Source of the DNA: a phage
Length of the DNA: 46,202 nt
Strand: one strand, 5' to 3'
Assembly (NCBI GenBank): GCA_025043315.1
Contig: GCA_025043315.1_4324.1
A program made the translations under genes and the position numbers. Shown piece after piece: positions 1 through 46,202 of the stretch. Within the stretch, counting starts at the first letter, position 1. Every line of letters begins with the position of its first letter. The notes beneath the pieces were generated by a model. That model saw nothing but the letters and a program-made list of their open reading frames with translations, had not been told where the DNA came from and ran no database searches.

Positions 1-130
1 GACGCACCAGAGCATTATTCGCATAAATCGAAGCAAGAATTGTAGGGTCTTGATTCTGTAAACTCCCGTAAATCTCACTACCATCACTGCCGCCTAGAAA
101 TATATCGGCGTAGCTGTCTGTCTTGACCAT
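1..130 (-). CDS. 5' fragment of the gene following terL (MVKTDSYADIFLGGSDGSEIYGSL...), runs off the left edge; possibly portal N-terminus
   Basis: ATG at 128-130 (minus) with GGAG SD at 136-139; frame open to position 1; sits directly after terL. Confidence 0.4.
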   Translation of the reverse strand, partial: MVKTDSYADIFLGGSDGSEIYGSLQNQDPTILASIYANNALVR

Positions 131-177
131 GTTTTTCTCCAATAAAAAAGCCCCATGTAGAGGCTAGTTTATCACGG
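131..177 (-). terminator. hairpin/T-tract/SD cassette, copy 1
   Basis: minus strand AAACTAG-CCTCTACATGGGGC-TTTTTTATT-GGAGAAAAAC-ATG between terL and the next gene. Confidence 0.5.
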
Positions 178-1743
178 CTATTTAATTCCCGCTATGCGCA
201 TTAGTCTAGCCTTAGGATCATCTGCGATATTGAGAACAAGGTTTACCGCCATTGTTAGACAGTCAATTTGGTCGTCGTGATTGTGGCTGTCGTCAGCCGT
301 AAAGGCCGCAATCTCCGTAAGTAATCCATTTAGCCATGGCGCAGACTCTGGTAGAACTACGTTACCAGCTTTAATCTGTGGCAATGCGCTCATTACCCTG
401 GTTAGCTTGTCGTTATCCGGTACGTATGGCTCGACTGGGGTTCGCATAACTCTACTGGCCGACTGGATAAGGCCGATGCCGGATGCTTTCTTCTCGATGA
501 TGATTTTACGAAGGATGCCATCTGACTGACTGGTTGCCCTTGATTTCTTCTCGAAGTCCAGTAGTTCAGCTTCCAGCTCCGGCGCCTCCCATTTACCACG
601 GCGCTGGTCTATAAGGTAAATCTTGGCATCCTTATAGCCCCACAACTGAAGTACAGAGAAGTCACTATAACTCTTTGTAGTCATCGCAGTATCGCAAGTT
701 ATGAATCTGTAATCGTACTTGGCTGGGGGTCTGAATGTGTCGCTAATTCGCTGGAACCAATCCACGTTAATCAGATTGCCACCGAGCGCTACTGGTTCCT
801 GCTGATATTGACTAAGGAAAGTATATGGGTCACTATCCCACATTGCGACCAGGTCATGCACAGATTCCTTTCCTGGGAAGTAGCTGTAATACCTCACACC
901 ATCGCGATCAACATATTCGCTTGATAGCACGTCATCAATGAATTGCTTTTTAATCCAGTCAGGTAGTGTGTCGACGTAATCTTCAGTAACCAGCGCTGGT
1001 ATCTTCACCAAATCAAAATCAATACCCATACCTCCGCTAAGCATGAACCATGTTGAGTCATTGACGTGAAGTCGCTGCTGAATCTGTATAATTGGAGTTG
1101 CCTTACCCTTTACAGAGCTTGCGCGGCGCGAACGAATGGTATTGCCAAGCAGTGTGTGACTCTTAGCTCTGTATACAGATGAAAACATCTCGTCTGGCTT
1201 GTCGAAGTCATCCAGTATTACCGCTCCACTGTATGTGTCGGTAATATATCCACCACGCGTACCGGTAATTCTACCTCCTTTTGATGCTGATATGGACTCA
1301 AATCTAACCTTTCCATTGTCGTCAACGATCTGAATCTCGTCATCTTTATTTGTTCCGAATTTGCAAGGCCAAAGCTCCTGGAACTCCTTTGATGATATCA
1401 AATCACGGACTCGCTTTGAGTTGCGCTTAACGTTTGAGTCGGCGAAAGAGATATTAAGGTTTCGAACCTTCTTCAGCTTTAGCATCGAGTAGACGGGGAA
1501 GTGGATTGATGTGATTTCTGTTTTTCCGCTGCCTGGCGCTATGTTAATTATGGTATCTTTGCGCTCTCCGGCGATAATCTCGTCAATGATTCTGCACAAG
1601 TACTTGTGATGCCAGTTGGGGATGTATCGCTCGCCCTGGGTGATTTGGAACCAGCACCGAAGGAACCCCTCGAAGCTGTGTTCTGATATCGCCTTAACCG
1701 CCATCTTTTCCTGAACGGTCATTTCCTCCCATACTAATGACAT
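178..1743 (-). CDS. terL: terminase large subunit
   Basis: 521 aa ORF; looks like a phage terminase ATPase/nuclease by eye; SD GGAG 9 nt upstream of ATG; adjacent to putative small subunit and portal. Confidence 0.85.
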   Translation of the reverse strand: MSLVWEEMTVQEKMAVKAISEHSFEGFLRCWFQITQGERYIPNWHHKYLCRIIDEIIAGERKDTIINIAPGSGKTEITSIHFPVYSMLKLKKVRNLNISFADSNVKRNSKRVRDLISSKEFQELWPCKFGTNKDDEIQIVDDNGKVRFESISASKGGRITGTRGGYITDTYSGAVILDDFDKPDEMFSSVYRAKSHTLLGNTIRSRRASSVKGKATPIIQIQQRLHVNDSTWFMLSGGMGIDFDLVKIPALVTEDYVDTLPDWIKKQFIDDVLSSEYVDRDGVRYYSYFPGKESVHDLVAMWDSDPYTFLSQYQQEPVALGGNLINVDWFQRISDTFRPPAKYDYRFITCDTAMTTKSYSDFSVLQLWGYKDAKIYLIDQRRGKWEAPELEAELLDFEKKSRATSQSDGILRKIIIEKKASGIGLIQSASRVMRTPVEPYVPDNDKLTRVMSALPQIKAGNVVLPESAPWLNGLLTEIAAFTADDSHNHDDQIDCLTMAVNLVLNIADDPKARLMRIAGIK

Positions 1744-1744
1744 G

Positions 1745-1894
1745 TTAGTTTCTCCACCATTTTCTCTGAGATGATTTCGCTTTGTAGATATTGGAAAATC
1801 CTTCGGTATGAATTAACTCTCCATCCTTGAAGACCTCAAGCATATAAATAGTCCTTCCAGCCACCATTAATGTGCTAAGTTTTGCCTCAATCAT
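1745..1894 (-). CDS. small hypothetical protein (49 aa, MIEAKLSTLMVAGRTIYMLEV...)
   Basis: ATG at 1892-1894 with AAGAGGG SD; stop overlaps terL start; below ORF-track length cut-off. Confidence 0.3.
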   Translation of the reverse strand: MIEAKLSTLMVAGRTIYMLEVFKDGELIHTEGFSNIYKAKSSQRKWWRN

Positions 1895-1912
1895 TGTTAT
1901 ACCCTCTTATTG

Positions 1913-2419
1913 TTATAGCTTGCTGATCACTGACTCTAGCGCTTCCTTCATGCTATCTACGTCGTTAGCGGTGGAGTTATTGCTAATGGTAATCTCCTGC
2001 GGCTTATCAATACCAAGCTCCTTACCAACGATGGTGGAGTTGATAATACCTGCAACGCCAAGCTGATATTTTTGCTCGTAGATTACGTTATCAATAAATT
2101 CCATCACATCAGAGTATCCAGCCTCTGTACGCCAGCGTGCGAATCTATTGATGTTAACACCCATGAAGAGCGCCAGTCCAGTTAAGGTGAACACTCGCGG
2201 CTTGTGTACAAGGTTTTCACTAACAACGCCCCGGAAAGCCGCCGTCTCAATAGCTTTGATTGCCTCACTCTCAGCCCATGAGAAGTATCGAACAGCGAAA
2301 TCGAAAACTTCCTCAGGCGTGTACTTGCGGTTGATTGCCACCATAGCAATATCGCCATACTTCTTGTTGTATAGCGCCTTGAAATTTCCCTCACCCATCT
2401 TTAATTCTGCTTTGCTCAT
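1913..2419 (-). CDS. terS: putative terminase small subunit
   Basis: 168 aa ORF immediately upstream of terL; perfect AAGGAGG SD; call is positional. Confidence 0.5.
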   Translation of the reverse strand: MSKAELKMGEGNFKALYNKKYGDIAMVAINRKYTPEEVFDFAVRYFSWAESEAIKAIETAAFRGVVSENLVHKPRVFTLTGLALFMGVNINRFARWRTEAGYSDVMEFIDNVIYEQKYQLGVAGIINSTIVGKELGIDKPQEITISNNSTANDVDSMKEALESVISKL

Positions 2420-2462
2420 AAATCCTCCTTTGTTGAGGTCAGATTATACCATATTACAGACG
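2420..2462 (-). promoter_or_regulatory. candidate extended -10 promoter (TGGTATAAT) for terS-terL
   Basis: minus-strand TGGTATAAT (TATAAT = 2443-2448) between terminator and terS SD; weak T-rich -35. Confidence 0.35.
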
Positions 2463-2485
2463 AAAAAAAGCCCTCAAGAGAGGGC
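2463..2485 (-). terminator. rho-independent terminator (GCCCTC-AAGA-GAGGGC plus T7 on minus strand)
   Basis: perfect 6-bp stem 2470-2485 with A-run 2463-2469 on plus strand. Confidence 0.7.
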
Positions 2486-2530
2486 TAAAAACAACGAGAG
2501 AAACGAAAATTAACGAGGGTATAACACTTT

Positions 2531-2713
2531 TTACTTTCGCTCACGAACGTAAGCTACCAGGAATTTGTGAGTGTCAGTGTCAGCTCCTGACATCTCTTTT
2601 ACTTTCGCTACCGCATCCTCAGCGCTGATTGCGGCAACTGACGCGATATAATCTTGAGTGCAATTCTTGCAACTGCGGCCCATTAAGCGAATGGACAGCC
2701 TCACATCCCACAT
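2531..2713 (-). CDS. hypothetical small protein (MWDVRLSIRLMGRSCKNCTQ...)
   Basis: track ORF 2531..2758 trimmed to internal ATG at 2711-2713 with AAGGAG SD; the longer N-terminus would overlap the tRNA. Confidence 0.45.
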   Translation of the reverse strand: MWDVRLSIRLMGRSCKNCTQDYIASVAAISAEDAVAKVKEMSGADTDTHKFLVAYVRERK

Positions 2714-2728
2714 AATGAACTCCTTAAT

Positions 2729-2805
2729 TGGCGCCCGAGGCTGGATTCGAACCAGCAATCTAGAGATTAGAAGTCTCTTGCGATATCCGCTTTCGCCACT
2801 CGAGC
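2729..2805 (-). tRNA. tRNA-Arg, anticodon TCT (reads AGA), CCA encoded
   Basis: minus-strand cloverleaf folded by hand: acceptor GCTCGAG/CTCGGGC, D-stem GCGA/TCGC, anticodon stem AGAGA/TCTCT with loop CTTCTAA, T-arm GCTGG-TTCGAAT-CCAGC, discriminator G, CCA. Confidence 0.8.
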
Positions 2806-3014
2806 TTTTAATGAGTCCCGGTTACGGCTCCGGGGCTGCCTGATACAGCCGGTTAATCTGCCTGTTTGCGCTAGGTCTTAATGCCGCATACGCTACTTAA
2901 TGAGCAACGGACTTAGTAGTTGCGCTCCGTGCGCCGTTGCCACTTGGTGGCCTCGTTTGTCTACGTGGTTAATGTTAGATAATTCCTGTCAGTGATGCAA
3001 GCTATTTTTAACAA

Positions 3015-3266
3015 CTACAGCTTAACTGGTGGATGTTTGAGCTTTCCATACACAATGTCGTCAAGTGTGCTGCGGCAAATCATCATATCCACATTACTGT
3101 TCTCCACGTGCATACATTTCTTGCACAGCAACTTTGTTTTAAAACCATTCATGTAATTAGCCTTCTCGAACCATTTAATGTCACGATAGTAAACGTAATG
3201 ATGCTTCTTGCAGCCGTGTAAAATCTGCCTCAATGTTCTCATGCCGCCACCATAAAGTAAGCCCAA
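3015..3266 (-). CDS. hypothetical Cys/His-rich small protein (possible zinc binding)
   Basis: ORF with HGCKKHH, CKKCMH and ICRS motifs. Confidence 0.4.
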   Translation of the reverse strand: MGLLYGGGMRTLRQILHGCKKHHYVYYRDIKWFEKANYMNGFKTKLLCKKCMHVENSNVDMMICRSTLDDIVYGKLKHPPVKL

Positions 3267-3299
3267 GTAATCAGCCCCGCGATAAACCAGATTGTTAGC

Positions 3300-3539
3300 T
3301 CACTCATAAAGACTATTCCCATTCTCGTCATGACCAACTCGACCTTTTAGATACCCTGCGACCCAAACAAATCGATCCCTACTGACAACTGTAGAAACAG
3401 GCTGCCAAATCTCAGTGATGATACCAGCAACCAACTTATCATTCTTGCGGTCCAGCTTGCTTAGTGACTCATACTTATCGTTGAGCCTTTTAGCCTGGCG
3501 CTTTACCGCATTGAACATCGCCTCATTTAGTCCGAACAT
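3300..3539 (-). CDS. hypothetical protein
   Basis: 79 aa ORF in tightly packed minus-strand early array. Confidence 0.45.
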   Translation of the reverse strand: MFGLNEAMFNAVKRQAKRLNDKYESLSKLDRKNDKLVAGIITEIWQPVSTVVSRDRFVWVAGYLKGRVGHDENGNSLYE

Positions 3540-3542
3540 TAT

Positions 3543-3731
3543 TTAAGCTCTCTTTGTATCAGCAAAATCAATCTCTTCGAAATCGTATTCATCAAATGCC
3601 CTCTTATCATTACATTTCATTGAATTTACGAATGATTCAGCGTCACACCTTTTAGGGAATGCGATGACGCTTATAGAATCTTCGTCACCTATATTATACC
3701 CATAAACTACATAAATCTTTGAATAACTCAT
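3543..3731 (-). CDS. hypothetical protein
   Basis: 62 aa ORF directly downstream of palindromic promoter module at 3762-3804. Confidence 0.5.
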   Translation of the reverse strand: MSYSKIYVVYGYNIGDEDSISVIAFPKRCDAESFVNSMKCNDKRAFDEYDFEEIDFADTKRA

Positions 3732-3761
3732 TTCTCAATCTCTCGTTGTGTTGATGTGGTA

Positions 3762-3804
3762 ATTATATGCCATCCGTGGCGACTGCGTTTAGCAATTCGT
3801 GCTA
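3762..3804 (-). promoter_or_regulatory. palindromic promoter module (TAGCAATTCGTGCTA 3790-3804; TATAAT at 3762-3767)
   Basis: 15-bp palindrome, 22-bp spacer, -10 hexamer, conserved leader CCACATCAACACAACGAGAG before ATG of 3543..3731. Confidence 0.6.
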
Positions 3805-4391
3805 TTTATAGAATGACTTAACAAAAGCCTCAGGTGTTACACCACGCTTGCAAGGCTTAATTAAATCCTTAATGATGAACCAGTGGAAAGTCTTCATATC
3901 AAAGACCAGTCGTTCACATGCGATCACATATTAAGTGAAGCTCATTCTTTCTTCTCCCGTTCCATCCACATTTTAGCCAGCTCGTAATAAGCTATCGCCT
4001 CCTCGACCTTTTCAGCTTCATCCTGCATTCTCTTACACCACTGGCTTGGTGATTCGTAGTTATCCATTAGTAAATTATAACCTCATCTTCTGAAAGGTAG
4101 ATATCCTCGCCATTCTTGTTCTTTACGATGTAGCAGCTACCATCATCACTCATCTCTGCGAAGAACACATCGCCACGCTGAATTAGCGCCACATAATCAC
4201 TCTCGCCAACATAAACAATCTTAATCATAGAATCACCTTACTTAAATTATCGTTCGTTAGAATGCGTTTTAGCGTCGTCTACGCCTGCCGAAATTATGTA
4301 GATAGTGGCGAAGCCTAGAGACCAAAGCAACCACGGTAGAGCCTCAACAAAAACATCGCCCATCATTAACTCCGTGTGCATATCGTTTACC

Positions 4392-4574
4392 TCAAATCTT
4401 ATTCAATTGCTCAAGAATTTCGTATGCCATCTCTCGAGCTTGCTCTTCGGTCATGTGGATGGTATGAACCTGTGGCTCTTCTCGCATCCCGCAAGCCTGG
4501 GCAATGATGAATGTTGTGTATCCGTCGAAGTGGTTGGCCTGGAGCTTTGGTTCTGATTGGGCAAATCGTGCCAT
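4392..4574 (-). CDS. hypothetical protein
   Basis: 60 aa ORF downstream of a variant promoter module. Confidence 0.45.
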   Translation of the reverse strand: MARFAQSEPKLQANHFDGYTTFIIAQACGMREEPQVHTIHMTEEQAREMAYEILEQLNKI

Positions 4575-4605
4575 CTGTAATCCCTCATCTCTTTTAGGTG
4601 GGGTA

Positions 4606-4648
4606 ACTATAACAAATTACCCCGGTACCGTTTTATCAATTAGTGCTA
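4606..4648 (-). promoter_or_regulatory. palindromic promoter module, degenerate palindrome (TATCAATTAGTGCTA 4634-4648; TATAGT 4606-4611)
   Basis: same 22-bp spacing and leader as the other copies. Confidence 0.45.
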
Positions 4649-4798
4649 CTCGGCTACTCTATATGAATTAATATCACCACCAAGAACCAACCATTGAGCC
4701 TTTGCACCATCGTAGGTATCGTAGACTCGAACGTGCCTAACGCTGTTAAACTTGCCAGTGTAGTACGTGTGGATGTAAATCATTTCTTTGCCCCCCTA

Positions 4799-5014
4799 TC
4801 ATGATAACTTTGAGAATGCAACCAGTGCTTCACCAGTCATTGATCTGATAAAAACTCTTCCGCCATTTTCTTTTACGTGCATATGCACGCCAGTCTTCGG
4901 TGATTTAACTGTGAGGATTTCGCGCTCGTTTACTACAGCAATCAACTTCATGCCGCGTCGGAATCCAAAAATATTACAAGCTCTGGAGCTTGCAAAATCA
5001 ACATTTAGAATCAT
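4799..5014 (-). CDS. hypothetical protein
   Basis: 71 aa ORF in early array. Confidence 0.4.
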   Translation of the reverse strand: MILNVDFASSRACNIFGFRRGMKLIAVVNEREILTVKSPKTGVHMHVKENGGRVFIRSMTGEALVAFSKLS

Positions 5015-5241
5015 TTCTTTGTCGCCTTATCCCAGTTAGTCAGGTACGCAGTATTGCCGCTTAGCGCCTCGTATTGTCGCGATGACTCAAAGTCAATAAC
5101 GTCGAACTGCTGGTTATTAATCTGATCGCCAACTTCTTTCACTACTCGCATCTGCTCGAATGATAGCGTGGAGTACATTGGTTTCATGATGATACTCTTT
5201 AGCACTGCTGCGTCTTTCTCTGACAGGTTAATTGTAATCAT
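5011..5241 (-). CDS. hypothetical protein
   Basis: 76 aa ORF downstream of promoter module 5360-5402. Confidence 0.5.
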
Positions 5242-5359
5242 TTTCCAAATACTCCCTTAGTCTTCAGATTGTGGCGATAGAACTGCATGATGTGACCGTT
5301 GTGGTGATTGCTTGATGGGTATTGCTTCATTTTTCCCGCCTCTCGTTTGGTGTGAACTA

Positions 5360-5402
5360 ACTATAACAAAACCCACCTGAGCGGGTTTAGCAATTTGTGC
5401 TA
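5360..5402 (-). promoter_or_regulatory. palindromic promoter module (TAGCAATTTGTGCTA 5388-5402; TATAGT 5360-5365)
   Basis: palindrome overlaps stop of the upstream gene; 22-bp spacer. Confidence 0.55.
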
Positions 5403-5660
5403 TTTACCAACCTTAATTGATTTAGACGATTCATGAATAATCTTCTGCCCGTAAAGCTCCTTAGCTTTCTGTAATGAATCAATCGAGTCATTGAGGTCTG
5501 TAAGGTAATCCTTGTGCCCACGTAAACCCATGCAAAGCATCTTCTTTATCGCGTGCTGAGTTGCTGGGTCAGATACGCGGAACGCATCAAGAACACGATA
5601 AACATCTACTGTTGTTACTGTGCCATCAATGCCAATAATTTCACGATCGTACTTACTCAT
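5400..5660 (-). CDS. hypothetical protein
   Basis: 86 aa ORF. Confidence 0.5.
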   Translation of the reverse strand: MSKYDREIIGIDGTVTTVDVYRVLDAFRVSDPATQHAIKKMLCMGLRGHKDYLTDLNDSIDSLQKAKELYGQKIIHESSKSIKVGK

Positions 5661-5851
5661 ATATCAATCCTCGTTATTGTGCCGCCATGCGTCTTAAGCA
5701 TGAGTTTTGCGTATTTTTCGTCTACATATTGCAGGAGCATATCAATACCCCCGCTGCTGAATTTGTGTTCGTATATTGTCACTTGACTTTCATTAGATTG
5801 GTTGATTCGGGGATTATGCCAGTCAGGATGAATAAATCGAGTATCCTTCAT
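5657..5851 (-). CDS. hypothetical protein
   Basis: 64 aa ORF with overlapping start/stop to neighbours. Confidence 0.45.
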   Translation of the reverse strand: MKDTRFIHPDWHNPRINQSNESQVTIYEHKFSSGGIDMLLQYVDEKYAKLMLKTHGGTITRIDI

Positions 5852-6099
5852 TGCTTCTCTGCCTCGTCCGCCGCCAGGATTAATGCCGAAGCCAGTTTTC
5901 GCGCTTGCTCAGGGGTGTATTGCATCAGCGTCTGGAAATCTTCGTATTCACCCGGATCGAAATTCAGAGATACAACGGCACCGCGATGGCTTTCTGTAAT
6001 GCTGACCTCGGCTTGGTTAAAGTAAACATCTTCAATACGAACACTTTCCATCTTCATTTCCTCTTCGTTGTTGATATGGTAATCATAGCTGACTACCAT
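5848..6099 (-). CDS. hypothetical acidic protein
   Basis: 83 aa ORF downstream of promoter module 6082-6124. Confidence 0.5.
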   Translation of the reverse strand: MVVSYDYHINNEEEMKMESVRIEDVYFNQAEVSITESHRGAVVSLNFDPGEYEDFQTLMQYTPEQARKLASALILAADEAEKQ

Positions 6100-6124
6100 A
6101 TTTATTGTTTAGCAATTCGTGCTA
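6082..6124 (-). promoter_or_regulatory. palindromic promoter module (TAGCAATTCGTGCTA 6110-6124; TATGAT 6082-6087)
   Basis: 22-bp spacer; leader CCATATCAACAACGAAGAGG. Confidence 0.6.
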
Positions 6125-6499
6125 TTCACCGCTCAGGAGTGATTTAGCTTTCCGGTAGAACTCAATCGCCGCCTCCACCTCTTCTTCACTGTACCGTAAG
6201 TGGTATGGTAGTCTACTAGGGTGCTCACCATCGTAAGTTTTGAAGTTAGGTTGCCAGCTTAAATCCGTCAAGGCAGGGTTGACGTAAACCTTATCCCCAA
6301 TTAGACAGGTAACATTCATCTTATCGAGCTCTGGAATTAGCTTATCCTTAATCAATAGCATCATTCCATCGCGCCCCGCAAATGGTTTCAGCTTGCGAGC
6401 ACCTTCATATAGAGACCTGATGCCGACAACTCCTTTGCCGTTAACTCCCATTTTCCTGATGATTCTAATCAGTACACCAAGCTCATCACCATTATACAC
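6122..6499 (-). CDS. stand-alone paralog of the C-terminal domain of the 9708..11291 replication protein (GTG start)
   Basis: GKGVVGIRSLYEGARKLKPF...NVTCLIGDKVYVNPAL aligns by eye with residues ~465-525 of the 527 aa protein. Confidence 0.5.
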   Translation of the reverse strand: MYNGDELGVLIRIIRKMGVNGKGVVGIRSLYEGARKLKPFAGRDGMMLLIKDKLIPELDKMNVTCLIGDKVYVNPALTDLSWQPNFKTYDGEHPSRLPYHLRYSEEEVEAAIEFYRKAKSLLSGE

Positions 6500-6645
6500 C
6501 TCTGAGGTATCAATAGAGCCCCAAACGCCGTTGACTGTCGATACCCGTTAGCATTGATTGCAACCCGCAGTGGCGGCAGCCCATCCTGGATAGCGATATT
6601 CATAATCTGCTCGTCCGTCAGTTTATCCTCGTTAAAGTCAAACAT
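6484..6645 (-). pseudogene. N-terminal remnant of a second copy of the 9708..11291 gene, out of frame with 6122..6499
   Basis: 53-codon ORF MFDFNEDKLTDEQIMNIAIQDGLPPLRVAINANGYRQS... matches MFDFNEDKLSVEQVMAIAAADNLPPLRVAINANGYRQS of the full-length gene; same TAATG context. Confidence 0.55.
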
Positions 6646-7124
6646 TACTTAATCTCCTCAATAATTAAACGGTAATCCTTAATGGCCTTCATGGCGGCTG
6701 CAAGCGCCTCACCTTCATACTCAGAAAGGTCTGGCATCACCTTAGAAATCTTAGCCTTGAACTCAGTGATTGCCTCATCCTTGATCGCGTTGTTGGTCTT
6801 CTTTCTAATCCCAATGTTTGCAGTTCCAGGAATCAGCTTAATAACCAGCTTCTTGTTTCCAGCTAGAGTGGTTTCACCAAACTCACTATCACCCTCATCC
6901 TCATCATAATGGTGAGTTGCCTTCAGCCCTGCATCTCTCAACTCAGGCATACGAGCCGTTGTATTGTAGATGTATGAGCTCTTAAGCTTTTGTAGACCAC
7001 CCTCCTCGGCGCCAATAAGGCTCTCAATCTTGTTGAGTGTCACGCTGATCTGCTTATCCTCAGAATTAAGCGCTGCTTTTACCATCTCACGAATCACTTG
7101 GCCTAATGTTACCTTCTTGTTCAT
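6645..7124 (-). CDS. hypothetical protein, first gene of the leftward early operon
   Basis: 159 aa ORF with GAGAGGAG SD and canonical sigma70 promoter upstream. Confidence 0.6.
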   Translation of the reverse strand: MNKKVTLGQVIREMVKAALNSEDKQISVTLNKIESLIGAEEGGLQKLKSSYIYNTTARMPELRDAGLKATHHYDEDEGDSEFGETTLAGNKKLVIKLIPGTANIGIRKKTNNAIKDEAITEFKAKISKVMPDLSEYEGEALAAAMKAIKDYRLIIEEIK

Positions 7125-7155
7125 CTCTATAACTCCTCTCGTTTAAGTTGAATCC

Positions 7156-7184
7156 ATCATATACCGACTTACACATGTAGTCAA
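7156..7184 (-). promoter_or_regulatory. canonical sigma70-type promoter TTGACT-N17-TATGAT
   Basis: -35 at 7179-7184 and -10 at 7156-7161 on minus strand; leader AAACGAGAGGAG resembles palindromic-promoter leaders. Confidence 0.5.
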
Positions 7185-7204
7185 GTGTAATTTTTGGTAA
7201 CTTT

Positions 7205-7540
7205 TGGGGGCGTTACGCGAAATGGCACGCTAGCTAAGCTATAGCTCAATGTAGTTTCGTGTCGTGCGTGTAACGAGGTAAATTGGCTAGATGGCTCCAT
7301 AATGGCTAAATCTCACATAAAATAGCAACAATGTATTCTGATGGGAAAAAACATATAGATATCGCCGGGACCCCCGTTACACGACTTACATACAATAATA
7401 ATAATAATAATAATAATAATAGAAAGAAGATATATATATATATTAAGCACTTATAGCGTAAGTCAGGGCGTATCTGCGCGTAACTAGCGTAACGATAGGC
7501 GCTGGCTTACATCGCGCTACGTCGGTTACGCGTCAGCTCA
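7205..7540. promoter_or_regulatory. regulatory region A: GTTACG-type repeated boxes, (AAT)9 at 7394-7421, (AT)7 at 7430-7443; homologous to region 25515-25850
   Basis: shared blocks AAATGGCA, AGCTATAGCTCAATGTA, AGGGCGTAT, ACATCG-N-TCGGTTACG with region B. Confidence 0.55.
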
Positions 7541-7726
7541 AAATGGCTCAGCCAGAATAAAAATCAACTTGTATGGTAGTCAACCCAGCTTTCATTCACT
7601 AACTCCCCACTTCATTTCACTTTTCGCAACAATCAAAAACATCATTGCATCAGAAGCAATATTGCTGTATGCGCAATAATCATGTGAATCATTGCAATAT
7701 CTGCAACAATCCATAAATCTGACGAA

Positions 7727-7770
7727 TAGCACTTTTTGCTAAAGACATGTTAAGGTGGTGACGCTATAGT
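7727..7770 (+). promoter_or_regulatory. palindromic promoter module (TAGCACTTTTTGCTA 7727-7741; TATAGT 7765-7770)
   Basis: 23-bp spacer; leader TAGCTCATCAACAACGGGGAG before HNH gene. Confidence 0.55.
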
Positions 7771-7791
7771 TAGCTCATCAACAACGGGGAG

Positions 7792-8340
7792 ATGGATATG
7801 AAGATTGATAAAGATGAATTGCGTCACGAAAGCGCACTGATTGGTCGAGTTAGTGACCCTGAAATTTGGAATTCGATATTTGAATATGATGGGGAAAACC
7901 TAATAAGAAAAGCAACAACATCAAGTAGAGCGAGGGCTGGAGATGTTGTGGGGTGCCTTGATAGGGGTTACTTAACTGTCAGGTTCAATAAAAAGCTATA
8001 CTTTGTTCATAGGATCGTATGGGAAATGCATAATGGACCCATTCCTGATGGAATGTATATTGATCACATAAATCACAAGAGAGATGATAACGGATTGGTC
8101 AATTTAAGGCTTGTAACAAGAATTGAAAATCAAAGAAACATGTCAATTAGCAAAAGGAATAGTAGCGGCTTTGTTGGTGTCTCATGGAGTAAGGTGCACA
8201 ATAAGTGGGAGGTTAGAATAGGAGTGGGGAATGGCACGAAAGACATGTATTTAGGAAGATATGATGCCATTGATGAAGCAGTTGCAGTTAGAAAGAAAGC
8301 GGAGTTAGATATTGGGTATCACAAAAATCACGGAGAATAG
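7792..8340 (+). CDS. HNH homing endonuclease with AP2-like DNA-binding domain
   Basis: HNH-type motif IDHINHKRDDNGLVNLRLVTRIENQRN, then SSGFVGVSW...KWEVRI; paralog of 18683..19213. Confidence 0.75.
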   Translation: MDMKIDKDELRHESALIGRVSDPEIWNSIFEYDGENLIRKATTSSRARAGDVVGCLDRGYLTVRFNKKLYFVHRIVWEMHNGPIPDGMYIDHINHKRDDNGLVNLRLVTRIENQRNMSISKRNSSGFVGVSWSKVHNKWEVRIGVGNGTKDMYLGRYDAIDEAVAVRKKAELDIGYHKNHGE

Positions 8341-8581
8341 ATATGAAAATTCGCTGCACCAATTGCATTACAAGTACCGACAAAAAGTGTTAACACCGTT
8401 CGTTAAAGGCTCTGTATACGACGCTGAGCCGCTAATCATTAACGGCAAGACAATCCCGAACGAATGGGTTATTAATGGTGCTGAGCGACCGCACAAGCAC
8501 GATTCTGGATGGATTGCCATTGCAGGCTGGAAGGTTGGAATGTTTATCCCTGGAATTGCAACTTTTGACGAGGTGAAATGA
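8312..8581 (+). CDS. hypothetical protein, start uncertain (TTG in track; GTG at 8386 possible)
   Basis: ORF overlaps HNH 3' end; no convincing SD. Confidence 0.3.
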   Translation: MGITKITENRYENSLHQLHYKYRQKVLTPFVKGSVYDAEPLIINGKTIPNEWVINGAERPHKHDSGWIAIAGWKVGMFIPGIATFDEVK

Positions 8582-8754
8582 TGCTTAAGCCATCAGATCT
8601 TGATGCCTGCGACATGAAGGTTATAGCTTCAATGATACATAGCGGCGTGAGGTTCAATGCTAGCGCGATCAACATGAACGGCAAAACTGAGCGTGACTTG
8701 GAAAGCAGTTTCGAAATCACAATGAAAGCAATCAAGAAGGCAATGAAGAAATGA
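8578..8754 (+). CDS. hypothetical small protein (58 aa, MMLKPSDLDACDMKV...)
   Basis: ATG with GAGGTGAA SD; overlapping stop/start with both neighbours. Confidence 0.4.
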   Translation: MMLKPSDLDACDMKVIASMIHSGVRFNASAINMNGKTERDLESSFEITMKAIKKAMKK

Positions 8755-8939
8755 AAATTAAATTAATCAGCTTTGCAACAAAGCACGGAAAATATGAGAA
8801 AGATTTCTACGAGGTGGAGATCGGAGGAGTTTACGAAGTTATTTACCAGTATGAGTCGGGCGAGGTTAGCATCAAGACTCCTGCCGGAAGGGAGCTCCCA
8901 TTGTTTACATCCGAGTTCGAATACATTATCGAGGCGTAA
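8751..8939 (+). CDS. hypothetical protein
   Basis: 62 aa ORF, ATGA overlap with upstream gene. Confidence 0.5.
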   Translation: MKIKLISFATKHGKYEKDFYEVEIGGVYEVIYQYESGEVSIKTPAGRELPLFTSEFEYIIEA

Positions 8940-8942
8940 AAG

Positions 8943-9104
8943 ATGCTACTACCATCTGAGATAAATTATTACGATCTTGACACCGTCGCAGCTTACAGCG
9001 GAAAGGTCTGGCCTTGCGGTGACTGGTTTCGCGAGGACTTGCTAGAAAGCCATGAAATTATGCTCAAGGCGATAGAGAAGGCAAGAAGTAGCACTAATTG
9101 CTAA
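8943..9104 (+). CDS. hypothetical small protein (53 aa)
   Basis: ORF whose TAA lies inside the palindrome at 9089-9103. Confidence 0.4.
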   Translation: MLLPSEINYYDLDTVAAYSGKVWPCGDWFREDLLESHEIMLKAIEKARSSTNC

Positions 9105-9131
9105 AGTCCTTCGGGGCTTTTCATGTATATT
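9089..9131 (+). promoter_or_regulatory. palindromic promoter module (TAGCACTAATTGCTA 9089-9103; TATATT 9126-9131)
   Basis: 22-bp spacer; leader CTCATCGAAACGAAACAACGAAGGG. Confidence 0.6.
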
Positions 9132-9167
9132 AATCTCATCGAAACGAAACAACGAAGGGTAAAAGAA

Positions 9168-9521
9168 ATGACTACTACGATTACCAAAAACTGGATCAGC
9201 AACGAAAATGTACTCTATAAAGCTCGCGTTAAAGATGGTGTAGAACAAATCAAGAAAGATGGAAAATGGATTAACCTTGAAGAGCGCGGCAAGTACATCA
9301 AGACAAAGACCATTTACTGCACAAAGGTTAACCATCGCTCATCCATTCGTAAATACTTTACTGAAGGGGAGAGATATCAAGTAGATCTCCATGCTGGACT
9401 TGGGCAGCGCGCTGGATACATTTACGATAAGGAGGGCAGCGCATGGCAGCTATATCGTGACGAAGATGTTGGCTTTGTTACAGTTTGTGGAGACTATCGC
9501 TTTGAGGCTCAATACAAATGA
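9168..9521 (+). CDS. hypothetical protein (MTTTITKNWIS...)
   Basis: track ORF 9123..9521 trimmed to ATG after SD AAGGGTAAAAGAA, because the upstream part is promoter/leader. Confidence 0.55.
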   Translation: MTTTITKNWISNENVLYKARVKDGVEQIKKDGKWINLEERGKYIKTKTIYCTKVNHRSSIRKYFTEGERYQVDLHAGLGQRAGYIYDKEGSAWQLYRDEDVGFVTVCGDYRFEAQYK

Positions 9522-9634
9522 TTGATTTACTTGGTGGTGGGTACTTTATTATCTTGATCGTAGTTGAGATTCTTAAGATTGCATTATATGGAGCTGGATT
9601 GTGGATGTGTCTAAAGTGGATTAAGAACAACTAA
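9518..9634 (+). CDS. small hydrophobic protein (38 aa, MIDLLGGGYFIILIVVEILKIALYGAGLWMCLKWIKNN), one predicted TM helix
   Basis: ATG overlaps upstream stop (ATGA); below track cut-off. Confidence 0.35.
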   Translation: MIDLLGGGYFIILIVVEILKIALYGAGLWMCLKWIKNN

Positions 9635-9677
9635 TAGCACAAATTGATAATGAATTATAAGCGGTCGTTGATATAAT
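9635..9677 (+). promoter_or_regulatory. palindromic promoter module (TAGCACAAATTGATA 9635-9649; TATAAT 9672-9677)
   Basis: 22-bp spacer; leader GACCGCTCAGAAACAACACGGAGAG. Confidence 0.6.
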
Positions 9678-9707
9678 GACCGCTCAGAAACAACACGGAG
9701 AGAAGTA

Positions 9708-11291
9708 ATGTTTGATTTCAACGAAGATAAGCTATCTGTTGAACAGGTTATGGCAATTGCTGCCGCAGACAACCTCCCACCCCTGCGCGTGGCTATCAAT
9801 GCTAATGGATATCGCCAGTCTCAATCATTCTGGAAGGCTCCGGTCGAGATTGATGCAGCTAATGATAAGTATCCTGTAATCTCACTAGGAAATGATATTG
9901 ATGTTGTTGGCAAGCTGTCAGCCAATATTGCTCGCTCAGTTCAGTTTCCGGAGTCTTCAGCTTATATGCACTTCCTGGGGTGTATTTCCGCTGCAATGCT
10001 GGGTCGATTTACTGTTGAGTATCATGGAACTCAGCAGCCGACTTCGCTGTACGTCGTAACGAGTCAGCCACCATCGACCGGTAAATCAGCAATTAACTCA
10101 CTCTCCATTGCTCCAATGATCGCCGAGACTGAGCGACTGAACGAGGTGCGCAAGCGTGAGCGCAAAAAGATTATGGCCAAGCTATCCGCATTATCCAAAG
10201 AGATGAAACAGGAGAAATCTCCGTCAGAGATGGCTTCACTTTTTGAAGAGAAAGAGGAGTTAGAGGAAAAACTCGAGAAACTTTGTGATATCGTATTCCC
10301 GGTATCAGATACCACACCTGAAGGTCTTGCGCGAATAAACAACCGCCAGGGCAACTTTGCGGTAATTTCTGACGAAGCGACGAGTGTTAACTCACTGCTT
10401 GGCATGACCTATGGAGATGGCTCTAAGAAAACGAACAGCGAACTTGTGCTTAAAGCATGGGATGCTGGTAACGTATCTATCGCGCGTGCGAACGCAGAGA
10501 ACAACATGAGCTTCGTTGCTATGGGTTGCATATCGGTAATTGCGCAGGATGAAACAATCAATGCCATCATGAACGCTGGGGCGCGTGGCATTGGCGTATC
10601 GGAACGTTTCCTTTTGGTCCGCGAGAAGTCATTCCTGGGCGAACGTGTATTCGTTGATGAGAATGGAGACTCAACTTACGAGCCAATTGATGATGGACTA
10701 AAGGCTGATTACTTCCGCTTAGTTCATGAGATAATGAGTGAGCAAGATGTTAAGCTGACAGTAAGCAACTCAGCGATGAAATATCTCAACCGTGCTCGTC
10801 AGGAGATGGAACCTCACCTTGCTGACGGCGGAAAGTATTCGCACACAATGTTGCGCGGCGCTCTTGGTAAGTTCGATAAGCAGGCTATCAGGATTGCAGC
10901 CGTTCTTCACACAGTTCGTAACTGGTTCAACCCAAATGGCGGTAGTCCGCAAAAGTCCAGAGAGATTGATCTCGACACCATGCAAGAGGCTGTAATTATG
11001 TTCCATGAACTGAGTAAGACTTATCTGTCATCTGCAAACGCTGCTGGGCATGCTGGCGACAATGCAGAGATGAATAAGCTGATTGATATTCTGATTAAGC
11101 AAGGTAAGAGCGGTAAAGGTGTTGTTGGTATTCGTTCCCTGTACGAAGCTGCTCGCAAGGTTAAGCCATTCGAGGCTCAGGCGGGAGTGATGACGAAGAT
11201 TAAAGATCACTTGCTGCCAATGCTTGATGAGAAAAACTACACGTGCCTGATTGGTGATAAAGTTTACATTAATCCACGACTATTGGGGTGA
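9708..11291 (+). CDS. P-loop NTPase replication protein (primase/helicase-associated), C-terminal domain duplicated at 6122..6499
   Basis: Walker A-like SQPPSTGKSA and Walker B-like FAVISDE; 527 aa. Confidence 0.6.
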   Translation: MFDFNEDKLSVEQVMAIAAADNLPPLRVAINANGYRQSQSFWKAPVEIDAANDKYPVISLGNDIDVVGKLSANIARSVQFPESSAYMHFLGCISAAMLGRFTVEYHGTQQPTSLYVVTSQPPSTGKSAINSLSIAPMIAETERLNEVRKRERKKIMAKLSALSKEMKQEKSPSEMASLFEEKEELEEKLEKLCDIVFPVSDTTPEGLARINNRQGNFAVISDEATSVNSLLGMTYGDGSKKTNSELVLKAWDAGNVSIARANAENNMSFVAMGCISVIAQDETINAIMNAGARGIGVSERFLLVREKSFLGERVFVDENGDSTYEPIDDGLKADYFRLVHEIMSEQDVKLTVSNSAMKYLNRARQEMEPHLADGGKYSHTMLRGALGKFDKQAIRIAAVLHTVRNWFNPNGGSPQKSREIDLDTMQEAVIMFHELSKTYLSSANAAGHAGDNAEMNKLIDILIKQGKSGKGVVGIRSLYEAARKVKPFEAQAGVMTKIKDHLLPMLDEKNYTCLIGDKVYINPRLLG

Positions 11292-11294
11292 TGA

Positions 11295-11630
11295 GTGTTT
11301 ATTTTGGATTTGTACCGCTTCTGCGAGTCGTATTCATACTTCACGCGCCAGCATTTGGCGCGATTCATCTACCAACATAAGGACTCTCAGAGATTCAGTA
11401 AGGCGGCAGGATTATCGCATAGGGAGTTTTGCAGTGCGGCTTCAAAGGAGTTCTGCGCGAAGATGCTTAGTGCTGGTTACATTGATGGTAAGTGCGGCGA
11501 GTTTGTTAGCAAGGGTAGTTTGAAAAGGCCATTTGGCTTCAACTTTGAGGCACTTAGTGGGTATGAGAGCAAGTACATAAAAGAGATGATGAACATAGGA
11601 AAAATGACGGACGACGAGTTATTTAGATAA
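11295..11630 (+). CDS. hypothetical protein
   Basis: 111 aa ORF ending at the convergent terminator. Confidence 0.45.
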   Translation: MFILDLYRFCESYSYFTRQHLARFIYQHKDSQRFSKAAGLSHREFCSAASKEFCAKMLSAGYIDGKCGEFVSKGSLKRPFGFNFEALSGYESKYIKEMMNIGKMTDDELFR

Positions 11631-11660
11631 AAATATAGCCTCCATTAGGAGGCTTTTTTA
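11629..11660 (+). terminator. rho-independent terminator at convergent junction (AGCCTCC-ATTA-GGAGGCT plus T6)
   Basis: 7-bp perfect stem 11637-11654, T-tract 11655-11660. Confidence 0.7.
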
Positions 11661-12034
11661 CGTCTTAAGATTAAGGTCAGGAGAATCAGAACAAGCAACC
11701 CCATAGCTCCTGTTCCAACCCACGGAAGCGCTGATGATTCGTTATTGGTAATTTCAATCTTTTCGGCAGTGATTGTTGAGGCCTTAATCGAATTGTCAGC
11801 AGTCTTTTTTCCGCTCGAGCTATCCAGAGAGCCTACGCTAGAATCCTTAACGGAAGCGTCGCTGGAGCTGCTGGAATCAACCTTATTCGTTAACCCAACG
11901 CCAATCTTGTTGTTCTCAGCCCCGGCCTGAGCTGTAACTTCCGGCTTGCTTCCAATCAATCCAGTCAGTGCATCAGTTGCCGAACATCCAGATAAAGCCA
12001 CGCACATAACTAACGCTGCAATCCGCTTAAGCAT
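11645..12034 (-). CDS. unimolecular spanin (lipoprotein signal plus C-terminal TM)
   Basis: N-terminal MLKRIAALVMCVALSGC with lipobox LSGC; C-terminal hydrophobic helix then RRKKAS; last gene of lysis cassette. Confidence 0.65.
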   Translation of the reverse strand: MLKRIAALVMCVALSGCSATDALTGLIGSKPEVTAQAGAENNKIGVGLTNKVDSSSSSDASVKDSSVGSLDSSSGKKTADNSIKASTITAEKIEITNNESSALPWVGTGAMGLLVLILLTLILRRKKAS

Positions 12035-12495
12035 AACTTAATCTCCTCGTTCCTGCGATTCACCAACCCCTTAACGACAACCTTTTTGCCATTAACGGTA
12101 GCTTTATTCCAGAGGCCCAAAGCCTTGCAACCTTGCTCAATCTTACCCTGGTTAATTAACTTAACGGCAGTGGATTTCCTCATCGCTGAGCCGCCAACGT
12201 TATAGCTAAAGCTAATTAACGCCGCTCTTGTCTGCTGTGAAATTGGGTAAGTCACAGCATCCTGAACATGCTTACCATGAATCTGAATGTGCTTCTCAAG
12301 CAGGTTCCGGCACTCCCTGTTGCTGTAAGTCTTACCCCAAACTACGTCAGGACCAGTAATACCAGAACAAACCGTTGGGATTCCGGCAATGTCCATGTAT
12401 GGCTTGTTCTCCACACCCTCAACAAGCTCAATAAGCGGCGCTGCGATGTATATTGCCGCAGCTGTCGCAGCACCAACTACCAGCTTCTGCTTCAT
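12010..12495 (-). CDS. SAR endolysin (T4-lysozyme-like fold)
   Basis: N-terminal Gly/Ala-rich signal-anchor LVVGAATAAAIYIAAPL; catalytic triad pattern E-x8-D-x5-T in VEGVENKPYMDIAGIPT; AAGGAG SD. Confidence 0.8.
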   Translation of the reverse strand: MKQKLVVGAATAAAIYIAAPLIELVEGVENKPYMDIAGIPTVCSGITGPDVVWGKTYSNRECRNLLEKHIQIHGKHVQDAVTYPISQQTRAALISFSYNVGGSAMRKSTAVKLINQGKIEQGCKALGLWNKATVNGKKVVVKGLVNRRNEEIKLCLSGLQR

Positions 12496-12711
12496 TTACT
12501 TACTCCTTATTTTGATTGCTGTTTTAAGGTCTCCAGATTCAAGTGCGCGCCGAATAGCCTGGCTATCCTTATACTTCCAGTAAGCACCCCAAGCTCCAAA
12601 AATGATTAGAGCGATAAGACTGATTATTGCTATAGTCATTTGACCAGTTGCCGCGCCGGTTACCGCAGCGCCTCCAGTTGATGCCGTAGCGGCGTTAATT
12701 ACTTCCCTCAC
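12496..12711 (-). CDS. putative holin/pinholin (71 aa from GTG; track gives 97 aa from ATG at 12789)
   Basis: TM segment MTIAIISLIALIIFGAWGAYW and charged C-terminus; directly abuts endolysin; GTG at 12709-12711 has AAGGTGG SD, while ATG at 12789 abuts a terminator T-tract with no SD. Confidence 0.45.
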   Translation of the reverse strand: MREVINAATASTGGAAVTGAATGQMTIAIISLIALIIFGAWGAYWKYKDSQAIRRALESGDLKTAIKIRSK

Positions 12712-12789
12712 GCGATCCACCTTTATGTATTTGTCAATGTTTAAGTTAGTAAAAGAATGATACATTAGCACCGCTCGGAAAAGAAGCAT

Positions 12790-12816
12790 AAAAAAGGGGA
12801 GCCAAAAGGCCCCCCG
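12790..12816 (-). terminator. terminator-like hairpin (GGGGGGCC/GGCTCCCC plus T-tract on minus strand)
   Basis: stem 12796-12815 with A-run 12790-12795 on plus strand. Confidence 0.5.
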
Positions 12817-12840
12817 CTTGTAAAGTTATGTTTTTTCTGC

Positions 12841-13017
12841 GCTAGTCAGCGATAATAAATTCAACTAACGAACCATCAATCGGCGCTAAAATGTGAGTCA
12901 TGTCATCGCCGTAAATCTTGTAATATCCATCACCCTGGTACTCTGCATTGTACGGCTGGTTAACTGTAAATGGCAGCGTCTTGGATTTGTTCTTGGTGCA
13001 ATAAATCATTTTAGTCA
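12841..13017 (-). CDS. hypothetical small protein (58 aa)
   Basis: ATG with GAGGAAACACAAA SD; promoter module upstream. Confidence 0.4.
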
Positions 13018-13058
13018 TTTTGTGTTTCCTCGTTTAGTTCATCTCGTTTCGATGTGGT

Positions 13059-13102
13059 GATTATGCCGCATTTCTACGGCATGGGTTAGGCAAAGAGTGC
13101 TA
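13059..13102 (-). promoter_or_regulatory. palindromic promoter module, degenerate (TAGGCAAAGAGTGCTA 13087-13102; ATAATC 13059-13064)
   Basis: 22-bp spacer; leader CACCACATCGAAACGAGATG. Confidence 0.45.
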
Positions 13103-14233
13103 TTAACTAAACATTTCGGGACGGCAAGTGAATCGGCCAATCTCACCAAACTTAGGGCTATAGATTATCACTGAAGCCTGTCGGTATGATCGATACCCTC
13201 CATTGGCGCTGTACGCATCCTTACAACCAAGTTGTCCATGAGACTCATCAATGCCTAAGTTACCCTCTGTAATCGTTTGATGGTGGTAATGGCCCGAGTG
13301 AGTGTAAACATACTCAGATTCACCAAAGGCCTTGCGATGATCGCGAGCCAGGGTGGACAGTCGAGTGTCAGGTTTTTTGAGTTCATGTCCATGACAGTAA
13401 CCAAGCAGGGTCTTTCCAAACTGTGTTACGTGAAGCGCCGCAGGAGATGCATCAACATTAACTCGAGGCTCATCCATATAGAACGCCGCCATTGCAGCGC
13501 GAAGCCAAATCATACCTGAGAGGTCGTGGTTGCCAGGGATAATCTGCACCTCAACCTCGGCGTGCTTATCAAGCATCCGACTAATTGCTCGGCGGGTAGC
13601 TCGCACCGCTACGTAAACAAGCTTGTGATAACGGCTATCTTGATCAAGAATATGACGACTCGTTGGAGTTACCGCTTCCATTCCGTCAGAGTGAAGGAAG
13701 TCTCCACCAATCAGCAATACAGCTTTCTTTGAGTTAGGGGCTTTTGCTACCGCGTAATCAAAGTAATCATTAAGGATTCTCTCAGCAATTTCAGTACTGT
13801 AGTTCTCACCACATTCAGCGTGGTGAGCCATGGCGCCAATGTGAAGGTCGAACACTGGGTAAAGGCTCAATGTGTCCTCAAATAATGATACTCTGAGCGC
13901 CTTAGGTTTCTCACGTGGCAACTCATCAGTTAGGGCTTGAATTACCTGAAGCATCATTTCTTCTTGCTTCTCTTTGTCAATGTCAGACTTAACCCACTGT
14001 TGCTTAATCTCACCATCCGCACCAATAAGGCTAGAAACACCCTTAACAGCGTAACCCTGCGGAATCAGATTGCTAACATCACGACCGTGACCTTCACCCA
14101 TCTTAGCCAATTTACTGCGACGCAATTCAACGTTGCGAATGTTCATTCCGTACTTCTCTGCGATTGCTTTGTTAGTCATGCCGTTAGCGAGCTCTTCGCG
14201 CAATTGTTCGTTGGTAATTTTTGCAGTTGCCAT
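13103..14233 (-). CDS. metallophosphoesterase (calcineurin-like) with N-terminal HTH-like segment
   Basis: motifs DLHIG, GGDFLHSD, GNHD, GHELKK; N-terminal GMTNKAIAEKYGMNIRNVELRRSKL. Confidence 0.65.
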   Translation of the reverse strand: MATAKITNEQLREELANGMTNKAIAEKYGMNIRNVELRRSKLAKMGEGHGRDVSNLIPQGYAVKGVSSLIGADGEIKQQWVKSDIDKEKQEEMMLQVIQALTDELPREKPKALRVSLFEDTLSLYPVFDLHIGAMAHHAECGENYSTEIAERILNDYFDYAVAKAPNSKKAVLLIGGDFLHSDGMEAVTPTSRHILDQDSRYHKLVYVAVRATRRAISRMLDKHAEVEVQIIPGNHDLSGMIWLRAAMAAFYMDEPRVNVDASPAALHVTQFGKTLLGYCHGHELKKPDTRLSTLARDHRKAFGESEYVYTHSGHYHHQTITEGNLGIDESHGQLGCKDAYSANGGYRSYRQASVIIYSPKFGEIGRFTCRPEMFS

Positions 14234-14291
14234 TTATAAGTTCCTTAATTCATTACGATAAAGTATAAGATAGTAAAGCTAAACAGTGGGA

Positions 14292-14310
14292 CTAATGCTA
14301 CTAGCATTAG
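14292..14310. promoter_or_regulatory. perfect inverted repeat TAATGCTA-C-TAGCATTA
   Basis: 8-bp arms in the intergenic gap upstream of the phosphoesterase gene; arms are the promoter palindrome half-sites in swapped order. Confidence 0.35.
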
Positions 14311-14315
14311 TATCT

Positions 14316-14567
14316 TCATTCAACTTCTTTCAACCAGTAGTCAATCAAATCAGCACTGATTGTTAACTTATGGCCAAGGTCAGTCATGCAAAGGTTCCCG
14401 CATGCTGGGGAGTAGTAAATCTGAACCCACTTTCCGTCTTTAGTTTTTGCGTTCACATCCACATAATCAGGAGGGAACCAGTCAGCAATAGGTATGGCTC
14501 TAAACTTCGCACCACTTTGCCCATGCACTAAATCGTAATGCTCTGGCTGAAAATCTAAACCCAACAT
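14316..14567 (-). CDS. hypothetical protein
   Basis: 83 aa ORF. Confidence 0.45.
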   Translation of the reverse strand: MLGLDFQPEHYDLVHGQSGAKFRAIPIADWFPPDYVDVNAKTKDGKWVQIYYSPACGNLCMTDLGHKLTISADLIDYWLKEVE

Positions 14568-14569
14568 AC

Positions 14570-14818
14570 TTAATCCTTAGACTTTGTTATCTTAAACTTG
14601 AATCCCTCAGATTTAAGGAACTCATTAACATCAATTCTTACGCCTGGCTTAACTCTTACGTATTTTCTTGGGCGCTCATCCATGTAAGAGAATTTTCCAT
14701 TGAACACGACACTAATATCTTTTATATCAAAGAAGCGGGATATCTGCTTAATGTCATCCTGTAACCCCGCCTCACCACAATGCGCCCAAACTGCGGCGCG
14801 TCCAGTTTCAACTATCAT
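14570..14818 (-). CDS. hypothetical protein
   Basis: 82 aa ORF. Confidence 0.45.
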   Translation of the reverse strand: MIVETGRAAVWAHCGEAGLQDDIKQISRFFDIKDISVVFNGKFSYMDERPRKYVRVKPGVRIDVNEFLKSEGFKFKITKSKD

Positions 14819-14940
14819 AAGTCGTAAGCCATTTTCAGGTATTCTTTAGCACACACCCAGCAATGTTCTGAGCCGGTTTTAACTGCTTCATTTGCATAGG
14901 TCTGTGCAATCTCGAACATCTCTTTGTCTACAATTTTCAT
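14815..14940 (-). CDS. hypothetical small protein (41 aa, MKIVDKEMFEIAQTYANEAVK...)
   Basis: ATG at 14938-14940, overlapping neighbours; below track cut-off. Confidence 0.3.
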   Translation of the reverse strand: MKIVDKEMFEIAQTYANEAVKTGSEHCWVCAKEYLKMAYDL

Positions 14941-15155
14941 CTCACAATCTCCACATCCAATTTTGAAACACTAACAACAATACCCGCATCGTTTTTAACG
15001 ATGTATCTATCTGAGTCTGCGGAAATTTCAAGAACAAAATAGCTATTCCCGCGCTTTAGAAGGTACTCATCAATATCCATCCGTGGGGTGTTGTTTCTTG
15101 GCTTAAACGTAACAACGAACGGTCTATTATTAATCATAAAAAATCCTCCGGGCAA
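14937..15155 (-). CDS. hypothetical protein
   Basis: 72 aa ORF. Confidence 0.45.
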   Translation of the reverse strand: MPGGFFMINNRPFVVTFKPRNNTPRMDIDEYLLKRGNSYFVLEISADSDRYIVKNDAGIVVSVSKLDVEIVR

Positions 15156-15355
15156 TCTTTTTTCATTTCTGCAATGTCTGTAACCATACGGTCACGCCAT
15201 GTCTCGATATCAGTGCTCAGGTAGTCTTCTTCAAAGCTATAATCAAGGCAGTCAGCTAAAAACCATTTGTCTCCCTTGTATCCTGACTTATGCAGTTCCT
15301 GTACAGCTATAGCTTTGAAATAATCCCACTGGTCTTCAAACTTAAAAATTGCCAT
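15134..15355 (-). CDS. hypothetical acidic protein
   Basis: 73 aa, rich in D/E. Confidence 0.45.
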   Translation of the reverse strand: MAIFKFEDQWDYFKAIAVQELHKSGYKGDKWFLADCLDYSFEEDYLSTDIETWRDRMVTDIAEMKKDCPEDFL

Positions 15356-15606
15356 TATTCTAATACCTCGTCAAATTTTTCGCCAAATTCGTTTTTAACA
15401 GTTTCTAAGTCATCTTTGTATGTCGGGCTAACTTCAAATGCGTAAGACTTATCATCAACATCAATCAGTATATATCCAACGCTTGTTGTTATTGCCAGTT
15501 CATACATATAACCAGTCTTGCGTGATTCGTAGAATTTTCCAGTGTAGATAGTAGCCATTTTGTTTCTCTCTCTGTGTTTCGTTTCGATGGAGTAACTATA
15601 CCCCAC
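15355..15606 (-). CDS. hypothetical acidic protein
   Basis: 83 aa ORF downstream of promoter module. Confidence 0.5.
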   Translation of the reverse strand: MGYSYSIETKHRERNKMATIYTGKFYESRKTGYMYELAITTSVGYILIDVDDKSYAFEVSPTYKDDLETVKNEFGEKFDEVLE

Positions 15607-15637
15607 CTTTTAAAATCGTCTTTAGCAATTAGTGCTA
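15595..15637 (-). promoter_or_regulatory. palindromic promoter module (TAGCAATTAGTGCTA 15623-15637; TATAGT 15595-15600)
   Basis: 22-bp spacer; leader TACTCCATCGAAACGAAACACAGAGAG. Confidence 0.6.
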
Positions 15638-16054
15638 TTTTGAAATCATTTCTTTGAATGCTGCAATAAAACCCTCGCGACCATAGGCCACAGCCGCGAA
15701 ACCTCCTGATTCTCTCACGCTTTTAAGGAAAGACTTCTGTTCGTTACTGACTGGACTAGCTTGTGTTTTTCCAGCTCTCTTTAGCTCTATGGCTCCAAAA
15801 GGGTACTTACCACGCAGAGATTCAGGTATCAGAAACAAGCAATCTGATACGCCCTTAAGCAATCCTTTAGCCTGGTCCTTTCTTGCCTGACCGATGCTCT
15901 TCATCGATTCATTAACCGTGTGCCAATAAACAATCTGCGGGTAGTTATACTTAACCCAATCAGAGCAAAAGATTTGTTCGTCATCCTCCTTTGGGCATGA
16001 TTTAACGGGGCCAGGGTAAAACTCAATGTAATCTTCTTTATCTGTTATGTTCAT
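15635..16054 (-). CDS. VRR-NUC domain nuclease
   Basis: PD-(D/E)XK-like GVSDCLFLIP...GAIELKRAGKTQASPVSNEQKSFL; adjacent to SF2 helicase. Confidence 0.65.
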   Translation of the reverse strand: MNITDKEDYIEFYPGPVKSCPKEDDEQIFCSDWVKYNYPQIVYWHTVNESMKSIGQARKDQAKGLLKGVSDCLFLIPESLRGKYPFGAIELKRAGKTQASPVSNEQKSFLKSVRESGGFAAVAYGREGFIAAFKEMISK

Positions 16055-18045
16055 AACAATTCTCCAAAATTCTTAAAAGCTATTATATCCTTTCCTTTGC
16101 CATTCTTGCGGTGTGTCACCTGGACTGGCGCGCGAAACTTATCTGCGTTAGTCATAATCATTCTGGCATTCTTCAGCCTGCCAATTCGTGCTGCTTCAGC
16201 GCGATTTTCAATGTGAGCAAGGCAAAAGTTTTTCCAAAGCACACTACAAACCCTATGGTCAGATTCTGGATTGAAGAACTCCCAAGCGTTAAATCTTTCT
16301 CCGTTGTGGGCCATGATATTGTACTTAACAACAATGCCCGTTTGATTCTTGCTTAAACCAACTTGAAAATCATAAACCCGCAAATAGTCTCCGCGACGAT
16401 ACATCTTTCCAGTCAGGTTAGCGTTTGGGTCCTTAAGCGTTTCTCCGCATTCACGACAAACTTTTGCTGCTATGTCATTTTTAGTTCCACAACCTTTCTT
16501 GATTACCGCCTTTGTTTGTTGGTCGGTAATATCATCACATGTCGTGAACTGGAAAAAGTGATCGCATCTAACACCATCAATCTTATTGCTACAGCGTCTA
16601 GCAAATGGCGAGTTCTCATATCCACATTGCGGACACTGGCGAACCTTATCACCACCTTTTCTTGAGGATTTAAACTTCTCAGCCTGAATCTCCTCAATTA
16701 TTGGGTCAAAGTAAAGCTCTGCCATGTCATCAAGCGCTCCGGCAAAGTCTAATACCAAGTGGTCCTCCTTCTTGAACCCAGCATCTATGTGCGCCTTTTT
16801 TAGTTTTCGCATGCCACGACCAAGAAGCTGAATCATTAAGGTTAGACTGCCAATCTTGCGTAGTATGACGCTAGTATCCCACAGCGGTTGGTTTACGCCC
16901 GTAGTTAGACAACCAATCTGGAATATTATTTTGTACTTCCCTGTCTGGCAATCTGCAAGAATCTCTCTGCGCTTCCTCTCTCCGGTAGAATCGGTGATAA
17001 TGGCGTAAGGGTATCCATCCGGCAATGCCGCAGCAGCCTCATCACAATGAAGTTTTCCAGCGCAGGTGACCAATGCGGCGTTGCGAGTCTCCAGTATTTT
17101 GACGACAAACTGCATTATCTTTTGTGTCATGGTTTGGTTGTCGTGAATCTTTGCGGCCATTGCATCCATTTCTTTTCTGCTAAAGTCTTTCACGCCATCA
17201 CTACCGTCTGGAACAAACTCGCTAAGGTCATAACCCAAATCGCCAACCTCGCCATAAACAGTGGGAACCACGAATCCCAAATCAACAAGGTAATTTGTTG
17301 GAACCTGAATCACAGTTTTTCGCCAGAACCCACGGATATTTGGATTGCTAACGACGATATGATCATTGTTTCGATAAGGGCTACCAGTAAGGCCGAATAT
17401 ACGAAGCTCCCGCCCGTATTTTTCACGGCAGCGACGCTTCATCTCAGTGATTATTAGCGTGTACTGCGCGCGACCAGTGCCAAACAACCCTGTGTTTACG
17501 CCATCCTTAAAAACCATCTCGCCTTTCTTTGTGCTCATTTGTTCAAATGTTTCTTCGTTCTCTTCAGCCTCAACGATATCCATGTGATCAACCATATGAC
17601 ACTCATCGATTGCAATAACTGCCGGAACATAGTCACCAAGCCCCTTAAATAGGCCGTTGGCTGCCGTGCCCTCACTAGCAACTATGGTTGGGTAGTAAAC
17701 TGATTTAACGTTAAGTCCGGCGCAATAGACGCTGTTGCGGATGCCGAAATTACGAAGTTCTTCTGAGTTCTGGCTTACTATCTCTGACTGGCGAGAAAGA
17801 ACCATGTAAGGCAACCCCAATTGCTCCATGCGCTTTCCAATCATGGCGAGAATGATTGTCTTACCAGCAGATACTGAAAGGTCTGCGATAAATGGGGCCT
17901 CGTACTTCCCAATAGCCTTTCCGATAGCATCAAATGTAACGCACTGGAACTCGTAAGGAGTTATCTCTCCAAACTGATAGTCTTTCTGAATCTGTTTGAT
18001 TCTTTCTTTATCGAAGTTTGCAACCTGCTTCTCGATAGGCAACAT
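16051..18045 (-). CDS. SF2 DNA helicase with C-terminal zinc-ribbon region
   Basis: Walker A SVSAGKT, DExH-like IDECHMV, motif VI LGRGMRK; Cys clusters CPQCG...CRECG. Confidence 0.8.
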   Translation of the reverse strand: MLPIEKQVANFDKERIKQIQKDYQFGEITPYEFQCVTFDAIGKAIGKYEAPFIADLSVSAGKTIILAMIGKRMEQLGLPYMVLSRQSEIVSQNSEELRNFGIRNSVYCAGLNVKSVYYPTIVASEGTAANGLFKGLGDYVPAVIAIDECHMVDHMDIVEAEENEETFEQMSTKKGEMVFKDGVNTGLFGTGRAQYTLIITEMKRRCREKYGRELRIFGLTGSPYRNNDHIVVSNPNIRGFWRKTVIQVPTNYLVDLGFVVPTVYGEVGDLGYDLSEFVPDGSDGVKDFSRKEMDAMAAKIHDNQTMTQKIMQFVVKILETRNAALVTCAGKLHCDEAAAALPDGYPYAIITDSTGERKRREILADCQTGKYKIIFQIGCLTTGVNQPLWDTSVILRKIGSLTLMIQLLGRGMRKLKKAHIDAGFKKEDHLVLDFAGALDDMAELYFDPIIEEIQAEKFKSSRKGGDKVRQCPQCGYENSPFARRCSNKIDGVRCDHFFQFTTCDDITDQQTKAVIKKGCGTKNDIAAKVCRECGETLKDPNANLTGKMYRRGDYLRVYDFQVGLSKNQTGIVVKYNIMAHNGERFNAWEFFNPESDHRVCSVLWKNFCLAHIENRAEAARIGRLKNARMIMTNADKFRAPVQVTHRKNGKGKDIIAFKNFGELL

Positions 18046-18146
18046 ATCTGAATTCCTATAAAAATTGTCTTGTAGCGTTTAATTGAGTACAATATTACCA
18101 TCAAATCATGATGACTTTTAACAAAAAATGCTATTGAGGTAATAAG

Positions 18147-18632
18147 ATGAATGCAGTCGACAAGCGAACCATTAACGGTAATAACGGAACCATCCGCACT
18201 GAAGACAAAAAACAACGGAAACGACCTTCAGGTTACTACGTTTTGAAAGATGAGGTAAGGGCGGGTTTACGTGCGCGGCTGGAAATTGTTCTTGATTTCT
18301 TCGGCACAAAGGCAAATATGGCAAAGCAATTAAAGGTAACACCACAGGCTGTAGAGGAATGGTTTAAGCGCGGTATGATTTCTGCGCGCGGGGCTCAACT
18401 CTCACACAACTACTACAAGCGAACAGGGGAAGGCTTTCGCGCCACATTCTGCCGACCAGATCTGCAATTCGACGGAAACGGCAAGCCTCTTACTCTACGT
18501 TGCAAAAAGCGTCACATGCTGCGTGTTGTTACTGAGGCTGAATTAGCCACCAAGCCAGAGTGTCGATCATGGCGCAAGATTAAGGAAGAGAATCGCAAAA
18601 AGCGAGAAGCAGAGACAAATAGCACGAATTGA
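18147..18632 (+). CDS. HTH DNA-binding protein (Cro/YdaS-like), candidate regulator
   Basis: HTH-like TKANMAKQLKVTPQAVEEWFKRGMIS; basic N-terminus. Confidence 0.5.
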   Translation: MNAVDKRTINGNNGTIRTEDKKQRKRPSGYYVLKDEVRAGLRARLEIVLDFFGTKANMAKQLKVTPQAVEEWFKRGMISARGAQLSHNYYKRTGEGFRATFCRPDLQFDGNGKPLTLRCKKRHMLRVVTEAELATKPECRSWRKIKEENRKKREAETNSTN

Positions 18633-18662
18633 TAAACAATGGCGCTATGCATTGTGTATAGT
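18620..18662 (+). promoter_or_regulatory. palindromic promoter module (TAGCACGAATTGATA 18620-18634; TATAGT 18657-18662)
   Basis: 22-bp spacer; palindrome overlaps stop of upstream gene. Confidence 0.55.
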
Positions 18663-18682
18663 GCCTTTATTGTTTATGGAGG

Positions 18683-19213
18683 GTGTATATGAAAGTTAAT
18701 GATTTTGTTTATGTTGACGATGAATTTAAATTAAGATGGAAGAGTAGAGGTGTTGAATTCTTCAAAACAGAGAGGTCATCAAAGATCTGGAATAGTAGGT
18801 TTGCAAACAAGGAATGTGGATACATTAGGGATGACGGCTATCTTTCTTTTGAGTTCAATGGTCGAGCATACAGAAATCACAGGGTGATATGGGAAATTGT
18901 AACTGGTAATGAAATAGATGATAACATGGAGATTGACCATATAGATCATAATACAACAAACAACAATATTGAAAACCTTAGACTTGTTGACAGGAAAGAG
19001 AATTGCAAAAACCAATCCATGATGCCCCATAACTCGAGTGGCTTCACAGGTGTTCACTGGTGGTCAGCAAGAAACAAATGGAGAGCCCGCATCGAATGTG
19101 ATGGCAGAGTGAAAACAAAAACATTTGAAGACTTTAATGACGCTGTCGAGTGGAGAAAAGAAATGAACATAAATCTTGGCTTTCACAAGAATCATGGAGA
19201 TAAGAAAAAATGA
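18683..19213 (+). CDS. HNH homing endonuclease with AP2-like domain (second copy)
   Basis: IDHIDHNTTNNNIENLRLVDRKENCKN, SSGFTGVHW...KWRARI. Confidence 0.75.
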   Translation: MYMKVNDFVYVDDEFKLRWKSRGVEFFKTERSSKIWNSRFANKECGYIRDDGYLSFEFNGRAYRNHRVIWEIVTGNEIDDNMEIDHIDHNTTNNNIENLRLVDRKENCKNQSMMPHNSSGFTGVHWWSARNKWRARIECDGRVKTKTFEDFNDAVEWRKEMNINLGFHKNHGDKKK

Positions 19214-20133
19214 AATTTTATGATAAGAAAGAGGTATTGCCAAGAATGATGGGGATGTGGAAGGATGCCCTCATAAACATTTGTGATGCGCCTGAGAGCT
19301 TCTTTAATGGCAAGCACCAGCCATGCCTATATTGTGGAGGTCGGGATCGGGCTAGATGGACTGATAACCTATCTATAAAAGGTGACGGCGGAAATATATG
19401 CAATCAGTGCGGAAACGACACTGGAATAGGGTTGATGATGAGGCTTACTGGAATGAACTACAGTGAGGCCATAAATGTATTAGGTGACTGGCTCAACCTT
19501 ATACCTGCAGAGGTTATATCAAAAGCAAACAAAAGAGCATCTCGTACATCACCATACAAAATGGGCGCCCAGATTGATCACGAAAGATGCTTAGAGATAA
19601 TGGAAAGGACGGAAAGAGTAGAATCAACTCCGCTCAGTACATATGAGGGTATCTATAGCGAGTTTGGTTTTGATGTTGGCAGGACGAAATCAGGCGAATT
19701 AATACACGCAGTACCGTGCTTTATGGCTTATAATGATGGCATATCAGATGATATGTGCAATGTGATGTTTATCAATGAAGAGGGAGATGTTAGTTATGCT
19801 GCAAAAGATTATACTCGCCAGTCTGTGGCTGTTATTGGTTCCTTTAAGGATGATGAGTACGCTTACCTGGTCGATAATTGGGTTGATGGTGTTCGCGTTC
19901 ATCTTGCTACTGGCAACCGCAGCGTGCTTGTTTGCCACTCCAGCTACAACATGGAAATGGTTGCTTATGCGCTTAAAAAATACAAGTTACGCGTCGCTTG
20001 TACTATCCACGATTTTGATTTACTTGCCGTTGCTGACGATCGCAATCTTGATGTTGTAATGCCAAATGATGATAATTTTTTCAAGTCAGGAATAAGAAAG
20101 AGAATATACAAGGCAAGCGAATTACTAAACTAA
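19210..20133 (+). CDS. putative DNA primase with N-terminal zinc ribbon
   Basis: C-x2-C...C-x2-C (CLYCGG...CNQCGN); replication-module position. Confidence 0.5.
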   Translation: MKFYDKKEVLPRMMGMWKDALINICDAPESFFNGKHQPCLYCGGRDRARWTDNLSIKGDGGNICNQCGNDTGIGLMMRLTGMNYSEAINVLGDWLNLIPAEVISKANKRASRTSPYKMGAQIDHERCLEIMERTERVESTPLSTYEGIYSEFGFDVGRTKSGELIHAVPCFMAYNDGISDDMCNVMFINEEGDVSYAAKDYTRQSVAVIGSFKDDEYAYLVDNWVDGVRVHLATGNRSVLVCHSSYNMEMVAYALKKYKLRVACTIHDFDLLAVADDRNLDVVMPNDDNFFKSGIRKRIYKASELLN

Positions 20134-20156
20134 CCTCCTTCGGGAGGTTTTTTTAT
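20133..20156 (+). terminator. rho-independent terminator (CCTCC-TTCG-GGAGG plus T7)
   Basis: hairpin 20135-20148 then T-tract. Confidence 0.7.
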
Positions 20157-20181
20157 GCATTAAAGATGATACAATCCACTT

Positions 20182-20196
20182 TAGCAATTCGTGCTA
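20182..20196. promoter_or_regulatory. palindrome TAGCAATTCGTGCTA without the usual -10/leader, upstream of tail fibre gene
   Basis: exact palindrome core; no TATAAT-like hexamer at the 22-bp position on either strand. Confidence 0.4.
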
Positions 20197-20221
20197 AACA
20201 ACAATATAGGAATTGATTATT

Positions 20222-22579
20222 ATGGCAATTTATGACTTAGGAACCGCATCGCTAGCCGCGAATGGCGAAGTGACTGGCGTAGGAACAACATGGAAGGCAC
20301 CACTTACACTGATCAGAGTTGGTGCAACCATCGTATTTAAAACTGAACCAGTACAGATTTACACCATCTCAGAAATCATCAGCGATACGCGGATTAATGT
20401 TTACAACCCTAATTCTGAAACTGTTCCTGCTGGCACTGGTTACGCGATTCTTGCGCACGACGGGATTACCGTCCAGGGTTTAGCTCAGGATGTTGCCGAA
20501 ACTTTGCGCTACTATCAGTCAAAAGAGACCTCAATTGAGTCATTAATTGAAATAATTGAAAACTCAGATATTGATGTTATTGATGGCAAAATTCAGGAAA
20601 TGCAGCAAATTCTAAGTAGCACAATGGCAGCCGAAGGATCAGCAAAATCCAGTAGTGATAGCGCTCTTGAATACAGTAATAAATCAATAAGCAGCGCTAA
20701 TGAGTCAAAGTCTGCAAGGGATGAGGCTGTAGCCGCTAAGAATTCGACAATTGAAGCGATTAATAACGCAGGAGATGCAGGTACACTAGTGACATTATCT
20801 GGTTCTAATGGGGCATCACTTATTGGAACCACTGATGGTTCAACCATTCAGGACGAGATTTCGAGTCTTAAAGCCAATGGGGCTTCAATTATTCGAACCA
20901 CTGATGGTTCAACCATTCAGGACGAGATTTCGAGTCTTAAAGCCAATGGGGCTTCAATTATTCGAACCACTGATGGTTCAACCATTCAGGACGAGATTTC
21001 GAGTCTTAAAGCCAATGCTGGAAATCTTAGGGCAGAACTAGCTTCTGATAATGGATTTAATATCGTCAATTACAAGAGGCCTGGTGTTAATGGTTCTGTA
21101 ATTAATTCGCTATCTACCAGGTACGCTTACACTTTAGACGCCGTGGCTGATTTCGGAGCTGACCCAACAGGTTCAACAGATAGTTACGAAGCATTGCAGG
21201 CGTGGGCGAACGCATGTGTTGCTGGGCCATGGGCTACAGGAACTATTAACGGAATATTCAGGATCAGTAAAACACTTGAGTTCGCCAATATCGCTGGATT
21301 GACCATTATTGCTAACTGTTACATATACCCAACTTTCGAATCTGGCGATGCTGTGATTCGCTATCGCAATGGCCAGGGTCTTCGTGTTTACGGTCGCTTT
21401 GAAGCGTCAGGTCAGAATAAGATAGGTATCCGTGCGGCTCATAAGATTTACACCGATAATGATAATGGTTTTAGCTTTTCCTACCTATATGGTGCTTGCG
21501 CTAGTGATGCTCTTACTGGTTTCGAGTTTGGTGACGCGGCTTATCCTAGCGGTCTAGTTTCCGAAATGTCACTGATTGGTGGTTACTCAGTGGGGTGCCC
21601 ATGCGCGGTTCGAGCTATAGGTTCCCAGTGCTATATTAACTTGGATGGATTCGATGCTGTGTCTGGAGGGGTGGGTGATCTTAGTTCCGTTACACAATAC
21701 ACCATTCATGTAAAGGGGGCTAATGTTAAAGTTCGTGGCGGTGAGATTCAGCACAATAATAATATCTACGGAGCTAGCATTCTCGTAGAGCCTCAAACTG
21801 ATCCTCTTTTCAATAATCAGTTCGGAAGCATTGAGGTTAATGCTTGCCATGTTGAGACAGCAGCGCAGCTGTGTTTTATTGCGAATCTTGATGGTGTGGA
21901 ATCACCTAAGAGTGATTTTACTAATATTTCATTTAAAGGACTGCGTGGTTATCACTCCCAGGATAACGGACCATTTATTAGCACGCACTCAACTGCCATT
22001 GAAAGTAACTATTCTGGAACCATTAGTTGGGCTAATATGTCTGGAATGCACTGCGGAGTCACCAGAACACAGCCTAACATACAGGCTGGGAGTCTATCTA
22101 GAGTGTACTACGACGAGACATATGGTGCTGGGTTCCGTAAAGGATTACAGTCTGTATCTGGCGGTATATTGCACTTTAGTCGTAGGCCTGTATGTATAGC
22201 TCAGAACACAGGTGGACAGACTCTTACTGCAGCCACTGACAAAATAATTTGGGGGGGGCTGGTTTCAACTGACGACTCTTACCGCTGGAACGCACAGTAC
22301 AGCGGGGGTACATTTACAGTGCCAGCGGGTGGTTTAAAGGATGTTCACGTTCATGCTGTAGCAAGGATTGACACAAATGTTCAGCTTAGTATGACTGTTT
22401 TCGTAGACGGCGGCGCACAAAGTTTGGCTATACCCAGCGCGGGAGCGGCTGAGCTTAATGCATTCCTTGGTGATTTAGATGCGGGTAGAGAAATTGAGAT
22501 CAGAGCTAGTGTAAGTCCAGGTTCGGCTATTTTGAATGGAGGTTATTTTGAGAGGATGACTATTACTGCATCAAGGTAG
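20222..22579 (+). CDS. tail fibre / tailspike protein with three tandem 23-aa repeats
   Basis: 785 aa from ATG at 20222 (track 788 aa from TTG 20213); repeats GASxIxTTDGSTIQDEISSLKAN x3; C-terminal Gly/Asn-rich region suggestive of a beta-helix. Confidence 0.7.
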   Translation: MAIYDLGTASLAANGEVTGVGTTWKAPLTLIRVGATIVFKTEPVQIYTISEIISDTRINVYNPNSETVPAGTGYAILAHDGITVQGLAQDVAETLRYYQSKETSIESLIEIIENSDIDVIDGKIQEMQQILSSTMAAEGSAKSSSDSALEYSNKSISSANESKSARDEAVAAKNSTIEAINNAGDAGTLVTLSGSNGASLIGTTDGSTIQDEISSLKANGASIIRTTDGSTIQDEISSLKANGASIIRTTDGSTIQDEISSLKANAGNLRAELASDNGFNIVNYKRPGVNGSVINSLSTRYAYTLDAVADFGADPTGSTDSYEALQAWANACVAGPWATGTINGIFRISKTLEFANIAGLTIIANCYIYPTFESGDAVIRYRNGQGLRVYGRFEASGQNKIGIRAAHKIYTDNDNGFSFSYLYGACASDALTGFEFGDAAYPSGLVSEMSLIGGYSVGCPCAVRAIGSQCYINLDGFDAVSGGVGDLSSVTQYTIHVKGANVKVRGGEIQHNNNIYGASILVEPQTDPLFNNQFGSIEVNACHVETAAQLCFIANLDGVESPKSDFTNISFKGLRGYHSQDNGPFISTHSTAIESNYSGTISWANMSGMHCGVTRTQPNIQAGSLSRVYYDETYGAGFRKGLQSVSGGILHFSRRPVCIAQNTGGQTLTAATDKIIWGGLVSTDDSYRWNAQYSGGTFTVPAGGLKDVHVHAVARIDTNVQLSMTVFVDGGAQSLAIPSAGAAELNAFLGDLDAGREIEIRASVSPGSAILNGGYFERMTITASR
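20811..21017 (+). repeat. 3 x 69-bp in-frame tandem repeat inside tail fibre gene
   Basis: units 2 and 3 identical, unit 1 differs at a few positions. Confidence 0.9.
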
Positions 22580-22603
22580 TATTTAATATTCATTATTTTG
22601 TCA

Positions 22604-22635
22604 TAAAAAAAGCCCCGAAAGGGGCTTTATCTTTT
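22604..22635. terminator. bidirectional rho-independent terminator (AGCCCC-GAAA-GGGGCT)
   Basis: hairpin 22611-22626 flanked by A-run and T-run; between convergent tail fibre and ssb genes. Confidence 0.7.
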
Positions 22636-22636
22636 A

Positions 22637-23053
22637 TTAGAATGGGATATCGTCGTTGAATTGACTTTGCTGCTGAGGTTTTTGTTGCTGAGTTTTCTGT
22701 TGTTGTCTTTGCTGCTGCTGTTGTGGCACTGAATCACCACGCTGACTAAACTCAAGTCGAGGGTTATTCATATTAACTGTAACGTAAGTATTGCCATCTT
22801 TATCGCGGACATCAACCGACAAACTCTCGGCGCTTAGGCTGACAACTTTACCTTCCTGAAATGCTTCGTTATACCAATCCAGCATCGACTCTTTGGCGAA
22901 AAGTACTGCGCGGTAGTTTGTGTACTTAGTTTGACCATCTTTATCCTTGTATCGCTCGCTCAAATCAACTGCAAACATCTTCCAGTTACCATTTTCGTTT
23001 GCGCCTTCTTTAGTGAACGGAGCGCGGCGAATCTGACCAGTAATTACGTGCAT
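22637..23053 (-). CDS. ssb: single-stranded DNA-binding protein
   Basis: Gln-rich linker (QQQQQRQQQKTQQQKPQQQSQ) and acidic tip FNDDIPF as in bacterial SSBs. Confidence 0.75.
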   Translation of the reverse strand: MHVITGQIRRAPFTKEGANENGNWKMFAVDLSERYKDKDGQTKYTNYRAVLFAKESMLDWYNEAFQEGKVVSLSAESLSVDVRDKDGNTYVTVNMNNPRLEFSQRGDSVPQQQQQRQQQKTQQQKPQQQSQFNDDIPF

Positions 23054-23095
23054 GTTTTTATCTCTCTTTTTGCTGGGTCCAAAGCCCCGTTTAAT

Positions 23096-23746
23096 TTAGA
23101 ATGTGTCGATTTGTTGTGATTCTACTTCAATCTTTTCTTCATGACTACTTTTTTCCGCGACTTTCTTTGGTGTTGCTGGGTTGAATCCAGTTGCTGCGTT
23201 TGCTTCGATTTCTGCTTTTCGCTCGATAATGTGAGGTTCAAAAACCTTCCACCCCGCTGCGTCAAGTGATTGCTTGGCTTCTTTCCAAACATTACGAAGC
23301 TCATCAAGGGTGTTGCATTTCTCGAGCTCTCTCTTGAAGTCCTTAACACCTTTCGCTGCGAGATTTCCATCATCATCTGCCTGGCTAAGTCCTAGTGCTG
23401 CTGTGATGCCGTAACGTCGCGCGTATGTAAGTGCAGAACCGTAACCTTGAGCGTCTTGCTTGCTGATTGGGACAATCATTAAGAAGCTAACCCACTCCCC
23501 TGATTCGGCGTGGAATAGCTTTGTCTCAACCTTCATGCGATTCGTTTGTTCATAATCAAGCACACTTTGGAACATAACAAGACCGCACTCATCTAAACCT
23601 GGCTCGACAGCCGCCAAAACGTCTTCTAAGGTAGCGTATTTATTCTTAAGGTGTGAGTTCTGCTTAGACTTTTCAGCCTTCGCAAATAGCGATTTAGCAG
23701 TGTGCAGGGCGTTTAAAATTGATTTGCATGATTCTGAAATTTGCAT
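23096..23746 (-). CDS. Erf-family single-strand annealing protein
   Basis: motif GSALTYARRYG; adjacent to ssb and exonuclease. Confidence 0.6.
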   Translation of the reverse strand: MQISESCKSILNALHTAKSLFAKAEKSKQNSHLKNKYATLEDVLAAVEPGLDECGLVMFQSVLDYEQTNRMKVETKLFHAESGEWVSFLMIVPISKQDAQGYGSALTYARRYGITAALGLSQADDDGNLAAKGVKDFKRELEKCNTLDELRNVWKEAKQSLDAAGWKVFEPHIIERKAEIEANAATGFNPATPKKVAEKSSHEEKIEVESQQIDTF

Positions 23747-23775
23747 CTTTAACCTCGTTCGTTGTTGATGGGGTA

Positions 23776-23818
23776 ATCATACCCCACCTTTTAATTTTGT
23801 ATTTAGCAATTCGTGCTA
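23776..23818 (-). promoter_or_regulatory. palindromic promoter module (TAGCAATTCGTGCTA 23804-23818; TATGAT 23776-23781)
   Basis: 22-bp spacer; leader TACCCCATCAACAACGAACGAGG. Confidence 0.6.
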
Positions 23819-23819
23819 T

Positions 23820-24785
23820 TTAGATTTCTTTGTATTGTTTTAGAGCCCAATCAGGAACTAATAGCTCTTGCTCTGTTATGCCGTTCGAGTACCCAGGCCA
23901 AATATCCAACTCCTTGCACTTCTTGTAGGTCGCCAGCGCCTCTAAATATTGAAGCCTTCCGATTCTGAGTTGCTCATCTGTCAAGGTGTACAGCATTGGT
24001 AGATATGGCTCCACCTTCTCCTGCGCAAGCAATCCTACAACAACCTTTCGCTTCTCGCTGAATGCCTTCACAAACAGATCTCTCTGAAGAGCCATTTTTG
24101 CAAGGTATCCGTGAGAGAATGCTGACTTACCAAATCCTTCCGGGCTTGCGTCAGCTGTTGTTTTATAATCTGTGATCCGAACGACTCCATCAACAACGTC
24201 AACGTGGTCAATTCGAATCTTCACTCCGACACCAAGAATCTCACCGAATATTGATAGCTCTTTTTGTGCTGTCTCACTATTCACGATTGCATTATATGCC
24301 GGTATATTGCAAAGAACCTCACGCATAGCCACAACTTTATCGTAGTCTGCTGCGCTAACTAGCTCCTTGCCCTCTACAAGAGCCTGTGCGCTCTCCTGCT
24401 GCTCAATTAGCCATTTAACATCCCAATCCTCACCGGAGCGATACATCATCTCTACGAGCTCGATATACCCCTTCCCTGACGTGCCAGCTACGCCAACTTT
24501 TTTAAGTGCTGCCGATAATCCGGCCTGGCTTGTAATTAATCCTTCAATCGCGTCAAGGTCTGTAGCTCGAAGGTATTCTTTATCAAACATGTCACCTTCG
24601 AGGATGTACGTGTGTGACAGGGTTCCAAACTTAAGCGCCTTGCTATTATTGTTGCGCTGCTTGAACTTCCACTTAGCTGGTGAACCCTGGATAATCTCGA
24701 CAAGTGAGGAGCCTGAGATGTGGTCAGTTTCAGCGTGGTAAGCCTCGTTGCTTAGCTCCTCTCTCGTAAAAACTTTAAAAGTCAT
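23820..24785 (-). CDS. putative PD-(D/E)XK recombination exonuclease
   Basis: 321 aa; nuclease-like RIDHVDVVDGVVRITDYKTT; upstream partner of Erf. Confidence 0.5.
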   Translation of the reverse strand: MTFKVFTREELSNEAYHAETDHISGSSLVEIIQGSPAKWKFKQRNNNSKALKFGTLSHTYILEGDMFDKEYLRATDLDAIEGLITSQAGLSAALKKVGVAGTSGKGYIELVEMMYRSGEDWDVKWLIEQQESAQALVEGKELVSAADYDKVVAMREVLCNIPAYNAIVNSETAQKELSIFGEILGVGVKIRIDHVDVVDGVVRITDYKTTADASPEGFGKSAFSHGYLAKMALQRDLFVKAFSEKRKVVVGLLAQEKVEPYLPMLYTLTDEQLRIGRLQYLEALATYKKCKELDIWPGYSNGITEQELLVPDWALKQYKEI

Positions 24786-24979
24786 TTTATTTTCACCTCA
24801 ACATTTCTCGTTGAAACGGTAACGGGAACCTCACTACAACCCATAAGTACTTTCGCCAAATCAGAACAGGTAGTTGTTATATTTATCTCCCTTCCTGTGG
24901 CAAATTTTACCCTTAACCTTACCTCAGGATCTTTCTCGTCGTTGTATGGTGACTTGTTAATGTCAATAAATGCCTTCAT
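24782..24979 (-). CDS. hypothetical protein
   Basis: 65 aa ORF. Confidence 0.4.
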   Translation of the reverse strand: MKAFIDINKSPYNDEKDPEVRLRVKFATGREINITTTCSDLAKVLMGCSEVPVTVSTRNVEVKIK

Positions 24980-24982
24980 GAT

Positions 24983-25177
24983 TTACCCCTTGACCTTAAC
25001 CACTTTAACAGACTTCAAATCCTCCTCAGTGAAGTAACCAGTCAGCACATCTCGGGCTTCTTCTTTGGTCTCGAATCTGTCCGCTTCGCTCTTATCTGTT
25101 GTGTATCCAGCAGGGCCGCCAAAGTAGCAGTCTCCGAACAGTGCGTTGTTTTTCTCTTTGATAATGTAGTATGTCAT
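24983..25177 (-). CDS. hypothetical protein
   Basis: 64 aa ORF. Confidence 0.4.
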   Translation of the reverse strand: MTYYIIKEKNNALFGDCYFGGPAGYTTDKSEADRFETKEEARDVLTGYFTEEDLKSVKVVKVKG

Positions 25178-25524
25178 TTTTGTAACCCCACGATGATTTC
25201 GATATGCTCTTTAGTTGTCTTTTCTATTCTAATTGATTTATTTTTCCAGTCTTCACCATATGATGACTCGCATAATTTAAGAGCTATTTCGTAAGTTAAC
25301 CCAATAAAAACCGGAGCATAGCTAGGTAGTATTACGGTGTGAGCTGAGTATCTATCTATTTTCTTTCCCATTTTCGTATCTCTTTGGTTGTTTGCTTTCG
25401 ATGAGGTAACTATATATTCGCAAGTGCAGCCAGTCCAATTGGTTTCGCCAATCGTTGATTCAAACTTACGCGTGAATATTTGTAATTCCGTGTAGGCATT
25501 GCCACTTGTTACGTAAAATGGCAT
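25174..25524 (-). CDS. hypothetical protein (start uncertain)
   Basis: 116 aa ORF whose ATG lies inside conserved regulatory region B. Confidence 0.4.
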   Translation of the reverse strand: MPFYVTSGNAYTELQIFTRKFESTIGETNWTGCTCEYIVTSSKANNQRDTKMGKKIDRYSAHTVILPSYAPVFIGLTYEIALKLCESSYGEDWKNKSIRIEKTTKEHIEIIVGLQK

Positions 25525-25850
25525 CTAAGCCCAGCTATAGCTCAATGTAACCGGCGTGTATATCGTGTATATCATTTATTGCTGATGGTGTATTGGTATA
25601 GCTGCCGCACAATACTGTATAAATCCACATGATATTAAAATTATAACCGGAACACTCTATAGAAGTAGTTACATGATATACACAGTAATATATATAATAA
25701 TAATAATAAGAGTAAAATGTTGATATATATAGATATTTTAATGTAACTAATGCGTAAATTGGCGTAACAGGGCGTATATCATTTTCCGCGGATGAGATTG
25801 TATACATCGAGTTACATCGGTTACGTGTAACTGTGATTTGTGGTGAATTT
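25515..25850. promoter_or_regulatory. regulatory region B, diverged homolog of region A, with short (TA)n/(AAT)n tracts
   Basis: shared blocks with 7205-7540; GTTACG boxes; AT-rich simple repeats at 25680-25730. Confidence 0.5.
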
Positions 25851-25859
25851 GGCGATAAA

Positions 25860-25902
25860 TAGCACTAATTGCTAAAGGAATCTGACTGTCTTTAGGTATA
25901 TT
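25860..25902 (+). promoter_or_regulatory. palindromic promoter module (TAGCACTAATTGCTA 25860-25874; TATATT 25897-25902)
   Basis: 22-bp spacer. Confidence 0.55.
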
Positions 25903-26004
25903 TATGCGCATGGCGGCAATGGTGTCGTCATACAACCTGAATTTCAGGCTTAACATCAAATCATGACCCAAATTTGGGTCATGAAAAACAGAAGAGAGAT
26001 TAAA

Positions 26005-26244
26005 ATGAACTTAGCCTTACTTAATGAAGATGTAAAAATGAATAGTTATGATTTTTTGAATAATGTTGTCAACCCAGCCAGAGAGGTGGCAGGAGAGTCA
26101 AAGCTGCGTCACAACTGGTTTCTTGAAAAAATTGTGGATGAGATTGGTGCTGAAAATTTGTGCTACCGAAAATCGGTAGCGCAAAATACGAGCAACCAAA
26201 TGGCAAGGAGTCAGAAAATTGATACTGTAGATTTAAACATGTAG
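26005..26244 (+). CDS. N-terminal part of a Rha-like regulatory protein, ends at in-frame TAG
   Basis: AREVAGESKLRHNWFLEKIVDEI resembles the Rha-domain core as I recall it; start chosen at third ATG with AGAGAGATTAAA leader. Confidence 0.4.
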   Translation: MNLALLNEDVKMNSYDFLNNVVNPAREVAGESKLRHNWFLEKIVDEIGAENLCYRKSVAQNTSNQMARSQKIDTVDLNM

Positions 26245-26247
26245 CAA

Positions 26248-26673
26248 ATGCTTCTTGTTGGAATGCGTGAGTCAAAGGCAGTTCGCCTAGCGGTTCTTGA
26301 TAAGCTTAAGCAGATGCAGGCCACCATTAAAAAACAAGCAGAAGTAATCAGCCAGATGGTAAGTATTGATGAACTAAAAGAGGCGAGAATGATGCTTGGT
26401 GTAGCTAATGCGCAGAATGCACATCTTAGCCAGCGCATTGTTGCAGAGCAAAGAATAAATGAGATCTTACTCATGGATAAGAATACCGATGAAAAGCTCG
26501 ACATGCTGGCTTGTGAGGCTCGCCAGTGCTGGGTTAGCCGCTCTGATGAGATGGAGGAAAGATTTAAGTATGAAGTGCAATGCTTCGCTCTTAAAGAAAA
26601 GACGGACGCACTGACCGGATTAATTGAGAATGAGCTAGGTATTGATATTAAGCTGTTGCTCGAAAAGAAATAG
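26248..26673 (+). CDS. C-terminal part of the same Rha-like reading frame (141 aa), in frame with 26005..26244 across TAG-CAA
   Basis: same frame as upstream ORF, separated only by TAG at 26242-26244 plus CAA. Confidence 0.45.
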
Positions 26674-26713
26674 CACTAATTGCTAAACACTGGTCGCAAG
26701 GATGCGATACTAT
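26671..26713 (+). promoter_or_regulatory. palindromic promoter module (TAGCACTAATTGCTA 26671-26685; TACTAT 26708-26713)
   Basis: 22-bp spacer; leader TACTCCATCGAAACGAAACGAAC. Confidence 0.6.
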
Positions 26714-26753
26714 TACTCCATCGAAACGAAACGAACTTACTAAGGAACATAAA

Positions 26754-26999
26754 ATGACTAACTTAATCAAATCAGTAATCATCGCCGCAGCAGTAATCAT
26801 GGCAGTTGGTTGTTCTTCCGGTCCTCGCCCGGATGGTTGGTGTGCAACCCAAGCAAACGGCGTATGCGTGGCTAAGTGGGAAGGCGGTGTAGTTGTTCCG
26901 GCTGGTGAGCTTGATGTTCGCTACGCCGGAATTGAAAGCAAGGCCGGAGGCGGTTACGGTGGGTCAGTTGCAGATCATGGTTCTAAGGAGTGGAAATAA
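26754..26999 (+). CDS. small lipoprotein (candidate superinfection-exclusion protein)
   Basis: signal peptide plus lipobox MAVGC; 81 aa. Confidence 0.7.
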
Positions 27000-27961
27000 T
27001 GCCACAGGGTATTTTAATCGACCTTAATGATGGAAGGCCAGCTATGGAGATTACTGCGGGGCTAAGAGCACCCGCCGTGACCGGCTCAATAAACACGAAT
27101 GGACTTTCAACCCCAGCAAGTTCGTGGGATTTTGGATTGACAATGTCTCCTGGCTCTACGGCTTTCTGCCTACCAACGAAAGCAGTCCACGTTGACACTT
27201 ACGATGTTATACCCGAAGTTTATTACATGAACGGGTTTCAAAAGGTAAATGACGGAACTGGCAGGATAACGCTTAGCAACTTCAATGGTGCCAATGGTCG
27301 AATAATTGACTTTGCGGGTAATTGTTTTGAAATTCTACCAGCATCATCTTCATCAAGCCCAGGGATACTCGTTGAGAACTCAACTGATTTCCTTGCTATA
27401 TCAAGCAACTCGAGACTAATGTCAGCAGCATGGGTTGGAGGCATACAGGTTAACGGGGCGGCATCGCTACCAGTTAGCGGCATACCATTCGGCAAGTGGG
27501 ATAATCCAAACGTATCACTTGAATCAGATGGATCAACAATATGGTGTAGGGATATAACCTACGGAGGTACAGATGATGTTGCGGCAAGTACTTATGTTCA
27601 GCTGGTGATATTCAGAAATGAACCCCCACCAGCCGGACCAGGACTAACAATGTCGAATAGTTCTGGTCAGATTGTTTTTTCCAGCGTTAGACGACCATTT
27701 GTTCTTGGTGGATTCATTCAGATCAACAATGGATACCAGTCAATAAATGGTGGATTCTTCCCGCTGCTCAGATGCGGCGCTACGACTAGAGTTACTGGAG
27801 GGTATAACAACTTAAGATACAAGGGGGTTTGCATGTCTGGTGGTAACGTTAGAGCAGTACCAGGTACTGTAATTGGTAACTACTCAACTCAGACTGGCGC
27901 TCAGTTCCCTTTCGACACAAATATATCAATGGCACTTCCATTTATTCCAAACTTCTACTAA
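26998..27961 (+). CDS. hypothetical protein, possibly fibre/receptor-binding-like, translationally coupled to the lipoprotein
   Basis: ATG overlaps lipoprotein stop (TAATG) with AAGGAG SD; Gly/Ser/Asn-rich 320 aa. Confidence 0.45.
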
Positions 27962-27992
27962 AAGAAAAGCCCCAATTAAGGGGCTTTATTTA
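27961..27992. terminator. bidirectional rho-independent terminator (AGCCCC-AATTAA-GGGGCT)
   Basis: hairpin 27968-27985 flanked by A- and T-runs between convergent genes. Confidence 0.7.
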
Positions 27993-30900
27993 TTACCACA
28001 CTCCAACTACCACTCTTCCTCCGTTCGGTAAGTTTACAGTGATTCCGTTATTGTTAATCTGGACCGTGTTATTAATTCCGTTAAATGCGAAGTTACCATT
28101 ATTGGCATACAGGTTACCCCTTACAGTGGCGTTATTAAATTCCGCACTTCCTGACTTGTCAATCGCCCATCCTTGAGAGCCAGCAACGTAGTTGTTAGAT
28201 TGAATCCTGTTACCAATCTTCGCGTTAGTAATTGAGCCATCGCCAATTACCGCGCTTTGGATGATTACGTTTCCGTTCTCTACAACGAAGGGGAGTTGCC
28301 ACTGACCGGAACCAGAACCAATGCCGTTACTGATTGCGAATCTGTTTGCGTCAAAAATGAACTGACTGCGAACGTTTCCACCAGTGCCAACTAGCTCCAT
28401 GCTCATGCCGGATGAATAAGTCTGACCATTGTATTTCAGGCCAAGGCTAATTCCGTACTGCACGCCAGTTGATGTGGCATTAGAGAATGCGTCTAACTTC
28501 TGGTTTAGAGCCGCCTCGTTTTCGCCAAGTCTTGCTGATAGAGCCGTGTCTGCAGTAGTTCTTGCTTCTGTCTCTGTGGCTAATGCAGTCTGAACTTCTG
28601 TAATCGACGATACAACTTCATCATCTATCTGTGCTTTAAGGGCTGTTAGAGCCTCTACGCGCGCCTGAGTTTCATCTGCTATGAGATTAACTGCCTGAAC
28701 ATATTCAGCCTTACGTTTGCCATTCTCCTTTGTCATTCTGCGAACATCGCCATCATTAGCCAATGCGTTCTCGATAATTGCCTCGGCTTGATTCTGAATG
28801 TCCTGGTTTTTCTCAATTGCATTCTGCTCGAGATATTTGAATCCTTCAGAACCCTCGATATCAACCTTGATGTAATCATTGATGATGTTGGCGTCGTCAG
28901 TACTCATGCCCCTAGCGAAATAAGACCAATCAGAGGTATTGCCAATTCTGTCAATCAATCTTGCACGATACCAAATGACCTTGCCTGGTTGAATCGGCGC
29001 GTGCCAGTATTCATAGGCTGGATAAGGCAGTAACGTCAGCAAACTTGCGTTATCAGGATTATAAGTACCGTCACCATTATCAGGAACCTGCTGAAGTTCA
29101 GTGTAAGCAGTATCACCAGATCCTTCAGGAAATCCCCATTTAACACGGATGCCAAATACTTCATCAGTTGATGCAGTGATAACTGTAGGCGCAGATGGGC
29201 GGCCAATCTTACCAGTTAGCGATACAGTTACAATGTCAGACCAGGCAGACACGTTTTCAGTATCTGATACGCTGCGAACCCTAACGTCATAGATTCCTGC
29301 GTAAATACCTTCGATATCAACCTCTGTGCTAGCTGTTCTGGGTACGTTAATCCAGTTGCCATTCTCTTTTCTCCACTGAACATTGTAGGTTTTTGCGTAT
29401 GGAGCTTTATCCCATCCGATAACCATCGTCTCAACTGATAAGCCTTGAACAACCTTACTGTAGCTTGACACTGTTAAATTCTCAGGCGGCGACAATCTGT
29501 CAGGCTCTACGATTGAAGTCGGACGATCAACAATGTTAACGCCGTAGTCAATCTCGTCATACTTGTTAGGGTCATACTCTACTGCGGTAATTGTATACTG
29601 GAATGAGTCCGAGCCGTCGGAATCCGCTTTTTGAATCCCGGTCACAACATACTGCTGAAGCGCCAGATTATCCTTATCGATTGCGAATACAGTATCAGGC
29701 TGAGCTACAAAGCTGAAAGCTGTGTTCAGGTTAATCGTCCTACCATCATCAGATACGCTTGCAATGGTTCTTGCCTCCGGACTTCCGTCAGGCTTGTTCA
29801 GAAGAATTCTGTCACCAGGCTCTGCGTCAACTTTAAACGGGGTAAAAACCTGCAATCCCTGAACTGATTCAATACGACCGGAAAGGTTTAACTGATAGTT
29901 GCTGGACCATGCCGCGTCATTGACCGCAATAACCTCACCAATCATCGGAATCATACCTTCCAACCCGGTAGTGAAGCTGATAGTTTCGCTTCTTAGGTTG
30001 GTTTTCAGGAGCCATCTTCCGCGTCTGTTTGCTTCACTTCTGCGAGTACATCCAATCGCAGTTAAATCTACAGGGTTAAATCCAAAACGACGAGTTGCCT
30101 CCAGCTCGAATACTGTCTCAACATCCTGCTGATAGTTGTTCTCCACATCATCAAACTGAACGTTTGCGGTAGTGTAAAGACTTTTATCACTGGCAAATGT
30201 GCGGCTGAATAATCCATTAACGACGTTATCATTCGTGAAGATGTAAGATGGATTACGAGGTTTGTCGACAACAATACCAATCTTTTCGCCATCGTAGAAA
30301 GTTAAGCCACGGAAGATTGAGCAGATATCACGAATTAGTGTGTAGGCCTCAACTTTATTCTGGACAACCATGTCGCATAGATATCGCGGCTCCATACCAC
30401 CCTTACCATCTGGAACCATCTGGTCACAGAATTGCGCGGCTTCATACAGGCCCCACTTATCAATCTCTACACCCAACTCTCGCTGATCAAGACCGTAGCG
30501 GCGGTTTGTCACTAAGTCATAAAGAACCCACGCAGGGTTATTTGACCATGCCATTTTAAATAGACCATTCCATGTGCCACTATAAGTTCTGCTTTCAGGG
30601 TCATAGTTTGTAGGAACCTGAATCAACTTCCATCGCTTCTTGATAGAGATTGTCGGGATACCGTTAGGAAAAAGGTCAGAGCCAAACTCAACGTAAACAA
30701 GAGCCGTAAGCGGATAGCGGAATTTAGCGTCGATTACTTCCTGATAGGTTGTAATCTGCATCCCGTTTACCAGCGTGCTACTTGTCGAATCTGGCGTAAT
30801 CTTACGGATACGAACCAGGGCGCTATCAAATTCAGCCGGAAGGTTTACACGAATGCTGCGGTCGTAACCTGTAGTTGTCTTCCCGTTAGCAACTCCTCGA

Positions 30901-31418
30901 GTATATTCCTGGTAAGCGCCACCATTAACAGAAATGTCTATCGCGTACTCGCATGTGGTTCCGTTCAGATCGCCATTACTTTCTTGCTTAACCAGCCTAG
31001 GCCAATATAGCTTTACACGAATCGCTGATAGCTGAGTATTGTTAACCGCAATGATGTACGGGGTATCGTTCGTGATTTCTCTGGAGGCCTGAATCTCTGA
31101 GTTAGCACCATCAAGCCCAGCGATATAGTCCTGATACTGCGTACCAGCACGGAACTCAGCGCGAACACCTTCATAGTTGTAGCTACCATCCTGATTTTGT
31201 ACCGGAACGTCAGCAAGGTATAAATCCTTCATTGAGAAGTTTGAATCTACCTCTCCGTCAGCGACAGCAAGCAACACCTTAACCTTGTTTAATGAAATAA
31301 GGTTGTCTTCTTGCTCCACTGGTTGATGCGGCTTCTGACTACCACCCTTAGCACCATAAATCTTAATATCTTCAGCCATATCACAAAGCCTCATGTTTGT
31401 TTTGATCATTTGTGCCAT
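27993..31418 (-). CDS. tail tip / central fibre protein, lambda J-like
   Basis: 1141 aa; segment GAKGGSQKPHQPVEQEDNL resembles the lambda J N-terminus as I recall it; follows I, K, L, M; true start may be ATG at 31379. Confidence 0.8.
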   Translation of the reverse strand: MAQMIKTNMRLCDMAEDIKIYGAKGGSQKPHQPVEQEDNLISLNKVKVLLAVADGEVDSNFSMKDLYLADVPVQNQDGSYNYEGVRAEFRAGTQYQDYIAGLDGANSEIQASREITNDTPYIIAVNNTQLSAIRVKLYWPRLVKQESNGDLNGTTCEYAIDISVNGGAYQEYTRGVANGKTTTGYDRSIRVNLPAEFDSALVRIRKITPDSTSSTLVNGMQITTYQEVIDAKFRYPLTALVYVEFGSDLFPNGIPTISIKKRWKLIQVPTNYDPESRTYSGTWNGLFKMAWSNNPAWVLYDLVTNRRYGLDQRELGVEIDKWGLYEAAQFCDQMVPDGKGGMEPRYLCDMVVQNKVEAYTLIRDICSIFRGLTFYDGEKIGIVVDKPRNPSYIFTNDNVVNGLFSRTFASDKSLYTTANVQFDDVENNYQQDVETVFELEATRRFGFNPVDLTAIGCTRRSEANRRGRWLLKTNLRSETISFTTGLEGMIPMIGEVIAVNDAAWSSNYQLNLSGRIESVQGLQVFTPFKVDAEPGDRILLNKPDGSPEARTIASVSDDGRTINLNTAFSFVAQPDTVFAIDKDNLALQQYVVTGIQKADSDGSDSFQYTITAVEYDPNKYDEIDYGVNIVDRPTSIVEPDRLSPPENLTVSSYSKVVQGLSVETMVIGWDKAPYAKTYNVQWRKENGNWINVPRTASTEVDIEGIYAGIYDVRVRSVSDTENVSAWSDIVTVSLTGKIGRPSAPTVITASTDEVFGIRVKWGFPEGSGDTAYTELQQVPDNGDGTYNPDNASLLTLLPYPAYEYWHAPIQPGKVIWYRARLIDRIGNTSDWSYFARGMSTDDANIINDYIKVDIEGSEGFKYLEQNAIEKNQDIQNQAEAIIENALANDGDVRRMTKENGKRKAEYVQAVNLIADETQARVEALTALKAQIDDEVVSSITEVQTALATETEARTTADTALSARLGENEAALNQKLDAFSNATSTGVQYGISLGLKYNGQTYSSGMSMELVGTGGNVRSQFIFDANRFAISNGIGSGSGQWQLPFVVENGNVIIQSAVIGDGSITNAKIGNRIQSNNYVAGSQGWAIDKSGSAEFNNATVRGNLYANNGNFAFNGINNTVQINNNGITVNLPNGGRVVVGVW

Positions 31419-31428
31419 TCTACACTAA

Positions 31429-31452
31429 ATAAAAAACCCGCACTAGGCGGGT
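31429..31452 (-). terminator. terminator-like hairpin between I and J (CCCGC-ACTAG-GCGGG plus T-run)
   Basis: stem 31437-31451 with A-run 31429-31436. Confidence 0.45.
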
Positions 31453-31459
31453 ATGATAT

Positions 31460-32032
31460 TTAAGCAATGTCTTCACTATATGAACCAGCCGAAAACACAG
31501 AGCCGCCAACCGTTCGATAACCATATGGAAGGCAAACCGGATAACCAGCGGCTACAGTGTTCACAGCCGAGCCGAATGCGTAAGAGGCGCGGTTGCTTGT
31601 TTTGTTGCTCTGGGTCTTTAATCCAGTCGCTTGCGGCGAGAGTAATTGAGCAATACCGCCAGCAGCCAGAGAAACACCAGCGCCAACAAGATAAATCTGC
31701 CCGGTAAAGATGCCAACCGTGATAAGAGCGGCGCCTAAAATAGTCTGAAAAAGCCCGCCAGACTTACGGCCTTGAGGGATTGGTAAGATGCGTATCTCCT
31801 GAACGGCACTAAAATCAGCTATTCGATGCTCGTTCACATTTTTACCATCCACAAAAATAGCATATCTGCTGTTTTGACCTACATGGCTATTCATGAACTC
31901 CTTGAACTCGGGGATCTGTGAGCAAAGTGCCCGCATAGCTTCAGGCACGCTATTCACTGCCATCTGGTGAATCTTTCCAAACCTGCGGCCTAGAGATAGG
32001 CCTAACTTAATATCAATCAGTTTCTGGGTCAT
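31460..32032 (-). CDS. tail assembly protein, lambda I-like
   Basis: 190 aa, hydrophobic Gly-rich C-terminal half; position between K and J. Confidence 0.7.
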   Translation of the reverse strand: MTQKLIDIKLGLSLGRRFGKIHQMAVNSVPEAMRALCSQIPEFKEFMNSHVGQNSRYAIFVDGKNVNEHRIADFSAVQEIRILPIPQGRKSGGLFQTILGAALITVGIFTGQIYLVGAGVSLAAGGIAQLLSPQATGLKTQSNKTSNRASYAFGSAVNTVAAGYPVCLPYGYRTVGGSVFSAGSYSEDIA

Positions 32033-32771
32033 AAATTACATCCTCAGGTAAATTCTTATGGCGAACGATCCGCACTGTACGCTCTCGCCAGTAATCGGAA
32101 TAGATATCAATGGAACTCATTTTACCATAAAGATGGTGAATGAATCTGTTGTTGCCAATGTATATTCCAGCGTGGTTTGTTACCTCACTCTGCACCTGCA
32201 TCATAATCATTGAGCCAACCGGGGTGTCTGAAGTTTTTACCAGCTCAAATCCTTCCTTAATCCAGTTGTCGTCATAGATATTTTCATTGTACCGTTTCTC
32301 CCACCACGGGTAATTAACTCGGTAGTCATTCAGTTTGACACCGTATTTCTTGTGGAATTCCATCACAAGCCCCCAGCAATCAAAGCTACCAAGCCCCCAC
32401 GGGCGACCAATCAGTGGCATAGATGATGGCTCAAGGATGCGCATATCTCCCTCCGGAATGCTGACGATAACATAAGGAATCTCGCACTCGTTGCAGCTGC
32501 AAATATCCGCTGGGCTAGGTCTTGTTGTTGCTCCGTCGCCTGTGTGAGAGTGAACTACATAAACAATTGACTCGTTATCAACCAGATTAAATGCAATGTC
32601 GGCATACTCATTCGAATCAAGGATGAACTCATTCTCAGGGTCTTTGCTGGCATTTGTGATTCTGTGATACTTCTGCGCCCGACCCTTTTGGGTGACAACG
32701 CCACAGCATTCGTGCGGGTAAACTTCCTTTGCGTGCTGGAAGATTTCCAGCTTAACTTTTGGTGTTAACAT
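32013..32771 (-). CDS. tail assembly protein, lambda K-like (JAB/MPN plus NlpC/P60-like)
   Basis: HECCGVV and HSH motifs; start moved to ATG 32769-32771 with GGAGGT SD (track TTG start runs through a T-tract). Confidence 0.75.
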   Translation of the reverse strand: MLTPKVKLEIFQHAKEVYPHECCGVVTQKGRAQKYHRITNASKDPENEFILDSNEYADIAFNLVDNESIVYVVHSHTGDGATTRPSPADICSCNECEIPYVIVSIPEGDMRILEPSSMPLIGRPWGLGSFDCWGLVMEFHKKYGVKLNDYRVNYPWWEKRYNENIYDDNWIKEGFELVKTSDTPVGSMIMMQVQSEVTNHAGIYIGNNRFIHHLYGKMSSIDIYSDYWRERTVRIVRHKNLPEDVIYDPETD

Positions 32772-32829
32772 TTTACCTCCAATAAAAAAGGCCAACCTTT
32801 CGATTGACCTAGTTTAACACTAATTTAGT
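32772..32829 (-). terminator. hairpin/T-tract/SD cassette, copy 2
   Basis: minus strand AAACTAG-GGTCAA..TTGGCC-TTTTTTATT-GGAGGTAAA-ATG. Confidence 0.5.
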
Positions 32830-33195
32830 TTATTCAAAATAAACCTCAAAATCTATAAATACTGAAGCACCATTGGATTTAAGCTCCTCAGCCTCAATCA
32901 GCTTTTCATCAAATAATGACTTAGTAACATCAATCCAATTCATTCTATATTTCATCTTTCCATCATGCGTATCACTTAAAAGATTGAATCCCACATCATT
33001 AAGTTCAACTCGTGAAAAGTTGTAATAACTATCATGGAGCATGCTGGTAAATTTTACAGTTTTACCATCATCATCCCTAACCTGATAGTAACGACCTGAG
33101 TCATCAACATCACAGGCGTAAGCTTCACCAACAGAAAATAAACCTTCGCATTCTTCTTTGTCTTTCTTGTATCCGTTAAATTTAATGTAGAACAT
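32830..33195 (-). CDS. hypothetical protein inserted between L and K (moron candidate)
   Basis: own promoter module upstream and hairpin cassette downstream; start at ATG 33193-33195 with GAGGAG SD. Confidence 0.5.
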   Translation of the reverse strand: MFYIKFNGYKKDKEECEGLFSVGEAYACDVDDSGRYYQVRDDDGKTVKFTSMLHDSYYNFSRVELNDVGFNLLSDTHDGKMKYRMNWIDVTKSLFDEKLIEAEELKSNGASVFIDFEVYFE

Positions 33196-33223
33196 TTTTA
33201 ACTCCTCTCGTTTGTGTAAAGTA

Positions 33224-33266
33224 ATCATACTCCATCCGTGGCGACTTCGTTTAGCAATTCGTGCTA
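33224..33266 (-). promoter_or_regulatory. palindromic promoter module (TAGCAATTCGTGCTA 33252-33266; TATGAT 33224-33229)
   Basis: about 55 bp near-identical to the copy at 3762-3804. Confidence 0.6.
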
Positions 33267-33267
33267 T

Positions 33268-34023
33268 TTAGTTCTGATTCGCTTTGGACTGAAGGCTAGC
33301 CGCAGCGCATCCACCAAATGAAAGCTGATTATTCTCTCCAAATCTAAGCTTGCAACTGTTAACAGTTCCTGCGCAGAAGTCTAATGATGGATCGCTTACC
33401 GGTTTATCATCCTTGTCAAAATAACGATTACCAGCATAATCACAGCCATTACCGCTACGATACCAGCCCCTAGAAGCCCAGTAGCAAACAGACTGAACAA
33501 GTCTCGCAGGAATATAGATACCATCCATATCCATAGGGCTACTTAGCTCGAATGACGCCGTCTTGTAATCAACCTGCTTCGGTCGCTCAATGAAGTAAAC
33601 AAATCTGCGATAGTCACCATCAGCAATGCTCCCGTCTTCATTGATGTTATCTCGCGTAGTAATCCAGATGGTAACCTTAGCTTTAACAAGTCCGTTGTAT
33701 GTGCGAATCAATGCGCTGATACGCTGGTCTACGTTTGATACTGTTAGCGTCACTTTGTTGGCTTTGCCGTCAGAGGTCATATTGATACCCGAGATACCGA
33801 AAGGTCTTGGTCCATACTCTTCTCCGCGAAATGTAATCGTCTTCTCTGGTAGTGGCTCGCCATTCATCTGGGCCAGCATAATCTCTTCTGGTGTGTATGA
33901 AATGTTCTCATTGTGGAAGTTGTAAACGAGACTTCCAAAGGAGGTTCCGTCAACCTGGATTAGTGTCACAATCTCGCCAGGGAAAAGGCTTTGCAGCTGA
34001 TTTTCAAACTTTGGACTTAACAT
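33268..34023 (-). CDS. minor tail protein, lambda L-like
   Basis: start moved to ATG 34021-34023 (track TTG 34035); position between M and K. Confidence 0.75.
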   Translation of the reverse strand: MLSPKFENQLQSLFPGEIVTLIQVDGTSFGSLVYNFHNENISYTPEEIMLAQMNGEPLPEKTITFRGEEYGPRPFGISGINMTSDGKANKVTLTVSNVDQRISALIRTYNGLVKAKVTIWITTRDNINEDGSIADGDYRRFVYFIERPKQVDYKTASFELSSPMDMDGIYIPARLVQSVCYWASRGWYRSGNGCDYAGNRYFDKDDKPVSDPSLDFCAGTVNSCKLRFGENNQLSFGGCAAASLQSKANQN

Positions 34024-34061
34024 GATTTTCTCCAATAAAAAAGCCCCTAATGGGGCCTAGT
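34024..34061 (-). terminator. hairpin/T-tract/SD cassette, copy 3
   Basis: minus strand AAACTAG-GCCCC-ATTA-GGGGC-TTTTTTATT-GGAGAAAATC-ATG. Confidence 0.5.
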
Positions 34062-34412
34062 TTAACGCATTGCGCTAAAGACTTCCACGAATTGCATGCT
34101 CACAGTCTGAACATCCTTACTGAGTGGTGTAACGCTAATGCTATCCTGCTGAATAACAAACATTGATGTATCACCCTGCGGAGTGGTCCAGAAGAATGGA
34201 GTGATGATGTGGTTGAAGCAGAAATTCATCACATCGCGCCAATCCTTGTTGGTGTAAGTCATCTGGTAGCTTCTGGTGTTGCTCCTGTATCCACCCGCAC
34301 CCCTTTGGGTGTAACCATTGCCGAAGCTAACAATTCTAGCATTGTTTGTGTTAGAAAATGCAGCCCCTCCGTTTTGGATTTGCGTGCACCAATTAAAAGT
34401 ATCAATAGCCAT
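34062..34412 (-). CDS. minor tail protein, lambda M-like
   Basis: 116 aa ORF immediately downstream of tape measure. Confidence 0.7.
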   Translation of the reverse strand: MAIDTFNWCTQIQNGGAAFSNTNNARIVSFGNGYTQRGAGGYRSNTRSYQMTYTNKDWRDVMNFCFNHIITPFFWTTPQGDTSMFVIQQDSISVTPLSKDVQTVSMQFVEVFSAMR

Positions 34413-34442
34413 AAAAATCCTTAGGGGCCGAAGCCCCGTTAA

Positions 34443-37418
34443 TTAGTTGAATCCACGAAGGTAAGCATACGCCCTGCCGCCCTGCTGGAAAGACTGAGCA
34501 ATCTCTTCCGCTACGATTGCCTTGACGCCGTTTTGCAATGCTTTAGCTTGCTCTGGGTCGCTACCCACCCCCGAGTTTACGTTAACAGTGATTCCGCTAA
34601 CATTAACATCCGTTCCACCAGAAACCAAACCGCCACTTGCATAACCAGATGGACCACCAACCGCGCCGCCGTTTGCATATCCCTTCATTAGAGCGTAAAG
34701 GTTTTTTACGCCAATTCTGCTAGTCGCTTCTTTTGTGAATACGAACTCACCGCGGTGTACCGTTCCTGCTGGCTGATACTTACCACCATCACCAGTATAG
34801 CCGCCGCCAGCAAAACCTATGGCAGATGCAATTGAACCAATAGCACCACCTGTGCCACCGAAGCTACTTAAGCTAGACTCGATAGCCTTGACAACAAGAA
34901 GCTGAGTTGCAATCTTGGCGATCTGCTTAAGAATGTTAACCGTGAATTCCCTGAAATTAGTCTCGCCAGTTGTTACAAGGTTTGTAATCTGGTCGGTAAT
35001 ACCTTCAAAGACCGTTGTGGTTAAACTTCCAGCAATTGAGAATGCATCCGTCGCGCTCTCAGCCCAATTAGCAAAGGATTGATTCACGCCAGCGAGCCAG
35101 TTTTCACGTAGCGCATCCTCCTGAGCATAAAAGTTACGTCTTGCTTCGAGAAGTTGCGCGAAATCTACGTCATCAAGAGAACCACCAGCATTAACCTGAT
35201 TGGACTGAAGAGCCTGAATCTCTTTGGCTCTCTGCTGCTCCCGAGAAGACAGGCCAGCACCCAAATTAATATTGCTTGCCTCATTGTTAATCTGAAGAAT
35301 CTTCTTGCGGTTATCTTCAGCTAACTTATTGGCACGCTCCTGCAAAACAATCTGATCGCCTAACTCAGCTTTCTGCCTTGCGAGTGCAAGAACTTTATCC
35401 TTCTCAATGAGAAGTCTTGCTTGCTCTTTGGTAATTGAGCCATCAATTTGCCTCTGCTCAAGAATCTGGAATTTAGCCTCTTCCTGAAGGTACTGCTTGC
35501 GCTCATTACTTATTACTGCGCCAATATCCCTGTTTTCCTGAAGTACCTTTAGTTGAGCCTGAAGTGCCAGCACGCCAGATTCGTAACCAATTGTAAGGTC
35601 TCTTTGCTCTTTAGCCCTACCATTTTCTTCTTTCCTGCTCTTCTTGATCGCATCAAGTTCATCCTGAAGCGCCTTCTTCCTTTTTGCAAACTCCTCATCA
35701 GTACCTGACTGCTCATTGGAATTCTGATTTTCCCTGCGTGTAACGTAACCAAGTTCTCCTTCTCTGATTCTGGCATCTCTCTCCCTGATAGACTTCTCTA
35801 GCTCAAGGTTTTGCTTCTTGGCGGCATCGATAATCTTCTGCTGACTCTTGATTACATCATCACCGACACCATCAAGGCCTGGGATATTCTGCAATGCCTG
35901 AGTTGCACTAATTACAAACTCACCAATCAGCGCGTCACCTTGGTTAATGAAGACCTTAATCTGTTCAATTGTCCCGGCTATTACATCAACAAACAGGTTT
36001 AGAGCCCCAACCGTTCTGCGACTAATTGCATCCCATACATCAGATATGTACTTCCTGAAGTCACTCCAGGCCAATTCAAGAGGAGTAAGCTGGGCTGCAA
36101 TATCGTTAAGGTTTGCTTCCTGTGATTTGCTAAATATATCAATGGCAGCAGTTACGGCTTCAACCTCACCCCTAGTCTCTCTCAATCTTTCAATTGTTGT
36201 TAACTGCCCCTGTGTAAGGAAGTTAAACCTCTTGTCTAAATCAGCAAGTCCTTGAATTGGGTCGCTCGCAATCTGGTTATAGTAACCAGTAATCTCCTTC
36301 GCATCCCTACCTGTCAACTGCGCCCATCTGGCGGTTGATTTGGTAATCTTGTCAATCTGAGTCAGCGTAAGGTTCCCTTGCTCAATAAGGCTTGTTGCGA
36401 TGCTAGTCACAAGTCCTCTTGTAGCACCAGTAGCGTCAGAAACAGAGCTAACCAACTCTCTAACCTGCGAGATTGATGCGATTGTAGAGTTGTTGGAGAA
36501 TGCAATCGCAGAATTTAATGCTCTGAATTCACTCTCTGCCTGAGCGGCACCGATACCGAGAGCAACAAGTGCCCCACCCAAAACGCCAACAGCAACATTG
36601 AATGGATTTAAGGCTGCGAGCGCGAATCTAAAGGTGTTACCAATACCTCCAAATGCATCCTTAATTTGTCCGCCTTGCTGAATTGCAATAAGCCAAATCG
36701 GAATGCCGCCAGCAAGTGATGTCCCAATATCTGTAATCTGCGCTGGCAATTGAGAGATTGCAGCCTTGTATTGACCTGCGCTTAATCCTGATTTCTGAAA
36801 AGCCTTACTCTGAGCAATTAACTGGGTGTTTGCCTTCTTTGATGCATCGGCGATTCTGTCAATAATAGGCGCCGCCTGAGAACTTACGCCAAGCTGAGCA
36901 GCTTGTAGCTTAAGATACTCCTCACGCGTCAATGTTGCCGCTTGAGCCTGACGCTCAAGTGATGCAATGAACCTATCCGCTTCAACCTTTGCCTTTGCCT
37001 TATCCTTTGCAGCTTGCGCTGCCGCTCTACCCTCTTCAGTTAGCGCCGCACGTGAACGAGCAAGTTTTGCGTTCTGCGTTTCAAGAGCCTCACCTAAGCG
37101 GAAAAACTCCTCATCAGGAACAACGCCAGCTGCGAATGCCTTATCAAGACCTACTGCCGCCTCCTGAAGTTTACGGAATTTTGCAGCCGTTGGGTCGATA
37201 GCTGTTTGCAACTTAGCCAGAGATGCTTTCTGCTCAGCCAGTGCGCGAGCCGTATCTCTAGCCTGGGTTTTAGCAACCTGCTCGGCATTTACGAACTCAC
37301 TAATCCCAGAGGCAGCCTGTTGGTTGGCCTGTCTGAACTTTTGCAGGGATTGCGTGCCCCTATCGACTTGCGAGACGTCTACGGCTAGTGTGATTCCGGC
37401 TAATTCATTTGTTGCCAT
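34443..37418 (-). CDS. tail tape measure protein
   Basis: 991 aa, long Ala/Gln/Glu-rich coiled-coil region, Gly-rich C-terminus; follows G/GT chaperones. Confidence 0.85.
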
Positions 37419-37453
37419 CTAAGCCTCCATAATAGAAAACCCGCCGAAGCGGG

Positions 37454-37765
37454 TTATTTTTTTCTCAGGTTATCCATCATCTCGAGAGCCTTAGCTTCAA
37501 GGATGCGTAAATCACTGAGCACCAATTCTTCTTCTGAGACATTATACACTCTAAAGAGGAAATTTAGCACGTTGTAATCTAACCCTGTAGCTCCGTTAGC
37601 TCCGACTCTCCACTGTGTCGCCATTGAACAATAAATGTCCCACGCCTTCATCATGTTTTCGTCGAAGTGTAAAACTTCAGGCTCTTCATCTTCGTAATCA
37701 GAGCGGCGCATCCCAATAGCTTCCAGTTCGGCATCAGTTGGCTCTGACTGGTACTGTAGATACAC
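37454..37765 (-). CDS. tail assembly chaperone, T-like frame, expressed as G-T fusion by -1 frameshift
   Basis: in the -1 frame relative to 37774..38088; frame open back to the slippery site. Confidence 0.55.
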   Translation of the reverse strand: MYLQYQSEPTDAELEAIGMRRSDYEDEEPEVLHFDENMMKAWDIYCSMATQWRVGANGATGLDYNVLNFLFRVYNVSEEELVLSDLRILEAKALEMMDNLRKK

Positions 37766-37773
37766 CGCCCTCT

Positions 37774-38088
37774 TTAGTTTTTTACACGCTGACCAGCCAG
37801 TGCTTGCATATAGGCGGTAGTTAGCGCAACGGTTGAAGCCGGGAACAGGTCGGAGAACTCATTAACGTTATCCTCGTTGTATTCCTCTTCCAAATCCCAA
37901 TCAGAGGCAATTGCCATGATAAGCTCTTTGGTGCTCAAATCTTCCTTGCTAAGCAATTCCTGCAGCTCTGAAGTCTTCTTGTGCTTAACTGTAAAGATAA
38001 CCTCTACATCCTGGTCGTTAGCCAGCTTGAATTTTACAGGCAGCTTAAAGTCAGGGAGTGCTGCCAGTGAAAGTTTGAACTTTGCCAT
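37774..38088 (-). CDS. tail assembly chaperone, G-like
   Basis: 104 aa acidic protein ending ...AGQRVKN; slippery heptamer A-AAA-AAC at 37777-37783. Confidence 0.6.
   Translation of the reverse strand: MAKFKLSLAALPDFKLPVKFKLANDQDVEVIFTVKHKKTSELQELLSKEDLSTKELIMAIASDWDLEEEYNEDNVNEFSDLFPASTVALTTAYMQALAGQRVKN
37777..37783 (-). other. candidate programmed -1 ribosomal frameshift site (A AAA AAC)
   Basis: heptamer in X-XXY-YYZ phase at the last two codons of the G-like ORF. Confidence 0.55.
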
Positions 38089-38127
38089 CTTAGTTAATCC
38101 TCTTATTGTTTGTGAGTATGTATTCTA

Positions 38128-38376
38128 TTACTTAGTGTTTTCTTTTGCAATCTTAGTAGCTGAGTCCTTACAAACCTCTTTGCCATATTTCATGATTTGA
38201 TCAACTTTGCCACCCACAAGTTCCTGGCATGCTCGCTCAGCTTTAGCAAACTCAACAGTATATTTGTTTGCCTTGCTGTTTGCATCGGCATCGCCAGTTG
38301 GGTTGACAATCTGAACTACTGCATAAAAAGCAACCAGAACCGCAGTAAGCTTGATGATGTTTTTAACGTTATTCAT
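38128..38376 (-). CDS. small secreted or membrane-anchored protein (moron candidate)
   Basis: N-terminal hydrophobic signal IIKLTAVLVAFYAVVQI; own promoter module upstream. Confidence 0.5.
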   Translation of the reverse strand: MNNVKNIIKLTAVLVAFYAVVQIVNPTGDADANSKANKYTVEFAKAERACQELVGGKVDQIMKYGKEVCKDSATKIAKENTK

Positions 38377-38409
38377 TTAATTAATCTCTCATTTCGTTTC
38401 GATGAGTTA

Positions 38410-38452
38410 ACTATACAGGAAGATTGGATTAACGCTTTAGCAAAAAGTGCTA
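38410..38452 (-). promoter_or_regulatory. palindromic promoter module (TAGCAAAAAGTGCTA 38438-38452; TATAGT 38410-38415)
   Basis: 22-bp spacer; leader TAACTCATCGAAACGAAATGAGAGA. Confidence 0.55.
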
Positions 38453-38455
38453 TGC

Positions 38456-38482
38456 AATAAAAAAACCCTCCGAAGAGGGTTT
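38456..38482 (-). terminator. strong rho-independent terminator after major tail gene (AACCCTC-CGAA-GAGGGTT plus T-run)
   Basis: 7-bp stem 38464-38481; A-run 38457-38463. Confidence 0.7.
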
Positions 38483-38487
38483 GTGTT

Positions 38488-39144
38488 TTAAACTTCAGCT
38501 GCCACAGAGGACAGTCTACCACGAATGGATACAGCGATGGATACCGTTTCGATTTCGTTAACACCAATGGTAGGGGTGTCGTTGAAAGCGATAGTGCCGG
38601 ACTGCAAACGCATTTCCTGAGCGCGAGGTACAAACAGACGAATGGCAACAACCTGGCCTGACTCATCGTAGTTACGCAGAACCGGATAAACCGGGTTAGT
38701 GTACTCATGAGCGAAGGTGAAGGTATTCGTTACCGCAGACTTGTAAGTTGGAATCTGCTGTTCGCGGTCATCAGAAAGGCACTGGAAGCTAACAAACTGC
38801 TGTTCGCCGCCGTCAGTAGATACATCCTGAACGCACGGAACTTCGAACCAGGAAGTAATCTTAACAACTTCACCAGTTAAGCCGGCCGGGAACTTGGTGG
38901 TGTTGGAGGTATCAATACCTTCAACTGTTACCGAAGTGCCAGAAACTTCAGTTACTCGAACCTGCTTGTCACTAAGAAGCGTGGAGCTGGAGGCGGTAAA
39001 CAGAAGGTAGTCACCCTTAGCCAGGCCGGATGCGCTAGCTACGGTTAAAACTGGTTTAGGTGCGTTAGAGATTGCAGTTACATCAATTGTGTTACCGCGA
39101 GAGCCTTCTACGAAGACCTGCGTGCCATTGCTGAGATGAGCCAT
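38488..39144 (-). CDS. putative major tail protein
   Basis: 218 aa ORF immediately upstream of chaperones and followed by a strong terminator. Confidence 0.6.
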   Translation of the reverse strand: MAHLSNGTQVFVEGSRGNTIDVTAISNAPKPVLTVASASGLAKGDYLLFTASSSTLLSDKQVRVTEVSGTSVTVEGIDTSNTTKFPAGLTGEVVKITSWFEVPCVQDVSTDGGEQQFVSFQCLSDDREQQIPTYKSAVTNTFTFAHEYTNPVYPVLRNYDESGQVVAIRLFVPRAQEMRLQSGTIAFNDTPTIGVNEIETVSIAVSIRGRLSSVAAEV

Positions 39145-39159
39145 GTATTTTTCCTTTTG

Positions 39160-39561
39160 TTAGTCTAGACGAACATAAAAATGAACCGGGATAAACCACC
39201 CAGACTTGGATTTGATAACCGGGTCAACAACTCCAGACTCATAAATGGTCCCGATGTCAAGCATTGTACCATCAACGATAGATTCTGCCAATTGATTAGC
39301 GATTTGTCTCGGCTTGTCAATGCCAGTCCCAGGGCTGAAGAAAACAGAAATCTGCACCATGCCTACGTAGTATTTGCACTTCCTGCTTAATCCGTATGTC
39401 ACAGTATCAACTTCCGTGTAGTCATACTTTAGCCAGATAGAGCCATCCGCTGGAGGAGTGAAAGCAACGTTTTCCCAAGATACTGGATATCTGACTGGGA
39501 AGCTGCTCACCAGCAAATCATTAACATATTTCCTGGCAGCTATAGACAATTCATAATGCAC
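39160..39561 (-). CDS. putative tail completion / neck protein
   Basis: 133 aa ORF between head-tail joining genes and major tail; call positional. Confidence 0.4.
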   Translation of the reverse strand: MHYELSIAARKYVNDLLVSSFPVRYPVSWENVAFTPPADGSIWLKYDYTEVDTVTYGLSRKCKYYVGMVQISVFFSPGTGIDKPRQIANQLAESIVDGTMLDIGTIYESGVVDPVIKSKSGWFIPVHFYVRLD

Positions 39562-40000
39562 GCTTAGCCTCCTCTACTGCTTCCTGAAAGTATCGACCAA
39601 GCCGCATCTGAACAATCCTAATAATGCCGTTTGGTGCCTGACCCGAGCCGCCATACTCAAGGTGAATTGAGTAATCAAGCCTGTTTGTTATGTAAATAAC
39701 TTTGGTTCCCTTTGCTCTGGCTACCGCCCTTGCCTGTCTTGCTAGTGCTCTTTTGGTCTCTGTTCCAAGTTTATCATAGTCAATTACTGACTGCTGAGCC
39801 GGGGAGTTAGCTGTTATTTGCCAGTTGGCTTTGAACCTGCCAGTGTCAACTGGTGACTGATCTACCAACCCCTTAGCTGTGTTGATAATGGTTCCTGCAA
39901 CAACCTCTTCAACTCCAGACTCAACCTTATCTATCCACTCAGAAATGGAGCGGCTAAATTCAATAACCCCGCCATTATCCTTCGGTATAAAACTAGCCAT
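39551..40000 (-). CDS. putative head-tail joining protein
   Basis: start moved to ATG at 39998-40000 with GGGTGG SD (track 40039). Confidence 0.4.
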   Translation of the reverse strand: MASFIPKDNGGVIEFSRSISEWIDKVESGVEEVVAGTIINTAKGLVDQSPVDTGRFKANWQITANSPAQQSVIDYDKLGTETKRALARQARAVARAKGTKVIYITNRLDYSIHLEYGGSGQAPNGIIRIVQMRLGRYFQEAVEEAKRAL

Positions 40001-40364
40001 AAGTAGCCACCCTACGAAGGATTGGTCTATATCCAACAACTGTGCCGGTTGGTTTTACAGGTCGCGGGTCAACAACAACGAAAGTCTCACCATCAACCTT
40101 AATCTGATAACCCTGATTAATTTCCACCTGTGCCGTGAAGATTCCGCGTTTATCGCCAAACTGGATAAACTCACCATCTATATCGCGCGTCTTGATTTCT
40201 CGCACTAAGCCTTTTAACTGGAATGTTTGCGCTGGCACTTCTACCTCAACGCCGTTAACGATTTCAACATATCCAGCGCCAGTACTCATTTCATAAACGC
40301 CATTTGCATCACTAAAGAAGTTAATGCCAGCTCGAGTAATTGATTCGATTTCGTTGTAGTTCAT
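39993..40364 (-). CDS. putative head-tail joining protein
   Basis: start moved to ATG 40362-40364 (MNYNEIESI...) giving ATGA overlap with upstream gene. Confidence 0.4.
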   Translation of the reverse strand: MNYNEIESITRAGINFFSDANGVYEMSTGAGYVEIVNGVEVEVPAQTFQLKGLVREIKTRDIDGEFIQFGDKRGIFTAQVEINQGYQIKVDGETFVVVDPRPVKPTGTVVGYRPILRRVATYG

Positions 40365-40762
40365 CGGCAACCACACCCACCGCCACCAGCGGAAGTAATC
40401 AATCCAAATCCACCGCCTTTCTTGCGGAGCAGTGCTTTGTACATACGGCCCCATGAGGAAGATGATAAATCACCCTGGATTGCTGATTGGTTATCATATG
40501 TGATAGAGAACTCACCGCTCAGTGCATAACTTGCCATTCTACGACTGTATGTTTCCAGGCCTTCATTCTCGCCCTTAAACGCGCCATCAGCAAGCATTAG
40601 GTGCAGCGCGTAAAGGCCAACAGCCTTATCTTTGTCTGCTCCAAACTTGCTTTCGCATACATATAGACGTGCCAAATCAATCCATACATTAATTGCTTCG
40701 TCATCCACCGCTTTAAGCGCAGGAACAAGAGAGCGCATAAACGCCAAAATTGCATCATTCAT
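40361..40762 (-). CDS. putative head-tail connector / packaging-associated protein
   Basis: start at ATG 40760-40762 with GGAG SD (track TTG 40777); Gly-rich C-terminus. Confidence 0.4.
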   Translation of the reverse strand: MNDAILAFMRSLVPALKAVDDEAINVWIDLARLYVCESKFGADKDKAVGLYALHLMLADGAFKGENEGLETYSRRMASYALSGEFSITYDNQSAIQGDLSSSSWGRMYKALLRKKGGGFGLITSAGGGGCGCR

Positions 40763-40803
40763 ATTAGCTCCATACAATAAAGGACGCCGAAGCGCCCTGT
40801 TTG

Positions 40804-41049
40804 TTATTTGTACTCGTTACCAGTCTCAGCTTCGGAGATGGTTTTCGGTTCTTTGCGCTTTTTCTTGCTAACAATTTCTTGCGCGATTTGCTTGGTTGCT
40901 TTAGCGTCACCTTCAATAGTGAGTTTACCCTCTGCGATTAAACGCTTGAGTCCGTCGCAAATTACATCAACCTCGAAAGTGTCACCAGGCAAATATTTCT
41001 CACCCTTGTAAACGATAAGGCAAGCGCCGGTGTGTTCTAAACGAATCAT
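40804..41049 (-). CDS. hypothetical protein
   Basis: 81 aa ORF downstream of capsid terminator. Confidence 0.4.
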   Translation of the reverse strand: MIRLEHTGACLIVYKGEKYLPGDTFEVDVICDGLKRLIAEGKLTIEGDAKATKQIAQEIVSKKKRKEPKTISEAETGNEYK

Positions 41050-41112
41050 TTTTGTCTCCTTTGTTTATCTGGTTGAGTGATTATAACCCAACAATCCCAT
41101 TTGGTACAGACG

Positions 41113-41136
41113 TAAAAAAGCCCTCCGAAGAGGGCG
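41113..41136 (-). terminator. rho-independent terminator after major capsid gene (GCCCTC-CGAA-GAGGGC plus T6)
   Basis: stem 41120-41135, A-run 41114-41119. Confidence 0.7.
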
Positions 41137-41141
41137 ATTTA

Positions 41142-42083
41142 TTACGCGAAGGTGATACCTTTCATTACAGCCATCGTCAGTGGACGATAAACGATCAAAC
41201 CTGTAGCTTTTGATGTTACAGGGTACTTAAAGTGCAAGTCCTTAGGTTGCCCTGGAAGAACGTTGGTAGCTTCCGGAACCTCGATAGACATATTGAGTGG
41301 ACTCTTCTCAAACGCCAGAGCAGCCTTACCACCTGCGCCATCGTAGTTGTCCAGGATCTGCAGATAACGCAGATTGATTCCCGAGTTGTTGGTAGCGAAC
41401 AGCTGCGCGTAACTGATAGAGGTGTTGGGAACCAGCTCTTGCATCAGGCGGCGAGCGGAAGCAGGCAGCAAGATATCAGTTGCGGTGTGAGTGCCATTGG
41501 TCGAAGTCTCGATTGCATCAATAAGTGCGGTGATGTCAGTCATGGCAGCAGCTGCGGAGTTCCACGTACCACCAACAACGTTGTTGATGTTCGGATGGTT
41601 GAATACGCTAGTGATACCGTGCGGAGCAGAGCCAGACCAAACCAGCTTATCAAGCAGATTGTCGTGCGCTTCGAAAGCAAGTTCCTGCTTGCGAGTTGAC
41701 AGAGACTGACCAGTTGCAGCACTAGCTTTAATTTCATCAGTAGAAATCAGGAATGCGTTACCGAAACGGAACACTTTGCCTTGTTTCTCGGTCATAAACG
41801 CATCAACCAGCGGCAGGTCGTCAGAGTAATCTGCGATAATCTGCGCAATACCAACGCCATCAAATTCTGGATATTCGAAATACTTCGCATGGCCGGGGAT
41901 TTCATTGGTTACAGGGAAGATATTAACAACGGAGTTTTCTGCGTATTCTTTTTCGTAAGCGCGATTCAGAGCAGCAGTAAGCTGGCTAACAGTCCAGATA
42001 CCAGCGGCATCTGCTTTATCTACGCCCATCTGCTCGAGGTGGGCGGTGATTTTTGCTTGTTCTGCATCAAATCTAATGGCCAT
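41142..42083 (-). CDS. major capsid protein
   Basis: 313 aa ORF looking like an HK97-type capsid protein by eye; followed by strong terminator. Confidence 0.75.
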   Translation of the reverse strand: MAIRFDAEQAKITAHLEQMGVDKADAAGIWTVSQLTAALNRAYEKEYAENSVVNIFPVTNEIPGHAKYFEYPEFDGVGIAQIIADYSDDLPLVDAFMTEKQGKVFRFGNAFLISTDEIKASAATGQSLSTRKQELAFEAHDNLLDKLVWSGSAPHGITSVFNHPNINNVVGGTWNSAAAAMTDITALIDAIETSTNGTHTATDILLPASARRLMQELVPNTSISYAQLFATNNSGINLRYLQILDNYDGAGGKAALAFEKSPLNMSIEVPEATNVLPGQPKDLHFKYPVTSKATGLIVYRPLTMAVMKGITFA

Positions 42084-42175
42084 TCTTTATTGTTCCTTTT
42101 CAGTTATGTGTCTACGGATTCATTATACAGTAGGGCGACCGCAAATCAACAGATAAGTTAGTCGCCCATAATTCG

Positions 42176-42748
42176 TTAGCTCGAGATGATCTTAGCTACG
42201 CGAAGTTGCGCGAGAAGGTTGTTTAGCTTAGTGCCTACCGCGTTAACTGCAGCGGTAGCTGATGTGGCCACTTCAGCGGCTTCAGCACCAGTCACGGTCT
42301 GGCTACCGACGTCATCGACAGCCGCACCTGCAACAAACTTATTGCCAGGCATGGCTTGGTTTGCACCAGTACCAACAATCGGGGCAAAAGTGGCTGGTTT
42401 TCCGGTTACGTCAGCCCAAGATACTGAAACAGCACCGCCTGAACTTCCTTTATATGCGTAAGCAAAGAACTGTCCTGGCGACAGGCTCAGGCTTGATGTA
42501 TCAATGGTAAATCCGTCATTAGAAGCGGTCTCAATATCTTCGAACAACTTTCGCATATTGGTTGAAGTGATCACCTTGGCTTCAGTGATTGAACTATCAG
42601 CGCCCTTGGCGACAACTATTGAATATGACTGAGAGCCATTTACCGTAATTTTACTTACTGGCTGAAAGCCTGCTGTGATAGCTGCTTGCAATAGTGCATT
42701 GAATCGTCCGCTATCTGCGTTGATAGCCTTAACTTCGGTGTAAGCCAT
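42176..42748 (-). CDS. hypothetical structural protein (Ala/Gly/Thr-rich)
   Basis: 190 aa ORF between decoration-like gene and capsid gene. Confidence 0.45.
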   Translation of the reverse strand: MAYTEVKAINADSGRFNALLQAAITAGFQPVSKITVNGSQSYSIVVAKGADSSITEAKVITSTNMRKLFEDIETASNDGFTIDTSSLSLSPGQFFAYAYKGSSGGAVSVSWADVTGKPATFAPIVGTGANQAMPGNKFVAGAAVDDVGSQTVTGAEAAEVATSATAAVNAVGTKLNNLLAQLRVAKIISS

Positions 42749-42803
42749 GTTTAGTCTCCTTTTCTAAGTGAGAATTGAATATAACATGGGAGTAATTTGA
42801 TTA

Positions 42804-42827
42804 CAAAAAAAACCTCCCGAGGGAGGC
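42804..42827 (-). terminator. rho-independent terminator (CCTCCC-TCG-GGAGG plus T-run)
   Basis: stem 42813-42826, A-run 42804-42812. Confidence 0.65.
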
Positions 42828-42846
42828 TTTAATTTGGGTTTAAGGT

Positions 42847-43311
42847 TTACTTTTGTTTAACCTGAACTTCAACAAGTCCATCTACGTCTGCTGGTTTGGT
42901 GCTGGGGATGAATCCACCTGCAAAGGTCCAGCTGGTCTCAACAGTGCCTTCCTTCTGGACGATGCCAGTTGCAGATACTTTAACTGGAGCGCCGAAGACT
43001 ACGTCGGTCGCTAACGAAATATCAGTTCTAACCCAGATTCGACCAGTAGTCATTACGTTAACGGCTTCATTTACGCGAGCAGTGCCATCCGGAGTCTCGT
43101 AGTTAGATCGAACAACTACACCAAGAGCATTACCGGCAACTAGACCACTTGCTTCCACAATCTTGTGCCCATCTACAGGCTGAGCGGTTGTAAACTTAAC
43201 AACAGTGCCAGCCGGGATTGGTGCTGCACCGCCAACTACACAAGCTCCGTCGATGTTATAGAGCGAAGTATCAGAAATCATACCTGCCAGTGCTACGGAA
43301 CGAATTGCCAT
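42847..43311 (-). CDS. putative head decoration / abundant head protein
   Basis: 154 aa ORF followed directly by a strong terminator. Confidence 0.4.
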   Translation of the reverse strand: MAIRSVALAGMISDTSLYNIDGACVVGGAAPIPAGTVVKFTTAQPVDGHKIVEASGLVAGNALGVVVRSNYETPDGTARVNEAVNVMTTGRIWVRTDISLATDVVFGAPVKVSATGIVQKEGTVETSWTFAGGFIPSTKPADVDGLVEVQVKQK

Positions 43312-43323
43312 GTTTATAACTCC

Positions 43324-44409
43324 TTATTTCTTAATTTTAGCTAAACGAGCACGCGGGTCTAATTTCTTAGGCTCTACGGCGCTGTCAGATTTGTCGGAAG
43401 CGGTAGTAGCTTTACGTACTTCAGCCATTTTATCAGATTCTTTGGCAATGTCGAACGCCGCGTCGATGTATGCGTCAGACTTCTCGGAAACATCAAGGCC
43501 GGAGACTTCTTTAACGTAAGCAACTTTAATGCCTTTAGCATCCAGACCGTCGGCCTTAACACCAGCTTCAGCAGCAACAGCAACCAGGGCGGCAATGGCA
43601 TCAGCGTCAGCTTTCGCTTTAGCCACGGCAGCTTCGATTTCAGCAGGCATTGCATCAACTTTAGCTTTCAGTGCATCGCGCTCAGCAATTGCGGTGTCAG
43701 CCTTTGCGTTCAGCGCTTCGATGTGAGAAGCGATTTCTGGGGCGACCTCAAATTCCTGCGCGCCGTCGAGTTTAATCTTAATCATTTCCTGTTTATCCTC
43801 TTTATTGATATCAACGTCAGTAGTATACGGGTTTTCCTGCTCACCGTCCATATTCAATTTGGCAATACCTGCTCTACCTCGATATACCATTGCGAGATGG
43901 TTCACTTTAATGTCACGCTGAATTGCGTCGAACTCCTGCCAACCATCTGGCGCATCGAATTGATCACCATCAGATTTAAGGACGTACTCGCCAGTAACTG
44001 GGTCTCCCCAGCCCGGGGTCTCGTCAAGAATTGCAGAGTATCCAACCGATAACTCTCTGGCGTTACCTGCCATGGCCTCCTGAATCGCCGCGTTATCGTA
44101 AACAACAATTGGGGCAACTACCGAGCTACCTAATGGTTCAGCTTTGCCAGTAACGGAACCTACCACTACCTCTTTAGCGTTATGCGAGTTAACGAAAACA
44201 TGGTCCATAGTCATTGGTTTACCCTGGTAGCTCGCGAGTGATTCATCCTTGAAAACCTCCTCTGCTGGGCGAAACTCTCGAACGGTGCGACCATCCTCGG
44301 TGTAGTAGACCTGCACACCGAGGCGTGCGACTACTGGTGTGTCGACTAGAAATCCATTCTCGTCGATTGTTGCCTTGAACTTTGCGCTGTCATAGCGGAT
44401 TTTACTCAT
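43324..44409 (-). CDS. putative prohead protease / scaffolding protein
   Basis: 361 aa; C-terminal Ala/Lys/Asp-rich coiled-coil; position between minor head protein and capsid. Confidence 0.45.
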   Translation of the reverse strand: MSKIRYDSAKFKATIDENGFLVDTPVVARLGVQVYYTEDGRTVREFRPAEEVFKDESLASYQGKPMTMDHVFVNSHNAKEVVVGSVTGKAEPLGSSVVAPIVVYDNAAIQEAMAGNARELSVGYSAILDETPGWGDPVTGEYVLKSDGDQFDAPDGWQEFDAIQRDIKVNHLAMVYRGRAGIAKLNMDGEQENPYTTDVDINKEDKQEMIKIKLDGAQEFEVAPEIASHIEALNAKADTAIAERDALKAKVDAMPAEIEAAVAKAKADADAIAALVAVAAEAGVKADGLDAKGIKVAYVKEVSGLDVSEKSDAYIDAAFDIAKESDKMAEVRKATTASDKSDSAVEPKKLDPRARLAKIKK

Positions 44410-44421
44410 TTAATTCTCCTA

Positions 44422-45150
44422 TTATGATTCCCAATCTGGAACCGACCAGCAACGACAACCGTATTCTTGACCTGGAAATATATCGTTACCACCTAGTTTA
44501 AAGCTAAGGCCCTCTCTCGCTATATGCGATTGGCGCTCCCTATCGTCCAGCATGCCATGCCAGATGTAACGGCTAACACCAGCATCCTCAAGCCTGCGTC
44601 TCATAAGTGTGGAATTCAGACTTGAAACAATCCCAGACGCAATGTTTGCCGTTCGCTTCCTGTAGATTTTGTACCTATCAGATAGCTTAACGTAGTCACC
44701 ATTCTGTATTGTTGCAGCCGTCTGCAAGAAATCATCTTTAATGTTATTCAGTAATTTAATCGCTGACTTATTAGTGGTGTAAATCCACTGATTTAGGTCA
44801 TCATTATACCAAGGCTCATCACCATTGATGCCGTTAACATCAAGGTTCATAACGCTAGGATTGGACCTTCCTCCGGTCTTTATTGCAAGCACAAGAAATT
44901 GCGAGCTATTGTATCTGTATATAGCTGCACCTATGGCTGGGATGGTTGATATAAATGAAGCCACCAGCGCCGCAATTATCCCGTCAAGATATCCATCCTC
45001 TTCCTCCAGTTCCTCTGCAGTATCAATTTTAAGTCTTGTTGCTGATTCCCTCATTGCTGAAATTAGCTCAGTTACCGCAATGCTAAGATTGCGGTTTACC
45101 TGACTCTCAATTGTCTGTGGGTACTTCCAGCGGGTCATTACTGGTTTCAC
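44422..45150 (-). CDS. minor head (head morphogenesis) protein, Mu F / SPP1 gp7-like
   Basis: C-terminal ...QEYGCRCWSVPDWES with CRC motif; immediately downstream of portal. Confidence 0.6.
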   Translation of the reverse strand: MKPVMTRWKYPQTIESQVNRNLSIAVTELISAMRESATRLKIDTAEELEEEDGYLDGIIAALVASFISTIPAIGAAIYRYNSSQFLVLAIKTGGRSNPSVMNLDVNGINGDEPWYNDDLNQWIYTTNKSAIKLLNNIKDDFLQTAATIQNGDYVKLSDRYKIYRKRTANIASGIVSSLNSTLMRRRLEDAGVSRYIWHGMLDDRERQSHIAREGLSFKLGGNDIFPGQEYGCRCWSVPDWES

Positions 45151-46202
45151 TAATTGTCACCTCTGTTTCTACTGAACCGTCACTAATCTTAACCTCTGGA
45201 GCGATTGTGCGCAATGTATCTCTTGCCTCATCAATATCCATAGCGCCAGCTGCAATTAGTGTCGCAATGCTGTTTACATTCTTCTCCAGAATCTCTGCTT
45301 TGTCCTTGCTTGATTCCTGTGCCAGAGGGTTAAACTCAACTGACCATTCGTCAACGTTAACAATGAACGGGATTAAGAACTCAAGAATAGGAAGCAGTTC
45401 AGAGTTACGTTTGCGGTCAACCAGCTTATGGAATGTCTCAAGCGCTGTATTCTGGCTTGAAGATACGCCTCCGACGTTCTTGTTCTTCAGGATGATTTCA
45501 TGAATGCCGCTCAGCGCAACGATCCTGTCAAACTTCTTATCCAGGAACGAATCAATCCCGCCAATGTCAGAGTTCAGAACGCTATACTCTTCAGATTCCG
45601 CGTCAATGCCAATCGCCTGACCAACGCCGCTATTGTTATCAACCTGTGCTAGGCGCAACCTTGCAGCACCAAATCCTTCACTATCATCACATAACTCAGC
45701 CAGATTTTTGGCTTTCCATACCGCCTGCTGCTTGCGCTTCAGTAACTGCGTAGCAAGTCGTTCACAGTTGGTGTAATCCTTAATTGAGTCAAGAATATCA
45801 CTGGATAGAACGCTGCGGCCCCACCCATCATTTTGCCGACGCATTACGTTAGGAATTCGCTCGCCATCGATGATATGAATTCGGCTGTAATGCACATCGT
45901 AAAACATATCGCTTTCGTTTGTGGTGATACGATAGGTTAGCGGCTTGCCAAAGCGCGCGTTGCGTGGGTTCTCCTCGCGAGTTTGTACTTTTACTTGTGT
46001 GCGGTCGTAAACACGGACAGTTTCAAGTTCAGCGCCTTCTCTGACCGGGCTTGTTAGCGCTCTATTATCCTTAACGATAGCGACAATGGCAGAGCCACCG
46101 AATAATCTCGCCCATGACCAGGCATCGTTAATATTCTGCGTCATTTCTAGGTCATCCCAGCGTGACCAGAATGCAGGTTCGTCATCAATACCATCAATGT
46201 GG
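45107..46202 (-). CDS. portal protein, 3' part (runs off the right edge)
   Basis: 345 aa from first ATG but frame stays open upstream to the window end. Confidence 0.65.
   Translation of the reverse strand, partial: HIDGIDDEPAFWSRWDDLEMTQNINDAWSWARLFGGSAIVAIVKDNRALTSPVREGAELETVRVYDRTQVKVQTREENPRNARFGKPLTYRITTNESDMFYDVHYSRIHIIDGERIPNVMRRQNDGWGRSVLSSDILDSIKDYTNCERLATQLLKRKQQAVWKAKNLAELCDDSEGFGAARLRLAQVDNNSGVGQAIGIDAESEEYSVLNSDIGGIDSFLDKKFDRIVALSGIHEIILKNKNVGGVSSSQNTALETFHKLVDRKRNSELLPILEFLIPFIVNVDEWSVEFNPLAQESSKDKAEILEKNVNSIATLIAAGAMDIDEARDTLRTIAPEVKISDGSVETEVTISETSNDPLEVPTDN

Follow-up and report, generated by a model that had tools for sequence, protein, structure and literature searches.

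The 46,202-nt stretch of DNA analyzed here (hereafter the window) belongs to a T1-like (Drexlerviridae) coliphage, and, judging from its sequence, this siphophage very probably produces two tail assembly chaperones from a single mRNA by a −1 frameshift of the G/GT type. Most ribosomes would translate G (104 aa) and terminate at the TAA at 37776–37774. A small fraction, about 0.2–4% as estimated from lambda and from values published for this heptamer in E. coli, would slip backward by one base on GU-A-AAA-AAC (37783–37777); the Lys tRNA would re-pair from AAA to AAA, and the Asn tRNA may move with it or stay. The slipped ribosomes would then read 107 further codons in the −1 frame to yield a 211-aa G-T fusion. 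A stable RNA hairpin, the base of which lies 5 nt 3' of the heptamer, probably aids the slip, and the adjacent stop codon possibly does so as well. We infer the occurrence and efficiency of the shift, the roles of the hairpin and the stop, and the function in assembly from the analyses described below.

The feature is already known: it is the standard G/GT frameshift of T1-like coliphages. GenBank holds a joined frameshift coding sequence for vB_ecoS_OzMSK (PQ659294.1), which matches the window exactly at the junction (GTAAAAAACTAAAGAGGGCGGTGTATC) and is 91.6% identical in DNA across the locus, and for LL5 (MH491968.1), which has the same A_AAA_AAC TAA as the window phage. A G/GT frameshift has also been stated in print for the T1-like Klebsiella phage Skenny (MK931444; PMC6763657). 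The window phage is a different isolate from these annotated relatives (best match, 94.2% identity), and the frameshift is unannotated in most other relatives, including the RefSeq record of T1. We therefore recommend annotating G plus a joined G-T coding sequence rather than two independent genes; the name "tail length tape measure protein", given to them in PHROG-derived and RefSeq labels, is the wrong label for G and T. The short and long isoforms set the stoichiometry of tail assembly, and the N-terminal core common to both is a target of bacterial Avs17 immune receptors (PMC13581612); for these reasons, correct isoform models matter for phage engineering and defence studies. Our comparison across the family, with its weak heptamer at the stop, tetramer swaps and recurrent hairpin, leaves the known picture unchanged.

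The minus strand of the window carries the tail genes in the order tail tube, small ORF, G, T and tape measure, as follows.

38488–39144, minus strand: major tail (tube) protein gene, upstream of G (Pfam Phage_tail_3, E = 4.2e-68; phrog_584)
Between the tail tube gene and G, minus strand: an extra 82-aa ORF from the ORF list
37774–38088, minus strand: G-like tail assembly chaperone ORF in the 0 frame (ORF list, translation, Pfam and PHROG)
37454–37777, minus strand: T-domain coding sequence, read in the −1 frame; its 107 codons begin with CTA at 37777 and are closed by TAA at 37456–37454
37454–37765, minus strand: T ORF with a GTG start, as given in the program-made ORF list
34443–37418, minus strand: tape measure protein gene (991 aa), directly downstream of T (TMP_2, E = 5.8e-49; Tape_meas_lam_C, E = 1.8e-19; phrog_24)

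The two small ORFs, G and T, thus sit between the tail tube and tape measure genes, as in G/GT systems. G encodes a protein of 104 aa (11.8 kDa), its ATG start is preceded by TAAGAGGA, and it matches PF08748 (Phage_TAC_4) with E = 6.1e-33 and 114.1 bits (cutoff 21.1). Residues 1–104 cover positions 1–124 of the 124 in the profile, i.e., the match is full-length and exceeds the gathering threshold. T matches PF08809 (DUF1799) with E = 2.6e-16 and 60.1 bits (cutoff 26) over positions 1–80 of 80. Among PHROGs, G is matched by phrog_569 and phrog_17368, and T by phrog_680 and phrog_17368. When the hypothetical G-T fusion was compared with PHROG 17368, residues 1–207 aligned to positions 1–210 of the 213-position profile (E = 8.6e-82). 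A search for homologous proteins with the fusion as the query returned one partial match, and a sequence search of the PDB returned nothing at E ≤ 1. Single-sequence structure models (pLDDT 54 for G and 50 for T) were too poor for a fold search.

The elements surrounding the end of G are listed below.

37777–37783, minus strand: slippery heptamer A_AAA_AAC, in phase (sequence and conservation)
37774–37776, minus strand: 0-frame stop TAA, directly 3' of the heptamer and overlapping the −1-frame Leu codon CTA (37777–37775)
37763–37773, minus strand: SD-like AGAGGG (37773–37768) and GTG (37765–37763), the start of the listed T ORF
37700–37771, minus strand: predicted RNA hairpin and candidate frameshift stimulator, from folding, beginning 5 nt 3' of the heptamer

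An earlier note on this DNA had proposed, from the letters and the ORF list, that G ends in GTA AAA AAC TAA, that its last two codons form the heptamer in the correct phase and that T is open in the −1 frame from that site. We confirmed all three. On the minus strand, the 3' end of G reads CAG CGT GTA AAA AAC TAA, and translation places Lys AAA at 37782–37780 and Asn AAC at 37779–37777 in the 0 frame, with the A of GTA at 37783 preceding them. The −1 frame across the junction is TGT AAA AAA CTA AAG AGG GCG GTG TAT CTA CAG; it contains no stop between 37858, which lies 82 nt before the G stop, and the TAA that ends T (37456–37454). A stop between the heptamer and 37765 was looked for in particular and is absent. 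A_AAA_AAC is the sole in-phase heptamer of the overlap zone. The predicted slip product, for which the note had given about 210 aa, comprises 211 aa (24.3 kDa). A tandem slip of the Lys and Asn tRNAs would make its junction QRVK-N-LKRAVYLQYQ, and a slip of the Lys tRNA alone, before Asn is decoded, would make it QRVK-K-LKRAVYLQYQ. The junction residue may accordingly be N or K, both of which are compatible with the sequence; the note had given the K version alone, which holds for the Lys-only slip, but the N version is equally allowed. The calculated chymotryptic junction peptides are MQALAGQRVKNLKRAVY (1945.10 Da, monoisotopic) for the tandem slip and MQALAGQRVKKLKRAVY (1959.16 Da) for the Lys-only slip.

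The heptamer is not significant by itself because its count in the window equals the chance expectation (12 AAAAAAC observed vs 12.0 ± 3.5 expected). The case for a frameshift site is made by position and conservation, not by the motif alone. As a window-wide control, we collected the in-phase X_XXY_YYZ heptamers within ORFs of at least 80 aa, 44 in total. Only at the junction site do 0 codons of the 0 frame remain after the heptamer, and no other site has so long a −1 extension (106 codons beyond the 0-frame stop).

We took relatives from phage records and from IMG/VR, and 41 remained after redundancy was removed. Conservation of the heptamer, which the earlier note had suggested checking, is extensive: A_AAA_AAC followed by the stop lies at exactly −7 from the G stop in 33 of the 41 relatives, down to 27% protein identity, and the remaining 8 keep A_AAR at the same place, so that A_AAR is found in 41/41. 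The base preceding the Lys codon is A in every one of the 41, though the codon to which it belongs specifies V, A, E or T, and the stop is at the identical position in all of them (TAA in 39, TGA in 2). In a heptamer-blind sample, consisting of T1 and a spread of tblastn matches, G ends in A_AAA_AAC TAA in T1, TR3, K50, LL5, Sip, CJ19, phi2457T and Phc, and likewise in the Dhillonvirus SECphi4, with 27.5% identity. In SECphi4, a −1-frame TGA adjoins the 5' side of the heptamer, which would confine any shift to the heptamer itself. A further sample of 80 IMG/VR loci contained AAAAAAC plus the stop in 51, AAAAGTT or AAAAGCC in 22 and AAAGGTC in 5; these counts are biased toward the heptamer because one of the two patterns by which the loci were found includes the K-N codons. 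Position, phase and adjacent stop are kept across approximately 1000 phage records, and the conservation of the site far exceeds chance. In subclades, an A_AAG or A_AAA tetramer occupies the place of the heptamer.

Conservation extends into the −1 frame past the G stop. Among the 41 relatives, the residues that follow are Leu in 41, Lys in 35, Arg in 40, Ala in 40 and Val in 39, and the run L-K-R-A-V-Y-L before and at the GTG is conserved while its synonymous codons turn over freely: Arg is encoded by AGG, CGA, CGC or CGG, Ala by four codons, and Val by GTT (25), GTA (6), GTC (5) or GTG (3). The −1 frame is thus under selection where the 0 frame has already terminated.

The hairpin predicted 3' of the heptamer consists of a 5' arm (37771–37747) and a 3' arm (37727–37700) forming about 25 bp, topped by a short apical stem. 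Its MFE is −35.8 kcal/mol, with z = −3.4 against dinucleotide shuffles and z = −3.8 (0/300) against a null that preserves the T protein with synonymous codons randomised. The main arms carry no disruptive substitution in 7 distinct sequences of the clade. Across the family, the junction has a median z of −1.6, and 18 of the 41 relatives fall below −1.64, vs a median of about 0 and 3–5 of 41 for two control coding segments. In most clades, the stem starts 5–7 nt past the heptamer. The hairpin does not occur throughout the family (z > 0 in the A_AAG clade and several others), and its 3' arm varies among clades, with clade-specific partners. Covariation is weak: for the compact hairpin of the T1 clade, 3 compensatory cells were counted, and the observed pairing was reached by 18 of 500 shuffles. 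Because the covariation test gave few compensatory changes, the claim for the hairpin rests on its excess stability and spacing. A search against Rfam gave no family match, only a sub-threshold chance match to rsmX on the terminator hairpin.

Three other explanations of the locus were weighed. That the heptamer and the open −1 frame coincide by accident, T being unrelated to the expression of G or non-functional, would agree with the chance frequency of AAAAAAC in the window, but it is effectively refuted by the comparative data and its probability is negligible: position, phase and stop persist through the phage records, down to 27% protein identity; T belongs to a conserved Pfam family; and the site ranks first of the 44 in the window-wide control. 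An origin at the RNA level is also extremely improbable: slippage of RNA polymerase on the A6 run would lengthen some transcripts by one A and place G and T in a single frame. A homopolymeric A run does lie at the junction, and certain IS elements and type III secretion genes are known to reach an equivalent result by transcriptional slippage (PMC5009743). The records of four relatives, moreover, have A5 rather than A6, indicating that the run is prone to indels, either biologically or in sequencing. However, related clades share the architecture with only A4 (GCA AAA GTT) or A3 (GCA AAG GTC), runs that are far too short for this mechanism; productive slippage in E. coli generally requires runs of about 9 or more. 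Furthermore, the conserved element is a phase-specific A_AAR, not the length of the run, and the downstream hairpin lies at the canonical spacing for a ribosomal stimulator. A +1 frameshift as a general mechanism, considered on account of the A5 variants, was rejected: there are few A5 records, 2725-N35 among them, and errors are plain to see in at least one.

T might instead be a separate gene, initiated or re-initiated at the GTG at 37765 via AGAGGG to give a free 103-aa T (12.1 kDa) with no frameshift. In the window and its close clade, the GTG does have the purine-rich AGAGGG upstream, and the G stop lies 11 nt upstream of it; short-range termination-reinitiation is common among phage operons. 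The OzMSK record states that T "also has independent RBS", and most GenBank relatives are annotated in this style. This is nevertheless a very improbable account of T expression. Only 3 of the 41 relatives, all from the window's own clade, show a start codon where the GTG lies, the GTG being replaced by GTT, GTA or GTC in 36 of the 39 with Val there, and in T1, Sip, TR3, LL5 and others there is no start for 50–122 nt. The conservation of five −1-frame codons before the GTG would be left unexplained. In the −1 frame, AGAGGG simply reads as Lys-Arg (AAG AGG), just as the GTG is a Val codon; EC3a and Rtp keep the GTG but have AACGAG in place of AGAGGG. GAGG and GTG are separated by only 3 nt, and the SD-like element and the start codon are both paired within the predicted hairpin of about −35 kcal/mol. 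By sequestering them, the hairpin would cause T to be made essentially only as the fusion. The annotation style has a parallel in lambda, whose RefSeq record also lists a GTG-started T, yet lambda T is made as a GT fusion (PMC5009743).

Since the GTG and the SD-like AGAGGG are present, an independent T product is conceivable in the window's clade, but initiation at the GTG, even as a minor extra route confined to that clade, is unlikely. We also consider it unlikely that the Rtp/EC3a-like Braunvirinae, to which the window belongs, run a dual expression mode for T by slip and re-initiation. On such a reading, the clade-specific hairpin (37771–37700) may both stimulate the weak slip and mask the GTG, and ribosomes terminating at the TAA may unfold it and occasionally re-initiate to give free T. 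If so, T dosage would be set by two coupled recoding/reinitiation events, unlike in lambda.

The frameshift that we favor closely resembles the G-GT frameshift of lambda, which yields G and GT at about 30:1 and is widely conserved among long-tailed phages (PMC5009743; this review by Atkins et al. summarises the gpG/gpGT studies of Levin, Hendrix & Casjens 1993 and Xu, Hendrix & Duda 2004, 2013, 2014). In both phages, the major tail protein gene and the tape measure gene flank a pair of ORFs. The second of the pair is in the −1 frame and, here as far as the sequence indicates, extends the first at its C-terminus; G carries a slippery heptamer of low-efficiency design close to its 3' end, and T is often entered in database records as a coding sequence of its own with a GTG start. 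By analogy with lambda gpG/gpGT, many G and few GT would coat the tape measure protein, the T domain would recruit the tail tube protein, and neither chaperone would end up in the virion. The systems differ in the heptamer (G_GGA_AAG, 15 nt before the G stop, in lambda vs A_AAA_AAC adjoining the stop in the window phage), in the strong predicted 3' hairpin, which sets the window site apart from lambda, and in protein family (Phage_TAC_2 and Phage_tail_T in lambda vs Phage_TAC_4 and DUF1799). The lambda families PF06894 (gpG) and PF06223 (gpT) did not match the window proteins at E < 1, while lambda G and T match these families strongly, and hhalign of the family alignments detected no homology (probability 0.7% vs lambda T and 0.2% vs lambda G). 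We conclude that G/T of the window would work like lambda G/GT but lies outside the lambda G/T sequence families. The earlier note's comparison of the position just upstream of the tape measure gene with the conserved tail-chaperone frameshift is borne out by gene order, Pfam families and relatives. Its names, G-like and T-like, are apt with regard to gene identity, order and frames, but not in the sense of sequence homology to lambda G/T.

A_AAA_AAC is a proven −1 site in insA-insB' of IS1 in E. coli, where it operates at about 1.6–2% (PMC12903888, PMC4066793). The window phage shares with IS1 the identical heptamer, the host translation system, a site near the end of the upstream ORF and a low-level fusion. 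IS1 has no established stimulator, whereas the window site has the predicted hairpin 5 nt downstream and the stop directly after the heptamer; the products, a transposase and a chaperone, are unrelated. In common with dnaX and IS911/IS3, the window site has an A-rich heptamer read by the single E. coli Lys tRNA and a hairpin at 5–7 nt. Unlike the window site, where the heptamer ends in C, dnaX has A_AAA_AAG and an upstream SD-like enhancer. Such an enhancer was considered for the window site and none is visible, GGAG, GAGG and AGGA all being absent 6–17 nt upstream of the heptamer; the downstream hairpin is the sole part of the tripartite dnaX signal present.

With stimulators, A_AAA_AAG of the dnaX and IS911/IS3 type shifts at 4–39%, vs 0.2–0.7% for A_AAA_AAC. 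The latter is weak in E. coli reporters: it gives 0.16% by itself, and the IS911 stimulators or the IS3 pseudoknot bring this to 0.19% or 0.74%, respectively. Given this poor shifting, functional GT would need either a very low requirement or help from the context. The weak motif fits a low GT:G ratio. On a less likely reading, the invariance of "A_AAR, one codon, stop" across Drexlerviridae might mean that the stop codon itself belongs to the frameshift signal. A weak heptamer adjoining the stop was observed consistently in the E. coli phages of the family.

The tail genes flanking the junction all lie on the minus strand and are listed here in the order in which they are read, with their Pfam matches.

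38488-39144, minus strand: tail tube gene (Phage_tail_3, E = 4e-68)
37774-38088, minus strand: G, a G-like ORF of 104 aa with the 3' end CAG CGT GTA AAA AAC TAA (Phage_TAC_4, full length, E = 6e-33)
37783-37777, minus strand: heptamer A_AAA_AAC, in which AAA and AAC are 0-frame codons
37776-37774, minus strand: 0-frame stop TAA, directly 3' of the heptamer
37454-37765, minus strand: T as listed, from a GTG start to the stop TAA at 37456-37454 (DUF1799, E = 3e-16)
34443-37418, minus strand: tape measure gene (TMP_2, E = 6e-49; Tape_meas_lam_C, E = 2e-19)

Because of this 3' end of G, the heptamer is placed at 37783-37777, and minus-strand translation confirmed the claim of the earlier note that G ends GTA AAA AAC TAA with the slippery sequence in phase. 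The -1 frame reads ...TGT AAA AAA CTA AAG AGG GCG GTG TAT CTA CAG... across the junction and has no stop from 37858 to the TAA that ends the listed T ORF; T thus lies in the -1 frame and is open at the heptamer, as had been claimed. The predicted product of a -1 slip is 211 aa (24.3 kDa), where about 210 aa had been estimated. Its junction would be ...QRVK-N-LKRAVYLQYQ... if the Lys tRNA and the Asn tRNA slip jointly, and ...QRVK-K-LKRAVY... if the Lys tRNA alone slips ahead of Asn decoding, the latter being the peptide proposed earlier. All factual statements of the earlier note were borne out by the sequence and its interpretation is supported; we consider it very likely that a G-T fusion is made through -1 ribosomal frameshifting at 37783-37777. 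The hypothetical fusion matched PHROG 17368 over the whole 213-position profile (E = 9e-82), and therefore full-length fusions are already present among annotated phage proteins.

The window DNA is 91-94% identical to T1-like coliphages (Drexlerviridae, Braunvirinae), among them vB_EcoS_FP, CEB_EC3a and DTL. A tblastn search with G found a homologue in 993 phage records, and junctions were read in T1, in ten records spanning the range of identities and in 94 IMG/VR loci. Throughout a sample taken blind to the heptamer (T1, TR3, K50, LL5, Sip, CJ19, phi2457T, Phc and the Dhillonvirus SECphi4), G ends N-N-A AAA AAC TAA, down to SECphi4 at 27.5% identity. In SECphi4 a -1-frame TGA directly precedes the heptamer and a 0-frame TAA directly follows it, so a shift is possible only on those seven bases. 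Conservation among relatives, a check that the earlier note had proposed, was seen as AAAAAAC plus a stop at the G end in 51 of 80 IMG/VR loci, AAAAGTT or AAAAGCC plus TAA in 22, AAAGGTC plus TAA in five and anomalous ends in two, proportions that are biased, since the scan relied on two peptide patterns and the K-N codons fall within one of them. The base before the Lys codon is A in all 41 non-redundant junctions, the preceding codon encoding V, A, E or T, and the stop stands at a fixed place, one codon beyond the codon next to the Lys codon (41/41). AKS96/C119-like coliphages (L013-L017 / L040-L044) have GCA AAG GTC TAA, with an A_AAG tetramer at the heptamer position, and Klebsiella T1-like phages (L025, L086-L108) have GCA AAA GTT or GCC TAA, with an A_AAA tetramer.

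The junction contains A5 instead of A6 (GTAAAAACTAA) in MN840485.1 (2725-N35, L002), MW032452.1 (N5822, L026) and the IMG/VR loci L068 and L085, four independent relatives in all, in which G is longer by ~13 aa and T is in the +1 frame. These junctions are probably homopolymer sequencing errors; if real, the alleles would need a +1 shift. N5822 has further frame breaks. Records named Campylobacter phage A110b, A14a and A131 and Pseudomonas phage PsgS01F (H12, H24, H54, H55) are ~92% identical here to E. coli T1-like phages, and PsgS01F equals coliphage UALMA_PCEc3 in record length, match length and identity to the query; these host assignments look doubtful.

A fixed amino acid with synonymous turnover is the mark of translated sequence, and the five -1-frame codons that directly follow the slip and lead to the window's GTG provide the strongest evidence for T being reached via frameshifting.

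Table. Conservation of -1-frame codons 1-5 after the slip in 41 non-redundant junctions
Leu: 41/41; CTA, TTA, CTG
Lys: 35/41; AAA, AAG
Arg: 40/41; AGG 12, CGA 1, CGC 8, CGG 19
Ala: 40/41; GCG, GCA, GCT, GCC
Val: 39/41; GTT 25, GTA 6, GTC 5, GTG 3

T could instead start independently at GTG 37765-37763, with AGAGGG (37773-37768) as its ribosome-binding site (RBS); the two resemble an RBS and a start in the window's clade, and the annotators of OzMSK remarked on an "independent RBS". Weighing against this, the residues before GTG are fixed with synonymous turnover, and a start codon occurs at the Val position in only 3/41 junctions, those of the window's own clade; in T1, Sip and others, no ATG, GTG or TTG appears before +50 to +122. 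AGG is merely the -1-frame Arg codon, which is CGA in EC3a and Rtp where GTG is kept, the GAGG-to-GTG spacing is only 3 nt, and both AGAGGG and GTG are base-paired in a predicted hairpin. The lambda RefSeq record likewise lists a GTG-started T, yet T is made as GT (PMC5009743). Reinitiation may be a minor contributor to T in the window's clade only. The T1 RefSeq record (NC_005833.1, L018), which has no G-T frameshift annotation, calls gp39 from an internal ATG at 19339 and leaves an unexplained 150-nt "non-coding" gap after gp40 (19190-19338), the stretch that encodes the conserved N-terminal part of the T domain in the -1 frame.

Transcriptional slippage as the source of the frame change is unlikely because the variants A_AAA_GTT and A_AAG_GTC have runs of just 3-4 A. 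Two-tRNA slippage cannot occur on these variants, and we therefore infer that re-pairing of the Lys tRNA on A_AAR is most likely the conserved core of the ribosomal event. Reporter assays in E. coli put the AAAAAAC shift at 0.16% unstimulated, 0.19% when the IS911 stimulators are present and 0.74% with the IS3 pseudoknot; AAAAAAG shifts at 0.29%, 4.3% and 39% under the same conditions (Sharma et al. 2014, Table S3). The A6C motif is the proven IS1 frameshift site (~1.6-2%; PMC12903888, PMC4066793), and the lambda G:GT ratio is ~30:1 (PMC5009743). A weak heptamer helped by the hairpin, and perhaps also by the adjacent stop, would thus fit a chaperone required at a few percent of G. Judging from the overlapping codons, C rather than G at heptamer position 7 may be imposed, since this base also opens the -1-frame Leu codon (C/T)TA, which is invariant and itself overlaps the stop.

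The predicted ~25-bp hairpin (37771-37747 paired with 37727-37700) begins 5 nt past the heptamer and has an MFE of -35.8 kcal/mol (z = -3.4, dinucleotide shuffles); against a synonymous-codon null that kept the T protein, the values were -35.1 vs -20.1 +/- 3.9 kcal/mol (z = -3.8, 0/300). For the junction segment, the median z over the 41 relatives was -1.6, with z < -1.64 in 18; for two control coding segments the figures were ~0 and 3-5. In T1 and phages of the Tempevirinae type the hairpin is compact, GGGCGGUUU...AAACCGCCC, and lies 6-7 nt past the heptamer; SECphi4 and the Klebsiella clade show variants of their own. For the A_AAG clade no 3' hairpin is predicted (z > 0), which is odd because tetramer slip sites are reported to be stimulator-dependent (PMC4066793). 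No disruptive substitution was found in the main arms among 7 distinct window-clade sequences, covariation in the T1-type hairpin was weak (78% of cells pair vs 36-53% in slid controls; 3 compensatory), and an Rfam search gave no family match. Given the excess stability and the spacing, combined with weak covariation, we regard the hairpin as a stimulator that is probable but unproven, and the chance that it stimulates the frameshift as about even.

The window contains AAAAAAC 12 times, vs 12.0 +/- 3.5 in dinucleotide-preserving shuffles; the heptamer alone, without its context, is no more than chance. Among 44 in-phase X_XXY_YYZ heptamers within window ORFs of at least 80 aa, the one at the G end has zero 0-frame codons remaining and the longest -1 run beyond the 0-frame stop (106 codons), the runner-up being a 71-codon extension antisense to a 1141-aa gene. 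Other in-phase heptamers near ORF ends are G_GGT_TTT (15668-15674, minus), T_TTT_TTC (20076-20082, plus) and C_CCT_TTC (27907-27913, plus), with -1 frames running 27-71 codons past the stop; the last, whose extension is antisense to the 1141-aa gene, is probably chance.

The window's G/T resemble lambda G/GT in function and position. The families differ (Phage_TAC_4 and DUF1799 vs Phage_TAC_2 and Phage_tail_T in lambda), hhalign detected no relationship between them (probabilities 0.2-0.7%), and the lambda slip site G_GGA_AAG lies 15 nt ahead of the stop, whereas A_AAA_AAC abuts it. The system is thus lambda-type functionally, not by sequence. Within the phage family, joined CDSs are already annotated at the identical junction of OzMSK and at the same site in LL5, and PMC6763657 mentions a G/GT frameshift in the T1-like phage Skenny. 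The practical worth lies in correct annotation and ready controls for engineering the phage. PHROG 569, 680 and 17368 and many relatives' RefSeq records label the G/T homologues "tail length tape measure protein", in the RefSeq records three times consecutively; this is a propagated mislabel of chaperones.

An 82-aa ORF (38128-38376, minus; phrog_22925, function unassigned there) separates the tail tube gene from G; it has a hydrophobic N-terminal segment and no match in a Pfam search, and is preceded by a strong terminator-like hairpin (38482-38463). It is found in EC3a, OzMSK and 2725-N35 and is absent from T1, and so looks like a moron-type insertion. Within its 3' end, just upstream of the G start, is a sigma-70-like promoter match (38122-38150, minus; TTGCAA, 17 nt, TAGAAT), and in EC3a a promoter was marked by its authors at the corresponding position; besides transcripts reading through from the tail tube gene, G-T may be served by a promoter of its own. 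The T stop and the start of the tape measure gene are 35 nt apart, and in this gap lies a terminator-like hairpin (37438-37455, minus), AACCCGCTTCGGCGGGTT, with TTCTATT after it. T itself ends AGA AAA AAA TAA, an in-phase A_AAA_AAA (37457-37463, minus) at which a hypothetical -1 shift would add 12 codons, ending at a TAG that immediately adjoins the tape measure ATG; this heptamer is probably due to chance because T C-termini vary among relatives. The A7 run doubles as the T-tract of the AACCCGCTTCGGCGGGTT hairpin on the opposite strand.

What the first reader, a model, noticed from the sequence alone, without database searches (positions are those of the whole stretch)
38128..38452. Second moron: small secreted or membrane-anchored protein between major tail and chaperone genes
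An 82-aa ORF with an N-terminal hydrophobic signal and a Lys-rich mature part lies between the major tail gene and the G/GT chaperones. It has its own palindromic module (38410-38452) just after the major tail terminator. A secreted protein on an early/middle-type promoter inside the tail operon suggests a host-envelope function such as superinfection exclusion.
Basis: partly seen in the sequence, partly recalled or inferred. Interest (0 to 1): 0.55.

Follow-up and report, generated by a model that had tools for sequence, protein, structure and literature searches.

The report
Exported small protein cassette in tail operon
A T1-like (Rtp-like) coliphage carries, between its tail-tube and tail-chaperone genes, a swappable cassette with its own phage-type promoter and an orphan gene for a tiny protein exported to the host envelope; it is a real accessory gene of a familiar kind, and its function is untested.

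Summary
The window is a Drexlerviridae (Braunvirinae, Rtp/Guelphvirus-like) phage. On the minus strand the order is: major tail gene, terminator, 15-bp palindrome, 22 nt, TATAGT, conserved leader, an 82-aa ORF (38128-38376), then the chaperone's own promoter and G/T. The ORF is a real gene. It occurs in 82 phage records, always in this slot, with dN/dS of 0.05-0.22 against most relatives. It has an n/h/c signal-peptide layout, and a published SignalP run called a signal peptide in a 95% identical homologue. The mature part is about 50 aa, basic, helical, with two invariant Cys. It is an orphan: no Pfam, PDB, PADLOC or remote HMMER relatives. The palindrome is the known Drexlerviridae repeat. 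It occurs 12 times in the window and forms 14 promoter modules. These modules drive non-morphogenetic genes and the Rtp45-type exclusion lipoprotein. Close relatives show an empty slot (SU57) or an unrelated lipoprotein (rtp34) behind the same promoter, so the cassette is moron-like, though it has no terminator. Export to the envelope is well supported. Superinfection exclusion is plausible but untested, and ORF82 alleles track neither the receptor-binding protein nor the tape measure. It is a new member of a known kind and of moderate interest.

The parts
38488..39144 (-). Major tail (tube) protein gene; upstream flank of the slot.
   Evidence: PF08813 at 4e-68 and phrog_584.
38463..38482 (-). 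Intrinsic terminator hairpin of the major tail gene (AAACCCTCTTCGGAGGGTTT plus a T-run).
   Evidence: Terminator scan. Conserved in all relatives aligned.
38438..38452 (-). 15-bp palindrome TAGCACTTTTTGCTA. It is a copy of the Drexlerviridae repeat aaATAGCACnnnTTGnTAAAA and the presumed binding site of the phage Cro-like regulator. If transcription starts about 7 nt after the -10 hexamer, it would lie at about -49 to -35.
   Evidence: 12 copies in the window against 0.01 expected. Conserved in divergent relatives while the spacer sequence diverges. The repeat is described in TLS, T1, Rtp and Rogue1 (PMC11447400).
38410..38415 (-). -10 hexamer TATAGT, 22 nt downstream of the palindrome. There is no usable -35 hexamer (2 of 6 matches) and no TGn motif.
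   Evidence: The same 22-nt spacing holds in 13 of 14 modules.
38377..38409 (-). Conserved leader TAACTCATCGAAACGAAATGAGAGATTAATTAA, including the Shine-Dalgarno GAGAG (38390-38386).
   Evidence: The ATCGAAACGA motif is shared by most modules. Conserved across relatives.
38128..38376 (-). ORF82, 82 aa. Residues 1-9 form a basic n-region, 10-24 an h-region and 25-32 a c-region (NPTGDADA). The likely mature protein (residues 33-82) is Lys-rich and helical, with invariant C50 and C69 and an invariant C-terminal Lys.
   Evidence: phrog_22925, E = 3e-54, function unknown. Found in 82 phage records. dN/dS 0.05-0.22. Alignments A3 and A4. Composition and cleavage-site analysis. AlphaFold2 models. SignalP call in the MSK homologue.
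38122..38150 (-). The chaperone gene's own sigma-70-type promoter (TTGCAA, 17 nt, TAGAAT). It overlaps the 3' end and stop codon of ORF82 and marks the right border of the inserted cassette.
   Evidence: Promoter scan. Annotated as a promoter in EC3a. Its -10 and leader are homologous to the TATAAT...CTCACAAACAATAAGAGGATTA of the empty SU57 slot.
37454..38088 (-). Tail assembly chaperone genes G (37774-38088) and T (37454-37765); downstream flank. No terminator separates them from ORF82. The next terminator is at 37455-37438.
   Evidence: PF08748 and DUF1799; terminator scan.
18147..18632 (+). Candidate regulator that reads the palindrome: a 161-aa protein with a Cro-like helix-turn-helix, homologous to T1 ST23 and (from recall) Rtp52.
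   Evidence: phrog_2856 'transcriptional regulator', E = 1e-83. Sub-threshold P22_Cro match. Annotated as a transcriptional regulator in T1, JeanPiccard and ACG-M12.
26671..26999 (+). For comparison: the same promoter module (26671-26685 plus -10) drives the Rtp45-type superinfection-exclusion lipoprotein (26754-26999, lipobox AVGC) and the receptor-binding protein gene (26990-27961).
   Evidence: PF24052 'Phage lipoprotein family', E = 6e-38. Modules mapped. The Rtp45-LptDE structure is in bioRxiv 10.1101/2025.07.07.663478.

Best explanation
ORF82 with its promoter (38128-38452) is an exchangeable accessory cassette. It sits in a cargo slot between the major-tail terminator and the chaperone promoter of Rtp-like Drexlerviridae.

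**Transcription (inferred).** It starts about 7 nt after TATAGT. The promoter has no -35 hexamer. It would depend on the phage's Cro-like regulator bound to the palindrome centred near -42, as a class II or lambda-cI-type activator would be. This places ORF82 in the same regulon as the replication and recombination genes and the Rtp45-type exclusion lipoprotein. Transcripts read on into G/T.

**Export.** The 82-aa product goes through the Sec pathway. It is probably cleaved around A32|N33. That yields a roughly 5.5-kDa basic, helical periplasmic protein whose two invariant cysteines would be oxidised there. If it is not cleaved, it is tethered to the inner membrane with its C-terminus in the periplasm.

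**Function (inferred).** It most likely acts on a conserved host envelope component during infection, blocking a post-adsorption step of secondary infection. This would be exclusion at the periplasm or inner-membrane stage, complementing the receptor-masking lipoprotein.

**Confidence by layer.** Anatomy and mobility of the cassette: about 0.9. Export: about 0.8. Regulator-dependent promoter: about 0.6. Exclusion function: about 0.3-0.35.
For: **Real gene.** It is found in 82 phage records, always in this slot. dN/dS is 0.05-0.22 against most relatives.

**Cassette and slot.**
- Only 8 of 77 Drexlerviridae loci have an insert here. The others have 27-129 bp after excluding three partial alignments, mostly a terminator followed by a -10 element.
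- SU57 has flanks 92% identical and an empty 82-bp slot. Its TATAAT and leader match the sequence directly after the ORF82 stop codon.
- Rtp, MM01, RobRod40 and AugustePiccard carry the unrelated 128-aa lipoprotein rtp34; in Rtp it sits behind the same module.
- Rao1 and CY1 add a 46-aa hydrophobic ORF.
- Cassette GC is 37.6% against 44.4% for the window.
- ORF82 is 55% identical in ACG-M12 while the flanking genes are 93-99% identical.

**Promoter.**
- There are 14 modules with 22-23 nt spacing and 4-6 of 6 matches in the -10 hexamer. The best -35 match is only 2-4 of 6.
- Each ends 26-40 nt from a Shine-Dalgarno sequence and ATG; 25860 is the exception, where the first SD+ATG found lies 102 nt away.
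- Phylogenetic footprinting supports it: the palindrome, -10 and leader are conserved while the spacer sequence diverges at constant length.
- The TLS authors report the repeat about 76 nt upstream of start codons. Here the distance is 15+22+6+33 = 76.

**Export.** The n/h/c layout and AXA-type sites are present. SignalP 4.1 was positive only for MSK_000011 and the Cor-like lipoprotein in phage MSK. C50 and C69 are invariant across alleles that are 55-60% identical.

**Envelope theme.** Every alternative cargo of the slot is a lipoprotein or membrane peptide. Known exclusion proteins Rtp45 and Llp are also small, disulfide-bonded periplasmic proteins. Some siphovirus subgroups need periplasmic or inner-membrane host factors (DcrB, SdaC, MetQ) after adsorption.
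Against: - There is no functional or expression data for any family member.
- ORF82 has no sequence or fold relative among known exclusion proteins. A PDB profile search gave 0 hits at E <= 10, Foldseek gave 0, and PADLOC and Pfam gave none.
- The AlphaFold2 models are uninformative: pLDDT 65 for the full length and a single long helix for the mature part.
- ORF82 alleles co-vary with neither the receptor-binding protein and exclusion lipoprotein nor the tape measure. Linkage gives no hint of a cognate virion partner.
- The phage already encodes a receptor-masking exclusion lipoprotein.
- The promoter class also drives the receptor-binding protein and an ORF whose family is labelled 'virion structural'. 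It is therefore not strictly non-structural.
- The 15-residue hydrophobic stretch and the long c-region leave cleavage versus membrane anchoring undecided.
- The activator model rests on geometry and on the recalled Rtp52 proposal. The TLS authors also consider stoperator and UP-element readings.
Confidence: 0.4

Rival explanations
1. Lysis-timing or envelope-integrity factor. ORF82 would be a signal-anchored periplasmic helical protein that modulates the holin, SAR endolysin or spanin step. Models are the T4 RI antiholin or a miniature Rz-type i-spanin. Alternatively it would guard against lysis from without.
For: The topology and size resemble RI and Rz as I recall them: an N-terminal hydrophobic segment, then a charged helical periplasmic domain with conserved cysteines. 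The hydrophobic stretch is short and Ala-rich, as in SAR-type domains. Rao1 and CY1 place a 46-aa hydrophobic, apparently two-TM, holin-sized peptide directly upstream in the same transcription unit.
Against: ORF82 is not in or near the lysis cassette (holin, endolysin and u-spanin lie at about 11645-12789). It has no similarity to RI, Rz or any solved structure. The phage has a unimolecular spanin and needs no i-spanin. SU57, Rtp and most Drexlerviridae do without it.
Confidence: 0.15
2. An envelope-acting accessory protein unrelated to exclusion or lysis. Examples: an inhibitor of a periplasmic host protease, stress sensor or defence component, or a basic helix that binds peptidoglycan or LPS and alters the envelope. 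The latter could include an Lpp-like tether using the invariant C-terminal Lys.
For: ORF82 is predicted to be exported, is basic (pI 9.2) and has an invariant C-terminal Lys across all alleles. Its alleles assort independently of the virion proteins, which points to a host rather than a phage target. It is a fast-evolving orphan family.
Against: No homology supports any specific target. The C-terminus (NTK/ESK/STK) lacks the YRK context that I recall as important for Lpp cross-linking. Nothing separates this reading from the best explanation except the missing exclusion phenotype.
Confidence: 0.2
3. ORF82 is a tail-assembly or virion component, placed in the tail operon because it works there. 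The hydrophobic N-terminus would be a structural segment, not an export signal.
For: It lies between the tail tube and chaperone genes and is co-transcribed with G/T, since no terminator follows it. The other module-driven insert in the tail region (32830-33195) belongs to a PHROG family labelled 'virion structural protein'.
Against: It is absent from SU57, Rtp and 69 of 77 Drexlerviridae loci, which build the same tails. In Rtp it is replaced by a lipoprotein. A signal peptide is predicted. It is never annotated as structural in any of the records examined. Its alleles are uncoupled from the flanking tail genes.
Confidence: 0.05
4. The ORF's protein is irrelevant. The cassette would matter only as an extra promoter and leader that boosts or retimes G/T chaperone expression.
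For: Transcripts from the module must read into G/T. In T1-group phages the same repeat, in reverse orientation, sits in the leader of the chaperone gene, so this junction is a regulatory hotspot.
Against: Purifying selection acts on the protein (dN/dS 0.05-0.22). The Cys, Gly and aromatic positions are invariant across alleles 55% identical. The chaperone keeps its own promoter downstream.
Confidence: 0.03

Closest known systems
Phage morons in lambdoid tail operons, notably the HK97 gp15 exclusion moron next to the tape-measure gene (recalled: Juhala 2000; Cumby 2012)
   Same: An extra gene with its own promoter, inserted between two tail genes that are adjacent in relatives. It is AT-richer than its flanks and encodes a small envelope-targeted protein.
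   Different: The host phage is virulent, so the gene cannot be expressed from a prophage. There is no own terminator. The promoter is the phage's own regulator-linked class rather than a host-type constitutive promoter. ORF82 shows no co-variation with the tape measure, and I did not compare it directly with the gp15 sequence.
Receptor-masking exclusion lipoproteins: T1/phi80 Cor, T5 Llp, Rtp45 (bioRxiv 10.1101/2025.07.07.663478)
   Same: A small (about 5-6 kDa mature) periplasm-facing protein with conserved cysteines. In this window it is driven by the same promoter module as the Rtp45 homologue.
   Different: There is no lipobox (first Cys at residue 50) and no sequence match. ORF82 is not adjacent to the receptor-binding gene, and its alleles are uncoupled from the receptor-binding and exclusion-lipoprotein alleles.
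Periplasmic post-adsorption exclusion proteins: T4 Spackle, P1 Sim (recalled)
   Same: A signal-peptide-bearing small periplasmic protein of a phage, expressed with non-late genes. This is the functional class I think most likely.
   Different: The PDB profile search found no sequence similarity. The Foldseek search used only a single-helix model and is uninformative. No tail lysozyme target is evident. The function is untested.
Drexlerviridae 21-nt repeat aaATAGCACnnnTTGnTAAAA (TLS paper PMC11447400), also described as the inverted repeats proposed as Rtp52 sites (Wietzorrek 2006, recalled)
   Same: Same consensus, same orientation with transcription, and the same ~76-nt distance to the start codon.
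   Different: Three details shown here are not mentioned in the TLS paper's section on transcriptional elements, the only published description I could read: the fixed 22-nt spacing to a good -10 hexamer, the absence of a -35 hexamer, and the conserved leader. These support a promoter (activator-site) reading over the 'stoperator' idea for forward copies. Reverse copies downstream of late -10 elements look operator-like.
T4 middle promoters (MotA box plus sigma-70 -10, no -35) (recalled)
   Same: A good -10 hexamer combined with a phage-specific upstream box in place of a -35 hexamer. The box even shares a TTGCT core.
   Different: The box here is a palindrome 22 nt from the -10 hexamer (centre about -42), not a box at -30. 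No MotA or AsiA homologue was looked for or seen. The candidate regulator is Cro-like.

Membership tests
Moron (independent transcription unit inserted between conserved phage genes) | Present between two genes that are adjacent in related phages. | tested here: met
   SU57 has an empty 82-bp slot with flanks 92% identical. Sixty-nine of 77 Drexlerviridae loci have no insert.
Moron (independent transcription unit inserted between conserved phage genes) | Own promoter. | tested here: inconclusive
   A conserved palindrome, 22-nt spacer, TATAGT and leader sit upstream of the ORF. This is one of 14 such modules. No transcript data exist.
Moron (independent transcription unit inserted between conserved phage genes) | Own terminator. 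| tested here: not met
   No terminator lies between the ORF82 stop codon and the chaperone gene. The next one is at 37455-37438.
Moron (independent transcription unit inserted between conserved phage genes) | Nucleotide composition differs from the flanks. | tested here: met
   The cassette has 37.6% GC. The major tail gene has 49.6%, the chaperone gene 45.1% and the window 44.4%.
Sec-type cleavable signal peptide | Basic n-region, hydrophobic h-region of 7-15 residues, polar c-region with small residues at -3 and -1. | tested here: met
   K5 and K9 in the n-region; h-region at residues 10-24; NPTGDADA with ADA|N. SignalP 4.1 was positive for the 95% identical MSK_000011. Actual cleavage has not been shown, and the site is imperfectly conserved (ETA in ACG-M12).
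Cor/Llp/Rtp45 exclusion lipoproteins | Lipobox with lipid-modified Cys after the signal peptide. | tested here: not met
   There is no Cys before residue 50 and no L-x-x-C motif.
Cor/Llp/Rtp45 exclusion lipoproteins | Sequence or family membership (such as PF24052), and adjacency to the receptor-binding gene. | tested here: not met
   ORF82 has no Pfam hit, whereas the true homologue at 26754-26999 hits PF24052 at 6e-38. ORF82 lies about 10 kb from the receptor-binding locus.
Periplasmic exclusion proteins with solved structures (Spackle and similar) | Detectable sequence or fold similarity. | tested here: not met
   The profile search against PDB sequences gave 0 hits at E <= 10. Foldseek against the PDB gave 0 hits, but the model is a single helix and so weakly informative.
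Any superinfection-exclusion protein | Expression reduces infection by the same or related phages. | not testable with these tools
   Requires plasmid expression and phage challenge.
Drexlerviridae regulator-linked promoter repeat (TLS 'DR'; Rtp52 inverted repeat) | Consensus ATAGCACnnnTTGnTAAA, oriented with transcription, about 76 nt before the start codon. | tested here: met
   Exact match at 38452-38438, 76 nt before the ATG.
Virion structural or tail assembly protein | Conserved among phages that build the same tail, and detected in virions. | tested here: not met
   Absent from SU57, Rtp, T1 and most of the family. No virion mass spectrometry is available for a phage carrying it.

The most novel reading that the evidence does not exclude
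The junction between the major tail and chaperone genes of Rtp-like Drexlerviridae would be a dedicated exchange port. Virulent phages would swap envelope-acting cargo there (ORF82, the rtp34 lipoprotein, a 46-aa membrane peptide) under one activator-dependent promoter. ORF82 would be a new, non-lipoprotein class of periplasmic exclusion factor. It would block a conserved post-adsorption host factor for DNA entry (of the DcrB/SdaC/MetQ kind) rather than the outer-membrane receptor.
Probability: 0.2. Interest if true: 0.6.

Novelty: new member of a known kind. Interest (0 to 1): 0.4.

Why it matters
T1-like phages are common laboratory and fermentation contaminants and candidates for phage therapy. 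Their only characterised exclusion system is the receptor-masking lipoprotein (Cor/Rtp45).

A second exported factor, independently assorting and sitting in a hot-swappable slot, would point to a further layer of phage-phage competition at the periplasm or inner membrane. It could also identify the still unknown host factor these phages use to cross the envelope.

The cassette gives a clean natural test set: ORF82, rtp34 and empty-slot phages with nearly identical tails. It also offers a compact model promoter for working out what the long-noticed Drexlerviridae repeat and its Cro-like regulator do.

Tried and rejected
- **Family and structure libraries.** Pfam, PADLOC and PDB sequence libraries gave nothing for ORF82. 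NCBIfam gave only a 0.059 chance hit to ribosomal protein L22. PHROGs gave only its own family of unknown function.
- **Remote homology.** A word-indexed search of 5.8 billion proteins found 39 clusters, all on phage-like contigs of 44-49 kb or fragments. An exhaustive HMMER profile search of 1.84 billion representatives found only its own cluster, plus one spurious hit to the hydrophobic segment.
- **Structure prediction.** The full-length AlphaFold2 model has pLDDT 65. The mature-domain model is one long helix, and Foldseek against the PDB found nothing. I did not run further fold searches because a lone helix cannot give meaningful matches.
- **Host genomes and plasmids.** There is no copy in 5,426 complete E. 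coli genomes or in PLSDB plasmids, so it is not a prophage or host gene.
- **Rfam.** The region gave only sub-threshold terminator-like noise.
- **Allele linkage.** I tested whether ORF82 alleles track the tape measure, receptor-binding protein or exclusion lipoprotein. They do not. I therefore rejected a 'cognate partner by linkage' argument.
- **rtp34.** It is unrelated to ORF82 and is itself an orphan.
- **Transcriptomics.** The one paper combining Drexlerviridae with RNA-seq had sequenced a T5-like phage.
- **Wietzorrek 2006 Rtp paper.** It is not held in the library. The Rtp52 statement is therefore from memory.
- **Sigma-70 -35 reading.** I rejected TTGCTA as a -35 hexamer because the spacer is 22 nt.
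Full report
**1. What the window is.** The region is 92-94% identical at the DNA level to Escherichia phages vB_EcoS_FP, CEB_EC3a, BEK6 and many others. EC3a is classified in Drexlerviridae, Braunvirinae, Guelphvirus. The morphogenesis genes run on the minus strand in this order:
- tail terminator protein gene, 39160-39561;
- major tail protein, 38488-39144 (PF08813, 4e-68);
- the ORF in question, 38128-38376;
- tail assembly chaperone G, 37774-38088 (PF08748), and T, 37454-37765 (DUF1799);
- tape measure, 34443-37418.

**2.
- A hairpin plus T-run terminator follows the major tail gene at 38482-38463.
- Reading the minus strand, the next elements are ATTGCA, then TAGCACTTTTTGCTA (38452-38438), 22 nt, TATAGT (38415-38410), the leader TAACTCATCGAAACGAAATGAGAGATTAATTAA, and the ATG at 38376.
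- The 82-aa product is MNNVKNIIK, then LTAVLVAFYAVVQIV, then NPTGDADA, then a 50-residue part with 10 Lys and pI 9.2.

**3. The ORF is a real gene.**
- Length alone is not evidence, because the window holds 156 ORFs of at least 60 aa.
- tblastn finds the protein in 82 phage records at 54-98% identity. In every locus I fetched it lies between the major tail and chaperone genes.
- Forty-three of those 82 records are near-identical Veterinaerplatzvirus isolates, so the effective sample is smaller.
- Pairwise dN/dS against the window is 0.05-0.10 for close alleles, 0.18-0.22 for the 57-80% alleles and 0.41 for ACG-M12.
- Invariant positions across all alleles include Y39, F43, C50, G55, K57, Q60, G65, C69, I76, K78 and the C-terminal K82.

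**4. It is an orphan.**
- PHROGs places it in phrog_22925, function unknown. Pfam, PADLOC and PDB sequences give nothing, and NCBIfam gives only a chance-level hit.
- The word-indexed search of 5.8 billion proteins returned 39 clusters, all on phage-like contigs.
- An exhaustive HMMER profile search of 1.84 billion representatives returned only its own cluster, plus a spurious hit to the hydrophobic segment.
- It is absent from 5,426 complete E. coli genomes and from PLSDB plasmids.
- AlphaFold2 gives pLDDT 65 for the full length: helix 2-24, a linker, then helix 30-81. The mature part comes out as a single long helix with pLDDT 85. Foldseek against the PDB finds nothing.
- The invariant glycines at 55 and 65 make me doubt that the helix is really continuous. 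That is an inference.

**5. It is an inserted, exchangeable cassette.** I fetched 79 Drexlerviridae loci around the major tail gene and measured the gap to the chaperone gene in the 77 where both genes were found.
- Only eight have a 400-516 bp gap: those with a major tail protein at least 89% identical to the window's, including Rtp.
- The rest have 27-129 bp, mostly a terminator followed directly by a -10 element. The three apparent exceptions are partial alignments.
- T1 itself has no ORF there.
- A chimeric query (major tail 3' end plus chaperone 5' end) against the phage collection found vB_EcoD_SU57. Its flanks are 92% identical and its slot is only 82 bp: terminator, ATTGCTAccaacctgcTATAATgcaatCTCACAAACAATAAGAGGATTAaaaaaATG.
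- The window has the same CTCACAAACAATAAGAGGATTA leader preceded by TAGAAT immediately after the ORF82 stop codon. With TTGCAA 17 nt upstream, this forms a sigma-70-type promoter, which is annotated as a promoter in EC3a.
- The cassette therefore sits between the major-tail terminator and the chaperone's own promoter.
- Rtp carries an unrelated 128-aa lipoprotein, rtp34 (MKAIIAIMATLLLAGC...), behind the same palindrome, -10 and leader. MM01, RobRod40 and AugustePiccard also carry rtp34, and in MM01 it sits in the same slot.
- Rao1 and CY1 add a conserved 46-aa hydrophobic ORF between the promoter and the ORF82 homologue.
- Cassette GC is 37.6% against 44.4% for the window and 45-50% for the flanks.
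- ORF82 diverges far faster than its neighbours. In ACG-M12 the major tail protein is 93%, G 96%, T 99-100% and the tape measure 93% identical, but ORF82 only 55%.

These are the marks of a moron-like accessory locus. Two departures from the classical definition remain: the cassette has no terminator of its own, so transcripts continue into G/T, and the phage is virulent.

**6. The 'palindromic module' is a repeated promoter and is already known as a repeat.**
- TAGCA-N5-TGCTA occurs 12 times in the window against 0.01 expected.
- With the slightly relaxed pattern TAGCACnnnTTGnTA there are 16 hits. Fourteen of them share one architecture:
  - 22 nt (once 23) to a hexamer matching TATAAT at 5-6 of 6 positions (once 4);
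  - no -35 hexamer, with the best match only 2-4 of 6 at 16-18 nt;
  - no consistent TGn motif;
  - a conserved TAnnnCATCGAAACGA-type leader in most of them;
  - a Shine-Dalgarno sequence and ATG 26-40 nt after the -10 hexamer; 25860 is the exception, where the first SD+ATG found lies 102 nt away.
- The genes served are small left-arm genes, two HNH endonucleases, a helicase, a 117-aa protein of unknown function that lies upstream of that helicase, the Erf-type recombinase, a small gene block at 15355-15558, the Rtp45-type lipoprotein plus the receptor-binding protein, a 121-aa ORF at 32830-33195, and ORF82.
- Within the 18-kb morphogenesis region, only 33266 and 38452 carry the module.
- Upstream of ORF82 the palindrome, -10 and leader are conserved in relatives whose spacer sequence has diverged at constant length. 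This is a phylogenetic footprint.
- The TLS re-annotation paper reports the same 21-nt repeat, aaATAGCACnnnTTGnTAAAA, at 21 sites. It lies in the direction of transcription, about 76 nt before start codons, and also occurs in T1, Rtp and Rogue1. Its function is undecided (PMC11447400). Here the distance is 15+22+6+33 = 76 nt.
- From memory, the Rtp genome paper (Wietzorrek et al., J Bacteriol 2006) proposed these inverted repeats as sites for the putative regulator Rtp52. I could not read it.
- The window's homologue is 18147-18632 (phrog_2856, 1e-83; sub-threshold Cro-type helix-turn-helix).
- If transcription starts about 7 nt after the -10 hexamer, the palindrome spans -49 to -35 with its centre near -42. 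That is the geometry of class II and lambda-cI-type activation. This is an inference.
- In passing: the same element occurs in reverse orientation just downstream of extended -10 elements in front of late genes. Examples are the T1 chaperone and major head genes and the window's lateral tail fibre at 20182. There it would act as an operator.

**7. Export.**
- The N-terminus has the n/h/c layout of a Sec signal peptide, with (-3,-1) sites after A30, A32 and S34. ADA|N is the best site. A32 is invariant in the 13-sequence alignment, though not in the 36-sequence one.
- The hydrophobic stretch is only 15 residues and contains a Gln. A flat Hessa sum is +0.3 kcal/mol for 15 residues and +3.9 for 19. 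This fits a signal peptide better than a stable transmembrane anchor, but an uncleaved signal anchor is not excluded.
- Independently, the phage MSK paper ran SignalP 4.1 and TMHMM on a genome whose gene after the major tail protein (MSK_000010) is MSK_000011. That gene is the ORF82 homologue, 95% identical.
- Only MSK_000011 and the Cor/Rtp45-like MSK_000046 were called as signal-peptide proteins (PMC8421802). The gene-number correspondence is my deduction from gene order (major tail = 10, tape measure = 14).
- Two invariant cysteines fit an oxidising compartment.

**8. What it does.** Nothing is known experimentally for any member of the family.
- The facts that bear on function are these:
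  - predicted export;
  - a small, basic, helical, two-Cys mature protein;
  - a promoter class shared with the replication genes and with the known exclusion lipoprotein;
  - alternative cargo in the slot that is always envelope-targeted;
  - dispensability for virion assembly;
  - fast evolution under constraint;
  - alleles independent of virion proteins.
- On the last point, ACG-M12 has a receptor-binding protein 97% and an exclusion lipoprotein 90% identical, but ORF82 only 55%. JeanPiccard has those two at 40% and 70%, but ORF82 at 94%.
- The canonical exclusion function is already present. Rtp45 binds the periplasmic face of LptDE (bioRxiv 10.1101/2025.07.07.663478), and its homologue lies at 26754-26999 (PF24052).
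- A recent screen reports that some siphovirus subgroups need periplasmic or inner-membrane proteins (DcrB, SdaC, MetQ) after adsorption (bioRxiv 10.64898/2026.04.02.716166).
- My best reading is a second, post-adsorption exclusion or protection factor aimed at a conserved host envelope component, at about 0.3-0.35.
- The rivals are a lysis-timing role of the RI or Rz type (0.15), another envelope-acting role (0.2), a virion or assembly role (0.05), and a purely regulatory cassette (0.03).

**9. Verdict.**
- Its interpretation is partly supported: cassette, export and promoter class yes; timing and exclusion unproven.
- The kind of thing is familiar, a moron-like accessory gene for a small envelope protein in a tail operon. 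The repeat is already in the literature, and the protein family is an uncharacterised orphan.
- The natural trio of ORF82, rtp34 and empty-slot phages makes the question directly testable.
- Interest is moderate.

Noticed in passing
The palindrome at 33266-33252 and TATGAT precede a 121-aa ORF (32830-33195, GC 33.6%) between two minor tail genes. It is absent from JeanPiccard and 61% identical in ACG-M12, where it is annotated as similar to phiEB49 gp37. Its family, phrog_14592, is labelled 'virion structural protein'.
   Followed up: partly
window 20182-20196; L004 (T1) 18835-18849 and about 15071-15085: The same repeat occurs in reverse orientation just downstream of extended -10 elements and just upstream of the ribosome-binding sites of late genes. 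Examples are the window's lateral tail fibre and the T1 chaperone and major head genes. It is conserved across the T1 group. This looks like an operator in late-gene leaders, which would make the regulator dual-purpose.
   Followed up: partly
window 18147-18632 (+): A 161-aa protein, homologous to the gene annotated as a transcriptional regulator in T1 (ST23), with a sub-threshold Cro-like helix-turn-helix match. It lies between the helicase and primase genes and is the likely reader of the repeat. A module at 18620 overlaps its 3' end and drives an HNH gene and the primase.
   Followed up: partly
L020 (Rtp) 3268-3654; also MM01, RobRod40, AugustePiccard: rtp34 is a 128-aa lipoprotein (lipobox LLAGC) that occupies the same slot as ORF82, in Rtp behind the same promoter. 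It is also an orphan: no Pfam family above threshold (only a sub-threshold lipoprotein-attachment-site match), no PHROG and no meaningful PDB match. It occurs in only 5 close records.
   Followed up: partly
L005 (Rao1) about 1250-1390; L091 (CY1) 717-857: An unannotated, conserved 46-aa hydrophobic ORF (MILIGMLTAFFYYATGLTFWVSLGAAIG.YFVSALLALIV.ALRNR, apparently two transmembrane segments) lies between the module and the ORF82 homologue in these phages.
   Followed up: no
window 38131-38133 (residue K82) and homologues: The C-terminal Lys is invariant in all alleles (NTK, ESK, STK) while its neighbours vary. The mature protein is an Lpp-sized single helix. A peptidoglycan-linking or Lpp-mimicking role is a low-probability idea.
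   Followed up: no
window 26671-27961 (+): The Rtp45-type exclusion lipoprotein (26754-26999) and the Rtp44-type receptor-binding protein (26990-27961; phrog_1265, labelled 'membrane protein') form one module-driven unit that converges on the J gene. The receptor-binding protein is 97% identical in ACG-M12 but only 40% in JeanPiccard, so the receptor locus has been swapped.
   Followed up: partly
phage collection records MG065688.1 and one 'Pseudomonas' record: A record labelled 'Campylobacter phage A110b' and one record whose organism name begins with 'Pseudomonas' match this coliphage region. A110b is 92% identical at the DNA level. These are probably mislabelled or contaminant records.
   Followed up: no
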